Source: Octopus vulgaris (Eukaryota). Taken from it: a stretch of DNA of 64,000 nucleotides. The position numbers were made by a program, and so were the translations under genes. This document shows positions 1-64,000 of the stretch, in pieces. Location of the stretch: positions 63,426,001 to 63,490,000 of the forward strand of contig OX597831.1 of NCBI GenBank assembly GCA_951406725.2, read 5' to 3'. Every line of letters starts with the position of its first letter. The first letter of the stretch is position 1. A model generated the notes under the pieces. That model was given only the letters and a program-made list of their open reading frames with translations. It searched no databases and was not told the DNA's origin.

Positions 1-85
1 TAAGGGTGTGAGAGAAATAGTAAAAGGAAAGTTTGCATTAATTTCTACTTATTAGCGTTGGTGTAACTATATGTGTATAGTTGCA

Positions 86-292
86 TTCAAAATGTGACCG
101 CGTGTGTATCGCTGGTGATTTTTTTCCTGTCTTCCTTTCTTGGATCTTTCCTTTTTCTATGTTTCTGACGAAGAGCTCCGCTCGAAACGTTAAACCCTCC
201 TTCTTTCTTTCCTTTCCTGAGCGGCCAATAACACTATACTTGTTCCGCGTCCTCGCGTTGTTGTTTTCATGTTTGGATTAACTTTATATGTG
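86..292 (+). mobile_element. Short non-coding element carrying a hammerhead (Penelope-type pLTR / retrozyme-like), family H1 copy 1
   Basis: Homologous to the reverse complement of 24621-24831 (CAAAATGTGACC...TGTTTGGATTAACT); contains a hammerhead core; ends in TA-rich sequence. Confidence 0.7.
161..195 (+). ncRNA. Minimal type I hammerhead ribozyme
   Basis: GTTT-CTGACGA-A-GAGC-TCC-GCTC-GAAAC-GTT-AAAC: intact CUGANGA and GAAA boxes, 4-bp stem II, stem I GTTT/AAAC, palindromic AACGTT in place of stem III as in PLE minimal hammerheads. Confidence 0.8.
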
Positions 293-423
293 TACTCGCA
301 TACACAAATACATATTTCACTGCTGAATGAAGTAATGCTGTCCCCAAACCCCAACTATTTGCATTTGTTCCACACAACGAATGCTACAAATAGGTAGTTA
401 TTGATGGAAATATATCTCACAAA

Positions 424-708
424 TTTACTGAGAACAGATAGGGTGAGAATGAAAATTATACAAGACTTGAAAATGATATGAGAGTCACTACGTTTCCCTT
501 ACAGAACAATATCCCACAATGCACTTACACAATGCCACTACTGGTAGCAAAATCTGGAATTACTGACTGTTTTACATAGTAAATCCACTCTAAAGATATT
601 AAACAGTGATTCCTAACGGGTGGCATATGCCCCACCTATGGAACAAGGGAAAATTGTAGTGGGGCGTTGAATCCAAAATCTTTTTTTTTTTTTTAGAGAG
701 ACACAGAA
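424..708 (+). repeat. ~285-bp direct duplication, copy 1 (copy 2 at 1500-1783)
   Basis: TTTACTGAGAACAGATAG...GAGACACAGAA repeated 1076 bp downstream, roughly 90% identical by eye. Confidence 0.9.
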
Positions 709-988
709 TCGTGAAAAATGTTTTTTAACACCGAACATACTACACCTATACTCAGCATAGTCAAACAAATCTCTCGAACCAAACGAATCTCTCGAGCGAA
801 ACACACTGTGTGAAGACTGTTTGCTACAGTATAGCGCTATTTTAATGCCTTAGTGTGGATATTTCTTTAAGAAAAATATATAATTATGAAATAGCAAAGA
901 TAAAGTTGTCTTTTCCTACCATGCGTGGGGCATATATTTTTTCTGGAAATTTATGGTGGGGCCTGGGGGAAATAAGTTAGGAAACATT
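604..988. mobile_element. Non-autonomous hAT (Charlie-like) MITE
   Basis: Left end CAGTGATTCCTAAC, right end GTTAGGAAACATT (imperfect TIR); 8-bp TSD ATATTAAA at 596-603 and 989-996. Confidence 0.7.
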
Positions 989-1499
989 ATATTAAAACCT
1001 ATATGATTCTCAATCTGACGCATACTTCCACAGAAGTGATGATATTAACAAATTCTATGCCAGAAGAAAAAAGTGAATAGGCTATAGATCAGTGCAGGCA
1101 AATTTTGAGTGTCATATCGCATCTTCAGATAATATTTGCTAAACAAGAAAAGAAAAAAATGAATGCATCAATCAAGTGCTTAAAAGTAGAGTGCAACATT
1201 CTCTGCATAATATCTTCTGTCGGATATCTGTCTAGAAAATGCCGCAAAATATATTATTACAGCTCATTTGGGGCTAATCATGTTACTTACAACGATACTG
1301 GTTGCCAGGCATAGGAAAGGCTGCTCTGGGTAAACATAGGCTCTGTTATTGAATACATACATATCAGCAAAAAGGACATTAGTGTAACAATCTCACCAAG
1401 ACTTTCATTTATTTTCCATGGAAAAACGAAAGAAGCCTGATACAGTTAATTGAGACCAAAGAGCAAATTCTCCGCTGTAACAGAACTTAACTGCCCAAG

Positions 1500-1783
1500 T
1501 TTACTGAGAACAGATAGAGTGAGAATGAAAATTATACAAGACTTGAAAATGATATGACAGTCACTGCATTCCCCTTACAGAACAATATCCCACAATGCAC
1601 TTATACAATGCCACTACTGGTAGCAAAATTTGGAATGGCTGACTGTTTTACATGGTAAATCCACTCTAAAGATATTAAAAAGTTATTCCCAATGGGTGGC
1701 ATATGCCCCACCTAAGGAACAAGGGAAAATTGTAGTAGGGCATTGGAACCAAATTTTTTTTCTTTTTCTAGAGAGACATAGAA
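1500..1783 (+). repeat. ~285-bp direct duplication, copy 2 (carries only the left end of the hAT MITE)
   Basis: Matches 424-708. Confidence 0.9.
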
Positions 1784-2086
1784 GTGAGCATTTCTTTCAA
1801 AATCAGTTTAAAGGAGAATATTTATAACTTCCAACTTTAAAATTTGCATCTGTTTCACTCCCAGTATATATCGGAACAAAAAGTTATGGTATTTAAGGTG
1901 AAGAACGTGTGTAAAAGGGCCTAAATAATACGCATATTACAAATAGTCTCTAACCGGAATAGGGGAATTATGTAAAATTTGTATTTTCAAGTTGGATGTG
2001 AAGCTGCTATCGTTTTTGTTATCCAATTTGCGGAGATGAAGCTTTGTTTCTTTGATAGGAAGCAACTCATTCAGTGTTTGCGCATA

Positions 2087-2139
<53 letters not shown>

Positions 2140-2199
2140 ACACATACATACACACATACACACATACATACATACATACAGACAGACAGACAGACAGAA

Positions 2200-3090
2200 G
2201 CTTGGACGGTAGGCAGTTAGAGAGCAACAACAGAATTGACAGGAAGAGTAGCTTCTCCTGGGCCTGCGATGGATACATTACATCCCACTTAGAAGGGTAT
2301 GCCTTCGTTATCCAGGAACAGGAAATAGATGCTAAATACCTGATAAACAAGAGATACAAAGATATCAGCAAACCTCTACTTTGTGATAAAGAAAATTGTC
2401 GGCTCTGCTACACTAGTGCGGATGATATCACCCAAAACGTCTACGAAGCGTGATAGAGTTGCAAAGACTATTTACAATACTATCCGTGGGAAGTCTGCTC
2501 TGGTGTATACATCAAAAACGCGTCAGAACTAGTATGTATTCATTCTTTTAAGAACAAGTAATACTGGTAGAACACACGAATAAAACATCAACTCGGTGCA
2601 AATATAACAAACCTGAGATTGTTCTGTGGGACGCGGAACGAAAGTCATGGACTGTTGTAGAGGTCAGCTGCCCAATCGAAAGTCCAGGGAAAAGAGAACA
2701 TTTATGACGAATTAATGAGGAACTTCCAGCTCTTGTACTCTGACTATGAACTCTCATTTGTGCTTTTCATCATAGGTACATGAGGTTATGTACCAACGAA
2801 TTTACTCAAAACCCTAGAAATACACGATTTCACGGAGAAAGAACAAAATAAACGCTTGTGGATTCTCCAAATCCAATCTATTACTGGTACAATGAAGATC
2901 TGTAAGATATTCCCAAAATTCTCCATGTTAGACTCATATGTATGCATCAACAACTCAAACAACACATCAACCCAACCACATATTTATAAATGCCGGGAAC
3001 TCTCTTAACTAAGAAAAAGTCTTGTCGCTTTATTAGCGACCGACTTAAACTTTCCTAAGAAGAACTTAAATAAAACTCGAAGAAAGCTCA
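2200..3090 (+). mobile_element. 5'-truncated RLE non-LTR retrotransposon (zinc knuckle + restriction-like endonuclease + 3' UTR), decayed
   Basis: Translations EGYAFVIQEQEI..CRLC, YNKPEIVLWD..VVEVSCP, LQIQSITGTMKICKIF match the C-terminus of RLE-bearing LINEs; frameshifts and stops present. Confidence 0.8.
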
Positions 3091-3096
3091 TACGTA

Positions 3097-3311
3097 CGAG
3101 GGGCTGCTGACAAGTTCCTGGCTTTGGATAAAAGAAAATACAGGAGGATCAGTTAATTATTGATTTTATTCAACATATTCTCCTTTCATATTCTCATACT
3201 TATTGCAGCGGTTCTTCAGTTTTTGAAACCCTATAAAAGAACTCGGAAGGTTGTGCCTCCAACCAGGTTTTTCGCGATACCCCTAAAGCCAGGAACTTTT
3301 CAGCACCCCCG
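3097..3311. mobile_element. Tc1/mariner MITE
   Basis: TIRs CGAGGGGCTGCTGACAAGTTCCTGGCTTT / AAAGCCAGGAACTTTTCAGCACCCCCG, with TA on both sides. Confidence 0.9.
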
Positions 3312-3412
3312 TACATGAATCATGCACGCATGCATGCATCCATCATTGCATATGTATATATGTATATATGTACGTATGTATGTGTGTATGTATGTATGTC
3401 ACATAATTTCCT

Positions 3413-3620
3413 TTAAACCAAAGGAATTCTCATGGACATAAGACGCTCGTTAATTCCGACTGGGAATTTTTCCAACTTGTCCACAAGAGTAGTCTTAACA
3501 GCAAATGCCACTCCAACCTCTCCTCTAAACTCTTCACTCCTCCCTTTCCAAAAGAATGTATATTCTCCACAAGATTCTGTAAGATGACCATCTCCAGGCA
3601 TCATATCTGTCAGGCATGTG
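3413..3620 (-). mobile_element. RTE (BovB-like) LINE AP-endonuclease fragment
   Basis: GDGHLTE..YTFFWKG..GVAFAVKTTL..PVGINERLMSMRIPL is a typical RTE APE N-terminus. Confidence 0.85.
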
Positions 3621-3793
3621 GAAGAGAGTGTAATTCGGCGGAATGACTTAAACGACATGCAAAGGTACATGAAGCCCAGTTGCAACTACAGCCGGCTATT
3701 ACCGGTAAAGGTTTTAGCTGCCAATTCTGTACAAGACATTGTAGATTTTTAGCTGAGCTAAAAAGTCACATTCGATCACAGCACCAATAACAG

Positions 3794-4458
3794 TTAAGCT
3801 TCGTGCAATGGCCATACTCGATAACAAGGGGACAGCCATCATGTATGTATGTATGTATGTTTATGTCAGGTCACTTTCGAGTGCTACTGGCAACATGTAA
3901 CCCAGTACAACCTGTTGCATGGTCGGGCCGTCGGCGACTAAATCGGCAACCCCACCAAGCTTGCTTCGTGAGGAGGGTGGTTATTGGACACCCTGCGGGA
4001 TGAAAAACAAAACCCGTCAAAGGGCGGAGGAACTCTTGAGAGTCAACGGCCATCCGATAAATGTGTATTTTGTTTTTCTCTTAAGGCTTAAGGCTGTATC
4101 ATGCGTGGGGACATAGAAATAATCGGACTGAATACCCGATCGCGCAGTTAAACCATTGAGAGTGAAGGACTCCTAGCCTTTGTTAGGGCATCCTTCTAGG
4201 AGAAGGTAACTCAGGTAACTGGGATAACTCCGACATAAAGCCTGCGGCTCAGTGGTTACCGATGATGTTGACTTGTTCTTCTTTTCGGATTATGGCTGCT
4301 GTTGCTTAGTGAGTGGGATTGACTCAGTGCATAGCCTTTCCTCACTTTATAAAAAATCTTCTTGCACAGGCATTGCACGATAACAACATTGATTAAGCTT
4401 CGTGCAATGGCCATACTTGATAACGAGGGGACAGCCACCATGTATGTATGTATGTATG
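3794..4458 (+). mobile_element. Non-coding retroelement ending in (ATGT)n; a 3'-end stub (3794-3860) in tandem with a ~590-bp copy (3866-4458)
   Basis: TTAAGCTTCGTGCAATGGCCATACTYGATAACRAGGGGACAGCCAYCATGTATGT occurs at 3794 and 4394. Confidence 0.7.
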
Positions 4459-5108
4459 GTTGATCATGAAGAGAAACGATGTGTCATGTATAAGATTATG
4501 AAAATGTGTTAAATGTAATTGTAAACCTAATTTTAGATAAATGGGAGGAATGTAGACTGGTGTAAAAATTCCTTGGTAAGTAGTTGAATATTGGAATTGT
4601 ATTTCTTATTAGAATGCAGTCTTAGCAAATTTATATATGTATATATATGGACAATACTACGTCTTAATAATTGGATAGGAATATATGAGAACTTAATTGA
4701 AATTTTCAAGAAAGGCTAATTTAGGGGAATAGATATTAGATTTCGTTCAGTAAACAAATGCCTAAATGGCCGGCTATTATTGTCTATTGATGTAAAAGAA
4801 ATTAGGATGGTCAGTATATATGAAGTTAAGAACAGACAAGAAAAATATAAAATAAAAGTAATAGCAATAAATGAAAAGATAAAAGTGTAACTGTAAATGA
4901 ATATAGTTTAGAGGGAAACTGTTTACAAATGCGCATAAATATACATAAATATACATACACGTGTATATGGGAATAACAATATATGTATATGTATGTGAGT
5001 GTGTGTGTAAACACGTATGTACAGATGTTCATAGATATGCGTGTATGTACGCGTACATATACAAACCCATAAGTGCACGCAGACACACGCACACATATAT
5101 ATATATAT

Positions 5109-5157
<49 letters not shown>

Positions 5158-5871
5158 CATACATACATACATACATACATACATACATACATACATACAT
5201 ACATGTATACATACATACACACACATACACACACACACATGAATAAAAAGTCAGTAATCAACCGCATTGCTGAGTGAATAATCACTTTTAATAGAGTAAT
5301 TGTTGGTAATACGGTACCATCGTTTCCCAGTGAATCAGGCTGACCCATACCAATTTTTGGCAATTATTGAAGGGCAGATAGAATAATCCCCACATAGCAA
5401 CCATATTTGTTAGACCAAATAGCTCAAAGACAAGGGCTAATCAAATCCACAAATGGATATAATTATTTAGGGATTGTAATAATGTTTTCCTTGCGTTGCA
5501 TGCTTTGCATAATGGTGGCGACATTGATACGCTCACATATACGTTAAAAATATACTATTTATAATATATGCAGACATGTACTATAAAAATGTTAAATACA
5601 ACATCGTGCAGGTTCACAATGTGTAATTGGTATTCTTTCTGTGAATATGTATTGGAGTACGTATGTTCATAAATACACAAACATACACATGTGCCATATT
5701 GGCACTATACACATAGTAAGTTGGGTATTGCTGTTACCACAAGAAGAATGTGAATAAATGCACTATCCAATAAGTGACCGAGGTGCATTGAATGCTCTCG
5801 CTAACCGCTGCTGAGACGATTTTCATCTCCCACGCATAATAGTGTGTGTGCGTGTGTGCCTCTGTGTGTGT

Positions 5872-5921
5872 GTACACAACAAATTAAGTTTATAAGCATA
5901 TAAACTTAATTTGTTGTGTAC
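5872..5921. repeat. Perfect 23-bp inverted repeat with 4-nt loop
   Basis: GTACACAACAAATTAAGTTTATA-AGCA-TATAAACTTAATTTGTTGTGTAC. Confidence 0.95.
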
Positions 5922-6334
5922 TATAGTGGATTCTTTCTTTTAACGACTTACCTAATGTGCTTTACAAAAATACAGTCAGACATGCAGACAAACAAACAGA
6001 CATATACAATGATATGAAGCAGAAAGCAACTCACTATAGAAAACACTTAGTAGCGCTCAAATGATTTGATCCTACACTCCGATTTACGCTTGAAGAATCA
6101 AGTATAAATATATATGTTTTATTGACCAAACTTACTCATATTTCATACAAGAATTAAAGGGAAGCAGGCATCACAAAGCCGGCACCTATCTCTGATTGCT
6201 CGGAGTCACTCGATTAATTTTAGCAAATATAATTGATTAAAGATTTGCAGCCGTTAATTGAAGCAAACAAACATTGGTAAATTCCACAGCCTCGTACATC
6301 AGGGTGGATAGATAATCTCGTTTCACGTGTTTAC

Positions 6335-7316
6335 ATGTATATGTAAGAGAGTCTGGGAAAATAAACAGTCCGCAAACATAAAGATTGTTGTTTATAATGC
6401 GTCCTCAGTACACTACTTTATGGCCGTGAGACATGGAGCTTCTACTGCAGACAGGAGCGGCGTCTCAACGTCTTCCACCTTCGTAATTCGAAACGCATCT
6501 TGGATATGAAGTGGACCAATGGTTGTTCCTTCTCGAGCCATGCCTGGCTCATAAGGGCCGGTTTCCCGGTTTTTGGCGTATAGGTGTCCCACCTGGACGG
6601 GATGCCGGTCCATCGCAGGCGAGCTGCAAGATGCAGGAGGAAAGAATGAGAGAAAGTTGTGGTGAAAGAGTCAGCAGAAGTTTGCCATTACCTTCTGCCG
6701 GAGCCGCGTGGAGCTTAGGTGTTTCGCTCGTAAACATACATATCGCCCGGTCTGAGATTCGAACCCGCGATCCCTCGACCGCAAGTCCACTGCTCTAACC
6801 ACTAGGCCATGTGCCTCCACAAGTGGACCAACCGCATCAACAACACCGGAGTCCGTAACCGCACCAAGATACCCAGTATATACAAGCTCCAGCAGCGCCG
6901 TCTGCGCTGACTCGGTCATGTACATCTCATGGATCCCAAAACACTTCTTATGGGGAATTGGCCAACGGCACAAGAGCAATAGGATGATCTCCGTTTCAAG
7001 GACGTCTGCAAAGGAGATATGATGTCAGTAGATCTGGACGCCCTGAGATGAGAGGAGGTCGCAAATGATCGCCCTCGCTGGAGACAAATACTGCATAAGG
7101 GGATGAAGCAAGGTAAAGAGAAACAGAAACTTGCTACCAAAGACAAGCGTACTCGACGAAAGGAAAAACCCGTAGTGCCGATAGAGAGCTCCTTCAAGTG
7201 CAGTCGCTGTATGTGTAACTGCCACACCCATGTGGGCTTCTACGATGATAGTAGACAATTTCTTCCTCCGCAGATCCATGATCTGTTGAAACCGATGGAT
7301 GCCTACTACTACTACA
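6335..7316 (+). mobile_element. RTE-BovB-like LINE 3' fragment interrupted by a SINE
   Basis: KRVWEN..TLLYGRETW..QERRLNVFHLR, QQRRLR*LGHV, LRFKDVCKGDM, DRPRWR, FKCSRC; ends GATGCC(TAC)n. Confidence 0.9.
6520..6820 (-). mobile_element. tRNA-derived SINE family A
   Basis: Reverse-strand head GTGGAGGCACATGGCCTAGTGGTTAGAGC..GGTTCGAATC (A/B boxes); 11-bp TSD AAGTGGACCAA at 6509-6519 and 6821-6831. Confidence 0.95.
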
Positions 7317-7484
7317 TGTATCTATGTTTATAAACTAAAACCCAAGGTTTTATCTGTTCATTTTGTATGTTTGTATGTGGGTATGTATGTACTTACGTAC
7401 ATACACATGTGTGTGCGTGTATATATATGTATGTATGTATATTTGTGTGTGCACGTGTGTATGTGTGTGTGTGTGCGAGTATTT

Positions 7485-7671
7485 TATTTTTTTTTGTTAC
7501 AGTCATTTGACTGCGGCCATGCTGGAGCACCGCATTTAGTCGAGCAAATCGGCCACAGGACTTATTCATTATAAGCCTAGTACTTATTCTATCGGTTTCT
7601 TTTGCCTAACCGCTAAGTTACGGTGAGGTAATCACACCAGCAGCGGTAGTAAGGTGATGTTGGGAGTACAA

Positions 7672-7720
<49 letters not shown>
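7485..7720 (-). mobile_element. SINE family B, 3' half
   Basis: CAGTCATTTGACTGCGGCCATGCTGGAGCACC..GTACTTATTCTATCGG shared with many copies in the window. Confidence 0.9.
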
Positions 7721-7742
<22 letters not shown>

Positions 7743-7770
7743 CTCAAAATAAGCAACACGAATAACCTCG

Positions 7771-7866
7771 TTAATTTGGTACGTTCGTTTCACGCTACAT
7801 CATTTTATTAAATGTTGTAAGTATTACAACAGTTTTAAAATGTTGAGCAATCATCAGCTATTAATA
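7771..7866 (-). ncRNA. Type I hammerhead motif with ~60-nt extended stem II
   Basis: Reverse strand: TTAATAG-CTGATGA-TTGCT..CATTTTA..TGTTGTAA-TAC-TTACAACA..TAAAATG..AGCGT-GAAAC-GAAC-GTA-CCAAATTAA. Stem I is imperfect. Confidence 0.65.
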
Positions 7867-8112
7867 GAGGTTTTTCCTTAATACATAATTTTCATATCAA
7901 TTGATAACATTATGGAGAAGGTAGATATATAGACAAAGATGTGGATTTAAATTTTAAGAACATTAAAGGTAGTGGAGTTTATCAACTGACTGAAGAATAT
8001 TCAGAATATTCAGTTGTTTTGAACTGCTAGAAGGTTTGGGAAGAATGATCAATTGAAAGGAGACAAGAAAGATTTTCTTTTTATAGAAATAGGGGTGAAA
8101 TAGATATCTAAG

Positions 8113-8165
8113 CGTGAAACGATCGTACCAAATTACCGAAGTTATTCTTGTTGCGTATTTTGATT
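8113..8165 (+). repeat. Inverted second copy of the 3' half of the 7742-7796 hammerhead element
   Basis: GCGTGAAACGATCGTACCAAATTACCGAAGTTATTCTTGTTGCGTATTTTGA matches the reverse complement of 7742-7796. Confidence 0.75.
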
Positions 8166-8269
8166 ATAATCACCCTATGGATTTATATGGATAACACCAT
8201 ACAAAATTCTGGTGCATCTAACTTAAGTACCATATTAATTTGAATCTAAATATTGCTGAACTTATTTAC

Positions 8270-8339
<70 letters not shown>

Positions 8340-8511
8340 TCATTATAATAATATAGAAATCTCTTGTAGGAATAGTTTTATCCAAGATACACTGGTTTAA
8401 TATATACATTGAAGATATAATTTTTAAATAAATATATTATACAAATAAATATTATTAAGTAAGAAAATGGAGGGGTATAATCGATACAAATTAATTTTTG
8501 ATTAATTAACA

Positions 8512-8615
8512 TTGCCTACAACCGTTTCAATTTACACTGAATACAATTAACAAAATATATAGAATAAAATAATTTTGCATTTTTTAAGATTATGAATGAA
8601 ATATCTTCGGGGCAA
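8512..8615 (-). ncRNA. Type I hammerhead motif with ~75-nt extended stem II (core U4 to C)
   Basis: Reverse strand: TTGCC-CCGAAGA-(long AU-rich arm incl. GCAAAAT/ATTTTGT)-GAAAC-GGTT-GTA-GGCAA. Stem I is a perfect 5 bp. Confidence 0.65.
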
Positions 8616-9776
8616 AAAGGACATTACCGACTTTACATGTGAATCAGTTGAGGTACTCCAACAGATTAAGTAGAGGAAAGCAGTGTGTGTGTATGTGTGT
8701 GTGTGTGCGTGTGTTCGTGCGTGTGTGCGTGCGTGTGTGTGTGCGCGCGCGTTAATAGTTCATTTAAATATACCAATCATGTAATGATTTAAATTTAATA
8801 ATAAATTAAAGTACATAAAAACAAATGATTACAATAAGGATAATTAAAAATGAAAATAAAGATAAAAAATAAAAATGAAAATAAAAATAAAAGTAATAAA
8901 GTAATAATTATGAAAATATATAAAAACAATATCTAAAAATTGTATTAAAAATATTCATATATACATATATAATGAAAAAAGCAATATAAAATAAGGATAT
9001 GAAATAAAAATAGTAACTTTATACATATGGATGTCTATGGTTTATTCAAAATCACATGTGAGTGTGTGTGTGCGCATATAAAAATAAAAGATAAAAAATA
9101 AAGATAAGGATATAAAAACAAAAACTTAATAAATATGAATGTCTAATGTCTGTTTGAGTTTCTGTATGATTATGTGTGTGAGTGTATATGGACGCTTACT
9201 GTTTATATTAATTTATGAGTGCGTATGCGGGCATGAATGTTAGTAAAAGCTTGTCGAATCAAATCAGTTTATTCATATATTTATATGTGCATATATTTAT
9301 ATACATCGACATATAAAAACTATAGAGAATGATAATGTATGTTAGAGACCCAAAAACCACTTATATGATTTATTATAATATAAAACAGTAACATGATTTA
9401 GTATATTTTTTTTGTGTTTCTATAATTGGTCCAAAATAAAAATGAAAGTAAAAATAAAAATAAACATCAAACGGAATTCAGTACATCTAATACTAAATAA
9501 GTATATTTATATTTATATCGATATTCAAATTAATCTAATAATAATAATTCATTATAATTATTAATTCGTATTACACACACACATACACATACACACAAAT
9601 ACGTGCTTATTTTACAGGCATCCAAGATTAGTATATCATCAAAATTAGTCTTATCAATAGATATTGTATTACAATCTGAAATTAGATGTATCATATTAGG
9701 AAATTAATTTACAACCATTAACACTTAATATTATTATTAAAAGGACCCTTGAGCATTATATTAGATATATTATATT

Positions 9777-9879
<103 letters not shown>

Positions 9880-9974
9880 TATTTAATATTAGGTTTATAA
9901 ACTAATTTAGACTTATTTCATTATTCAATTATGTTATCTTTATTGATTAAACTTACTAAAAACATATTTAGAGT

Positions 9975-10116
9975 AATGACTAGTTGTTACATTCTTTTCT
10001 AGAATTAATTAATTTGTGTTTATATTTTAGTATTTGGAAAAACTCTTCTGTACAAAAGTGATATTTTTTATCTGAATTATTATAAGCTCTGGAATGACTT
10101 ATAATTTCCCATTTAG

Positions 10117-10120
<4 letters not shown>
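9975..10120 (-). mobile_element. Penelope-like GIY-YIG C-terminal remnant
   Basis: KWEIISHSRAYNNSDKKYHFCTEE..IL..LINSRKE resembles the PLE motif W.II..Y..C.LC..EK..LN.R.E. Confidence 0.55.
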
Positions 10121-10186
<66 letters not shown>

Positions 10187-10287
10187 GAGAAGAGGAAGAA
10201 GAAGAAGAAGAAGAAGAAGAAGAAGAAGAAGAAGAAGAAGAAGAAGAAGAAGAAGAAGAAGAAGAAGAAGAAGAAGAAGAAGAAGAA

Positions 10288-10324
<37 letters not shown>

Positions 10325-10782
10325 TGAAGTTAATAAGAGTTTATTATCAACAAAAAATCGATCATTATCCCTTACACTTGTTTCAATTATACTCAATGAA
10401 TTGAATATTAAGTACCTATTTCTGAGCATGATATATTCAGAGGGCTGAAAATATAGCTTTAGATGCTTCATGTTTGATTATGATTATTTATAGCAGACTG
10501 AATGGTACTATTTGTGATTTGTATTTTTATGTGTTCGAGCGAGTGGTTCACAGGTTGGTTGGAGGTAAGACAGAGTAGGTAAATAGAACTAGAGTAATAA
10601 ATGAATTAAATAGAGATAATGGAGAAAATTACAATATAAATTAGGTAAGGATATAAAGTAAATATATAAGTTGTAAATAAACTTGAGAAAATTTGCATAT
10701 ATGCAAGTATACACGCACGTTTATGCACGCATAATTACATTCATCTGTATGTTCATATACATATATATATATACACACACAC

Positions 10783-10821
<39 letters not shown>

Positions 10822-10916
10822 TACAGGCACATGCCTAGACCAGTACAAACACGCACATATGTACCCATACATTCAGACATACACACACGCACGCATATAT
10901 ACATATACATATATAT

Positions 10917-10947
<31 letters not shown>

Positions 10948-10981
10948 CACATACATACACAAACACACACACGCACACGCA

Positions 10982-11012
<31 letters not shown>

Positions 11013-11569
11013 ATGTATATACACCCGCGCACACGTACATGTCCAGGCATAAATACCTATGTATATGAATACATACGCATACATATGCATACATGCACAG
11101 ACAGACACTCATGTACTTGTACGTCCCAGCATACATACACTCACTCACATTTCATCATAGTGTACTCTTCCGTGTTTGCAAGTTCAACAGAAAATGCACT
11201 CTCTGGTGAGACATAAATATCAGTTAGTAAACACATATTTTTTCATTAGCTAATAATAGTTTCATGCGATGAAAAACAACTCAAACTACATTTAATACCA
11301 CGTCTGGTTCCTTCATACAGACCTCAGGCTCTCCTCACATGCCATAACAAGCTAAAACAGGACGATAGGATAAAATAAAATACGCGTAAAGGCGAAAAGG
11401 AAGTAGATGTAAATGGTGGAATGTTGAAAACTCCGGAAAACGGAAAATAAAATAAAAATGAAAGCCGGGGAGAAATGAAGTTATGTATCCTTTGACCGGA
11501 AAGTCATGAGTCTGAATAGATAGGAGTCTGTGGTAAGCTGCTCAGTTCGGATCGGGTGGTATTTTCCAA

Positions 11570-12045
11570 TTCTCCAACAGGAAATTCTCCATATGTTTAC
11601 ATTCACTGAAAATTTCAGATCTGGATTTCAGCAGTGCGGTGGAATTCTTAGATATGAAAAGGATTTATGTCTTTTCCGCTACGCATAGCTTCCATGAGAA
11701 CTTTTCAACTATTTTCCACTTGGTAGTACGGGGTGTGACGTTATACTTCAGACCATATACATAGCTTTACTTTTGACCCTGTGACGCAATGAAGATATAT
11801 GGTTAGCATGGCGATTTATTTAGTCGCCTTCACATAACTTGATGTAGCTTTTTATTTCGGTATTGCTATCATCTAGCGTTGATGTAACTTCTGCCTCACA
11901 TATGACGGGTTTAATCATGCACGCCTGGTCGAGTGGGCAGTTACCTGGGTCTCTATAGTTACAAATGATAATAGGCTCTAGGTCTTGTTTGCGTTTAATG
12001 ACGCTCTTCATATTGAGGGAGCAGCTATATGATAATTTGACTGAC
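11570..12045 (-). mobile_element. Penelope-like element GIY-YIG endonuclease, decayed
   Basis: KLSYSC..NMKSVI..CNY..CPLDQACMIKPVICEAEV..SYIKLCEG..RHANHISS..LCVAEK..RSEIFSECKH. Confidence 0.8.
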
Positions 12046-12051
12046 CGCCTG

Positions 12052-12540
12052 TTAAATATTTGCTGAGTTAGACTCGAGAAAAGTCTTACATACTTTTACT
12101 GTTCCACTTATGGATTGTATTTGTAATATGCGAGTTAGTTGGTTGATGTTTTTTCTGAAAACCCCCAACTGAACTAGATTGTTGCTTAAAAATTTATTCA
12201 CAAAACCAAACGCTCCGATTATTATTAGTATAAATGCAAATTTATAATCTGGATACAGGGACTTGTGGTTTCGAAGCAGTTGTCCATAGTCATCCACTTT
12301 CTCTCTGATTTTCAAACGGATATTCACAGCAATAAGACACGTGACTTCTTTGAAGATACATTCATTTTTTTGTCTGCCTCAACCTACAATACCTGGCATC
12401 TTAAGCATACAGTTGACAGATGTTTTGTTGGGAATGTCCCACCAATATCCTTTGTATTGATGTTTGTGTACATATTCATTAACAGAGGTATTCTCTATAT
12501 TTATTCCAGCAGAGTTTAATTTTCCGGATGGCATTGTATA
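12052..12540 (-). mobile_element. RLE non-LTR retrotransposon endonuclease fragment (same family as 2200-3090)
   Basis: EKVDDYGQLLRN..LYPDYKF..IIIGAFG..LQIQSISGTVKVCKTFL. Confidence 0.8.
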
Positions 12541-12574
12541 TTGTTTTTATGTGCATATGCATTTATGTATGCGT

Positions 12575-12803
12575 ATAGGTAGGTAGGTAAGTAGGTAGTT
12601 AGTTAGTTAGGTAGTTAGTTAGGTAGGTAGGTAGGTAGGTAGGTAGGTAGGTAGGTAGGTAGGTAGGTAGGTAGGTAGGTAGGTAGGTAGGTAGATAGGT
12701 AGGTAGGTAGGTAAGTAGGTAGGTAGGTAGGTAGGTAGGTAGGTAGGTAGGTAGGTAGGTAGGTAGGTAGGTAGGTAGGTAGATAGGTAGGTAGGTAGGT
12801 AGA
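12575..12803. repeat. (TAGG)n microsatellite
   Basis: Direct reading. Confidence 0.95.
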
Positions 12804-12829
12804 TATTAATAGTGTTTATTGATGTTCAC

Positions 12830-13230
12830 GATAAAATTTCAGACCTTATATTCAGTTGATCAGAACTTTGAAGAAAATATACTGTTTCTAAGAAACAAAC
12901 TAGCAACTCTGTTTCGACCGAAAATTATCATGCTGGTACAAACTGCAGAATCTACCTCAAATCGAATAATCTTCTCAAGAACGGAGTATACTTTGACATG
13001 ACTCTCATAAATTTTCTGTATAGATTAATAAAGAACGCGTATGTCGGGAAAGGCGACTCTTCAAATCATTGTTGATTGATCTAATATGTAAACCCTGATT
13101 AGAATTGTTGTATTGATGTATCTTGGTACAACATGCATGTCTATACCAAATACCAACTCTAGGATATCAAGTACAGCATCAACAGCTTTACAAATCTGAA
13201 ATTAGAACTATTGGATGGTAGTTCCTGATT
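12830..13230 (-). mobile_element. Highly decayed LINE RT fragment (CR1/L2-like)
   Basis: Reverse strand NYHPIVLIS (cf. NYRPISL) followed by a Q-G-F-like remnant. Confidence 0.4.
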
Positions 13231-13299
13231 TCTTGTTTGTGTTACTGTATATTTTATGGATTTTTTTTAATTGCTTAGTGATCTATGTGTCTTAAGCAG

Positions 13300-13945
13300 G
13301 AGTAATTAACTGAAAACGAAGAAGCTCAAAGCAAAAATTAGGATGAGCTATCACCAAAGGTAGATCGCAAGATGCAACATATACGAGAATATTAAATAAA
13401 CACTCGTAGAATATTAAATAAACACAAAATAATAAGCGCGAGAAAGACGCCCAAAGAGAAAAGAAGGAAGAGGATTTAAATTTTATGCATGGACTTTTTC
13501 AACAAGCACAATCGTGTTATGAAATTAAACTTCCTAGTCTGCTTCAAAAGAAGACTTCTAAATCATTACACAATACTATCATTCGCCTACAGATCGGAAA
13601 TGTGGATCTTAACAGTAGTCATAGAAAAGAAACTGACAGCGTTAGCACAAAAATGGGAAAGATTAATGCAATAGAGAACAAAAAAAGTAACTGAAAGACG
13701 AACAAAAGGGTAAAAAACATGAAGGAAAGTAGACGATATATTCATCATTGTATAAACGACGGAAATATCACGAAATGGCGACCAATGACTGAAAAAATAA
13801 TGAAGACCATGAAAAGATGGCGCGTCGTGATTGACAGTACTAGAGTAGCGTCGTTAAAAGGTAACACGCAAGGGAGATTAGAAAAAAACGGGCAATGGTA
13901 TATGGAAACTTTCATCTAGCACTAGATCGACAGCAGTTAACTACA
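13300..13945 (+). mobile_element. RTE-clade LINE 3' fragment, decayed
   Basis: CFKRRLLNHYTILSFAYRSEMWILT..KKLTAL..KWER..KWRP..R..W..ETFI. Confidence 0.7.
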
Positions 13946-14099
13946 ATACTTAAACCACATAAATATCAAAGTAATATATATGTATCTATATAGCAATATA
14001 CGCACTCGCACAAATGCACACACATACAAACACATATATGAATATACATATATATATATACACATATTTCTATGAATGTATGTACCTATGCATATATGT

Positions 14100-14350
<251 letters not shown>

Positions 14351-14725
14351 GAAAGGCTACACCATCTTGCACTGAATGCTATCTTCTTTCATTTTCAAAA
14401 TGCAACTTTTGGACACGTGCGTCTGTGTGCGCTTGCTTATGCGTTCGTTTGTACTGGCAGATACATTGCAATGCTACAGACCATACTATGTTCCATCCCA
14501 GCATTTAATAGTTTCAGAAGTTTCTATCGGAATAATGTTCATCCGTTAAACTGTCCTCTTTTATCTGGCTGGACAGAGAAGATAAAATGCTTACAATTGA
14601 TCCTGACGCTATCTCACTCCATCAGAAATAGCATTTTCACATGGGCAGTTATCTGTAATTATAAATTTGCATAGACGTACACGCATATAAACACGCACGT
14701 ATTTACTCACGTGCACTACACACAA

Positions 14726-14769
<44 letters not shown>

Positions 14770-15084
14770 CCATACACACAATTACATACACAGTTAGATA
14801 CAAATACATAAATTATTATGAGTAAAGATATATACGTTAGCTTGTGTATGTATTGTACGTCTGTGTGTATAGCTATGTGTGTGTGAGTGTCGTGAATGTG
14901 CATGTTCGTATACATATGTATACTATATCTGTGCATAGAATATTACGTAAGTATATAAGCATGAATCTGTGTATATATATTATGTATGTATATATACATA
15001 TATAAATACATATGCATATGTATGTATGCATTTGTATGTATGTATGTATGTATGTATGTATGTATGTATGTATGTATGTATGTG

Positions 15085-15700
15085 TGTTCTCCTCTGTTTT
15101 AATTATTAAAATTCTTCCACTGAAGAAGGACCCGCTTTTTAACAAAGATGCAAACCTCCATTGTTGGAATGCAGATAAGGAAAATAATGTCACATTCTAA
15201 ACTTGAGAATAGACTTGCATATTTTTACTGTTTCACTTACAGATTGCATTCGTAATGTGCAAGTTAGTTTGTTGATTTCGTGTTCTGAAAATCCAAGCTC
15301 ATTTTGATTGTTAGGCGTTTACTCACAAAACCAAGAGTACCAATTCTTATTTGTATAAGGGTGAATCTGTAATCTGGATATAGAAACTGGAGATTTCGAA
15401 GCAGTTGTCTAAGGTTATCCCTTTACTCTTGGATTTTTCAATGAGATATGCACACAAGTAGAACAGCTGGCCTCTTTTGACGGTATATATATTTTCTTGT
15501 CGGCGCAAAACTGCAGTATCCGGCATGTCATGTTTACACTTGGCAAGTTTTGATGTGAATGTCCCACATGTATTCCTTTTGTTGATGCTTGTGTATGCAT
15601 TCAGTTACAGGAATATTTACTCCAGGGCAACTTTATGTTGATTTTATATTGATTTTCTATTGATTTTACATCAGCGTTGTGTCGCATAAGGGGTGGGGGT
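15085..15700 (-). mobile_element. RLE non-LTR retrotransposon 3' end (same family as 2200 and 12052) abutting (TACA)n
   Basis: Aligns by eye with 12080-12480 (TACTTTTACTGTT..GATTG.ATT.GTAAT.TGC.AGTTAGT; TAATCTGGATA..TTTCGAAGCAGTTGTC). Confidence 0.75.
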
Positions 15701-16059
15701 AAAACCTTGATGACATTTTTCGTCAGCTGTCAATGACTTCCTCAGACATATGACATAATCTACATTTTCGTATGCACCTTGGAGCTTGAAGGCTTCATGA
15801 ATGTATGTATGTGTGTGTGTATGTATGTACGTACGTAAGCATGAATGTATGTATGTGTGTATGAATGTATGTATGTATGTATTTATGTTTGTATGTATGT
15901 GTGTAAGTATTTGTCTGTATGAATGCATGTGTGTGTATGTATGTATACATGTATTATGTATGCATGTATGTACGTATACACGTATGAATGTATGTGTGCG
16001 TGTATATCTATGTATGATTGTATGTATGCATGTACGTATGTATACATGTATGTATGCAC

Positions 16060-16420
16060 AAGACGCCATGTTACTTCCCATGCCATAAGAGAAGAAAATA
16101 TAACTGCCAATACATACCCAAACTTTGACCAATAAAGCACATTTTACTATACCCTTCAATGTTATCTAACTGACAATAGCTAAAACATAACAGGATCCTG
16201 ACCCTTCTAAACAAGTAACGATTTCTCAACATCAGTATCTGTCATATCGCAATAATATACAGTGGCTGTGTGTGCTACGAAATCCTCGTCACCACTGTTA
16301 TGTCGCACGTTCAGATGTCTTCTACACAACTCTACTCTTACCGCCACTCAACTATTCTCTCCACTACTCTCTCTATATCTACCTATTGGCCTAGCTTCAT
16401 CGTCTGCGGACGTCCACATA
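16060..16420 (-). mobile_element. Very decayed RTE AP-endonuclease remnant
   Basis: Reverse strand gives VVERIVEWR..LC..VR, resembling RTE E.L.RR.VD.CC.QEVRW. Confidence 0.35.
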
Positions 16421-16888
16421 AACTGTCGCAACTAAAACATTCGGGGTTATAGGCCTGCTTCATAATTGTTGGTATGGCGTGACAGAACTGTCCGGCGAAA
16501 CCTGATCTTTGATTCCATGTCTGCTCGATAAGGGCTGATCCGGGACCATAGATTGGTACGCTGAGCACTGATCTTAGATTAAAGATCTACTTCATGAGGA
16601 CTGTTTTACAACCATAGGTTTACTTGATTATGGCTCATCTGCAAGTATAGATATATTCACTGTAGTCTGAAGTAGGATCATACGATCACTCGATGAGAGT
16701 TGATCTGAGATTACATAGATCAGCCTAACGAGGTCTGATATAAAACACAATAGCAAGAACAGCTTAATGTATGAATCAATGGGTCTCTTGACCTGCAAGA
16801 GAGAGCAATCAGATTTCACTTAATTTATTTGTCTTTCTATTTAGAGGCGGCATACGACTGAAATGAGGAAAAAGCAACTGGAAATGGG

Positions 16889-16951
16889 TATTGTTTAACC
16901 CTACTTCAGCTTTCGCTCAGTGGGTAAAAGTTGAAATAGGGTTAAACAATA
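16889..16951. repeat. 63-nt near-perfect hairpin
   Basis: TATTGTTTAACCCTACTTCAGCTTT..AAAGTTGAAATAGGGTTAAACAATA; 25-bp stem with one mismatch and one G-U pair. Confidence 0.9.
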
Positions 16952-17677
16952 GAAATAATTGATCATTGAAACCAGTCTTTACTTCCCGTGGCCCAAACTA
17001 CGAGTAGCAGAAAATCCTTTCAGAAAATCGAACGGTAGTTGACCTCGGCTGGATTTGAGCCCAGAACGTTAAGGTTCACAAAAAATAACTGCAAGGCATT
17101 TTATCTGATGTTCTGACGATTCAGTCATTCAACGACTTTTGAAATGGTGATGATGAAGATGATTTTCTTGTTATTCCTAGTCTGGTTGATGCTGGTGGTT
17201 TATCCTTGCTCAGCCAACTATGATCAATACAGCTTTTTCCAGAGAATGATCTCTTTTATTTCTTTGTATCCCGTAAATATTTGCACTGTTTTCCTATCCC
17301 AGAGTTGAGTTAATCTCTTGCATTAATGTTCCCCATTTGTTCCCGTTGAAGATTAAATCGCACAGAAAATATTTCACAAAACATACGAAGGTATGACAAC
17401 CAGAAAAGAGCAGCTATATCTCCAACAATCAAAAATATCTGAAAGACTAGATCATTTTAATCACAGAAGCAGCAACAATCACAATAAAACAAGAACGAAA
17501 ACGAGACCGAAATCACGTGATCAGGTAGTCCTGGCAGCGGAGGTAGCGGTGATCGTCTGCCGCTGGCGATAACTATGACATGCTTTTATGCACCAGAAAC
17601 CCATATTTGTTTCTCTCTTGATAAATATCGCAGTATTTGTGTGTTCTAACGCAACAGCGACTTCTAAGTGGTATTAA

Positions 17678-17905
17678 GGCGAGCTGGCAGAAACGTTAGC
17701 ACGCCGGATGAAATGCTTAGCGGTATTTCGTCTGTCGTTACGTTGTTAGTTCAAATTCCGCCGAGGTTGACTTTGCCTTTCATCCTTTCGGGGTCGATAA
17801 ATTAAGTACCAGTTCCGCACTGGGGTCGATGTAATCGACTTAATACCTATGTCTATCCTTGTTTGTCCCCTCTATGTTTAGCCCCTTGTGGGTAATAAAG
17901 AAATA
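17678..17905 (+). mobile_element. SINE family C (MetaSINE-like central domain)
   Basis: GGCGAGCTGGCAGAAACGTTAGC..GTTCAAATTCCGCCGAGGTTGACTTTGCCTTTCATCCTTTCGGGGTCGATAAATTAAGTACCAG; TSD GGTATTAA at 17670-17677 and 17906-17913. Confidence 0.9.
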
Positions 17906-19072
17906 GGTATTAATACTGCTTCTGTCGCTCTCTTAAATTTTATAATAGTTTATATTTGTACTTTCTACAGGCGCTGTCGAGACAGTGTGATTAAGGAGTT
18001 CGCTTTAAAGTTATTTCATTGCAAATTCAAATCCACTGCGTGGTAACTTAATCAAAGCATATTTTACCACATCCTCAGACAGCACCAATTCCTATAAAAG
18101 GAATCGTTTAGATGGAATCTGTGCAGAAATACCTAGAATGGATTGTATATCTACTTGGATAATAGACTTAATTTCTTGGGTACTTTTCGAAGAGCACACG
18201 ACGTTGTTGCTTTGATCATAAACGAATACCATGAATGGGGTTCAGTGCTCCCTAGTGCAAGAATCCCTGAATTATGATAACTTTTTACTCGCCAGTTACA
18301 GAGGCTCTCAAAGACATACAAATACACCCATCCTATCACCAAATATTTACAGCTAAAACTCTACCACGGGAAAATGGTTAACAACAGAATATCTCGATGA
18401 ATCATTACACGTCATATCACCTTTATATACATATGTCAGATTTTTCATTTGTTTCCTCCTTTATTTATTTCTGCCTTGGTTCTCTATCTTTCTTTTCTGA
18501 ATTTTCCCTCATTTTTCTTACCTTTCTTTCTTTGTATATTTCTCTCTTAATATCTATCATTTTCTCCCGCGAAAAACACACAAAAAAGCAATTATAAATA
18601 CAAACATGTACACATATAAACATACATACGACCATCAAAAATCTACACTCACCTCATCATCACGGCTTCCAGGTAAGAGAAATTACATTTTTCTGCCATT
18701 TTTTTTTATTTTAATATATTTCATATTTATCTCATTTTTTATTTTTTCTTGCTATTCTAATCATTGAAAGAAAATTGTTAGTGTCAGTCTGGGAAAGAAA
18801 TCTTCAAAAGTAAAAACAAAATTGTTGTGATTTAATTTGCAGCCGTTGATCTTGACAGCTATCACACAGTCATCATTGCATACAGTCACACTACAGTCTT
18901 CGCATACAGTCTGCAACGAACTATAGCAGAAGGTTAATGCTGATTGCCCCTATACTACCTCACCCAAACACACGTTTGACATACCAAGACATTTCAGACA
19001 TTTTCTGAATCTGTATATTGCGACAATGCTATATATATGTACATAAATGTATATGTACTTCAGTGTGTGTAT

Positions 19073-19197
<125 letters not shown>

Positions 19198-19225
19198 TAT
19201 ACATAAATATTGATACATATATATA

Positions 19226-19257
<32 letters not shown>

Positions 19258-19264
19258 CACACAT

Positions 19265-19310
<46 letters not shown>

Positions 19311-19311
<1 letters not shown>

Positions 19312-19746
19312 AATGAATGTATGTGTGTATGGCTTATTTTTGATAAATGTATAAATGATTGCGTTCTTGTATGTATGAATGTAAATATCTAAACAGGTAC
19401 ACATATGTATACATATATACACTCATACACACACACACACACAATATACATAAATATTTATAAATACATAAACTTGCATGTGTATACATACATGTATAAA
19501 TAGATATTGCATACATATACACACACGCACTCACCTCAACATGCATTCACGTGTGCGCGTACTTGTGCGTGCCTCTGTTTCTGTGTGTTTGCATTTGTGT
19601 GCATGTGTGAGCGTGTGTGCGTGTGTGTGTTATGAGTGTATATAGTATACATATGTGTGCCTGTTTAAATATTTACATTCATACATACAAGAACGGAATC
19701 ATTTATACGTTTATGAAAAATAAGCCATACACACATACATTCATTT
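19311..19746. repeat. ~115-bp inverted repeat (19311-19427 vs 19631-19746) with ~200-bp spacer
   Basis: AAATGAATGTATGTGTGTATGGCTTATTTTT..ACACTCATA and its reverse complement; about 6 differences. Confidence 0.9.
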
Positions 19747-19764
19747 ATATATATATATGCACAC

Positions 19765-19799
<35 letters not shown>

Positions 19800-19820
19800 C
19801 ATAAACATACATATATATAC

Positions 19821-19873
<53 letters not shown>

Positions 19874-20279
19874 GTGTACAAATATATACACTGTGTACGT
19901 GTGTTTATGTATGTTATGTATGTATATTATGTATGTACTATGTATGTATGTATGTATGTATGTATGTATGTATGTATGTATGTATGTATGTATGTATATG
20001 CGGGTAACTACGTCTGTGCGTCTGTGTAGGCGGTGAGGGCGAGTGCCTAAAAACATTCGTAATAAGATCTTGTCGTACAGTCGAAGTAATGAGAAAAATC
20101 CCTTTGAGGCAATTAGTTGTGTCGAGTAAATATGTCAAGTAGAAAAACATCCATGGGTTTTTATTGACTAAACCAGATATCTGTGGCTGGATGGTTGATG
20201 TGTAGCGAGTTCGGTGGATAATGATTATCTCCAGAACATCACTTTACCTTCATTGATTCTCTGTATTTGGTGTTCTTTG

Positions 20280-20289
20280 TTTCATTCAT

Positions 20290-20320
<31 letters not shown>

Positions 20321-20456
20321 CATACATACATGCATACATACATACTTACATACATAAGTATATGTGTGTACATACAAGTGTGTGTGCATGTGTGTCTATG
20401 TATAATGCAATCCAGGTAACTAAATAAATAGATAGACATATATGTATGTGTATGTG

Positions 20457-20497
<41 letters not shown>

Positions 20498-20830
20498 ACA
20501 GAGAGAGAGAGAGAGACAGTGTGATGCATACATACATACATGCATGCATACATACATACATACATACACACACACTACATACATACATACATACATACAT
20601 ACACACACATACATACATGCATACATGCATGCATGCATGCACATACATACATACATACATACATACACACACATACATACATGCATACATGCATGCATGC
20701 ATGCATACATACATACATACATACATACATACATACATACATACATACATACATACATACATACATACATACATGCACACACACACATACATGCATACAT
20801 ACATACATACATACATACATACATACATAG
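20280..20830. repeat. Compound (CATA)n/(CATG)n/(TA)n microsatellite
   Basis: Direct reading. Confidence 0.95.
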
Positions 20831-21002
20831 TTGCGTACGTACGTTCAAACGAAAAGTTTGTTGCTAGGATGCTGTATATATGAAAGGTAGATGTATACAC
20901 ATGCAAATGAATATACGCATTTTTATGAATGTGTATATGTTTAGGAGCGACAGAAATTCAAAGAGATGGAAAAGGGATGCAATGTGCATGCATATGTTTG
21001 TT

Positions 21003-21069
<67 letters not shown>

Positions 21070-21098
21070 GCGTGTGTGCCTGTATAAGTGTGTGTCTA

Positions 21099-21129
<31 letters not shown>

Positions 21130-21143
<14 letters not shown>

Positions 21144-21346
21144 TGGTGTGTCTGAGCTTGTCCCGCCCCGCCATCGTTTGACAATCGATGCTGGTGTGTT
21201 TACGTCCCCGTAGACTAGCGGTTCGGCCAAAGAGACCGGTAGAGTAAGTACTGGGCTTACAAAGAATATGTCCTGGGGTCGATTTGTTCGACTAAAAGGC
21301 GGTGCTCCAACATGGCCGCAGTCAAATGACTGAAGCAAATAAAAGA

Positions 21347-21348
<2 letters not shown>
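21130..21348 (+). mobile_element. SINE family B, 3' half
   Basis: GACAATCGATGCTGGTGTGTTTACGTCCCC..CAGTCAAATGACTGAA. Confidence 0.9.
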
Positions 21349-21382
<34 letters not shown>

Positions 21383-21884
21383 TATATATATACACCCATG
21401 TACGTACGAATGTGCGAACATGCAAGCAAGGGGAACTACTTAGTACCAAGTTAGTGGACAGATTATAAATCCTTGTTTAAAGAAATATGGAACGGACTTT
21501 ATGGTTATACAGCTCTCATCATACTTACATGGTTTGAAGTATACTAACATAAATTCCAGACTTGCTTTTATAATATCAAGTTTGCCTGAATTAATAGGAC
21601 AACTCACCTCCCGCCTCTTGTACTCGCGTGCATACTCTCTTTTGCATTATTGCTTCCCCTCTCTCGCATTCTCTCTTTCGTCCTCCCCCCTTTCTCTCCC
21701 TTTCTCCCTCTCTTTCTCCTTCTTTCTCGCTCTTTCTCTTTCTTTCTTTCTCAATGATTATATGCTATCCATTATGTTGTACTTTGATATCTCCTATCAT
21801 CATTTTACCTACGCCATCCCGGTTTTATTAGACAGCCATATATGTCTACCAACAACACTACAATTATAAAGATAAGTAGAAAGA

Positions 21885-21888
21885 TAGA

Positions 21889-21973
<85 letters not shown>

Positions 21974-22027
21974 TAGATAGATAGAAAGACAGAGAGATAG
22001 ATAGATAGACAGATAGACAGACAGACG

Positions 22028-22073
<46 letters not shown>

Positions 22074-22107
22074 CAACAGATAGACAGACAAACAGATAGA
22101 TAGATAT

Positions 22108-22137
<30 letters not shown>
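21885..22137. repeat. (GATA)n/(GACA)n microsatellite
   Basis: Direct reading. Confidence 0.95.
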
Positions 22138-22139
<2 letters not shown>

Positions 22140-22296
22140 AGAGAGAGGAGAGAGAGAGAAAGAGAGGGAAAATGAAAAAATAGGGGAGGACGATAGAGAG
22201 AATGAGAGAGAGTGGAAGGACTATATACATATGTACTTATGTGTAGATACATGTATATTCACATATACACACACACATATATATACATATCTATTC

Positions 22297-22352
<56 letters not shown>

Positions 22353-22789
22353 GAAACGTGTCCATTCTTTAAAACAAGAGTAACAAGAAACTGTAATAAA
22401 AAATATTAAATTATTACAGGGCAATAAAATGTATTAACTTTGTACTGACATGAAACCTGATGTGTTTACCAATCAACTTACGTGTTTGTCATCCATCAGC
22501 TCAACGAAGACAAAGATTTGTTCTACGTTTTATTCTCAACGTTCAATTTGTGAAAATATGAAACTTCCCTGACATTAAATGCCTGACATGGACTGAATGA
22601 CTGGCAGCATTTGTTCCTCATCTCTGCGCTCTGAGATAATACGAGGTCAGTTGTGGTTTCCATCCTTTCGCGATCGATAAAAACTACCAATCCAGGGAAT
22701 TGAAATGGCGGGAGTGTAAAAACATCACCAAATGCTTTGTGTTTAGGTGTTCTGACTCTTTGTGTTTTGAGTTCGAATCCCACCGCTGT

Positions 22790-23344
22790 GGATCTTTTCG
22801 GTTTGAACGGCAGTTTTTTCTAGCGGTGTCATATGAAATCGTCACCCATAATTATGACCCTAGAATCGATCTATTGCATTTCAATCTGTTTTAGGGTTAG
22901 GGTTAGTTAGGGTTAGGGGTGGGGAGAAGGGTATCTTTTTTTCTTCACAAATGTAAATAAACCCAATCTGTTTCTTAGATTAAATTTCGTATACTGGTAG
23001 AATGTGATTATAAAACATCTTTTTCTCTTGGCTTTATTGAGAAAATTCTATAGTTTGTAAGATATTTGTTGTTTTTTTCTTCAATTTCTGCAATTTCAAC
23101 TAATCAATGACATCTATTCAGGTAAAAAACATTCTGTGCCCTATGAATATGTCCCTTGTTTAAGAAACAGATTGGGTTTATTTACATTTGTGAAGAAAAA
23201 AAGATACCCTTCCCCTCACCCCTAACCCTAACCCTAACCCTAAAACAGATTGAAATGCAATAGATCGATACTAGGGTCATAATTATAGGGGACAATTTCA
23301 TATGACACCGCTAGAAAAAACTGCCGTTCAAACCGAAAAGATCC
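22790..23344. mobile_element. GG-ended MITE, palindromic variant with ~185-bp inverted arms
   Basis: GGATCTTTTCGGTTTGAACGGCAG..; arms 22790-22977 and 23161-23344, each with (TTAGGG)n; no TSD. Confidence 0.9.
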
Positions 23345-23602
23345 GCGGTCTGTACTGAGGGAACATTGATAATATTCCAATTTTATCATTCCACTGTAGA
23401 ACTAAGAATGTCGAGTTAAAGATAACGCGTTCTCCAAAACTCTAATCTTTGTATTTATATAATACAATAAAAAGCGAAAACGAAAATGCTTGATAGCAGT
23501 TTAATCCGTGCTACACTGGCTTCAGTAGCATGACATTATAATCCTTATTCGCGCAGAACGTCATACACAACACCTGCCACATCGTCGATCACCGGAATTG
23601 AT

Positions 23603-24014
23603 ATTCTTATATTCTTTTATTCTTTTATTTGTTTCAGTCATTTGACTGCGGCCATGCTGGAGTACCGCCTTTAGTCGAGCAAATCGACCCCAGGGCTTAT
23701 TCTTTGTAAGCCTAGTACTTATTCTATCGGTCTCTCTTGAATAAGTATCTCTCTTGCCGAACCACTAAGTGACGGGGACGTAAACACACCAGCATCGGTT
23801 GTCAAGTGATGTGGAAGGGGGACAAACACAGACACACAAACATATACTTACACACACACACACATATATATACGACGGGCTTCTTTCAGTTTCCGTCTAC
23901 CAAATCCAGGCTATAGTAGAAGACACTTGCCCAAGGTGCCACGCAGTCAGACTGAACCCGGAACCATGTGGTTGGTAAGCAAGCTACTTACCACACAGCC
24001 ACTCCTGTGCCTAT
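23603..24014 (-). mobile_element. SINE family B, near full length
   Basis: Reverse-strand head ATAGGCACAGGAGTGGCTGTGTGGTAAG..GGTTCAGT; tail of AAAAGAAT repeats. Confidence 0.95.
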
Positions 24015-24620
24015 GATGACAACAATCATTTATATATATAACACAATGTTATATAATGAAATATATTTTTGCATTGTGCTATATAAATTTCTCAATATAA
24101 ACAGAATACAGAATTCCATGTGTATCTAATACTATGAAAAGGAAAGATGCGAAGAGGACTTGTGTATTATAGTCGAGGTAGGGTAAATGATGTGTTCTGG
24201 AATTCACTTTTACCGGTCTACAATATTACAAAGATCACACAGTAAGCATAAAGAACTAAACTTGAGATTGGTTCTGAAATTCTTTAATTACGTCGTCTTA
24301 CACGTGTTTCCAAGAAGATTACAGCCGACTTATTTTATCCCAAACCGGAAGATTATACACAAACGTATATCCTTTTATCTGATAGATATCCTTTCATCTT
24401 TCATTGCCAGTAATATACTCCTCTTACCTTCTCTCTTTTTGTTCTATGAGTGTGTGTGTATGTGTGTGTATAAACATCCACACACATATATATATAAATT
24501 TCTTCACGTGCACTTTACAAACATTCACACACACATATACACAATATATATACATATATGCATATACATACATACAGACATACATATATCTATATAGAAA
24601 TATATATATATATATATATA

Positions 24621-24831
24621 GTTAATCCAAACAAGAAAGCACAAAAAAACACAACAACGCGAGGACGTGAAACAAATATAGTATTATTGGACGCTCAGGG
24701 AAGAAGGAAAGAAGGTGGGCTTAACGTTTCGAGTGGAGCTCTTCGTCGGAAACATAGGAGAAGGAAAGATCCAGAGAATGGAAGGCAGAGGAAAAAAATC
24801 GCCAACGGTGCACACGAGGTCACATTTTGAA
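24621..24831 (-). mobile_element. Hammerhead element family H1 copy 2 (core mutated to CCGACGA, motif at 24718-24753)
   Basis: Reverse strand GTTT-CCGACGA-AGAGCTCCACTC-GAAAC-GTT-AAGC; its 3' end runs into (TA)n. Confidence 0.75.
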
Positions 24832-24867
24832 AGACCGGAAGGAAAAGGGTGATATATATATATACAA

Positions 24868-25016
24868 GAAAAAATGATGCCCTTCCCCCACCCCTAACCC
24901 TAACCCTAACCCTAAAACAGATTGAAATGCAATAGATCGATACTAGACTCATAATCATGGGTGACAATTTCATATGACACTGCTAGAAAAAACTGCCGTT
25001 CAAACCGAAAAGATCT
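24868..25016. mobile_element. Right end only of the GG-ended MITE
   Basis: (CCCTAA)n..CTGCCGTTCAAACCGAAAAGATC. Confidence 0.9.
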
Positions 25017-25752
25017 GGAATGCCTACAAATTACTAATATATTGAAGTGAAAATTAGACAGGCAAAATGAATCATCTGTTCATTATCAGCATTATATGAA
25101 CAGATAGGAAACACCCCAATTATATAAAAATACCTTTCTCTCTCTTGCACAGCCTATCTTTAATTCAAAACATTAGTCACCTATTAATCACAACCGTTCT
25201 TGGCTTTTCTTTTTGATATTATTCTACCGCAGAACGAATTAAACTTTTTTTTTTTTAATCGTCATAAATTCGCCCTTGGGAAGTGTCCTCTTTCCTTACT
25301 TTTCACTGTATAACTAACTGAATTCTTAGGACTTAATTCAAATAATAGTAACGCATGACCTCTTTCCCCTAACTTCCTCAGTGACTCTTCCCGCAAACCT
25401 TCCATGAGTGCTCTCACGGTTTCTATCTTCCCATTGTGTAACGCACACACAAGTTAAATGGAACAAGAAATCTTCTATGTAAATAAAATATAACAATGAT
25501 ATAGAATATTTACACAACACAAATATATCTTTTATGATACTCAATGATCAAGTTGTAGACAAACAAGCAAAAATATTTTATCTATTTTTTGAATTACCTT
25601 AATAACAAGAAAACACCCCCAAATTTGACCTCTCCGAATTATACACATCGTAATCACCTATCAATGACAAGTGTTTTCAAATTATGCCACCGTACACTCA
25701 ACCACATTTTTAATAACCATTCGTAAATTAGTTGTTATTAACTACTACCACC

Positions 25753-26056
25753 GTGGAGGCACATGGCCTAGTAGTTAGAGCAGCGGACTCACGGTCGAAG
25801 GATCGCGCGTTCGAATCTCAGACCGGGCGATGTGTGTGTGTTTATGAGCGAAACACCTAAGGTCCACACAGCTCCAGCAGAAAGTAATGGTGAAACTTCC
25901 GCTGACTCTTTCGCCAAAACTTTCTCTCACTCTTTCCTCCTGCATCTTGCAACTCACCTGCGATGGACCGGCGTCCCGTTCAGGTGGGGAACCTATACGC
26001 CAAGAAACCGGGAAACCGGCCCTTATGAGTCAGGCATGACTTGAGAAGGAACAAAC
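25753..26056 (+). mobile_element. tRNA-derived SINE family A
   Basis: GTGGAGGCACATGGCCTAGTAGTTAGAGC..GTTCGAATCTC..GAGAAGGAACAAAC. Confidence 0.95.
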
Positions 26057-26359
26057 CACCACCACCGTCCCCTTGGCCAAATAACCTATAGGACAATTTG
26101 TTTTCTTAAACTACGCACATTCACACAAAACTCACGACTTTAGTTTAGCGATAGACGTAGGAGCCAATGCCTTGATGAGTTTTGGTTAAAAGCAAAACAA
26201 GCAGTACGTTTGTAGCATTTGATTTTACACATAAATCTTTGTTTACTCTGCTAATGTTGGTTCGATTTTTAATTCTGTTTACGGCTATCTTGTTACTATA
26301 TTATATTCACTCCCCCTCTAACACACTCACATGCATACAGAATAACACGTGTATGTGTG

Positions 26360-26391
<32 letters not shown>

Positions 26392-26595
26392 TGTATGTAT
26401 GTATGTATGTATGTATGTATGTATGTATGTATGCATGTATGTATGTATGCATGTATGTGTGTATGTATGTATGTATGTATGTATGTATGTATGTATGCAT
26501 GTGGTTACTAATTCCGTCTATAATACTGTTCTTAAAATATTTCGTTTATGTTTTAACGATTTTAAAACATAAACCGAATATATATATGCATATAT

Positions 26596-26627
<32 letters not shown>

Positions 26628-26881
26628 TTCAAACGATGACTAGCTTTGCGTAAAACATTGGTTCGTTTTGTTCTCTTACTTTATTATCATCTTATAATCA
26701 TCTCATAATAATGACTTTTATGACACGTATTACTACCTCAGTCAATCTAAATGTATATATTTGTAGTTAGCCTTTTTCTATTTGCAATATGCATTTTCGT
26801 TGATCTTTCATATTTTACCCTTACATTTCCACGTGTATTTTATATTTTCTATTCGTAACATATTTCTACTTTATATATATA

Positions 26882-27297
26882 TATAGGTTCAGGTGTGGCT
26901 GTGTGGTAAGAAGCTTCTTTCCCAACCACATGATTCTCACTTTAGTCCCAAGGTGTCTTCTACTCTAGCCTCAGGCCGACCATGACTTATGAGTGGATTT
27001 GGCAGACTGAAACTATAAGCCCGTCGTACGTCGTATGTGTGTGTGAGTGTGTGTGTGCGCGCGCGCGCATGTGTGTGTCTTTGTTCTCCTCCACCGCTTG
27101 ATAACCGGAGTTGGTATGTTTACGCCCCCGTTAACAGCGGTTCGGCAAAAGTGGTCGATAGAATAAGTACCAAGCTGTAAAAACACTTACTAGGGTCGAT
27201 TCGTTCAACGAAAAATTCTTCACGGCGGTGCCCCAGCATGGTCGCAGTCTAATGACTGAAACAAGTAAAAAGTATTAAAAAAAATAAAAGATAAAAG
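26882..27297 (+). mobile_element. SINE family B, diverged
   Basis: Recognisable head, internal (TG)n and tail. Confidence 0.85.
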
Positions 27298-27783
27298 ACG
27301 TATATCCTTAATTATATGTTTAGAATCAATACCGACTCAGTTTGACAATCTAAGGCCTCCAAATAAATTTGTCTACCTTCCATGAACGTTCATGTTGTTC
27401 AGAGCCTACGAATGTCATCTTTTCCTACTATTTTTTTCCCTTAATCCTCAACATATTTCCCGATAGTTACCTATACCCTCATCTCCACACTTTGTCTCTC
27501 CATATCTTCTACACTCTTGCCATCTACTCTTCACTCCCTCCTCGAATTCTACCTTATTTGTGCGCGCATCTATTCATCCAACTGTCTTTCCGTAGATTTC
27601 AGCATTCTTACACCATATTTTATTCGCTTGATTCTTACGGTACTTTCTCTCACATCGTACAGTTCACAGCTCTTGATATTACTCATTTACTCCTTCGATT
27701 TTTAAATTTTCATTCTTCGTCCTAATTAATAAGACCACAAGTTTTTGCCAGTATGTGACAACACTATTTTCCTGAAGGATTAC

Positions 27784-27950
27784 GGTTAAGTTCACCGCCA
27801 TCAATTTTCGGTGAAGAAAGTTTACCAAGAAAATATACTCATAGTATCTCACCATTAATAGTTAAAAACTATTTTATTGGAGAAAAGCAAAAAGAGAATT
27901 GATGACGGTAAACTTTCCCTGCGGTGGAATGATGACGGCGAACTTACCTG
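27784..27950. mobile_element. Old small MITE-like element
   Basis: Imperfect inverted ends GGTTAAGTTCACCGCCATCA / TGATGACGGCGAACTTACC, plus an internal repeat of the same motif. Confidence 0.5.
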
Positions 27951-28079
27951 ACATGTTCCTAGGGTCGTACAATTTTTCTATTTGATATGGTTTTCCTGTA
28001 TATCTTCGATACGGGCGGATTGCTTGTCTTTCTCCGTTGATGATTAATTTGGTAACAAGATCTAAGGAACCTGGTGCAT

Positions 28080-28470
28080 CCAGTCACTACTCCTAGACAC
28101 CCCCTCTGCTGTCACATTTCGTGCAACTGTTGCTTTCTAACTTGCACAGTCTTAGATGATCAGGTGACCCCGACTGTAAAGGTTTGGGTTTTGTAACCAC
28201 TTCGGTATGAGACACCAGATGTATGCAGGGTAAGTTATGCCTTCTGGAATTCACTCCTTGTCTGGCCAGATCCAATTAGAATTCCTTCTGGTAGCTTTTG
28301 CCGTTGAAGAGTTCATTCCAAACCCTTACTACAAACGTCTCCGGTAGTACTGGAAAACCATAGATATATTGAAGTTGTCCACAGTCTCAGAACTATTTGG
28401 TTTGATCTTGGTCGACAAGTAGATTCTCTCGAAGTACGTCGTTGATCTTGCCAGCCTCTAACCCTTTATG
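28080..28470 (-). mobile_element. CR1/L2-like LINE 3' remnant
   Basis: Reverse strand FVVRVWNEL (cf. F..RV...WN.LP). Confidence 0.5.
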
Positions 28471-29138
28471 GAATTTAAAAATTAGAAATAATAATCGTTT
28501 ATGAAGTATCAACACGACAGAGGCAAGCACATACAGATTCTTTGCTAAATAGCTAAGTATATGGTTGATTTTGTTGGGTAAATATATACCGGTGTTGTTC
28601 CGTAAAAAACAGAATAAGGTGCTTATCTCTTATGTTTCACACGTTGGGTATGGAGCAGGCACTCTCGAGATTACTGGCCGGATAAGCTTGTTGAAGTTAG
28701 GTCAAGTCATAGTCTTCAAAATCATGTGAACATCAACGTGTATTTTCATTTGTAAATGAAAACGAATGTGAACCTACATAATTGACTGAATAGATTTGCA
28801 TAGATTTTCAAACAGAAAACAGCGAAGCATTGTTATCTTCAATTGTACGTGCTTTTAATAGGTGTTCTTAATTTTTTACACAGAGAAATCGTCCAAACCA
28901 GTTAAACGGCATCAATCCATCTTTATTAACACTGCATTTATTAAAAAGCACTGTATCTATATAATTACATATATACGATTATACGCACATAGTACAAATA
29001 TATTTACATAACTAGCTTCACAATTAATTACTTTCATACATTTCTGCCCTCTATTTAAATTTTAGGAACTCATTAGGTTTATCTACTACTTTGTCTATGT
29101 ACTTTAAATACATTCGCACGCGCGTGTGTGAGTGTGTT

Positions 29139-29197
<59 letters not shown>

Positions 29198-29208
29198 TAT
29201 ATACATAT

Positions 29209-29263
<55 letters not shown>

Positions 29264-29271
<8 letters not shown>

Positions 29272-29838
29272 CAACAATTGAGGGTAAAATTAATTAATTA
29301 TTAATCAATTTCACCAAGTATTCAGTATGTAAAGGGACCATTTTAGGCGAATTCAAAATATTACATTATATATAAGGGCTTAGTAAAATAAATTACTTTG
29401 CCACATACTGAACTCATTAGAAATAGCAGCTAAAGAAATTTCTTTAGCTATTTCTAATACTTAAAGAAGATCTCTCTCAGATAGTGTTTGCTCAAACCAA
29501 CTCACAAAGGTATGGGGGAAAAAACATTAAAAAATCAAGTGCAAAGGTTATTTGAGAACGTACGTTTCTAGATTAGTCAAATCGACATTTCTTTCGTCAG
29601 CTCAGAACTCCTTGATTCGGATTTGGGAACACTGAAAGTGGGAGCATACCCTTTTGGCTTCTTATCACCTCTAGAATTCTGCTCGAACTAAAAGTGCTTT
29701 CAAATTCAAAATATGCAAGCGAAGAATTTCTGCTCTCCCCTTTCCACCAGCGTGGGTTGAAATTGATAAACACTATGTTTTATCGGTGAAAACCGGAGCA
29801 TTAAACAGAGAGAAATGAATTATAATTTCAACAATTGA
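29264..29838 (-). mobile_element. 575-bp non-coding hammerhead element within (TA)n, bounded by 18-bp direct repeats
   Basis: TATAATTTCAACAATTGA at 29264-29281 and 29821-29838; internal hammerhead and several hairpins. Confidence 0.75.
29553..29604 (-). ncRNA. Type I hammerhead ribozyme, intact core
   Basis: Reverse strand TGAG-CTGACGA-AAGAAATGTCGATTTGACTAATCTA-GAAAC-GTAC-GTT-CTCA: stem I TGAG/CTCA, palindromic ACGTACGT stem III, GUU cleavage triplet. Confidence 0.8.
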
Positions 29839-29848
29839 AATATATATG

Positions 29849-29903
<55 letters not shown>

Positions 29904-29925
29904 ATGGATGTTTTGATATATATAT

Positions 29926-30013
29926 ACTCTTTTACTTGTTTCAGTCATTTGACTGTGGCCATGCTGGAGCACCGCCTTTAGTCGAGCAAATCGACCCCAC
30001 GACTTATTCTTTG
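29926..30013 (-). mobile_element. SINE family B, 3' tail fragment
   Basis: CTCTTTTACTTGTTTCAGTCATTTGACTG.. Confidence 0.9.
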
Positions 30014-30319
30014 TTGAGTCTGAGGCTGTGTGGGAAGATGAATGGAGGCATAACGTCGCCAATCACTAGTGACCACTCTAAAACACCAATATGTTGACTG
30101 GATATTCGATTTTTATCACTCTCGGAACATGTCTTCAGATTGCACTCTCCTCAGATTGACACCCAAACACTCTGAAATGTTCATATTGGAACTTCAGGCG
30201 TGAATGCCAAGCAGTACAACATGTTGCTTCCAAATTTCTGGTAGAGTGAATTGCATCATGGTGTTGTTTTTCTCACAGACGAGGCCCAACTGACCCTACT
30301 ATACTAATTAGTCGACAAA

Positions 30320-30391
30320 CTCAAAATCAAACAATATGCACGCACGAAATAAAAAATATAAAATGGTAACAATTTACCCATCGCACCCTGT
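30320..30391. mobile_element. Single Tc1/mariner-type terminus
   Basis: ..AATTTACCCATCGCACCCTG (reverse complement CAGGGTG...) next to TA repeats; no partner end seen. Confidence 0.45.
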
Positions 30392-31079
30392 GTATATAGA
30401 ATATATATATATATATATATATGCACACATATATATATATGTATGTATGTATGTATGCATCTATGTATTTAATTGAATAAGTACGGCAGTGGTTGTCTCC
30501 CCATTGCAAATTGTTAGAGAGAGAGAGAGTGTGTGTGTGTGTGTATGTATGTGTATGCGCGCGCGCACTTGCGTATTTGTGTGTGCGTGCGCGAACATGT
30601 TTGAGATGCATGTATAGGTGTGTGTGCGTAAGTATATACATTCTTGTATTTGTATATAAACCACGGGTGCGTGCATGTTTGTCTGGAAACATAAATGCTT
30701 TGCTTGCGTGCGTCTGTTTTTTTTTTTACTTTTTTGTTCGTGTATATATATATATATATTCATGTTTTTGATTTTTACATGTGCGAATGTGACAGATATA
30801 TGATTGTGTAGTTGCAGCAGCGTTGCAGGATGGGAGGGGGGTATGATTGGTAGTGTAGAAGGATGAGAGTAGAAGAGAACAACACGGTCATAAATGTGTG
30901 TATGTGTGCATGTGTGTGTGTGTGTGTACATATGTGTGCACACAGATGTTCGTATGTGTGTTGGTGGGTGTGCTTGAGCACACTGCTTTTATAGGGGAGA
31001 ATGTAAGAGTTTATAGGGGATGCAGAATGTTGTGGGGGTCGGTTTGCGGTTTGCGTAGGCATTGGTAGTTAGGAATCCA

Positions 31080-31330
31080 GTGGGACAGTCAGTGCTGAGG
31101 AGCAGCCAATGTCAAGATTGTATATCTGGGTTGTAGGCAGCCTGTGGTTTTAAGTTCACCAGGAGGGCGTACGTCTGGTGTCAATAATAATATATTTCCC
31201 GCGGGTTGATGGAGAAAGTGTCGTCTTTCACGGGGCTGGAGCTAGCAATTGTGGACGCTGGGTGAGTAAGGTGGGGACCATGTCGATGATGGTCCATTCA
31301 ATTTGGGGTTTTTATTTCAGTGGTCGTGGA
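31080..31330 (-). mobile_element. Possible Penelope-like GIY-YIG C-terminal remnant
   Basis: Reverse strand PQIEWTIID. Confidence 0.35.
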
Positions 31331-31559
31331 ATCTCCAGAGGAAATAAGACAAGAGGTAGAATTCTCTCTATTCGTGTATCTAAACAATACTCTCTTTACC
31401 CTACCCTTTTGCACATTCTGACATGAAATCATCCATCTTTATAAATTGTTTTCAAAACTTCTGTATTTTTTTATATCCTTGCCTTGATACATTTCGACAC
31501 CTTTGTTTTAAGCAACAATCTGCGACAATTATATGCATAGAAACAAATTTAGCTGCCAG

Positions 31560-32050
31560 ACGTTTATTGTTTACTGTTCACACACAAAGGGTCATGTAGG
31601 AAGACTCAACGGCAGCCATTGTAACGCCAGCTCTTTATCGCTGAATTCTAAAGACTTGCAGATTAGTGAGCAGGAGACCGTTCCACTTGATGCTCTTCAT
31701 TCTGTCAAATCTTTATTGTGCATTATATTCAATGTAACTCCTCTGGAGGCATGTTCACTCGACTCTCCCAAACTGTTTAAGCTGTCCTAATTACAACCCT
31801 CAATGAAGATATGATGCTGTTGCTAAAGAAAAACGTGTCTGACAAAACTCAACCCATATCATACGCATGTGAAGCTTCATCTCCAGCGAAGAATCGACAG
31901 TTCGCGTGCGATATCAGGCTCTCGTTGGTAGATCTGACGATAGTTTTTCAAGCTTCACAGAACGACAACTTCTCTCATCCAAGCCATCATTTGACTTTAA
32001 AAGATTGTCAAATCAACTGCTAGAGCACTGAAGGATCCAGTGGGGAACAT
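31560..32050 (+). mobile_element. Decayed Gypsy/Ty3 pol (RT connection/RNase H) remnant
   Basis: DSPKLFKL..LLL....KTQPISYACEASSPAKNR resembles LTR RNase H PIAYASR.L..AE..Y. Confidence 0.5.
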
Positions 32051-32090
32051 TCGAAATTGTCCAACGAATAGGTGAAGACTAAAATCACAG

Positions 32091-32500
32091 TAAAGATGCA
32101 TCCTTACAGCCGAATTCTAGCAAAGCAGATGTCCTTAAAGCCTAAGGGACCCTGAAGGTTAGTTCGGCTTCATCTTTGTATCGCACTGAAAAAACAGTCC
32201 CTCAACTAGCGGTTCGGCAGCTTAATCAAATTAACACGACCAATCGAATTTATTTAAAGAACTCATTCCTTTGTTTTTTGGTAAGAAGCACTTGTTGACT
32301 TTAATCAATAACAACCCTTTTGCGCGCTCTGACGTGAAATCTTTCACCTTTAGCAATTGTTTTCATAACGTCTGTACCTTTTTTAGCGCCCTTGCTTTTA
32401 TATGTATCTCGATAAAGATGCATCCTCACAACCAAACTCCAGCAAAGCGGATATCCGTAAAGCCTAAGGAACGTTGAAGGTTCGTTCGGCTTCATCTTTT
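32091..32500. repeat. ~88-bp degenerate direct repeat (32091-32178 and 32413-32500)
   Basis: TAAAGATGCATCCT..AAAGCCTAAGG..TGAAGGTT.GTTCGGCTTCATCTTT twice. Confidence 0.85.
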
Positions 32501-32873
32501 TACCCATCCATCATGAACTACTCGCTAAAATCTTCATTCATTTCTCCACATTATGAGACAATCATAGTTTATATTCTAGATATATTTCATCTTCTCCCGA
32601 GGCGGAATGCTATGTAATACATGCCGACTTCTTTTCCATTTATACTCGTTCATTCTGTTCCTCTCATTTTCTTTCAGTCAATGCTGACTTTCTTTACAGC
32701 AATACAAGCTTCTACAAAAGTTTCTTCTTAATAACATAGTGACTGCTGCTATAAAATTTAACTAATCCACGCAATTCAGCAGCAATGAAGAAAAATAAGG
32801 AAATTACGTATCTATAAGTTTCTACGAGTTTTAATTAAATGAATAACATGTCAAAAGGAAAATATAAAGAAGA

Positions 32874-33129
<256 letters not shown>

Positions 33130-33708
33130 CTGGAAGTGCTCAATTGAAAAACGTCAGCTTTGTAAGTGAAATTACAGTATACCGGGCACTCAGCCACTAA
33201 CTAGTTAAAAGCGACCCTAAGCAGTACACTCACACACACACACACACACATACACATACACGCACGCTCACATTCCTTCACACAACTCATTCATTCACTA
33301 ATTCACATATACACGCATATACAGAGTTTTATTTTAATTATAAGATTTGCGCATATGATTACCTAAAAATATGAGACGAAAGTCACCAGAATTCTTAGCA
33401 GATAAAAAAGATAAATTCATTAAATATTTCAGTTTTTACAAATTCAATTCATGAAATGTTAAAAAAAAAAAAAGTACGTGAAAAAGTTCACACCGAGTAC
33501 ACACTTGATATTCTCTTCCATATTGTTGTTAGTAGTTTCGTTTCTGTACAACAAAAGTATTTTCGTTGAAATCGAAAGTTTTTGGCTGTTTTTATCTAAA
33601 ACCGTTATGTGCACAGAACGAAGAAATAACAAAGCAGAGAAGACAGTAAGTTTCGTAAAATATTGAAAACTCAAAAACAATCCCCGAATGTTGATAAATA
33701 GTTTTGAG

Positions 33709-34144
33709 GGATCTTTTCGGTTTGAACGGCAGTTTTTAACATAATTTCTAGGTAACTAAAAAATTTTAAACTTCGTATACTGGTAGAATGTGTTTATAAA
33801 ACATCTTTTTCTCTTGGCTTTATTGAGAAAATTCCATAGTTTGTAAGATATTTGTTGTTGTTTTTTTTCTTCAATTTCTGCAATTTCAACCAATCAAATA
33901 CGTCTATTGAGGTAAAAAAAACATTCTGTGCCGTATGAATGTCCCTCGTTTAAGAAACAGATTGGATTTATTTACATTTCTGAAGAAAAAAAGGAACCCT
34001 TCCTCCCACCCCTAACCCTAACCCTAACTAACTCTAACCCTAAAACAGATTGAAATGCATTAGATCGATACTAGGGTCATAATTATGGGTGACAATTTCA
34101 CATGACACCGCTAGAAAAAACTGCCGTTCAAACCGAAAAGATCC
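33709..34144. mobile_element. GG-ended MITE with 8-bp TSD (Merlin-like), carrying (CCCTAA)n
   Basis: 28-bp TIR GGATCTTTTCGGTTTGAACGGCAGTTTT; TSD GTTTTGAG at 33701-33708 and 34145-34152. Confidence 0.9.
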
Positions 34145-34643
34145 GTTTTGAGTGTCCGATTGACTTCTTTCACTTTTTGCCCGTCTAAAACATTTCTAAA
34201 AGTCCATGCTTGTTTTCGTTTTTATTTGGCCTTCGTCTCATGCGTTCTAAGTAATATAAACTATCGTTTCATACGTTCCATGTTACTCCGCTGGCTGAAA
34301 TAAAGCTGGGAATATGAGTCATTTATGATGCATCGACGACAAGGAAATGTGTGACCTGCGTCACAGGTGATGGACGGGACAGGCAATGCGTTAATTAATT
34401 GCTTTTTAACAACCTATCTCTGAAGGCCTTAACTACAGGAGTGACTTCTGCCTCCTGGTATACATCAAGATGCCTTTCGTTTTTATATGCTGTTGCAGTT
34501 TAAACTTAGGTAGACCCCAACCGATCAGACCATAATGGAAACTCGTAGAATGCTACCTCATTGTTTTGTCATATCAATGTTTCTTTTTTAATGTACTGTA
34601 GTAGTAGTGGTGGTGGTGGTGGTGGTGGTAGTAGTAGTAGTAT

Positions 34644-34690
<47 letters not shown>

Positions 34691-34779
34691 CGGAGGTGGG
34701 TAGGTGAGTAGGTAGGTAGGTAGGTTTTCATAGATAGAGTGGGTAGCATTTCCCGCCGCCGATGGCATACCAAATGAAG

Positions 34780-35540
34780 TTGTAAATGCTGTCCGCACTA
34801 TCTATGTAGACTGCAAAATGTTTGTATGCACCCCTGACGGAGACACCGACACATTTGCAATTCTTCAAAGGGACACCTTAGCTCATTTCCTGTTCATTAA
34901 AATCCTAGACCATGTACTATAGCATGCTCTAGTGTCTGAACTAGGCATAGCTCTCCATGTCTGCCAAGGTTCACGTCATCCAGCATCGTGCCTCACTGAT
35001 CTCCACTTTGCAGATGACATCACACTCATCTCACATACACGCACAACTGCTCAGACTCCCCTCACAAATCTGGTGTCAACTGCCATTCATGATAGTCTTT
35101 CAATAAGCTGCTTGAAGGCAAAGACCATAATACTAGGAGAAAATGCTGGTGTGGGTTGTCTTAAACTTTCATTCGGGTCAGTAATTGATTTCTGCTACCT
35201 GGGCTTTTGTATTCGCTCGACTAGCACAGATGTTAACATTCGTAAAGCGATAACATGGTCAGCATCTGACAAGCTATGGAAAGTTTGGAAAGCACCACAA
35301 CTGTCACAGGACCTAAAGCAACGACTGTTTCTTGCTACATTCGAATCCGCTCTACAGCTTTGAATGGTTGTCTTTTACTGTGTGACCCAACAGTGATGAC
35401 TAGTTAGCACATACACTCGACCTGTGCACAAGGACTTTAACATTTCCTATGCCGACCATATATCAACCAAGTTACTTCATGGATCTTTATTATCTCTCAC
35501 CCTAACAGCTAAAACAGCCCGACTGACGTAACGCTTTTTT
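34780..35540 (+). mobile_element. RTE-clade LINE reverse transcriptase fragment
   Basis: TPDGDTDTF.ILQRDTLAHFLF..SRHPASCLTDLHFADDITL..DFCYLG..LWKVWK. Confidence 0.9.
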
Positions 35541-36268
35541 TTCTACGTAGACACGTTCAAAACTAGTGGTCAGGGCTACAAGAGGTGAACTTATGCGAGG
35601 TACAGGAGTGTGCAATAGGTAGATAACTAGGCTGGTTGGTAAGCAGGTAGATAGGTAGCTAGTTTGGCAGGTATGTATTTATGTATGTCATTATTCAGTT
35701 TTATTTCAAGGTTTCTTGCCAATAGAAAAATAGCCGGTTTCTAACGTAGATCCGAGGCGCCTTCTTTGGAATTTCAACAGTATCAACAGGGCGTTTTTGA
35801 TTGTTTGTTTGTATGTATGTATGTATGTATGTATGTATGTATGTATGTATGTATGTATGTATGTATGTATGTATGTATGTATGCTTGTGGGTAGGTAGGT
35901 AAGTAGGTAGGTAGGTAGGTAGTGGAAAGACAGTCAAGCAGGCACATAGGTAGGTAGGCAAGTAAGCAGGTATGTAGGTGGGTATTTAGGCAAATGGGTA
36001 GATACATAGGTAGGTAGATAGGTAAGTTGGAGAGTTGGCATGTAGGTAGGTAGGTTCGAAGGTAGGTATGTAGGTAGGTATGTAGGTAGGTAAGTAGGTA
36101 GGTAAGTAGAAAGGCATGCAGGTAGACAGGCAGTTGAGATGTAGCTAGAGAGCTAGGTGAATAGCTAGGTAGTTAGGTAGGGGGGCATAGATAATGAAGG
36201 TGCTTTTCTGGGTTTAGTGTAATACATATCACCTGACTACCAGTCTAGTGATATATATATTGCACTAT

Positions 36269-36689
36269 GAGGTCGACTTTGCCTTTCATCCTTTTGGGGT
36301 CGATAAATAAAGTACCAGTTTCGGCCATGCTGGAGCACCGCCTTTAGTCGAGCAAATCGACCCCGGAACTTATTCTTTATAAGCCCAATACTTATTCTAT
36401 CGGTCTCTTTTGCCGAACCGCTAAGTTACGGGGACGTAAACACACCAGCATCTGTTGTCAAGCAATGCTTGGGGGACAAACACAGACACACAAACATATA
36501 CACACACACTTATATATATATACATATATACGACAGGCTTCTTTCAGTTTCCGTCTACCAAATCTACTCACAAGACATTGGTTGGCCCGGGGCTATAGCA
36601 GAAGACACTTGCCCAAGATGCCACACAGTGGGACTGAACCCGGAACCATGTGGTTGCTTACCAAGCTACTTACCACACAGCCACTCCTA
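36269..36689. mobile_element. SINE C core (+, 36269-36321) fused tail-to-tail with SINE B (-, 36322-36689)
   Basis: ..AAAGTACCAGTT joins TCGGCCATGCTGGAGC..; both 3' tails are missing. Confidence 0.85.
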
Positions 36690-37361
36690 CCTACCTACCT
36701 ATATATATTGCACTAACTTTAGGTGTTGTTATCTAACATAACGAACAATGGCCCAAAATTCTGTGCGGTATGTATCAAAGACGATGATACCAACATTAAA
36801 CAGAGTAGAAACTAGTTTAATATAAACCTCTGAGAGGTTAAGTAATTGGCTATTGTCTAACCGTTTCATTTGCACCATATTCTACTCGATGAAGGTTTTA
36901 TGATGGATAAGCTATCGATTATCCTTATGTTAACGATTTACTGTCTTAATACGGAAGGCAAAATAACTTCGAAATAATGACTTCAACATTGAAGTTTAGT
37001 CACAACAAAACATCAGTTATTGTCAATGCTCTTCAAAATACAGCTCCTGGGTTGACTTGAACATAGTGTTTCACCAAATCAAAATACGTAATTGCATCCT
37101 AGCAAGGGAACTTCTATGTGGTCACACATCCTGCTAGAAATAGAAGTCAAACGTCCTCAAATATCTTATTGTCTTTAAATAATGGGATATGTTGGATTAC
37201 ATAGCCACGGCAGGATTGCTTTTGATCACAGCTATCTTCATTAAGTGTGCACCTAAAGCCAAAGCGCAATAACAACGTATATTGTATTTCTGGAAATCAG
37301 AATAAGGAACCGGTCAGAAATAACAACTAAGTCTCCCTAACCAAAAATTATAAATGATATC

Positions 37362-37545
37362 ATAGGCGTAGGAGTGGCTGTGTGGTAAGTAGCTTGTTTA
37401 CCAACCACATGGTTCCGGATTCAGTCCCACTGCGTGGCACCTTGGGTAAGTGTCTTCTACTATAGCCTCGGGTCGACCAAAGCCTTGTGAGTGGATTTGG
37501 TAGACGGAAAATGAAAGAAGCCCATCGTATATATGTATATATATA

Positions 37546-37597
<52 letters not shown>

Positions 37598-37794
37598 TTT
37601 CCCCAACATCGCTTCACAACCGATGCTGATGTGTTTACGTCCGCATAACTAAGCGGTTCGGCAAAAGCGACCGCTAGAATAAGTACTAGGCTTACAAATA
37701 ATAAGTCCTGGGGGTCGATTTGATCGACTAAAGGCGGTGCACCAGCATGGCCACAGTCAAATGACTGAAACAAGTGAAAGAGACTAAAGAGAGT
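37362..37794 (+). mobile_element. SINE family B, full length
   Basis: ATAGGCGTAGGAGTGGCTGTGTGG.. through GACTGAAACAAGTGAAAGAG. Confidence 0.95.
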
Positions 37795-38523
37795 ATACCT
37801 GACCTGTTCTTAATAGCAGAATGATACCTCAGACAACATAGTTAGAGGAGATGGTCACAGCTTAAGCACCTTCGATCTTAAGTAGGATGGGTTATGTTAT
37901 AGCTACAACAACAACGATGAATACGACGGCAAGGACATGTTTTACTTTTGCCTCTGATATGTAATTTCATATTTCTATCGAACGCATTTATTCTGAATAG
38001 CTTGGGAATACACGTTATTTTTCGCTGATGCTTTTTATTTCCCTAATATTCGATTAATAAACAATTGATAAAATCTAAATAACAATGCTATTTTCCAATT
38101 AAAGGCAAAATAATTAAAACATGTATGCGCCTGTTCTTTCAAAAAGCCAACACAAAGATAAAGTAGATAAATAAGAGTATATCTTCGGCGTTACAATGGC
38201 TTTGTGTTGATCGTGGAAGTCAATAATTCGACCGGCTTACTAAATTATTGAACGGATTAATGTACGGACATCTATAATGTGAATGAATAGTTCTCGAGTG
38301 TGTATAGAATTGATGTATATCTGTCTTTGTATGGGAGTGACCATATCTGACTAGTGAGGACGACGAACAACCAACCAGTATATCAGTTGTTTGCATTTAG
38401 TCACCAAGACGACGACGATGTCTATAAGTAGCTCAGCATGTTAGAAATGGCAGCTAAATCTCCCCACCACCCCGCCACTAGTCACATTTTATGCCTCAAA
38501 GAACTCACTAGATAATGTTATTC

Positions 38524-38933
38524 GGATCTTTTCGGTTTGAACGGCAGTTTTTAACATAATTTCTAGGTAACTAAAAACTGTTAAACTTCGTATACTGGTA
38601 GAATGTGTTTATAAAACATCTTTTTCTCTTGGCTTTATTGAGAACATTCTATAGTTTGTAAGATATTTGTTGTTATTTTTCTTCAATTTCTGCAATTTCA
38701 ACCAATCACTGACGTGTATTGAGGTGAAAAATATTCTGTGCCGTATGAATATGTCCCTCGTTTAAGAAACAGATTGGGTTTATTTACATTTCTGAAGAAA
38801 AAATATACCCTTCCCCCCACACCTAATCCTAAAACAGATTGAAATGTAATAGATCGATACTAGGGTCATAATTATGGGTGACAATTTCATATGACACCGC
38901 TAGAATAAAGTGCCGTTCAAACCGAAAAGATCC
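38524..38933. mobile_element. GG-ended MITE with 8-bp TSD (Merlin-like)
   Basis: Same TIR as 33709; TSD TGTTATTC at 38516-38523 and 38934-38941. Confidence 0.9.
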
Positions 38934-39249
38934 TGTTATTCTATGGTCATGATTGAAGTTTCTTTGATCATGAGCCATAAACCAGAGCTGAACTAGGGTC
39001 TAAGAATAGCACAAGTGTTTTATTTTATCGACCCCCAACCCCACAAAAGGTGGGGGAGACTAAGCTGACAATGGTAAGATTTAAACTTAGTGTGCAAAGG
39101 AACCTAATTATGTACAAAGCATCATGGTGAACTATCAACAGATGCCGTCATCTAACGCCACAATTATATGTTTGATGATTTATAACATAGACACAAGGTT
39201 AGAAATTCTAAGAGGTATAGCATAGCAGACTTGACACTTAATTCGTTTT

Positions 39250-39970
39250 TATTTTATAGACCCCATCCCTACCCCGATGATGAAAGACAAAGTTGATCAC
39301 GGAGGCATTTGGACACGTAGCATAAAGTGCCATAGGTAAATATCGGTTTCGAATTTTGGCACAGGGCCAGTAATTTCTGGGGTGAGGTCGATTACGTCGA
39401 CCTCAGTGATCAATTGCTACATATTTTATCGATCCCAAAACGATGAAAGACAAGTTCAACCTCGACAGAATTTGATTTCAGAACACAAAAACGGGCGATA
39501 TACCTATTTCTTTACTACCCACAAGGGGCTACACACAGAGGGGACAAAGAAAAACAGACAAACGGATTAAGTCGATTATATTGACCCCAGTGCGTAACTG
39601 GTATTTATTTAATCGACCCCGAAAGGATGAAAGGCAAAGTCAACCTCGGTGGAATTTGAACTCAGAACGTAGCAGCAGACGAAATACCTATTTCTTTACT
39701 ACCCACAAGGGGATAAACATAGAAGGGACAAACAAGGACAGACATAGGTATTAAGTCGATTACATCGACCCCAGTGCGTAACTGGTACTTAATTTATCGA
39801 CCCCGAAAGGATGAAAGGCAAAGTCGACCTCGGCGGAATTTGAACTCACAACGTAACGACAGACGAAATACGGCTGCGCATTTCGCCCGGCGTGCTAACG
39901 CTTCTGCCAGCTCGCCGCCATAGGCAAATATCGGAAGGTATTTGTTCTGACACCTATAATTTTTCTGCCA
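39250..39970 (-). mobile_element. Nested/tandem cluster of at least four SINE C copies
   Basis: Core GATGAAAG.CAAAGT..ACC recurs at ~39280, 39440, 39625 and 39810. Confidence 0.9.
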
Positions 39971-40392
39971 AGATATTACCCTTAATGATTAGCAGAACAT
40001 TGGCACACAGACAAGACTTTTCTGGGAGAGATAGTGATTTAGCAGTTGTTTGGCCCTTTATGTCATTCCCATCGAATGACGACGGAAGGTAAAGTCGACC
40101 ATGACAGGAATTCAATTCGGAACGTTAAACCACGAGTCTAAATACGTGTTCTGCCATCTACTGTATCTGAGGTGTCTACATAATAACTTCCAACGTAGAC
40201 ATGAGGACACAAATTTGGGAAAATGGGATAATCGATTAAATCCGACTCAGTTTTATTGGTACTTTACTTTTACCGATCCAGGAAGAATGAAATGCGAATT
40301 TGAACTCAGTAGGATTTGAACTCAGAACGTAGAAAGTCAGATATATGTTTAGATGTGTGTGTGATTGTGTGTGTGTGTGAATGTATATATAA

Positions 40393-40678
40393 ATGGCTTA
40401 GTGGTGAGGATGTTGCAGCCACGATTGCGAGGTCATGGTTTCGATTCCCAGACCGGGTGTTACGCTATGTTCTTGAGCAATTTCATGTTGCTGTGAAATT
40501 TACATCACCTGACATGTGGCACGTTGAGCACCTGTACAGATAATGTCGATTTGATGGAAAGTGAGAGAATGAGCTTATGTGAACACAAACATTTGATCAC
40601 TATAAACAAATCATGTACGTGGTTTTGCAGCAAACAAATTGCAGAATCCTCATATGTCGTCTAACGACGGGAGTCCGT
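40393..40678 (+). mobile_element. tRNA-derived SINE, A-related head with a different body
   Basis: TGGCTTAGTGGT..GGTTTCGATTCCCAGACCGGG..GTCGTCTAACGACGGGAGT. Confidence 0.75.
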
Positions 40679-41228
40679 GATACATATGTGTGTGTTTGTG
40701 TGTGTTTGATTAAAATTTCCAATATGGTTAAAAGGGCTTAGTTGATTAACTTGATTAACTTGACTCCAGTACTTGACAGGTGCTATATTTCAGTGAAACC
40801 AAAAGCTTGAGAGTCAGATTTATCCTTGGCGAGATTAGAGCCCGAAACGAAAAAATTCGAAAGAAATCCGTGTGCTGTCATACTGACACCGAAACAGTTC
40901 TAACAATCCGCTGCAATTATGTGAATACATTATTATAACAGTCTGCGAGTCTCTGTGTGAAGAGGAGTATTGAAGAGTGTGCATATTGTGTAAACGAACT
41001 AAGAATGAGTGAGCCATGTTGTTAGTGTAATCTATCAAAATATCATTTCACAACAGAAAATATGTTTTGTGTAATGAGGATTTGATTTAGCTACACCTTG
41101 TTACAAAACATAACAAGCAAAGACGCCATTATCCGGGCATATGCAAATACTTCTGAAGATAGTCAAACATATATTTACATATCATCATATCATATGTACA
41201 TGCGTGTGTGTGTGACCACATATGCATA

Positions 41229-41284
<56 letters not shown>

Positions 41285-41415
41285 TTTGTTCATATAGAAA
41301 TGCATTCACACATGCACACGCACACACACAAACAGAGATACACGCACATACATATCACACGTCCATGCATGTGTGTTTGTAAATGCATATGTATATATGT
41401 GTGTGTGTGTGTGTA

Positions 41416-41456
<41 letters not shown>

Positions 41457-42282
41457 ATATACATATAATTTCACACACACATACATACACACATGTACAC
41501 ATATACTCACACATACGCATACATATATATTTACATATATGCATAATAACTTTCACACATATATACTAATATTTACACTTACAGACTTACTACAAGTACT
41601 TACGTACGTATTTACTGTCGTATACACTTACATACTTACATACATATAAATATACACACAAACACATATATGATTAACATAAAAACCAAAACATACATAA
41701 ATATATATACATACACAGAGATATTTCTCCACATACAAACCAAATAGTGCACTATGTTCTAACATCAAATAAACACCATTCTCATACAAACATTCAAACC
41801 TCATTCTACCATGCTAGAAATATGTATCCTCACGCACATATACACTCACTATATACACTTCCTACGTAGGAGCATACGTGGACAAGTTGGAACTCAATAA
41901 TACAAACAATTCAATCGCCAACTACGTGGATTGTCTATGTCTATAATATGTATTTCCTCCTACTCTTACGAAAGAAATAGCGGACGAGCCTGCTAGAACA
42001 ATAGAATCAAGTTTCCAAAAGTAATTGTCACGCACACGACTCGTGTTTGTTTTGTTGGGCGTTTGTCCAACAAGGTGTTTGTATAGTTTAAATGAACTAA
42101 TGATTGTCAAGTCCAGACATATGGTTCACTAGCATCTACCGTGCCATGGTGTATATTTAACTTCCGTATAAAAATGTTCTTAAAAATCTATAGATTGCTT
42201 GTGTTACGACCATGACGCCATTTTCAAAGTTATAAATACACATGCAAAGATTCACAGACAAACACACACACACACTCACACT

Positions 42283-42357
<75 letters not shown>

Positions 42358-42359
42358 CG

Positions 42360-42492
42360 TTAGCTATAGAAGAGCGTAGGCTCCAAACGTAAAAACTTTT
42401 TCTATTCCTGAGCGTTATACTAATACATCTGTTTGTTTTGTACACCACCTGTCTTCGTCTTTTGTTTTTTTTTTTCGCAAACTCTCCCTATA
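42360..42492 (+). mobile_element. Relic hammerhead-type element 3' end inside (GATA)n
   Basis: CTATAGA-AGAGC-GTAG-GCTC-CAAAC-GTA..TTCCTGAGCG parallels 161-225; both core boxes are mutated. Confidence 0.55.
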
Positions 42493-42499
42493 GACAGAC

Positions 42500-42583
<84 letters not shown>

Positions 42584-42949
42584 TTCAATAGAAGCCTACC
42601 AAATAAATTGTACAGACATTTATTGAAATGTTACTTTTAATCTTGATTTCATATTCTTTAATTAATTTAATTGTTTTAAATTTAAATTCCAAATTACCAT
42701 CCTTATTTTGCTGCAAATACATATGCCAGTTTTACCAATTTGAACGCATGAAGTCAAGCGCCAAAAAAAGAAATGACAATAAAAGACTATATGAGTTTCA
42801 TATCGCCTATGTCATACGTTCTTTCACTAAAATTCTGTTTTGAACATTATGGTTCGTTCAATATAATTCTCCAACAAATGAGGACAATGAAAGTGATACA
42901 GTGGATAAGCTTGAAAGAGCTGATGGACGAACACGTATTTCACACTGGA

Positions 42950-43125
42950 CGAAATGTTTAGCAGTATTTCGCCCGTCGCTACGTGCTGAGTTCAAATTCC
43001 GCCGAGGTCGATTTTGCCTTTCATTCTTTCGGGGTCGACAAATCAAATACGAGTTGAGTACTGGGGTTGATGTAATCGACTACCCCCTCCTCAAAATTTC
43101 AGGCTCTGTGCCTATAGTAGAAAGG
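42950..43125 (+). mobile_element. SINE family C with alternative tail ending in (ATT)n
   Basis: Core followed by CCCCTCCTCAAAATTTCAGGCTCTGTGCCTATAGTAGAAAGG(ATT)n. Confidence 0.9.
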
Positions 43126-43192
<67 letters not shown>

Positions 43193-43347
43193 TTTTAAAA
43201 AGGATTGACGTAACTCTTCGCAAAGGTAAACAGTCAAGACGAAGAGCGCGATTCGATTATAAGATATTTTATTGGTTGAACGGTATTTCGACAGTACATC
43301 TGTCTTTGTCAAGTTCAAAATACGAAATGATCAAAATTCAAAATTTC

Positions 43348-43392
<45 letters not shown>

Positions 43393-45470
43393 GGCGAGTG
43401 AAGGATAAAAGATGTTACAGTATGACTGAAAGCTTGAGGAAAGGAAGTGGCAGGGGCAGTAGTGAAATATCATCATGTAATACAAAACATACATTTAAAT
43501 ACATAGTGTTTTACTACGGATATGGGCAGTACTTCTCAGCACAATCTTCTGGATTTCTCTGACACATGGTTCTCCTGGGATATTAACTAGATGTTTCTAA
43601 CATCCCTTTCTTATCATACCTAGGGAACCCACAATAACAGAAACAGTTCTCGCTTTAAGATGCCACATCTTTCGTATTTCAATTTCAATTTCCAAGTCCT
43701 TATATCTACTTAATTTGTCAAATTCCTTTATTATTCCCTTATTATTTTTATCATTATCATTATTGTTGTTGTTGTTGTTATTATTATTATTTTTATTATT
43801 GTTGTTTTTATTATTATTGTTATTATTATTACTATTACTATTATTATTATCTGTGTGTACCCCACAGTATGATTGCTTTCTCATTCTCTGTGACCTTTTC
43901 TTGCGTGTGCCTATACCATCTTTTTCTGTTGTTATTCCATAGTGTATGTAGGTCCCAGCTCTGTCGTGTCTGTGAATATATTCCTTCTTAGCCAGGACTG
44001 GGCAGCCAGAGACAATATTATTTATTGCTTCTTCCCCATCTTCACATATTCTGCAGTTACTTGTATTTCTTTTCATTACATGTTTTTGGTAATTTCTGGT
44101 GGGAAGGATTTGATCTTGTGCTGCAATTAAAAATCTTTCAGTCTCTGCTTTGAGTCTTGAGCTTCTCAACCATTGTAAGGATTTTGCTTTGTCGATTTCG
44201 TTTCTGTTTAGTTTAACCTAGTATTTGCCATGAAGGGGGCTTTTCTTGCCATCGATTTATCATGACCCGTTGCTGTTCCAGTTTTAGTTTGGATTTCAGT
44301 TGTTTTACAGCTTTTGTTGTTTCTTCTTTTTCCTTATAGTTGTTAGGTGCTATTACTCTTTTACTCTTTTACTCTTTTACTTGTTTCAGTCATTTGACTG
44401 TGGCCATGCTGCAGCATCGCCTTTAGTCGAGCAAATCGACCCCGGGACTTATTCTTTGTAAGCCCAGTACTTATTCTATCGGTCTCTTTTTGCCGAACCG
44501 CTAAGTTACACGGACGTAAACACACCAGCATCGGTTGTCAAGCAATGCTAGGGGGACAAACACAGACACACAAACACACACACACACACACACACATATA
44601 TACACATATATACGACAGGCTTCTTTCAGTTTCCGTCTACCAAATTCACTCATAAGGCATTGGTCGGCCCGGGGCTATAGCAGAAGACACTTGCCCAAGA
44701 TGCCACGCAGTGGGACTGAACCCGGAACCATGTGGTTGGTTAGCAAGCTACTTACCACACAGCCACTCCTGCGCCTATGACTCATTTTTTGTATTTGTCA
44801 GCTTCCTTAAAGACTGAAAACAGGTTTTTTTGTTTTCTTCGTGGCTATTTGTATTAGTTTTCCTTGCTTCTGTAGTCCTATGGTGGTTATTTCGTAATAG
44901 TTTTCTTGCTGTATAAGTCCTTTACCACTTTCGATACATTGTATATACAACATTTCTATGTCAGCTTTTGGTGGTGCATCCTAAATCCTGTCATTATTTT
45001 CCTTGCTTTCCTGTTTATTTTGATTAGTTCATTCAGAATCCAATTAAGAATATTCTACCTGTAACTTATAATTGGGACGGCTAGACTGTTGATGCCTATT
45101 ATCTTGTTTTTTTCTTCTGTTTTTGCGTTGAGCTCTGTTTTCAGTATTAATCTAACTCGTCTATAGTATTCTTTTCTTATCTTCTCTTTCATTTGTGCGG
45201 GTTGTATCGTATCTAGTTCATTGATTCCTAAGTATTTGTATGTCTGGCTTTGGTCTAATCCTCTTATTTCATTTGCTTTATTTAGTGTGATGTTGGTACT
45301 TTAACTAGGTTTCCTCTTTTCAAGGTTGTTTTGGCACATTTTTCCAAACCAAATTTCATGTTTATTTCTTTGGTAAATCCATGTACTGTCTGTAGTAATG
45401 TTTGTTTCCAGCTATTTATCATTTTTAGAATACAGTTTTAGACCATCCATATGTAATAGGTGGCTGATTA
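43393..45470 (-). mobile_element. R4/Dong-like RLE retrotransposon (RT C-terminus, CCHC knuckle, RLE, 3' UTR) between TAA repeats
   Basis: SHLLHMDGLKLY; LKAETERFLIAAQDQILPTRNY..CRIC..SGCPVLAKKEYIHRHD; KLSRYKDLEIE..MWHLK..VIVGSLG; (TAT)n at 43348-43392 and 45470-45530. Confidence 0.85.
44353..44779 (-). mobile_element. SINE family B inserted in the Dong-like element
   Basis: Full head and tail; approximate TSD TATTACTC/TATGACTC. Confidence 0.95.
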
Positions 45471-45484
45471 TTGTTGTTATCATT

Positions 45485-45534
<50 letters not shown>

Positions 45535-45537
<3 letters not shown>

Positions 45538-45764
45538 TTTACTACCCACAAGGGGCTAAACGCAGAAGAGACAAACAAGGATAGACAAGCGGATTAAATC
45601 GATTACATCGACCCCAGTGCGTAACTGGTACTTAATTTATCGACCCCGAAAGGATGAAAGGCAAAGTCGACCTCGGCGGAATTCGAACTCAGAACGTAAC
45701 GGCAGACGAAATACGGCTATGCATTTCGCCCGGCGTGCTAAAAATTCTGACAGCTCGCCGCCCT
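45535..45764 (-). mobile_element. SINE family C
   Basis: Full consensus match. Confidence 0.9.
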
Positions 45765-45766
45765 AA

Positions 45767-45834
<68 letters not shown>

Positions 45835-46645
45835 CATAGTGGCAAACTGAAAGAATCGTTGGAGCGTGGGCGGAAAGCTTTGAAGTATTTCTACCGACAC
45901 TACGTTCTGCACTTGAATCCCACAACGGTCAATTTTCCACTGTTTCCACTGATTCGGGATCGATAAAATAAAATACCATTCAAGTACTGAGGTCGCTGAT
46001 ATTACCCAACCGACACTACTCAAAATTGCTGGCCTTGTGCCAAAATCTGAAATAATTTATGCTTCTGATTTGCAGAGTCGAGTGGATTAAAGCTGAAGGT
46101 AAGGTCAAACTTTTATCCCTCATTAGTCGATAAAAAAAAAAACTTAGCAGCCAAATGCTGGTGTTGATTCAGTCGTCGATACACCCCCACTCCTTATTGT
46201 CATTCTTATCATTTATCGAGCTTATATCTCATGTTTTTTTATCTTGCGTGACCTTTGTCAGAAGAGAAAGGACAACATCGATGGCTTTGGTCAGAGACGA
46301 AGGACAACAGCTTTGTCTGTTGTTGGACCTTGACTGAACTTTTTAAAAAAGCTAAAGTCGGTGGCCCAGTGCAAAAGCTTACAACAGAATAGGCGTTTAG
46401 CTCAAGGCTACAGTTGGTGGTGTTAAACTGGCCAAAGGATTAAGTGAACTACTTTCACACTTTCACTCTAGTTTATTATTTACATTGATTTGATAACATC
46501 ACTCCACTCTATCGTTTTTTTTTTCTTTCTTCTCCTATTCATCTTCACTCCACTACACCTTTTTTTTCCTTACTCCCCCATTCAATTTCCTCCCCGCTTC
46601 GCGTCACTTTTTATCACTTTTTTCAATTAACTTCATTCCACTTTA

Positions 46646-46731
<86 letters not shown>

Positions 46732-47239
46732 AATTCTCTGTATTCCACCTCACTTCACCTCGTTTCTCTTGTCTCTCTTCACATTAATTCATTTCTCTCG
46801 TTATGCTTTTGTTTCATATTTGTCTGCTTTTTCTCAGAATTTTTTTACCTTTCATTTTTACTTCCTGTGAAAAGCATTTTCAGTTTCTTCCTTCCGCAAT
46901 AAGCATTGGGAAGAACAAAAGTCAATCTCCCAGTAAGTAGAGTGTGTGACACAGTGACACGTCTGCAATCCCCAGTTGAAGCTACTTCATTTTACTAATG
47001 ACTTTAGGAAAGCAATAGGCCTTTCCTCCTCTCTCTCCCTCTCTCTCTCTCTCTTCCTCTATCTATCTGCCATCTCCCTCTCTCTCTCTCTCTCTTTTTC
47101 TCTCTCCCTCTCTCTCTTTCTCTCTTTCTCCTTCTTTCTCTATTTTTCCCTCTCTCTCTCTCTCTTTCTCTCTTCCTGAAACGTAGAGTATTTGTGTATA
47201 TTCAGAAAGTAAACAATATTTCATTAGATTTTAAGGTCA

Positions 47240-47650
47240 AAAGCTGGCAGAATTGTTAGCACGCCAGGCAAATGCTTAGTGGTATTTCATTCGTCTTTAC
47301 GTTCTGAGTTCAAATTCCACCAAGGTCTACTTTGCTTTTCATCCTTTCGGGGTAGATAAAAGAAGTACCAGTTTACACCGGTGACGATGTAATCGACTCA
47401 TCCCCTCCCCTATAATTGGTGGCCTTGTGCTTAAATGTGAAAAGGGCGGCGAGCTGGCAGAATCCTTAGCTCACCGGGCAAAATCTTTAGCGGCATTCCG
47501 TCTTTTGCTACGTGTTAAGTTCAAATTCCGCCGAGGGTGTCCTTGCCTTTCATCTTTACCGGATCGATAAAATAAGTACCAGTTGAGTGCTGGTGTTGAT
47601 TACTTACCCGCTCCCATGAAACTGCTGGCCTTGTGCCAAAATTTGAAATC
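47240..47650 (+). mobile_element. Two tandem older SINE C copies
   Basis: AGCTGGCAGAAT..TTCAAATTCC..GGCCTTGTGC twice. Confidence 0.85.
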
Positions 47651-48049
47651 AATATTTCATTAAGTTTTAAACAATACCGAGTTGAGAAAAACAGCTGAAC
47701 CTCTCACTAAATCCTTTGCAACATTAGGATTTTTCTACGTTCGGAGAACGAACTCAGTCGCGATCATCTTTCATTTTAATCGCTTAAATAAATACATAAG
47801 TAAATTTACTCAACTGTGTTACAGATTGCAAAATTAGGGATCAGGCGAATATGATAAATTGATATCACGTTTCCGTATTGGAATCAGTGAATGGAGAAAG
47901 CGACGGAAGACAAAACTCATAAAACACTCCATCAGTATAGTATTTCAAATAAGTTTGGTAAACGGTACACTGTAAGATAAATTTCTGAGAGTGTGTTCTC
48001 AATCAACGCAAAATGGGTGTGTTCAAAGACATAACCATCCAATAAATAT

Positions 48050-48478
48050 TCCTTTCTGCTATAGGAAGAAGGCTTAGAATTTTGGTGGAGGGCTAAGTCA
48101 GTTACACCGACTCTAGTGCTCAGCTGGTGTTTACTTTATCGAAGCCGAAAAGAGTTAAGGCAAAGTCGACTTCGGAAGAATTTGAACTGAGAATGGAAAA
48201 AGGGGCGAAATATGCTACCCATTTATCCGACCTGCTTAACGATTCTCATTTCTTTATTGCCCACAAGGGGCTAAACATAGAAAGGACAAACGAGGACAGA
48301 CAAACGGATTAAGTCGATTACATCGACCCCAGTGCGTAACTGGTACTTATTTAATCGACCCCGGAAGGATGAAATGCAAAGTCAACCTCGGCGGAATTTG
48401 AACTCAGAACGTAACGGCAGACGAAATGCGGCTAAGCATTTCGCCCGGCATGCTAACGATTCTGCCAGCACGTTGCCT
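48050..48478 (-). mobile_element. Young SINE C (48248-48478) adjoining an older SINE C
   Basis: Two cores GCAAAGTC.AC.TCGG at ~48160 and ~48376. Confidence 0.85.
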
Positions 48479-49040
48479 TTCGATGACCAATGAATATTAT
48501 AGGACTTATTGTATGGTGAACAAGTGCTGCATTATAAAAGCAATGCTGAGCGCAAGACCTAGTATGATTCTGTTGAAGGGAAAGACTAAAACTGAAGTAA
48601 TTATTTATGTCCGTGTATACTCTGTTGTCTGTATTGTCTATATTGTCGGTAAGGTAACTTTGTTTCATCGTGGAGGAGTAGGTAGAAAAAAGGAATCAGT
48701 AAGATAAACAGGTTCAGTGCGTCTAACTATTTTTGAACAAAGCTTAACTTTGTGCTTAGGAAATCAATACTAATAAGTATACGGGAGTACCAGAAATTTC
48801 TCAACGAGGTGAGACACGAAGCGATTTGAAATCATGATAGGAACGAGTTTCACTTTGATCAATGTTCCCTTGGAGAAATCATGGACATCAAACTGTTTTT
48901 AACTTCACTCAAAGAAACGAGTTTCTATACAGGCATTACCAGTGTTAGGAAACCAATGTATTCTTTAAAATATCTTACTAACACGGAGTTCTGTAACGCG
49001 AAATGTATTACATCTTTCATTTCCTTCATAATTTATTTCT

Positions 49041-49412
49041 GTGGAGGCGCAATGGCCCAGTGGTTAGGGCAGCAGACACACGGTTTCGATTCCCAGACCG
49101 GGCGTTGTGAGTGTTTATTGAGCGAAAACACCTAAAAGCTTCACGAGGCTCCGGCAGGGGATGGTGGTGATCCCTGCTGTACTCTTTCACCACAACTTTC
49201 TCTCACTCTTACTTCCTGTTTCTGTTGTACCTGTATTTCAAGGGGCCGGCCTTGTCACTCTCTATGTCACGCTGAATATCCCCGAGAACTAGGTTAAGGA
49301 TACACGTGTCTGTGGAGTGCTCAGTCACTTACACGTTAATTTCACGAGCAGGCTGTTCCGTTGATTCGGATCAACCGGAACCCTTATCGTCGTAACCGAC
49401 GGAGTGCTTCCA
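49041..49412 (+). mobile_element. tRNA-derived SINE with family-A head and a longer distinct tail
   Basis: GTGGAGGCGCAATGGCCCAGTGGTTAGGGC..GAGCGAAAACACCTAA..CGTAACCGACGGAGTGCTTCCA. Confidence 0.9.
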
Positions 49413-50439
49413 TATTTATTTCTGGATAACATTGAAGTCAGTACGAAAATAGCTTTCCGTCACAAGACTTCACATAACGGCGAGATTTTCAGAAGCGCAA
49501 CGTTGCCAAAGCGTAAGGAGGTTTTCGAAAGTTTAAAATGGCGAATGTCTTGTCGATTTATTATTATATCCCTACGTGTGCATACGTCTGTTGCTGAAAT
49601 TGCACGTCAGCATTTTATGTACAGTTATGTGTTTAATTTTCTGCCTGTGTATGTCTACCTGTATCCATAACTATGAGTTTATGAACCTTTATGTGCATAA
49701 ATTTCTACACACATTCATATGTGAATGTATGCAATTGTATGTATAGATTGCCTGCATCTAGCCGTGTAAATTTACAGAAATGTTTGTATTTGATTTCATA
49801 TATATGCGTGTGTGTATGCGTGTGTGTGTATGTGTGTGTGCAGGTTTATATATTTCTGCTTGCAGGCGAATGTGTGTGCTATAATGTATGCATATGATTG
49901 CATTTGATTTTATACATATGTGTAAATTTATGCACAAGATGAGTGAATATCTGTGCATGCGTCTGCGTAGATTTATGCGCTTTTATGTGTATAAATTTAT
50001 ACACATATATGTGTCCGAATGTATCTGCATGTATGAGTGTCAATGCAAGCATATAATTTCAAGCACATGTATACGTGCAGGTTTATGAAAAACAAGGGAA
50101 AATAAGAGAAAGGGCAAATTATAGAAACAGAAAAGAAAACGGATTGTGGAGACAGAGATAATTAAATAGTAACTAAGATCGGTAAAGTTAATTAAATATA
50201 ATTCATTACTTGAGATTTTAGTCAAATTCAGCACCTAGAATAGGACCGTGTACCAAATTATTCCGTGACCCTGAGGGCATTTGTTGATTCGAACACGTCA
50301 CTAACAAATGACGCTTTATGGAGATAATTAATCCAGCAGATAATAACTAATCCGAACCCAGATGTAATGTCAGAGGATCTTCCTTCGTATTGATTTCTGA
50401 CAAACATATATTACATGAGCTTCCTACATATTACAATGG

Positions 50440-51523
50440 TACAAGGGTGAGGGTGAGTAGGAGTGATGGCTGGGGAGGTAGTTTGGAGTGGCAGTAGTGG
50501 TTGCAGTAATAATGGTGGTTATGGTGGTGGAGAGTCGGTGCGAGTAGTAGGGTGGTTATAGATTTGTTTGTGACGGAGGAGTGGATTCGTAGTTGCAGAT
50601 GGGGTTGTTGGTAGAGTTAACTGCTAGTAGTCTTGGTGACTGCAGTGGCTTTGGTGTCGGTGGTGTAGGTAGTGTCGGTGGTGTTGGTGTCCGCGGTGGC
50701 GATGGTCATAGTCGTGGGGGAGTGTAGATACTGATGGAGCTAACCGTGCCTACTGAGGCTGATGGTGGAAGTTATGGCTACGGGTGAGAGAATCGTAGTG
50801 TAATAATAGTCGTGGTGATAATATTGTTCTTGGTTCTATTGTTGTTTAGATTCAGATTAGCAATCTAACCGTGACCATCTTGTCTTTCCCATGCGCTGCT
50901 AACTCAGGATTACATTGTTCAACGCGTCGTCCGTTTCTCAGTTGGACGGGTTCGATCTGAGAGTTGGTTGTGGTGAGGGTAGATGATGGGTTGGTGTTGT
51001 TGTTGGTGTTGATGTTGGTTATTGCTGCAGTGGCAGAGGCGATGGTAGTTACAGGTGGCGTTAGTTTGCAACAGTGATGCAGTGCTGATAATGTTACTGG
51101 TATTGTATGTAGATGTGTCGATGATAGAAATGATGTGACTTGGGTTGTTGTTGTTGGTGGTGGTTGGGGTGGTGGTGATGGTGTTTATGGTTGTGGTGGT
51201 GATTGTCGTGGTGGTGGTGGTGGAGGTTGTGGTGGTGGTGGTGGCGGTGGTTTTGGTGGTGGTGATGGTGTTTATGGTTGTGGTTGTGGTGGTGGTGATG
51301 GTGGCGGCGTTGATGGTTGTTGTGGCGTTGGTGGTTGTGGTGATGGTGGTGGCGTTGGTGGTGGTACTGGTGCTGGTGCTGGTGGTGCTGGTGGTGGCTG
51401 TAGTGGCGGTGCCGGTGGCGTCGGTGGCGGCAGCGGCGTCGGTGGCGACGGTGGTGGTGGTAGTGGTGGTGTTGGTGGTGGCGGTGTCGATGGCGGTGTC
51501 GATGGCGGTGGTGGTGGTGGTGG
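50440..51523. repeat. Decayed (GGT)n low-complexity tract
   Basis: GGT/GGC/GTT triplets, purest at 51140-51523. Confidence 0.9.
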
Positions 51524-52621
51524 GATAAAATTAATTCCTTGCTGTCGAGAAATATATCGAGCCGTTGACAGATATCCGTGTGAATTGAATAAATTCAATA
51601 TGAGATCGAATGTCGTGAGTCAGCTAACATATGTATTAGATAATTAGGTAATCTGAAAGACAGAGAGAGACAGAGAGAGAGAGAGAGCTTCTATCTTAAT
51701 AATAAAGCCGATGTCGATAATAGAGGACTACGGTCAGGGGTGAATTCAGGAATAATTTCCTCTGCTCTTCTTCGATCCCAACAAGGTTTCTAGCTTAAAA
51801 CGCAAATTGTAAATGAATCAGTCGTTAATTAATTCCTTACAGTCCATACTTTCTCATGTCCTTGCTATTATTTACAGCCAGATTTTCCGCATCAGTGAAA
51901 ATTAAGTGATTGTTGCTACGTACACAGCGTAGAGAGGGAACAGAATGTATGAACCATCAAACCTATTCTATATAGGTCGATATTCTATCAACTTGTTCTC
52001 AAGCCAGCCACTTTCATATTCCAATCAAGTATTTCTTATTAGACTGACCTCTTTTCAAGTTGCCATACTTAAATATTAATTACAAATAAGAAATGTAGTT
52101 TTCACAGCTTTCGAGATCTGCCTGCGGATGCGACGGTGTATCGAGCTAAAGTGAATTTCTATGATGTCGCTCGATCTCTTAGAAATATCTGCCACATTTA
52201 CTTCAAATCACACTGCACTCACTTAAAAAGGAGTACGTGAGAGATAATGTAGCTGTAGGTGCATTCTGCAGGGGATAAAGGCAGGATGATCATGGTCTGA
52301 ATATCTTAATTAATGGGTCTGTTCGGTCAATGCTCAAGTGAGGCTAAACGACAACAGTCACAAAAAAAATCATACATCCCGAAAAGGAACAAAATGATGG
52401 TTATTAAAAATATATTTACTAGGAAATCATGAAAAAAAACCCAGACGATATGCCCAGCTGAATATTAACTCAAAATATAAACAAGAAAAAATTTAAATTT
52501 TGTGTTAGGTTTGAAGGTCTAAACTTCCGATTGTCCTTCCTTTGCATCACTACAATGCATCCCTAAAAATATATAACGAACCAAAAGAAAGAAGTTTGGT
52601 AGAAAATGCATTCAAATCTCC

Positions 52622-53634
52622 TGAATAGCACAGCCTCTTGCCTTAAATACGGATTGTCTTAAATATGGATTGAATAGCACTGCCTCTTGTCTTAAATACG
52701 GATTGTCTCAAATATGGATTGAATAGCACTGCGTCTTTTTCTTAAATACGGATTTCTTAAATACGGATTGAATAGCACAGCCTCTTGTCTTAAATATGGA
52801 TTGTCTTAAATATAGATTGAATAGCACTGCCTTTTGTCTTAAATACGGATTGTCTTAAATATGGATTGAATAGCACTGCCTCTTGTCTTAAATACGGATT
52901 GTCTCAAATATGGATTGAATAGCACTGCGTCTTTTTCTTAAATACGGATTTCTTAAATATGGATTGAATAGCACAGCCTCTTGTCTTAAATATGGATTGT
53001 CTTAAATATAGATTGAATAGCACTGCCTTTTGTCTTAAATACGGATTGTCTTAAATATGGATTGAATAGCACTGCCTCTTGTCTTAAATACGGATTGTCT
53101 TAAATATGGATTGAATACCACAGCCTCTTGTCTTAAATACGGATTGTCTTAAATATGGATTGAATAACACAGCCGCTTGTCTTAAATACGGATCGTCTTA
53201 AATATGGATTGAATAGCACAGCCTCTTGTCTTAAATACGGATCGTCTTAAATATGGATTGAATAGCACAGCCTCTTGTCTTAAATACGGATCGTCTTAAA
53301 TATGGATTGAATAGCACAGCCTCTTGTCTTAAATACGGATTGTCTCAAATATGGATTGAATAGCACAGCCGCTTGTCTTAAATACGGATCGTCTTAAATA
53401 TGGATTGAATAGCAAAGCCTCTTGTCTTAAATACAGATTGTCTTAAATATGGATTGAATAGCACAGCCGCTTGTCTTAAATACGGATTGTTTTAAATATG
53501 GATTGAGTAGCACAGCCGCTTGTCTTAAATACGGATTGTCTTAAATATGGATTGAATAGCACAACCGCTTGTCTTAAATACGGATCGTCTTAAATATGGA
53601 TTGAATAGCACAGCCTCTTGTCTTATATACGGCT
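52622..53634. repeat. 49-bp minisatellite, about 20.5 units
   Basis: Unit TGAATAGCACAGCCTC-TTGTCTTAAATACGGA-TTGTCTTAAATATGGA-T. Confidence 0.97.
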
Positions 53635-53704
53635 CGAGTATCTCCGATCACAGGTGTACTTGATTCGGAGTAAACTGAAGCTAAACACAAAAACTCTCTA
53701 TTTT

Positions 53705-53903
53705 AATTTTGGGCACAAGACCAGCTACTTTTGGAGGAGTAGGAAGTTAGCTACATCGATCCTAATGTTCAACTGGTGCTTATTTTGGTGATCCCGAAGT
53801 AATGAAAAGCAAATTCGACCTCGGCAGCACTTGAACTCAGGACATAAAGCCGACGAAAATGCTGCTGAATATTTTGTCAGACGCAGTAATGATTCTGCTG
53901 CCT
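53705..53903 (-). mobile_element. Old SINE C
   Basis: Diverged core ATGAAAAGCAAATTCGACCTCGGC. Confidence 0.75.
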
Positions 53904-53947
53904 TAAATTGTGTATATAATGAGTTGCTATTCTTGGTTTACTTTTAT

Positions 53948-54255
53948 ATTGTTGTTTGTTCCTTTTCGAGCCATGCCTGGCTTATAAGGGCCGGCTTCCC
54001 GGTTTCCTTGGCAAATAGGTTCCCCACCTGGACGGGACGCCGGTCCCTTGCAGGTGAGCTGCAAGATGCAGGAGGAAAGAGTGAGAGAAAGTTGTGGCGA
54101 AAGAGTCAGCAGAAGTTTCGCCATTACCTTCTGCCGGAGCCGCGTGGAGCTTAGGTGTTTCGCTCATAAACACACACATTGTCCGGTCTGAGATTCGAAC
54201 CCGCGGTCCCTGACCGCGAGTCCGCTGCTTTAACCACTAGGCCATGTACCTCCAC
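53948..54255 (-). mobile_element. tRNA-derived SINE family A
   Basis: Matches 6520-6820. Confidence 0.95.
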
Positions 54256-55334
54256 TCTTGGCTTACTGTCTGCCTCCTGTCGTCTCCGTCGCTGAAGTGT
54301 GAGATATTTCAAGAAAACGATCGTAGGTTGATGAAACGAAACGACGCGACCTGTTTGCCAGCTATTGCTGTGCCTATTGTTCAATATCGAGCAAATAACA
54401 GTCTTTTTTATATATGCTTCAATGAAAGTTCATCTGTCTAGACCTCGGCCTGAACAGAGTAATATTTGAGACAGTCTTTTTCACAGTAAGCGAGAAGACA
54501 GCTGATGCGGAAGGCCATAATTAAACAAAGCTTAAAATATTCCTTTCAGCTAATACAGTTTAAAAAGAACGAAGACATTTTACTGCTGGCCCCTGCGCTA
54601 CAAGGGTTATCGACAAATCAATAATTTTCTAAAAATCTACTAAGTTGTCCTACTTCAATTATGTCTCAAAAGGAAACAAATGTTGTGTGCAGTTATGGAA
54701 GGCCACATAATATAACAATCAAATTAATATTTTCACTCGTCACTGGTGTTTTTGATGTTGCTGCTGTCGTTGGTATCGGTGTTGTTGTTGTTGTTGCTTA
54801 GTTAAATTCTAGTCCTAATCGAGCAGATTAAATTGTCCAATGTAACCGGCCTTGTGTTTTAAGACGGCAAGGTACAATATCTGGGAAAGCTGAGCGACCA
54901 AGTAGCTTCTCCTCATTGATACAATCAGTTGTTGCTGAAGTGTTGCTGTTGCACTTATTGTTGCTGTGGTTGCTACTTAATTTCTCCCACTCTGTTTATC
55001 GAACCGCTAAGCATCAGAACATATAGGGACGCAATATCAACAGCAGTACTATGTGGTAGAGCAGTCTCAATACATAGACGACAAGATATACACATGCACA
55101 AGTACACACATACGTACGGTCACGCACGCGCACAAAAACAATATATGCACATGTAGCTTTAAGCAATATTGATAGATTCATATACAGTTTGACGTGCAAA
55201 CAGATAAAATCAATATTATCTGTATGTGTGTACATGCATGTGTATATGTGTTTGTATATGGAAATGCCTATATGTTTACGTATATATGTGTGTGAATGTG
55301 TGTATATATCTACATTTGTGTGTGTATGTATGTA

Positions 55335-55440
<106 letters not shown>

Positions 55441-55489
55441 GGAAAGAAAAAGAAAAAGAAATAGATTATATGACCAACATTAAATGTAA

Positions 55490-57090
55490 CTTAGTCTTTT
55501 CTACAGCCTAACTAAAATACTCAAGAACCAGATAACTAATGAAGCCTGCAAACAATCACCAGTCATATACGTAAATATCCCAGTCCCAGAAGATTTAAAG
55601 TTAAGACCCATTGTAACTGGCCCAGCGTGTGAAACCCACCGCCTAAGCAACTTTCTATGCGTCCTGCTGAAACCTTTGTTGAAATATATCAAAAGTTTCA
55701 TTAGACCTGCCAAAAACAACGAATGAAGAGACACTCATGGTTTCCTTCGATGTTACTAATCTTTACACCAATATCTCATGAATATTGAATAGATGCAATA
55801 AAATGCTGTCTAAAAAATTATCCCGAACAACATCCAGAATGTATAAACCAGGTTTTTATTGAAACTTCAAAATTTATACTTCAGAACAATTATTTCTTAT
55901 TTTATGACACCTACTACCGACGAAAATGTGGAATTGCGATGGAAACGAAAGCAGCCCCTGATCTTGCGAACCTAATAATGGGATATTTTGAATTCACCAT
56001 CTATAAAGTGTCACTACAATAATATGGATACTCATTTCACCATTATATAAGAGAGAACTTGAAAAGATATCTGGATGACGTTTTTATTATTTGAAAAGAT
56101 GCCGTTGATAAACTTTTGGAATTTAAATCAATACTAAATAGTATAAACCTCAAAATTCAGTTTACAATGGAATATAGCAAAGAACAACTAAATATTCTGA
56201 TAATAAAACTAAACAACCAAATTGTAAACGACATTTATCATAAAACAACGATCTCGAAGCAATACCTCCTGTTTAGTTCATGCCACCCGAAACAGTCAAA
56301 ATAAATATTTCTTTTAATTTGGCCAAAAGGATTTGCATAATAGTGTCTGATGGAAATATTCGGAACTTCCATCTTCCAGACCTCAGAACAACACTAGACG
56401 AGAGACACTATCCACCCTCACTTATAGATGATGGAATTAAACGTGCCAAGAAAATAGGCATTAAAACACTAAGGGAAACACAACGAAATCTCACACCTCA
56501 TCTCAAAATACTACTCTATATATCTACTCATAACCCTAGAAACCATGAGGCATACAACGCCATTGCACAAAAACTACCAATTCACTAGGGATCCAAAGAA
56601 GAACTACATTCTTTAAAAACACAAATTCATCAAATCTAAAAAGCAATCCAAATCGCTGAAAAGACCACTGACAAATGCAAAGCTACACACAACAACCACG
56701 AAACCAATAGTTAAGAAAATGCGAACATCCAAAGTGTGGAACATATCCCAACCTACAGAAAGTTTCAGAATTCCAGTTTAAACAAGGCGAGGGTCACAAT
56801 TAAGACCAACTTCACTTTGCATCCGAGAATTTAATTTATGTTATAAACTATTAAGGTTATGAACACAACTATATATAAGAGACAAGTATGTCACTTAGAT
56901 GGAGAACCACTTTGCATAGAGAACAGAGGCGTTTCCCAAGATATAGACAAATACCTTTGAGTGAACACATAGAGAGATGTGCAGGGAATCTCCAACCAAA
57001 TTTCACGGTTTTCCCATCTCCCAGCGTAAGGAAACAATTTGTGTACAAGAACGTTTAAATAGACAAAATATATTTATCGCCTAAATTTGA
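55490..57090 (+). mobile_element. Decayed Penelope-like element: RT, thumb and GIY-YIG
   Basis: LRPIVTG, LLKPL, SFDVTNLYTNIS, ILQNNYF, GIAMETKAAPDLANLIMG, RYLDDVFII, IQFTME, YLLFSSCHP, RHYP, ENLIYVI..YI..T; many stops and frameshifts. Confidence 0.92.
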
Positions 57091-57229
57091 AAGCATAAGC
57101 AACTTTGGTCTCTATATATTTTAATTCAGGATCGTATATCCATTACTGTACACATTTCATCTCATTACTTTAAATCATGGCTTTATGTTAATTTATTCCA
57201 CCTCCCCTGTCCCGAAAAAAAAACAATCA

Positions 57230-57840
57230 CCAATTACCTCCACTTAGATTTTTTGTGTGTATTCCTTCACAAACTTTCATGCAAAACATGGACTAAAAAC
57301 TTGAAAAAATATGAAACCGCAATAGTTTCAGTGTCATGATTAGCAAAACGCGAAATCTCATTTCTCGAATTTTGCAACATCTGCCAAAAAAGGATATTTG
57401 CCTAATACGCAAAGATGAATACGAACTACTTCACCACTCTCAAAAGTACATTAGAGATTAAAACAAAATTATGATATATAATGCAACCATAAAAATGTAT
57501 TTATCACGAATCTCTATATCTTCTAAAAAAAACAATCATAAAATCGTAATGCAGAAAACCGATAAGAGTAATTTATTCGTCATTATAGACAAAGATAAAA
57601 GCATTAAAAAATTAACATTGTACTAAATGATAAAAGTAAATTAATAAGAATTAAGAAAGCTAGCACATTTCAGTTAAAAGTTAATTTTAATTCTACAGCA
57701 CACGCAGAGATAACTTTCCATTTACCACTCTGAAAAACTATTCCTGCTTATACCTAAAGAACTGTAAATATTCACAAACAACTTTTTCGTAATTCATCAT
57801 TTCTCTAAGTAACTCTCCAAATATTTGCAGAATATCATTA
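57230..57840 (+). mobile_element. Second, more decayed PLE N-terminal RT remnant
   Basis: KIVMQKTDKSNLFVIIDKD (cf. I.KADKGN.VVI.D). Confidence 0.55.
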
Positions 57841-57974
57841 AGACATTAAGAGAATAAAAATGTAAGTTAATAAAACAAGTCTAAGAGATTTTAGGAGCGA
57901 TTAAGTGGGTAGGATTTCTACCTAGGAGAGAAGTCAAAATAATTTTCACCAATGGAATGTGGAGCAACTAACTG

Positions 57975-58195
57975 GCCCACAAGGGGCTAAACACAGAGAG
58001 GACAAACAAGGACAGACAAAGGGATTAAATCGATTACATCGACGCCAGTGCGAAACTGGTACTTTATTTATCGACCCCGAAAGGATGAAAGGCTAAGTCG
58101 ACCTCGGCGGAATTTGAACTCAGAACGTAACGACAGACGAAATACCGCTAAGCATTTCGCCCGGCGCGCTAACGTGTCTGCCAGCTTGCCGCCTT
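57975..58195 (-). mobile_element. SINE family C
   Basis: Consensus match. Confidence 0.9.
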
Positions 58196-58650
58196 GATGT
58201 ATAATATATAATACTATCAGAGTTACCATCTATATAATATGTATAATATGTGTACTTCAATTTCAGGAAAAAGAGTCCATTGTGGACATGAAAAGTTTCG
58301 ACTAATGTATTTTTAATTACAAGCCCTCTTGCCTAAAGTAATTTCCAGTTCATTTTGGGTCCTTAGAACTCTGAAACAAAAACTGTTTTGCATATTTAAT
58401 CAACACGGTGATGTATTTCACAGTTATGCATAAAAGAGAGATGATTGTGAAATACGCCAACATAGCGATGGAAAAGACAACTAGAAGTATGCATGATGGG
58501 AAAAGAAGACAACTGAAAGTGACAGACAGACATGGATAGAGGGACGGATAGATGGATGGATAGATGGAGGGATAGATAGATAGATATATGGATGGATAGA
58601 TGGATGGATAGATGGATATATGGATGGATAGATGGATGGATAGATGGATG

Positions 58651-58704
<54 letters not shown>

Positions 58705-58709
58705 AAGAT

Positions 58710-58797
<88 letters not shown>

Positions 58798-58842
58798 GGA
58801 TGGATGGATATTTAGACAGACAGACAGATAGATAGATAGATA

Positions 58843-59248
58843 AGTTTCTTTATTGGCCACACAGGGCTGCACACAGATGGGACAAGTTACAAGGTAGAGC
58901 TTTTCTTATGGGGGATGAAAAAAACAAAAAACAAAAGAAACAAAAAAAAAAGGGTGGCGTAGGTTTTCGATCAAGAGGGATCGTAAAAGGGAAGAAAAGA
59001 ACAAAAAAATAAAAGAAAAAATAAAAGAAGAAAAAAGTAAAAAAAAAAGAAGAAAGGGAAAAGGAACAAAGGAAAAGAGAAATGAAAAAAGAAGAAAAAA
59101 AGGGGAAGAGGAAGAAAAAACGATCAATAGGGATCGTGTATCACAGTGTTATGATATATGGTGTAAAGGGGAAAGCAAGTAAGGTTTATCCGGGGGAAGA
59201 AAAGCCTACGAAAAAGACCACGGTAACCTTGGTCAATATTGTTATATG
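58843..59248 (-). mobile_element. Putative LINE 3' UTR inserted in (GATA)n
   Basis: Reverse strand is T-rich and ends CTTGTCCCATCTGTGTGCAGCCCTGTGTGGCCAATAAAGAAACT(TATC)n; flanked by (GATA)n on both sides. Confidence 0.65.
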
Positions 59249-59323
<75 letters not shown>

Positions 59324-59339
59324 GGATGTTTAGACAGAC

Positions 59340-59413
<74 letters not shown>

Positions 59414-59422
59414 GTAGATAGA

Positions 59423-59720
59423 TAGGAGCAGGCATGTCTGTGTAGTTAAGAAGTTAGCTTTGATTTTGGGGTTAGTCCCACTGTGCGGCATTTTGGACAA
59501 GAGTCTTCCACTATAGCTCCGGGCGGACCAATGACGCGTGAATGAATTTGGTAAACGGAAACTATGCGGAAGCCTGTCATATTTATGTCTGTGTCTTTCT
59601 GCCTGTGTTCAGTCTCAACAAGTTTTGATTTGCTGCGGTTTGTACCCAAGCGGTTTGGCAACAGAGACCAATAGCATAAGTATCAAAATTACAAAACAGG
59701 ACTCATGTCGATTTGTTCGT
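59423..59720 (+). mobile_element. Old SINE B
   Basis: Diverged head ATAGGAGCAGGCATGTCTGTGTAGTTAAG..GTCCCACTGTGCGGCA. Confidence 0.75.
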
Positions 59721-59757
59721 CCCCATTCCTTCTTCGTATGGCCTCTTCCCAAATATC

Positions 59758-59976
59758 TATTTCTTTACTACCCACAAGGGGCTAAACACAGGGGGGACAA
59801 ACGGATTAAGTCGATTACATCGACCCCAGGGCGTAACTGGTACTTAATTTATCGACCCCGAAAGGATGAAAGGCAAAGTCGACCTCGGCGGAATTTGAAC
59901 TCAGAACGTAGCGGCAAATGAAATGCCGCTAAGCATTTCGCCCGGCGTGCTAACGTTTCTCCCAGCTCGCCGCCTT
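59758..59976 (-). mobile_element. SINE family C
   Basis: Consensus match; AAATATC on both flanks. Confidence 0.9.
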
Positions 59977-60799
59977 CATAAATATCATACGGCATAACGC
60001 AAATTCTTGGTTTATTAAAAAGAAACTCCGCCTTTGTCATAATTGCCAAATATTAATACCAGATCCACTTTATAGAGGGAGAACAATCAAGAATTTCCTA
60101 CAGTTGACATGCCATGTGTGTGTATGTGTATCCGTGTGTGCGTCCGTGTGTGTGTCCGTGTGTATGTGTGTACTCTTGTTGTACAAGCGCTTATCTCTAT
60201 AACCCAATGACGTGGATGTCTACTTATATTAACCTCATTTATCATTTCATCTACTGAAACCAGTGAGAATGTTCAGCTGCAAGTCAAAAACATTTTAAAC
60301 TTTGAATCGGGGAATGCCTTATCCCACAAAGTGATCTGCTCAATCCAGTGGAAGTTATCAACTTTTATCTGACATCTTTGCGCCAAACATCCAGATCTGG
60401 AATGGGACTGAACATGAATGGAATGTCAGAAATGTCACTGGCAATGAGTAAGCACAACGAAACAGCAATCACCTCTGGTTAGATAGCAAAGATATTGCAA
60501 TTGTTCCAGTTTTCTACACTCTTAGTTCAAATCACACCGTGTTCAAATTTGTGATTCAATAAATTGATTTTTACGGAGATCAGTAGATTAATCTTTACTG
60601 GAATTGATTCTAGTCTTTCTGTTTACCATTATTCTGTCAGTTTTTTCTTCTTGAAGACGTCAGCTGTGGCTTAAACTAGAGAGAAATGAGTTTCACCGGA
60701 TTTAAAAAGTGAATGAAACATCCATATTCCAAGAATTGAAAGCCAAAGTTAGACTACATATATGATTGCACATGGATTTGAATTCTTTAGGGTGTTGTT

Positions 60800-61200
60800 T
60801 TTATTTATTTATTTATTCATCAAAGTGTGAAGGAAGGAGCATGCGCAGGTCCAGCTAGAAAAGAGTGATGTCATTATTTATTCTGTTGAATATTTGAGCG
60901 ATAACATTTAGAGGAAAGACATGAGCAGGGAGAGATTTGCATAGGGACGACATTGTAAGTAGGAAGAACTTGTGTACTGCGGCTTCTGGCGGTCCACATA
61001 ACAAGAGTGAACAGATTTTGAGTAATGAGTGGGAAGGGGTGATATACACAGTAGTAGTAGCTTTTAGGAACAAAAGCCATTATATTAATGGTAAAAAAAG
61101 GCGGCAAGAAAATTCCAGAGCCTGGAGCATGTCAGTGAATAAAACAGGTAATCAGGAAACTCCCACCTCTTTTCTTATATTTTTTGTGCATATCAGTAGG
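60800..61200 (-). mobile_element. CR1/Jockey-group LINE 3' remnant
   Basis: FFLLTMSSLCKSLPAHVFPLNV..QIF..IN resembles SF.PRT..LWNSLP..VFP..Y..FK. Confidence 0.6.
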
Positions 61201-62813
61201 ATACAAATAATGTATTTACATTCCTTATACTTCATCTACAGCTTTTACTACTGATTGGCGGAGAAAGCAGAGTGCGCCTTCCCCGAGAAGCGATCAACAA
61301 ATCGTGAAACGGTCTGTCAAGAAACTCCACTCTTTTTTTCGGCAAATCAAATCCAGAGAAGGAATGCGTTTACATTCTTCACACTTCACCAAACTTTGTA
61401 ATATTTAAATATATATGTTGGTGTATGTGTGTCTGTGTGTTGCGTATGTCTATTTCCGTGTATAAATATAGATAAACAAATTTCTTTTCCTCTACTCGGA
61501 ATCCCGAAACTCTCAAACAAATAAATATATTTTCTCTTAAAATTATTTTCTTTTTTAATTCAGAATTGTATTATTTTACCAATGCTAGATTAATGCGTTA
61601 ACTATAAGGATTTTGGCAAGATTTTTGAATGGAATAAATCTGAAACCAAGTGATAACGAATCGACATTCTTAGCAGCACAACAATGTCAGCACGTGTATT
61701 AACTGATATATGTTTCGTATAAATTATATAGATATAATCAATATATATTGGTGAATTTAGGGAGAAGAGTTTCGTTATGATTCCGTAAAAAGTAACATTC
61801 CAATTTCTTTTACTTCTTGCTAGCTCTTGTAGCTTCCATCATCAAGGACACAATCCACTGCAAGATATAACAATTTAGTCAATTCTCCCTTTTTTTTATT
61901 GTTTCACAAGTAGGATACAATTTTACAAGCAAAAATTAGGTTTAGTGTTAAGGTTTAAGTTTAGGTTTTAGAGTTTACATTTAGAGTATTGAGTCCAGTG
62001 ACTCTATACTGCTGTTCATTAAAAAGTGAGAGAAACTGGAATACGATGATTACTTAATGCACTTTATATATACATTGTATATACTTTATGCACAATTTTA
62101 TAGATTTAATACACAGACTCATAAAATATTATTCCCTCTTATATTCCCATTTTCCCATAAACAAGAAATTATCCCGTACATGTGGTACAACCTTTAGTTA
62201 ATTGCATATATCTGCCTTGTAAATAAACGTGAATATTTCACGGAATTGCACTTATGTGCATGTGTTAAGTGATAGATATATAAAAAAACATTTTTTACTA
62301 TCCTCGCACCACCACTACCATCATCTCCCTCCTCTCCCCTCTCTCCCTCCTCTCCCCCTCTCACTCAGCCTTTCTTTAATCTTACCATCAGAACATCACC
62401 CATCTGCTAAAATTATATTTCTAACTCTCTTTCTCTATATCACTACGTTCGACTAGCTTTTTAAACCACGTAATAGATATTACGCTTCCTCTACTACAGG
62501 TCATGGACGTTCGTTTTCTCTCTCTCTCTCTCTCTCTTTCTGTTTCACTCTTTCCCTTATGTCCCTTTTCCTCTCTCCTTTCTCTTTCTCCTCTACTTCC
62601 CTTCAACTAATCACTTGATAAGCGTTACAATTGCATTCCCGCCACCTCACCTCATGGACGCTTCTCTCTTTTTCTCTTCCACACTTTTCTTTCTCTCTCA
62701 TTTTTTCTAATCACGGGAAAGCGTTGCCTACGAGCTAAGTAAGGTAGTAATAAAACTTGACAATCAGACAATCAGACTAAGCTGGAATTTCATTAATTAA
62801 TATATTCTTCTAT

Positions 62814-63020
62814 AAGGTGATGGGCTGACAGAAACGTTAGCACGCCGGGCGAAATGCTTAGCGTTATTTCGTCTATCTTTACGTCCTGAGTTCATCCTAT
62901 CGGGAGTCTCTCATCTTTTCGGGGTCGATAAATTAAGTACCAGTTGCGCACTAGTGTCAATCTAATCGACAGGCTCCCTCCCCCAAAAATTCGTGCCTTC
63001 TGCCTAGAGTAGAAAAGAAT
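62814..63020 (+). mobile_element. SINE family C, alternative tail
   Basis: Head and core, then CCCTCCCCCAAAAATTCGTGCCTTCTGCCTAGAGTAGAAAAG. Confidence 0.85.
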
Positions 63021-63066
63021 ATAATCTTCTATAAACAATCATAAAAACTCGGATATCTATCTATCC

Positions 63067-63108
<42 letters not shown>

Positions 63109-63113
<5 letters not shown>

Positions 63114-63523
63114 TGCAGGAGTGGCTGTGTGGTAAGTAACTTGCTTCCCAACCACATGGTTCCGGGTTCAGTCCCACTGCGTGGCACCTTGGGAAAGTGT
63201 CTTCTACTATAGCCTCGGGCCGACCAAAGCCTTGTGAGTAGATTTGGTAGACGGAAAGTGAAAGAAGCCCTTCATATATATGTATATGTATGTATATATG
63301 CGTGTGTGTGTTTGTGTCTGTGTTTGTCCTCCCCAACATCACTTGACAACCGATGTCGGTGTGTTTACGTCACCGTAACTTAGCCGTTCGGCAAAAGAGA
63401 CCGATAGAATAAGTACTAGGCTTACAAAGAAAAAGACTTGGGGTCGATTTGCTCGACTAAAGGTGGTGCTCCAGCATGGCCGCAGTCAAATGACTGAAAC
63501 AAGTAAAAGAGTAAAGAGAGAGT
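63109..63523 (+). mobile_element. SINE family B, full length
   Basis: Consensus match from head to tail. Confidence 0.95.
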
Positions 63524-64000
63524 ATATATATATATATATATACTCTCTCTTTAGTATATATATATACACATTATGAGCCAGGGATGGCTCGAGAAGGAAC
63601 AAACAACAACAGCGTATATATACGTATATACATGCATGCATACATGTATAAAAGTATGTTTATATGTATATTGATATACATATATATTGATATACATTTC
63701 ATATATGTTGTATTTAAATAATTCAAATATGTTGGTTGAGCTGTTGCGGCTGGAATGACATTGTCATATTCCCTTTTAGAGTAGGGTATTGCAGCCGAGG
63801 CAATATTTTAAGAAGTCAAAGTAAACCGTTTGGATTTGTTACAAATGATATAAACATTGTATTTTAAATACTAAGTTTATGCAGATTTCAGATTATTCGC
63901 CTTGTGACGATCTGACCCATTGCTGAATATTTTATTTTCCACTGCCGCCGGGTATTTTTCTAGTATAAAATATAGTCATAAAAATCAATAAACTCGCAGG

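What the first reader, a model, noticed from the sequence alone, without database searches (positions are those of the whole stretch)
86..292. Dispersed short element with a 35-nt minimal hammerhead (second copy at 24621-24831, relic relative at 42360-42492)
Seen: GTTT-CTGACGA-AGAGCTCCGCTC-GAAAC-GTT-AAAC. Stem III is reduced to the palindrome AACGTT with no loop, so it cannot fold as a monomer. A second copy 24 kb away shares about 200 bp with near-matching ends and has a C at U4. A relative in (GATA)n keeps stem II GAGC/GCTC with a different loop and the downstream TTCCTGAGCG. Inference: an abundant, obligately dimeric hammerhead family that inserts in TA-type microsatellites, probably mobilised by PLEs whose remnants are in this window.
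Basis: partly seen in the sequence, partly recalled or inferred. Interest (0 to 1): 0.72.

Follow-up and report, generated by a model that had tools for sequence, protein, structure and literature searches.

The report
Truncated Penelope tail with minimal hammerhead
This is the cut-short 3' end of a Penelope-like jumping gene, present in thousands of copies next to TA repeats of this animal genome, and it carries that group's known small hammerhead RNA motif, which is predicted to cut only as a pair and is likely not needed for the element to spread.

Summary
Window 161-195 (+) fits a minimal type-I hammerhead descriptor, with 1 hit in the window and 0 in 200 shuffles. Copy 2 (24621-24852, minus) is real and has U4C. 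The "relic" at 42364-42494 is an internally deleted copy of a younger sister family.

The element is not a separate kind of mobile element. It is the 5'-truncated 3' end of a Penelope-like element (PLE):
- Its 3' 17-mer occurs 7,866 times in the genome.
- Copies have a fixed 3' end abutting (TA)n and ragged 5' ends.
- Longer copies align with the 3' UTR of an abundant RT + GIY-YIG PLE that carries the same module in both terminal repeats.
- Two long copies still have PLE ORF remnants upstream.

The hammerhead stretch is the least variable part of the element, and helix I covaries between families. Even so, only 5,118 of 37,351 modules keep CUGANGA: 9,312 have U4C and 18,984 have A6U, including those of the intact-ORF PLE. 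No sampled copy starts at the cleavage site. Cleavage is untested and is likely dispensable for spread.

This is a new member of a known kind (Cervera and de la Peña 2014). Earlier notes of this scan describe the same superfamily on other DNA of this genome.

The parts
84..283 (+). Family A copy 1: a short (about 200 bp) 5'-truncated 3' end of a Penelope-like element. It starts at the modal 5' end and ends in ...GGATTAAC(T).
   Evidence: 92% identical to a genomic reference copy over 187 nt
161..195 (+). Minimal type-I hammerhead motif. Helix I 161-164/192-195; core CUGACGA 165-171; bulged A 172; helix II 173-176/180-183 with loop 177-179; G12A13A14 184-186; ACGU (helix III half) 187-190; U17 191. 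Predicted cleavage between 191 and 192.
   Evidence: sequence; 1 hit in the window, 0 in 200 shuffles; fold energies
216..223 (+). CCTGAGCG box, conserved 12-40 nt downstream of the hammerhead in all families of the superfamily. Role unknown.
285..294 (.). TATATGTGTA, repeated at 68-77 on the other side of copy 1. It is either a possible target-site duplication or just the TA/TG-type target repeat.
   Evidence: sequence read directly; not tested against chance
24621..24852 (-). Family A copy 2, of the U4C subfamily, with about 20 nt more at its 5' end than copy 1. Its hammerhead relic is at 24719-24753 (CCGACGA, broken loop-closing pair of helix II). (TA)n lies on both sides.
42364..42494 (+). 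Family B copy with an internal deletion that removed the 5' core box. It is flanked by (GATA)n at about 42283-42357 and 42500-42583.
55493..57010 (+). Degenerate, frameshifted PLE ORF remnant (aa 224-744 of the 781-aa PLE family of this genome). It is not the family that carries this hammerhead module.
   Evidence: tblastn E 1.4e-94; 39-78% identity in pieces

Best explanation
Window 84-283 is a 5'-truncated 3' end of a Penelope-like retrotransposon lying in a TA-type microsatellite, and at 161-195 it carries the minimal type-I hammerhead motif of that group, which is predicted to cleave between 191 and 192 only when two copies pair through their ACGU stretch.

Shown:
- The copies have one fixed 3' end next to (TA)n and ragged 5' ends, the footprint of target-primed reverse transcription.
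- The longer copies are homologous to the whole 3' UTR of an abundant PLE with an RT + C-terminal GIY-YIG ORF. That PLE carries the same module in both terminal repeats and also sits in (TA)n.
- Two long copies still have PLE ORF remnants upstream.

Inferred:
- The short copies were made by the PLE reverse transcriptase/endonuclease starting at the element's 3' end and stopping early. Stops fall often at an AUGUG stretch that can pair with TA/TG target repeats.
- The hammerhead fold has been kept in the source copies: it is the least variable stretch, helix I covaries and N7 is free.
- Fast self-cleavage is likely not required for spread. Lineages with U4C or A6U cores, including one with intact ORFs, make up most of the superfamily, and no copy starts at the cut site.
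For: Motif:
- 1 hit in the window, 0 in 200 shuffles.

Family:
- 7,866 exact 3' 17-mers, reversed control 0.
- I took 91 of the first 100 listed places. Of these, 53 start at reference positions 304-316, 35 are cut shorter, 2 are long forms and 1 has a 25-nt extension.
- The 3' flank is a TA microsatellite in 75 of 91, and the 5' flank in 45 of 91.

Link to PLEs:
- 12 of 12 loci found with the GIY-YIG-region protein carry the module 380-490 nt after the ORF stop on the same strand.
- L249 reads hammerhead / 1049-aa ORF / hammerhead / (TA)n. L250 reads truncated unit + full unit (1214-aa ORF) between (TA)n runs.
- In the ORF, RVT_1 is above its cut-off and GIY-YIG is below it at 17 bits. The endonuclease region matches that of another PLE whose GIY-YIG passes the cut-off (BLASTP E 7e-14).
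- The long family A copy aligns with this 3' UTR: 349 of 447 aligned columns identical, score 167 against shuffles of 53 +/- 9.5.
- PLE ORF remnants lie upstream of long A copies L033 and L040/L046, at 53-71% aa identity.

Selection on the fold:
- Non-CpG divergence is 118/2034 in the 35 hammerhead columns against 896/10397 in the flanks (Fisher p 1.4e-5; cells are not independent).
- The lowest-divergence 35-column windows start at reference 381-384.
- Helix I is G2.4-C1.4 in family A and C2.4-G1.4 in families B and C.

Cleavage dispensable:
- Counts are 5,118 canonical, 9,312 U4C and 18,984 A6U of 37,351 modules.
- U4C marks a subfamily with linked diagnostic sites.
- 0 of 91 copies start within 3 nt of the cut site.
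- Frangieh et al. 2024 (PMC11167929, passages read) report that catalytic HHR mutants do not affect PLE insertion in vitro.
Against: - No full PLE with a family A tail and an intact ORF was found. Only 2 of 12 long A loci show ORF remnants within reach, and 10 kb upstream of three others showed none.
- The sharp mode of 5' ends (53 of 91) could mean that the short form has source copies of its own, that is, a non-autonomous element.
- The hammerhead stretch being the best conserved part is also what a working ribozyme would show. Perreault et al. 2011 (PMC3088659, passages read) write that U4C lowers activity in vitro yet still permits viroid infectivity, so U4C lineages may still cut.
- The GIY-YIG match of the parent ORF is below Pfam's cut-off.
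- Nothing here measures cleavage.
Confidence: 0.8

Rival explanations
1. The 200-bp form is a non-autonomous element in its own right, SINE-like or retrozyme-like. It would derive from a PLE tail but have its own source copies, and be copied in trans by PLE enzymes.
For: - 53 of 91 copies start within 13 nt of each other, and long forms are rare at 2-3 of 91.
- Distinct subfamilies exist, defined by linked sites.
Against: - 35 of 91 copies form a continuous series of shorter truncations, and homology runs on upstream into a PLE 3' UTR and ORF remnants.
- The modal start sits at AUGUG, next to TA or TG repeats in the flank, so microhomology can explain it.
- A run of 7 T inside the unit argues against Pol III transcription (the terminator rule is recalled knowledge).
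- 113 of 120 loci hold a single copy, unlike retrozyme arrays.
Confidence: 0.25
2. The motif is a working, obligately dimeric ribozyme whose cleavage is a needed step of the element's life cycle.
For: - Copy 1 has a complete canonical core.
- The hammerhead is the least variable stretch.
- Helix I covaries, and all four letters occur at N7 across lineages.
- PLE min-HHRs cleave weakly as dimers in vitro (PMC4209133). Lünse et al. 2017 was seen only as cited in PMC6765202.
Against: - Only 5,118 of 37,351 modules keep CUGANGA.
- The A6U form sits in both terminal repeats of a PLE with 1049- and 1214-aa open frames.
- A6 changes give low activity (PMC3088659).
- 113 of 120 loci are solitary, so no partner lies in cis.
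- The ACGU self-duplex is -1.7 kcal/mol and AACGUU -3.5.
- The monomer prefers a fold that pairs U4-G8 with C15.2-A1.1, at -7.7 against -3.8 kcal/mol.
- 0 of 91 copies start at the cut site.
Confidence: 0.2
3. It is a retrozyme that spreads through a circular RNA made by hammerhead cleavage and ligation.
For: - Short non-coding unit with a type-I hammerhead.
- Some family B loci hold 3-4 units in a row.
- The class is known in molluscs (PMC7229834, passages read).
Against: - Family A copies have fixed ends about 105 nt upstream and 90 nt downstream of the cut site, and are solitary in 113 of 120 loci.
- In the B arrays the units are separated by (TA)n, as repeated insertion into the same target would give.
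Confidence: 0.05
4. It is a LINE-dependent SINE in which a hammerhead-like string arose by chance.
For: Dispersed, short, 5'-truncated copies with a microsatellite at the 3' end would also fit some LINE/SINE pairs (recalled knowledge).
Against: - 0 of 200 shuffles give the motif.
- The same module sits in the terminal repeats of an RT + GIY-YIG element.
- There is no tRNA, 5S or 7SL match.
Confidence: 0.02

Closest known systems
Minimal type-I hammerheads (min-HHR) in the terminal repeats of metazoan Penelope-like elements (Cervera and de la Peña 2014, PMC4209133; main text read)
   Same: - Type I topology with no loop 3 and palindromic 15.2-16.2.
- An unpaired nucleotide between A9 and 10.1, and G10.1-C11.1.
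- Helix I of 4-5 bp without a defined loop 1.
- Thousands of copies per genome, most of them single motifs in truncated PLEs.
- Core variants occur.
   Different: - Helix II is only 4 bp with a 3-4 nt loop, whereas the paper describes 6-8 bp.
- The most common cores here are A6U and U4C, not the U3-A8 covariation the paper reports.
- The host is another animal group. I did not see the paper's supplementary figures, which may list more taxa.
Dimer-cleaving small hammerhead variants of PLEs (Lünse, Weinberg and Breaker, RNA Biol; seen only as a citation and one review passage in PMC6765202; the paper itself is not held)
   Same: Short or absent stem III, so that two motifs must pair to form the active fold.
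   Different: Cleavage of this motif has not been measured. I could not compare sequences with that paper.
(TA)n-targeting PLEs of cephalopods and other invertebrates (Craig et al. 2021, PMC8557442; passages and rows of supplementary file S1 read)
   Same: - Insertion preference for (TA)n.
- Partial tandem units and 5' truncation.
- Rows for octopus Naiad and Hydra-1 families list (TA)n as the target.
   Different: - The parent found here has a C-terminal endonuclease and a unit of about 4.5 kb, unlike Naiads (N-terminal endonuclease) and longer than the listed Hydra-1 entry (2,507 bp).
- Its clade was not determined.
Metazoan non-LTR retrozymes (Cervera and de la Peña 2020, PMC7229834, passages read; Li, Clavereau and Pollet 2026, 10.64898/2026.07.22.740005, abstract and outline seen)
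   Same: Short non-coding repeats with type-I hammerheads that coexist with, and are thought to derive from, PLEs.
   Different: Retrozymes are tandem arrays expressed as circular RNA. Family A copies are solitary in 113 of 120 loci and have fixed ends away from the cut site.
Poseidon PLE of the green anole, PAc (Frangieh et al. 2024, PMC11167929, passages read)
   Same: A PLE with a hammerhead in its repeat, where catalytic mutants did not change insertion in vitro and no RNA-seq ends were seen at the cut site.
   Different: That hammerhead overlaps the ORF start. Here it lies about 125 nt before the unit's 3' end.

Membership tests
Hammerhead ribozyme, type I, PLE min-HHR variant | Conserved core C3 U4 G5 A6 N7 G8 A9 ... 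G12 A13 A14 | tested here: met
   Met by copy 1 (window 165-171 and 184-186). Not met by copy 2 (U4C). Copy 3 has its 5' box deleted. Genome-wide, 5,118 of 37,351 modules meet it.
Hammerhead ribozyme, type I, PLE min-HHR variant | Helices I and II can form; cleavage-site nucleotide H17 is not G | tested here: met
   GUUU/AAAC and GAGC/GCUC pair, and U17 is present. The hammerhead fold scores -3.8 kcal/mol, but a competing fold scores -7.7.
Hammerhead ribozyme, type I, PLE min-HHR variant | Helix III with A15.1-U16.1; in min-HHRs there is no loop and 15.2-16.2 is palindromic, so it forms between two molecules | tested here: met
   ACGU at 187-190. The self-duplex is weak, at -1.7 kcal/mol for ACGU. 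The dimer fold crosses itself when written for one strand, so it could not be scored as a whole.
Hammerhead ribozyme, type I, PLE min-HHR variant | Extra nucleotide between 9 and 10.1, and a G10.1-C11.1 pair (traits listed in PMC4209133) | tested here: met
   A172; G173-C183. The extra A is present in all 40 loci, and G10.1-C11.1 was required by the pattern that chose them.
Hammerhead ribozyme, type I, PLE min-HHR variant | Base pairs supported by compensatory change | tested here: inconclusive
   One pair covaries between families: 2.4-1.4 is G-C in A and C-G in B/C, with G-U in an A subfamily. Helix II never varies, which says nothing. The 40 loci were picked by me from 100 listed rows.
Hammerhead ribozyme, type I, PLE min-HHR variant | Match to a curated Rfam hammerhead model | tested here: not met
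   No match at gathering score in the window, nor at E up to 10 in positions 1-400. I expect this for a motif without stem III (recalled: the Rfam models include stem III).
Hammerhead ribozyme, type I, PLE min-HHR variant | Self-cleavage at H17 | not testable with these tools
   No raw RNA reads were on offer, and contigs show no ends.
Penelope-like element (endonuclease-bearing, C-terminal GIY-YIG) | Single ORF with reverse transcriptase followed by GIY-YIG endonuclease | tested here: met
   Met for the parent-type element, not within the window copy, which is only a tail. L249 has a 1049-aa ORF and L250 a 1214-aa ORF. RVT_1 scores 32 bits against a cut-off of 29.6. GIY-YIG scores 17 bits, below the cut-off of 22.6. 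BLASTP to the endonuclease region of another PLE gives E 7e-14. Frameshifted remnants lie upstream of long A copies.
Penelope-like element (endonuclease-bearing, C-terminal GIY-YIG) | Terminal direct repeats / partial tandem units with a hammerhead in each | tested here: met
   Hammerhead modules lie 4,508 and 4,482 nt apart on either side of the ORF in L249 and L250. L250 holds a truncated unit joined to a full unit.
Penelope-like element (endonuclease-bearing, C-terminal GIY-YIG) | 5'-truncated copies and microsatellite ((TA)n) target preference | tested here: met
   (TA)n flanks L249 and L250.
Penelope-like element (endonuclease-bearing, C-terminal GIY-YIG) | Optional 30-40 bp 'tail' extension at one end of insertions | tested here: inconclusive
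   A 20-30 nt extension occurs at the 5' side in window copy 2, in 5 of the 30 best-matching loci and in 1 of 91 sampled copies. It may simply be a longer truncation product.
Non-LTR retrozyme | Short tandem arrays of the unit | tested here: not met
   7 of 120 family A loci hold a second copy nearby. Two of these are inverted pairs, two are single copies split by a gap in the match, and none is an array. Family B has 2 of 20 loci with 3-4 units.

The most novel reading that the evidence does not exclude
In this genome the Penelope hammerhead is kept as a fold, not as a fast ribozyme. A PLE lineage with intact 1049- and 1214-aa ORFs carries a fixed A6U core in both terminal repeats. In all, 86% of about 37,000 modules have non-canonical 5' boxes. 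Yet helix I still covaries, N7 is free, and the motif is the least variable part of the tail. This would mean the structure serves something else, such as recognition or pairing of the template RNA by the dimeric PLE enzyme.
Probability: 0.3. Interest if true: 0.55.

Novelty: new member of a known kind. Interest (0 to 1): 0.3.

Why it matters
As it stands, the finding is ordinary. Minimal hammerheads in truncated PLE copies have been known since 2014, and (TA)n-targeting PLEs of cephalopods are in print.

The family does offer a natural series of core variants: canonical, U4C, and A6U with all four letters at N7. These sit in otherwise near-identical modules, and one variant lies in a PLE with intact ORFs. 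That makes an open question testable: do PLE hammerheads need to cut at all, or are they kept for another reason? Frangieh et al. 2024 raised this in vitro.

Tried and rejected
- Rfam: no family reaches its gathering score in the window. In positions 1-400 only two chance mir-297 matches appear.
- RNA evidence: no RNA holder listed. Contigs of four coded runs laid on 86-292 gave no places where molecules begin or end and no joint at 191/192. The depth peak over the hammerhead is one figure per contig and is not used as evidence.
- Partner search by the best GIY-YIG hits: the 30 loci are mostly one family with a 781-aa ORF. They carry no A/B/C tail except three incidental insertions. Five representatives extended upstream show no canonical hammerhead and no homology.
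- Pfam on 26 of the 59 window ORFs of 110 aa or more found no PLE domain. The remnant at 55493-57010 was missed because it is frameshifted, and was found later by tblastn.
- The 10 kb upstream of three long A copies (L035, L036, L038) showed no PLE ORF.
- Scoring the whole double hammerhead with ViennaRNA failed because the fold crosses itself.
- Earlier-notes look-ups by sequence, by place nearby and by six words gave nothing.
- The paper of Lünse et al. is not held.
- A tRNA or other small-RNA head for a SINE reading: none found.
- Considered and dropped: that copy 3 is a decayed copy of family A.

Full report
**Observation**

Window 161-195 (+) reads GTTT CTGACGA A GAGC TCC GCTC GAA ACGT T AAAC. 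In hammerhead numbering:
- helix I is GUUU/AAAC;
- the core is C3-A9;
- one unpaired A follows the core;
- helix II is 4 bp with G10.1-C11.1 and a 3-nt loop;
- then come G12 A13 A14, A15.1 C15.2 G16.2 U16.1 without a loop, and U17;
- the predicted scissile bond lies between 191 and 192.

A descriptor I wrote for such loop-less type-I motifs finds this one site in the window on both strands, and none in 200 dinucleotide-preserving shuffles. Rfam finds no hammerhead.

Copy 2 (24621-24852, minus strand) is 85.8% identical over 218 nt. It has CCGACGA, a broken loop-closing pair in helix II, and G at 1.3.

The third element (42364-42494) keeps helix II with loop GUAG and the downstream TTCCTGAGCG.

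**The family**

The genome is a 2.8-Gb animal genome in 227 contigs. Earlier notes of this scan call it a cephalopod.
- The 207-nt stretch has at least 1,823 first-look candidates. The 39 other scored copies are 86-93% identical to it.
- Each of the 30 loci returned holds one copy.
- The 3' terminal 17-mer occurs 3,983 + 3,883 = 7,866 times, and its reversed control occurs 0 times.

I took 91 of the first 100 listed places on contig C1. These were 30 loci, 60 fetched stretches and L012; the last nine rows were left out to save calls. So the sample was chosen only by the 17-mer.

Aligned to a real long copy, the 5' ends fall as follows (L143 was reassigned by eye because its local alignment caught only CA-rich sequence):

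| 5' start | Copies (of 91) |
|---|---|
| Reference 304-316 (modal) | 53 |
| Further in, scattered from 318 to about 503 | 35 |
| Long forms | 2 |
| 25 nt longer than the modal start | 1 |

The starts at 313-314 abut TATAT or GTGTG in the flank. The junction there is ambiguous, as microhomology between the element's AUGUG and the target repeat would give. That reading is an inference.

The flanks are as follows:

| Flank | TA microsatellite | Other microsatellite | None |
|---|---|---|---|
| 3' side | 75 | 11 | 5 |
| 5' side | 45 | 19 | 27 |

Of 120 family A loci, 113 hold a single copy. Two hold inverted pairs, one head-to-head and one tail-to-tail.

**It is a PLE tail**

Some copies run on upstream. 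A 121-nt piece of that upstream part is itself repeated, with 323 first-look candidates. In 12 of 12 loci it is followed by the hammerhead part on the same strand, after a CA-rich stretch of variable length.

Notes of earlier agents say that related mini-elements were cut from the end of a Penelope-type element. Following that lead, I looked upstream of copies of the youngest relative, family C.
- Homology runs about 1.4 kb upstream and into an ORF with a GIY-YIG-like stretch.
- That stretch matches the endonuclease region of another PLE of this genome: 35% identity over 74 aa, E 7e-14. The other PLE's GIY-YIG passes Pfam's cut-off.
- This 260-aa piece has 42,265 first-look candidates, of which 147 were scored, with open frames up to 1,214 aa.
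- In 12 of 12 loci returned, the module CUUU CUGUUGA A GAGCGUAGGCUC GAA ACGU U AAAG lies 380-490 nt after the stop codon on the same strand.

Two extended loci show the layout:
- L249: hammerhead at 771, ORF 1644-4790 (1049 aa), hammerhead at 5279, (TA)n from 5415.
- L250: (TA)n, a truncated unit with a hammerhead at 3075, a full unit with a 1214-aa ORF, a hammerhead at 7557, then (TA)n.

The ORFs have RVT_1 above its cut-off, followed by a GIY-YIG match below its cut-off.

Family A links to this element in two ways:
- The long family A copy aligns with this element's whole 3' UTR, including its CA-rich part. 349 of 447 aligned columns are identical, and the score is 167 against 53 +/- 9.5 for 200 shuffles.
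- Upstream of long A copies L033 and L040 (continued in L046) lie frameshifted ORF remnants on the same strand. They are 53-71% identical to aa 548-922 of that ORF.
- No such remnant was seen within 10 kb upstream of three other long copies, and no family A element with an intact ORF was found.

**The hammerhead across copies and lineages**

Within the 91-copy sample:
- At columns that are not CpG, the 35 hammerhead columns differ from the majority letter in 118 of 2,034 cells. The flanks differ in 896 of 10,397 (Fisher p 1.4e-5). Cells are not independent, because copies share descent.
- The least variable 35-column windows start at reference 381-384, just before the motif.
- Of 73 copies that span the motif, 44 keep all fixed core letters and 25 also keep every pair.
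- U4 is C in 15 of 74 copies. These share four to five other diagnostic letters, so a source copy with U4C went on making copies. Window copy 2 belongs to this group.
- Position 1.4 is C in 41 copies and U in 30, and both pair with G2.4.

Genome-wide exact counts (all reversed controls 0):

| 5' box before GAAGAGC-N3-5-GCTCGAAACGT | Count |
|---|---|
| All modules | 37,351 |
| CUGANGA (canonical) | 5,118 |
| CCGANGA (U4C) | 9,312 |
| CUGUNGA (A6U) | 18,984 |
| Other boxes | 3,937 |

The module with the downstream CCTGAGCG box occurs 23,892 times.

I picked 40 loci from the 100 rows to represent the variants. Their 5' boxes, which the pattern did not constrain, were:

| 5' box | Loci (of 40) |
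|---|---|
| CCGAYGA | 10 |
| CUGUUGA | 17 |
| CUGUAGA | 6 |
| CUGUCGA | 1 |
| CUGUGGA | 1 |
| CUGAAGA | 1 |
| CUGAUGA | 2 |
| Broken | 2 |

- C3, G5, G8 and A9 hold in 38 of the 40.
- N7 takes all four letters.
- Position 4 is U or C, and position 6 is A or U.
- Helix I is GUUU/AAAC in the A lineages and CUUU/AAAG in the A6U lineages. This is a two-sided change at pair 2.4-1.4.
- H17 is U, A or C, and G in only 2 of the 100 rows.

Family B copies are 93-96% identical to the window copy. Family C copies are near-identical in the alignment, so the A6U lineages are the younger ones.

**Would it cut?**

- The minimal 35-mer prefers a hairpin in which U4-G8 pair with C15.2-A1.1, at -7.7 kcal/mol. 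The hammerhead fold with helices I and II scores -3.8.
- The intermolecular helix is weak: -1.7 kcal/mol for ACGU and -3.5 for AACGUU. The AACGUU pairing would also take in A14 and U17.
- Cervera and de la Peña found low activity for PLE min-HHRs even as dimers (PMC4209133).
- Perreault et al. write that U4C lowers activity in vitro but still permits viroid infectivity, and that A6C gives kobs below 0.1 per min (PMC3088659).
- If cut RNA were a common template, copies would start at position 1.1 (reference 416). Instead, 0 of 91 copies start within 3 nt of it; the nearest starts are at 404 and 420.
- Frangieh et al. report that core mutants do not change insertion by an anole PLE in vitro, and that no RNA-seq ends lie at its cut site (PMC11167929).
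- No RNA reads were on offer for this genome, so cleavage in vivo remains untested.

**Verdict**

The element is a truncated Penelope-like tail, a kind described in 2014, and (TA)n-targeting PLEs of cephalopods are listed in Craig et al. 2021.

What is less ordinary is the make-up of the superfamily. Most modules, including those of a PLE with intact ORFs, have U4C or A6U cores, while the rest of the fold stays conserved. Earlier notes of this scan reached the same point on other windows of this genome.

I searched the held papers for these core variants and for hammerheads in this animal group, and found no description of these families. Repbase, Dfam and the 2014 paper's supplements were not seen.

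Noticed in passing
window 24884-24912: A short telomere-type run, (CCCTAA) about four times, lies some 30 nt beyond the 5' end of copy 2. In the element's sense it reads TTAGGG repeats just upstream.
   Followed up: no
window 55493-57010 (+): Frameshifted remnant of a PLE ORF (aa 224-744 of the 781-aa family; E 1.4e-94). My first ORF/Pfam pass missed it.
   Followed up: partly
window 43597-44217 (-): 206-aa open frame with a weak zf-RVT match (E 0.0023, below the cut-off). It may be a reverse-transcriptase remnant of another retroelement.
   Followed up: no
L053 and relatives (G000:C16:20837296-20840559 and many others): A second PLE family has many copies with an intact 781-aa frame: at least 18 rows with a 781-aa open frame. 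Its 3' UTR holds several repeats built around GATGACGTC and no canonical hammerhead within 1.5 kb.
   Followed up: partly
L249:4150-4790 and L233:5978-6757: The parent PLE's ORF runs on for about 180 aa after the GIY-YIG stretch, as a proline/serine-rich low-complexity tail.
   Followed up: no
L003:2206-2790 and flanks of L004, L005, L007, L008, L010, L011, L017, L018, L026, L029, L030 and others: Another abundant repeat of roughly 200-600 bp, unrelated to the hammerhead element, recurs in either orientation in the flanks of many of the 30 loci.
   Followed up: no
window 161-195: The monomer's best fold pairs U4-G8 with C15.2-A1.1 and so hides the core, at -7.7 against -3.8 kcal/mol. This pairing uses N7 = C.
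   Followed up: partly
window 86-292, runs X1, X3, X16, X17: Contigs from runs under four coded organism labels hold the family at 85% likeness or more. The U4C letter (T>C at 166) makes up about 43-46% of summed depth in each, so the split into U4 and C4 lineages seems shared among them.
   Followed up: no
L041 and L042 (G000:C1:220013271-220016391 and 219995510-219998630): Two loci 18 kb apart are 95% identical over 3.1 kb. This is a local segmental duplication that carries a long family A copy, with an inverted PLE ORF fragment upstream.
   Followed up: no

Follow-up and report, generated by a model that had tools for sequence, protein, structure and literature searches.

A window of 64,000 nucleotides from Octopus vulgaris (by the window we mean this whole stretch of DNA) carries two minus-strand motifs that look like hammerhead ribozymes with very long stem II arms. 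We asked what these two motifs are, whether their long arms belong to a real class of structured RNA and why the two lie so close to each other. In the earlier note they had been read as a cluster of partly decayed copies of an elongated stem II variant, which searches limited in length would miss and whose arm has about the size of a pre-miRNA or of an ADAR substrate. The features that we found in this part of the window are listed in Table 1.

Table 1. Features of the two hammerheads and of the surrounding elements, in window positions.
Feature	Position	Strand	Remarks
Stem I of hammerhead A	7777..7860	-	7860-7858 pairs with 7779-7777
Hammerhead A, core to cleavage site	7780..7857	-	CUGAUGA, arm, GAAAC, loop, GUA
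5'-truncated 3' UTR/pLTR of family A element	7743..8112	-	'short' 3' end, 37 nt past the cut, in (TA)n(TG)n
Inverted second piece of family A	8111..8262	+	'long' end with tail, ~135 nt past the cut
(TA)n(TG)n run	8263..8337	.	A and B elements meet there tail to tail
Family B element	8338..10114	-	5'-truncated; ends ~180 nt past the cut site
Hammerhead B	8512..8615	-	5-bp stem I, CCGAAGA, 75-nt arm, GAAAC, loop, GUA
Last ~40 codons of family B GIY-YIG endonuclease, decayed	9992..10114	-	tblastn E 4e-10, 67% identity to related copy

We could confirm both motifs on the minus strand. The first, which had been placed at 7771-7866, consists of CTGATGA (7857-7851), a 59-nt arm (7850-7792) and GAAAC-GAAC-GTA (7791-7780), with a predicted cut 3' of 7780. 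The nested helices that had been described for its arm can be recognised, and the arm has a fold z-score of -4.36, which none of 200 shuffles equals. The second, for which a perfect stem I TTGCC/GGCAA, the core CCGAAGA and an arm of ~75 nt had been given, consists of TTGCC (8615-8611), CCGAAGA (8610-8604), a 75-nt arm (8603-8529), GAAAC-GGTT-GTA (8528-8517) and GGCAA (8516-8512), and its cut is predicted 3' of 8517. This arm is no better folded than shuffled sequence (z +0.17, 110/200); that of a related copy elsewhere in the genome (L214) has a z of -4.52.

With a loose descriptor we found four matches with arms of 20-120 nt in the 64-kb window. The mean for 100 local dinucleotide shuffles was 0.18, and no single shuffle had more than one match. 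Equal frequency in shuffled sequence, which had been named as a reason to give up the idea, is therefore not what we see. One of the four matches, at 29557-29600, is a short-arm motif of a different family. Another of the four, a plus-strand match at 7990-8127 (119-nt arm, z -0.2, stem I absent), was rejected as a chimera at an inversion junction.

Each of the two motifs belongs to a repeat family of its own. Family A has 1,580 candidate places genome-wide, and the 40 that were scored have mostly 94-95% identity. The majority form of the family is a full type I hammerhead with a stem I of three pairs and a perfect 8-nt palindrome over stem III, and the core, stem I and the palindrome are all intact in 22 of the 30 best copies. 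Two positions set the window copy apart from this majority: a G-to-A change costs it one pair of stem I, and the other difference breaks the palindrome. Family B has 321 candidate places, of which 40 were scored (73-92% identity). Its majority form is again a full type I hammerhead, with wobbles in the stem III palindrome and TA-rich arm tips, and the full core is kept in only 10 of 30 loci. A tight pattern of family B has no exact match and a looser one has five, so that the family must be old and diverged. Eight differences separate the window copy from the majority, five of them in the arm; another turns the core CUGAAGA of the family into CCGAAGA. This U4C variant has lowered activity in vitro, according to the part of PMC3088659 available for comparison. 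The type I core (CUGANGA, GAAA and UH around three stems) is present in both majority forms and in window copy A. In summary, the description of the two copies as partly decayed was apt, and the family majorities restore the core, stem I and the palindrome.

We searched the genome (2.8 Gb, 227 contigs) for the strict pattern CUGANGA-arm-GAAAC-RAUY-GUA and used the reversed pattern as a control. In these counts, which exclude other stem III loops and decayed copies and may include a few places twice, there are 10,026 matches with arms of 50-80 nt (control 6), 2,134 with arms of 31-49 nt (control 3) and 3,485 with arms of 6-30 nt (control 9). Long arms of 50-80 nt thus make up ~64% of the strict matches for the given stem III type (10,026/15,645), and the genome-wide descriptor search that the earlier note had asked for speaks for its variant. 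There are many families with arms of 43-84 nt, the sequences of which look unrelated, and the overall range is from 16 to 84 nt. Among 71 cluster representatives (of 151 distinct matches), which include decayed and chance matches, the arm has a z of -2 or lower in 26 cases and in none does it reach +2. One lineage has arms of ~36, 39, 44 and 68 nt with common base strands, a series pointing to an arm that may have grown stepwise at its tip. Families with arms of 16-31 nt have spread as well, one of them very recently, which means that a long arm is not essential.

Next, we consider the elements that carry these hammerheads. Long copies of family A continue upstream into a C-terminal endonuclease and then into a reverse transcriptase (RT). 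A hammerhead of the A group, with an arm of 49-60 nt, is found in 30 of the 41 loci taken around related RT matches, and several elements with open frames of 941-984 codons have it in both pLTRs. The layout of the group is that of an EN+ Penelope-like element (PLE): between pLTRs lies one ORF, which encodes the RT and, C-terminally, the GIY-YIG endonuclease, and tandem and inverted 5'-truncated copies occur. The repeat unit is ~4.6 kb long (L106), with 970-1090 codons and asparagine-rich inserts. In L106 the first ATG lies ~210 nt past the cut site, so that the arm is non-coding there. In the proteins of five loci (L104, L106, L107, L108 and L134) we find RWK, DKT, the CxCx5C linker, CxxC and CxH, while CCHH is absent; this is the diagnostic list of the Hydra clade in the part of Craig et al. 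(2021, PMC8557442) compared here. Family A itself (L084) and family B have the linker and endonuclease motifs, and the N-termini are missing from the recovered pieces. The same part of that paper gives (TA)n as the preferred target of the clade, and each of the 30 family A copies ends at a TA, CA or TG repeat. It also gives a length generally under 3 kb, which the A group exceeds; a young family with 31-nt arms has 2.6 kb. Judged by their protein motifs, both elements would be Hydra-clade PLEs. Pfam gave no match in three short fragments, and the domain names are for this reason based on motifs.

Family B was recovered only as decayed pieces of the RT thumb, the linker and the endonuclease. 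In the window, the end of its endonuclease lies upstream of hammerhead B at a distance of 1.4 kb, with both in one orientation, and two other loci (L208 and L214) repeat this order. Around B-like endonucleases, no hammerhead was found within ~1.4 kb of flank in any of 30 loci; the reason may be decay or flanks that are too short. We considered an RT fragment that lies between two B copies (L123) as the parent of family B and rejected it, since its close relatives have a different, 31-nt-arm hammerhead and are themselves not similar to B; we take it as a probable nested insertion. In an endonuclease tree built from pieces of this genome only (18 rows and 142 columns, with good support for 3 of 15 branches), long arms occur in at least four lineages with two changes between the labels long and short, which is compatible with one or several origins.

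Two further observations concern the same type of element. A third decayed Hydra-type remnant, with linker and endonuclease, lies at 11566-12065 on the minus strand of the window (tblastn E 3e-16), and no intact hammerhead was seen downstream of it. Furthermore, loci L134-L153 represent the very young 2.6-kb Hydra-type family, with a frame of 717 codons and many near-identical and tandem copies. U4C is fixed in the core of its hammerhead; an older relative (L136) keeps U4.

To what extent is the long arm a conserved structure? Among 17 related subfamily sequences of the A group (with the tested structure drawn from one of them, no tree correction and family B left out), 12 of the 27 pairs change on both sides; stem I, with 4 pairs, contributes 3 of these, and the arm, with 21 pairs, contributes 9. 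The covariation score of 0.369 compares with 0.188 in shuffles, 0 of 500 being as high, and slid controls give at most 0.125. Most of the same arm pairs were predicted independently by RNAalifold. For the A group, the idea of an elongated stem II is thus borne out by covariation.

Helix II has ~17-27 predicted pairs with internal loops. The tip of the arm lies ~20 pairs from the core, so that the canonical tertiary contact between loops I and II of fast natural hammerheads is unlikely here. The short stem III with an 8-nt palindromic dimer loop is present, as in the minimal (dimer-type) hammerheads of PLEs. For monomers of A, C and D, the predicted inactive shape lies 2-5 kcal/mol below the active one, and when two copies are co-folded without constraints, the majority forms of A and B as well as families C and D give a double hammerhead. 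The double hammerhead is absent from the co-folds of window copy A and of a B-like copy (L208). In a context of 211 nt, the pLTR of L106 does not adopt the hammerhead fold, and it is no more stable than shuffles (z +1.18).

Our preferred reading, to which we would give a probability of roughly 0.6, is that both motifs are decayed type I hammerheads at the 3' ends of two PLEs with Hydra motifs, and that the intact forms have arms of 59 or ~75 nt and are likely to self-cleave only as dimers. A read-through transcript of tandem copies would contain one hammerhead per pLTR. The monomer would be inactive because its stem III has only two pairs. Two copies could then pair via the 8-nt palindrome and swap their stem I strands, which would result in a double hammerhead that cuts after GUA; on the folding models, such dimer-dependent cleavage of tandem transcripts is likely. 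The protein of the element would probably assist, by analogy with what the part of Frangieh et al. (2024, PMC11167929) compared here reports for an element of the green anole. Reverse transcription would have two alternative start sites, ~37 and 135 nt beyond the cut, and insertion into (TA)n would leave pieces of the kind seen in the window, 5'-truncated and inverted.

As to the arm, we infer that it is an outgrowth of loop II, which would have been lengthened stepwise by small duplications while selection kept it paired. A self-closing AU-rich hairpin would hold helix II together, hence the selection for pairing. In families A and B there is a U-U at the base of helix II and only 4-5 proximal pairs; the arm may thus hold helix II closed where its base is weak, a structural role and not that of a separate RNA product.

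The preferred reading also bears on how the two elements came to lie together. The two family A pieces of the window have the usual truncated-and-inverted form. The inverted one begins at the base of stem II and keeps GAAAC, the palindromic loop and stem I', while its own CUGANGA is absent. Among the 30 family A copies, the 3' end lies 35-41 nt past the cut in 20 and 116-146 nt past it in 10, and the adjoining repeat always starts at one of these two end positions. Two start sites of reverse transcription, such as have been reported for the anole element (PMC11167929, in the part compared), would give these two classes. The family B element has an AT-rich 3' UTR that is broken up by microsatellites. 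The (TA)n(TG)n run between the elements is likely to be the target that they share. Since the stem I sequences of A and B differ, the two should be unable to exchange strands in the way that the predicted dimer does. What had appeared as a cluster is therefore not a functional pair: two unrelated families abut tail to tail at a (TA)n target that they probably share, the clustering is a shared-target effect, and both window copies are dead relics without special function.

There are other ways to explain the arm. It may be that it mainly binds or positions the RT-endonuclease of the element and in this way sets the start sites just downstream, which would leave the identity of the hammerhead unchanged; we consider this possible, albeit unlikely. 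In families A and C, a fixed distance of ~37-41 nt separates the arm from the short 3' end downstream, and the anole hammerhead is protein-assisted (PMC11167929, in the part compared). Several arm positions do not vary among the 17 subfamilies, and one of these is a U five pairs from the junction, which is bulged in most subfamilies, although this invariance may stem from common ancestry. A binding site is also hard to reconcile with the arms of different lineages, given their unrelated-looking sequences and wide range of lengths.

A second idea, which is tentative and in our opinion rather improbable, is that in cephalopod Hydra-type elements a helix II of 50-80 nt replaces the loop-loop contact and in addition serves as a handle by which the protein of the element, or editing by ADAR, turns cleavage on or off. 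If so, the description of hammerheads as small, or as lacking in some Penelope clades, would partly reflect the limits of searches.

Potentially, the arm could also be neutral: loop II swells by slippage and becomes self-complementary via template switching during copying, without selection on RNA structure. The continuous series of lengths and the TA-rich tips in family B would fit this, as would the stability of sense and antisense arms, which shows no significant advantage of the sense strand (sense better in 17 of 30 representatives, p 0.17). On the other hand, arm pairs contain 30 G-U cells against 13 A-C cells (12 against 5 column types), bulges keep interrupting the arms, which do not move towards perfect palindromes, and the length stays at 57-60 nt across subfamilies in which RT fragments are ~60% identical. 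We therefore regard a neutral arm as distinctly improbable.

Still less probable, in our view, is an arm that acts as a pre-miRNA-like hairpin, or as one under the control of ADAR, and thereby silences or switches the element. Drosha substrates have longer and more stable stems with single-stranded flanks. The AU-rich arms here are interrupted and weak, with a three-way junction closing them, and fold at ~-10 to -18 kcal/mol with large internal loops, and Rfam miRNA matches in the region are microsatellites below the gathering score; the suggestion of a pre-miRNA finds no support in these results. The case of ADAR is less clear-cut. In six runs that we guessed to be RNA, 36 of the 128 change places listed are A>G, versus 2 of 22 in each of two large DNA-like runs, a contrast (Fisher p 0.07) between places that are not independent, in runs of guessed type, from unmatched individuals and in the form of contigs, which are unable to show cleavage or transcript ends. 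A few of these places are inside the arm and one is at core position A15.1, so that a weak hint of editing stands. Its confinement to the arm does not, as most of the extra places lie outside and are spread over the whole pLTR; this is what long duplexes between inverted copies, common here, would lead us to expect. As a separate observation, positions 2436-2808 of L106 show extra A>G in the guessed-RNA runs, including stem I positions and the core A15.1, again in unmatched data. Editing of inverted-copy duplexes could disable the ribozyme.

Finally, chance matches in AT-rich repeat DNA, for which one might cite the imperfect window copies and the lack of an Rfam hammerhead match to them, are refuted by the genome-wide excess over the reversed pattern, by the covariation and by family majorities that are nearer to the consensus than the window copies are.

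How do these hammerheads, read as parts of Hydra-type elements, compare with those already described? In the parts of the literature compared, the published min-HHR descriptor allows a stem II of 3-7 bp and a loop of 3-10 nt, hence an arm of ~25 nt at most (Cervera and de la Pena 2014, PMC4209133), and the arms of 59 and 75 nt in the window fall outside it. Length-capped descriptors thus undercount ribozymes. The Rfam hammerhead models gave no match in 7745-8680 at E up to 10 and, at the gathering score, none in six loci, four with long and two with short arms. The claim that length-limited searches miss the variant therefore holds for the descriptor, but the Rfam miss is not specific to arm length, since short-arm loci are missed too. 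The minimal pLTR hammerheads of metazoan PLEs in that paper have much in common with those described here: the position in the pLTR, a short stem I, a weak or palindromic stem III, predicted action as dimers, truncated copies that occur singly in their thousands, and closely spaced inverted pairs. In contrast, a helix II is called large there at 6-8 bp.

The hammerheads of the Hydra clade (PMC8557442, in the part compared) are among the closest to ours. They share the type I topology at the 3' end, the palindromic stem III, often an extra U before stem II, the (TA)n targets and the protein motifs, and the clade includes an Octopus member, Hydra-1_Obim. However, the arms listed there are ~12-26 nt long (~23 in Hydra-1_Obim), compared with 43-84 nt here. 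The same part of the paper contains the only precedent that we found for long PLE arms, two spike-moss elements (PLE-X1_sMoe and PLE-X1_sTam) with PLE hammerheads whose stem II and loop take ~50 nt, and which are marked as deviating from the canonical structure. These are two single entries from a plant, in the endonuclease-less Chlamys lineage, and come without structure analysis in that part; in the octopus, the long arm covaries, is found in many families and is the majority form for its stem III type. As for the claim of a long-arm variant, the elongated and covarying stem II of PLE hammerheads stands, and long arms as such have this precedent.

The PAc hammerhead of the green anole Poseidon (PMC11167929, in the part compared) shares the pLTR location and the two start sites, which explain short and tailed 3' ends. 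Its ORF begins in stem II, unlike the non-coding arm of L106, and its tail has 30-40 nt compared with ~100-120 nt here. Our literature comparison, for which sources were available in part, also covers PMC6765202, PMC6155905, PMC13725137, PMC7229834, PMC6962438 and two bioRxiv preprints. In it, we found no account that treats long-arm PLE hammerheads as a class of their own, though long stem II variants may appear in Lunse et al. 2017 or Arkhipova et al. 2017, which lie outside the comparison. The link between hammerheads and PLEs is already known; what appears to be undescribed is an animal genome in which a long paired arm is the majority form. This genome offers a natural series of related elements whose arms have lengths between 16 and 84 nt. 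Among these elements are several with open frames and near-identical copies, so that the effect of helix II on cleavage, dimers and protein assistance can be tested.

A different lead, possibly more interesting than the long arms, concerns Naiad elements, which are said to be without canonical hammerheads (PMC8557442, in the part compared). Inspection by eye and one alignment, on which the lead rests, suggest that Naiad 3' ends may carry non-circularly permuted hammerheads. In the records that precede Naiad_Hpol and Naiad_Lpol in the file of that paper, and that would by file order be a nematode and a spider element, we see all core blocks in the order C-S-G. Both have stems I, II and III of 5-10 bp and a helix joining stems I and II, and their sequences differ. 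The octopus Naiad end appears to have the order S-G-C, with a stem I of 6 bp, a stem III of 5 bp and ~2 pairs of stem II, and a squid Naiad end the same order with stem II pairing absent; three further ends have no such blocks in the part displayed. A 19-nt octopus Naiad motif has 327 exact matches (control 0; loci L270-L281). Types CSG and SGC have been described from metagenomes and metatranscriptomes (PMC10085705, in the part compared), and our literature search found no report tying them to Naiads.

Other repeats in the window deserve a short mention. The short-arm match at 29557-29600 is a minus-strand hammerhead with a 25-nt arm, from another repeat family that we also see in L152 (5278-8074) and in L087. 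L152 contains six identical motifs of this hammerhead in tandem units of ~559 bp, an array that looks like a non-LTR retrozyme array. At 7494-7738 there is a multi-copy repeat of ~245 nt with at least six further copies in the window, which we presume to resemble an octopus SINE. An array of a 49-bp tandem repeat occupies 52524-53754.
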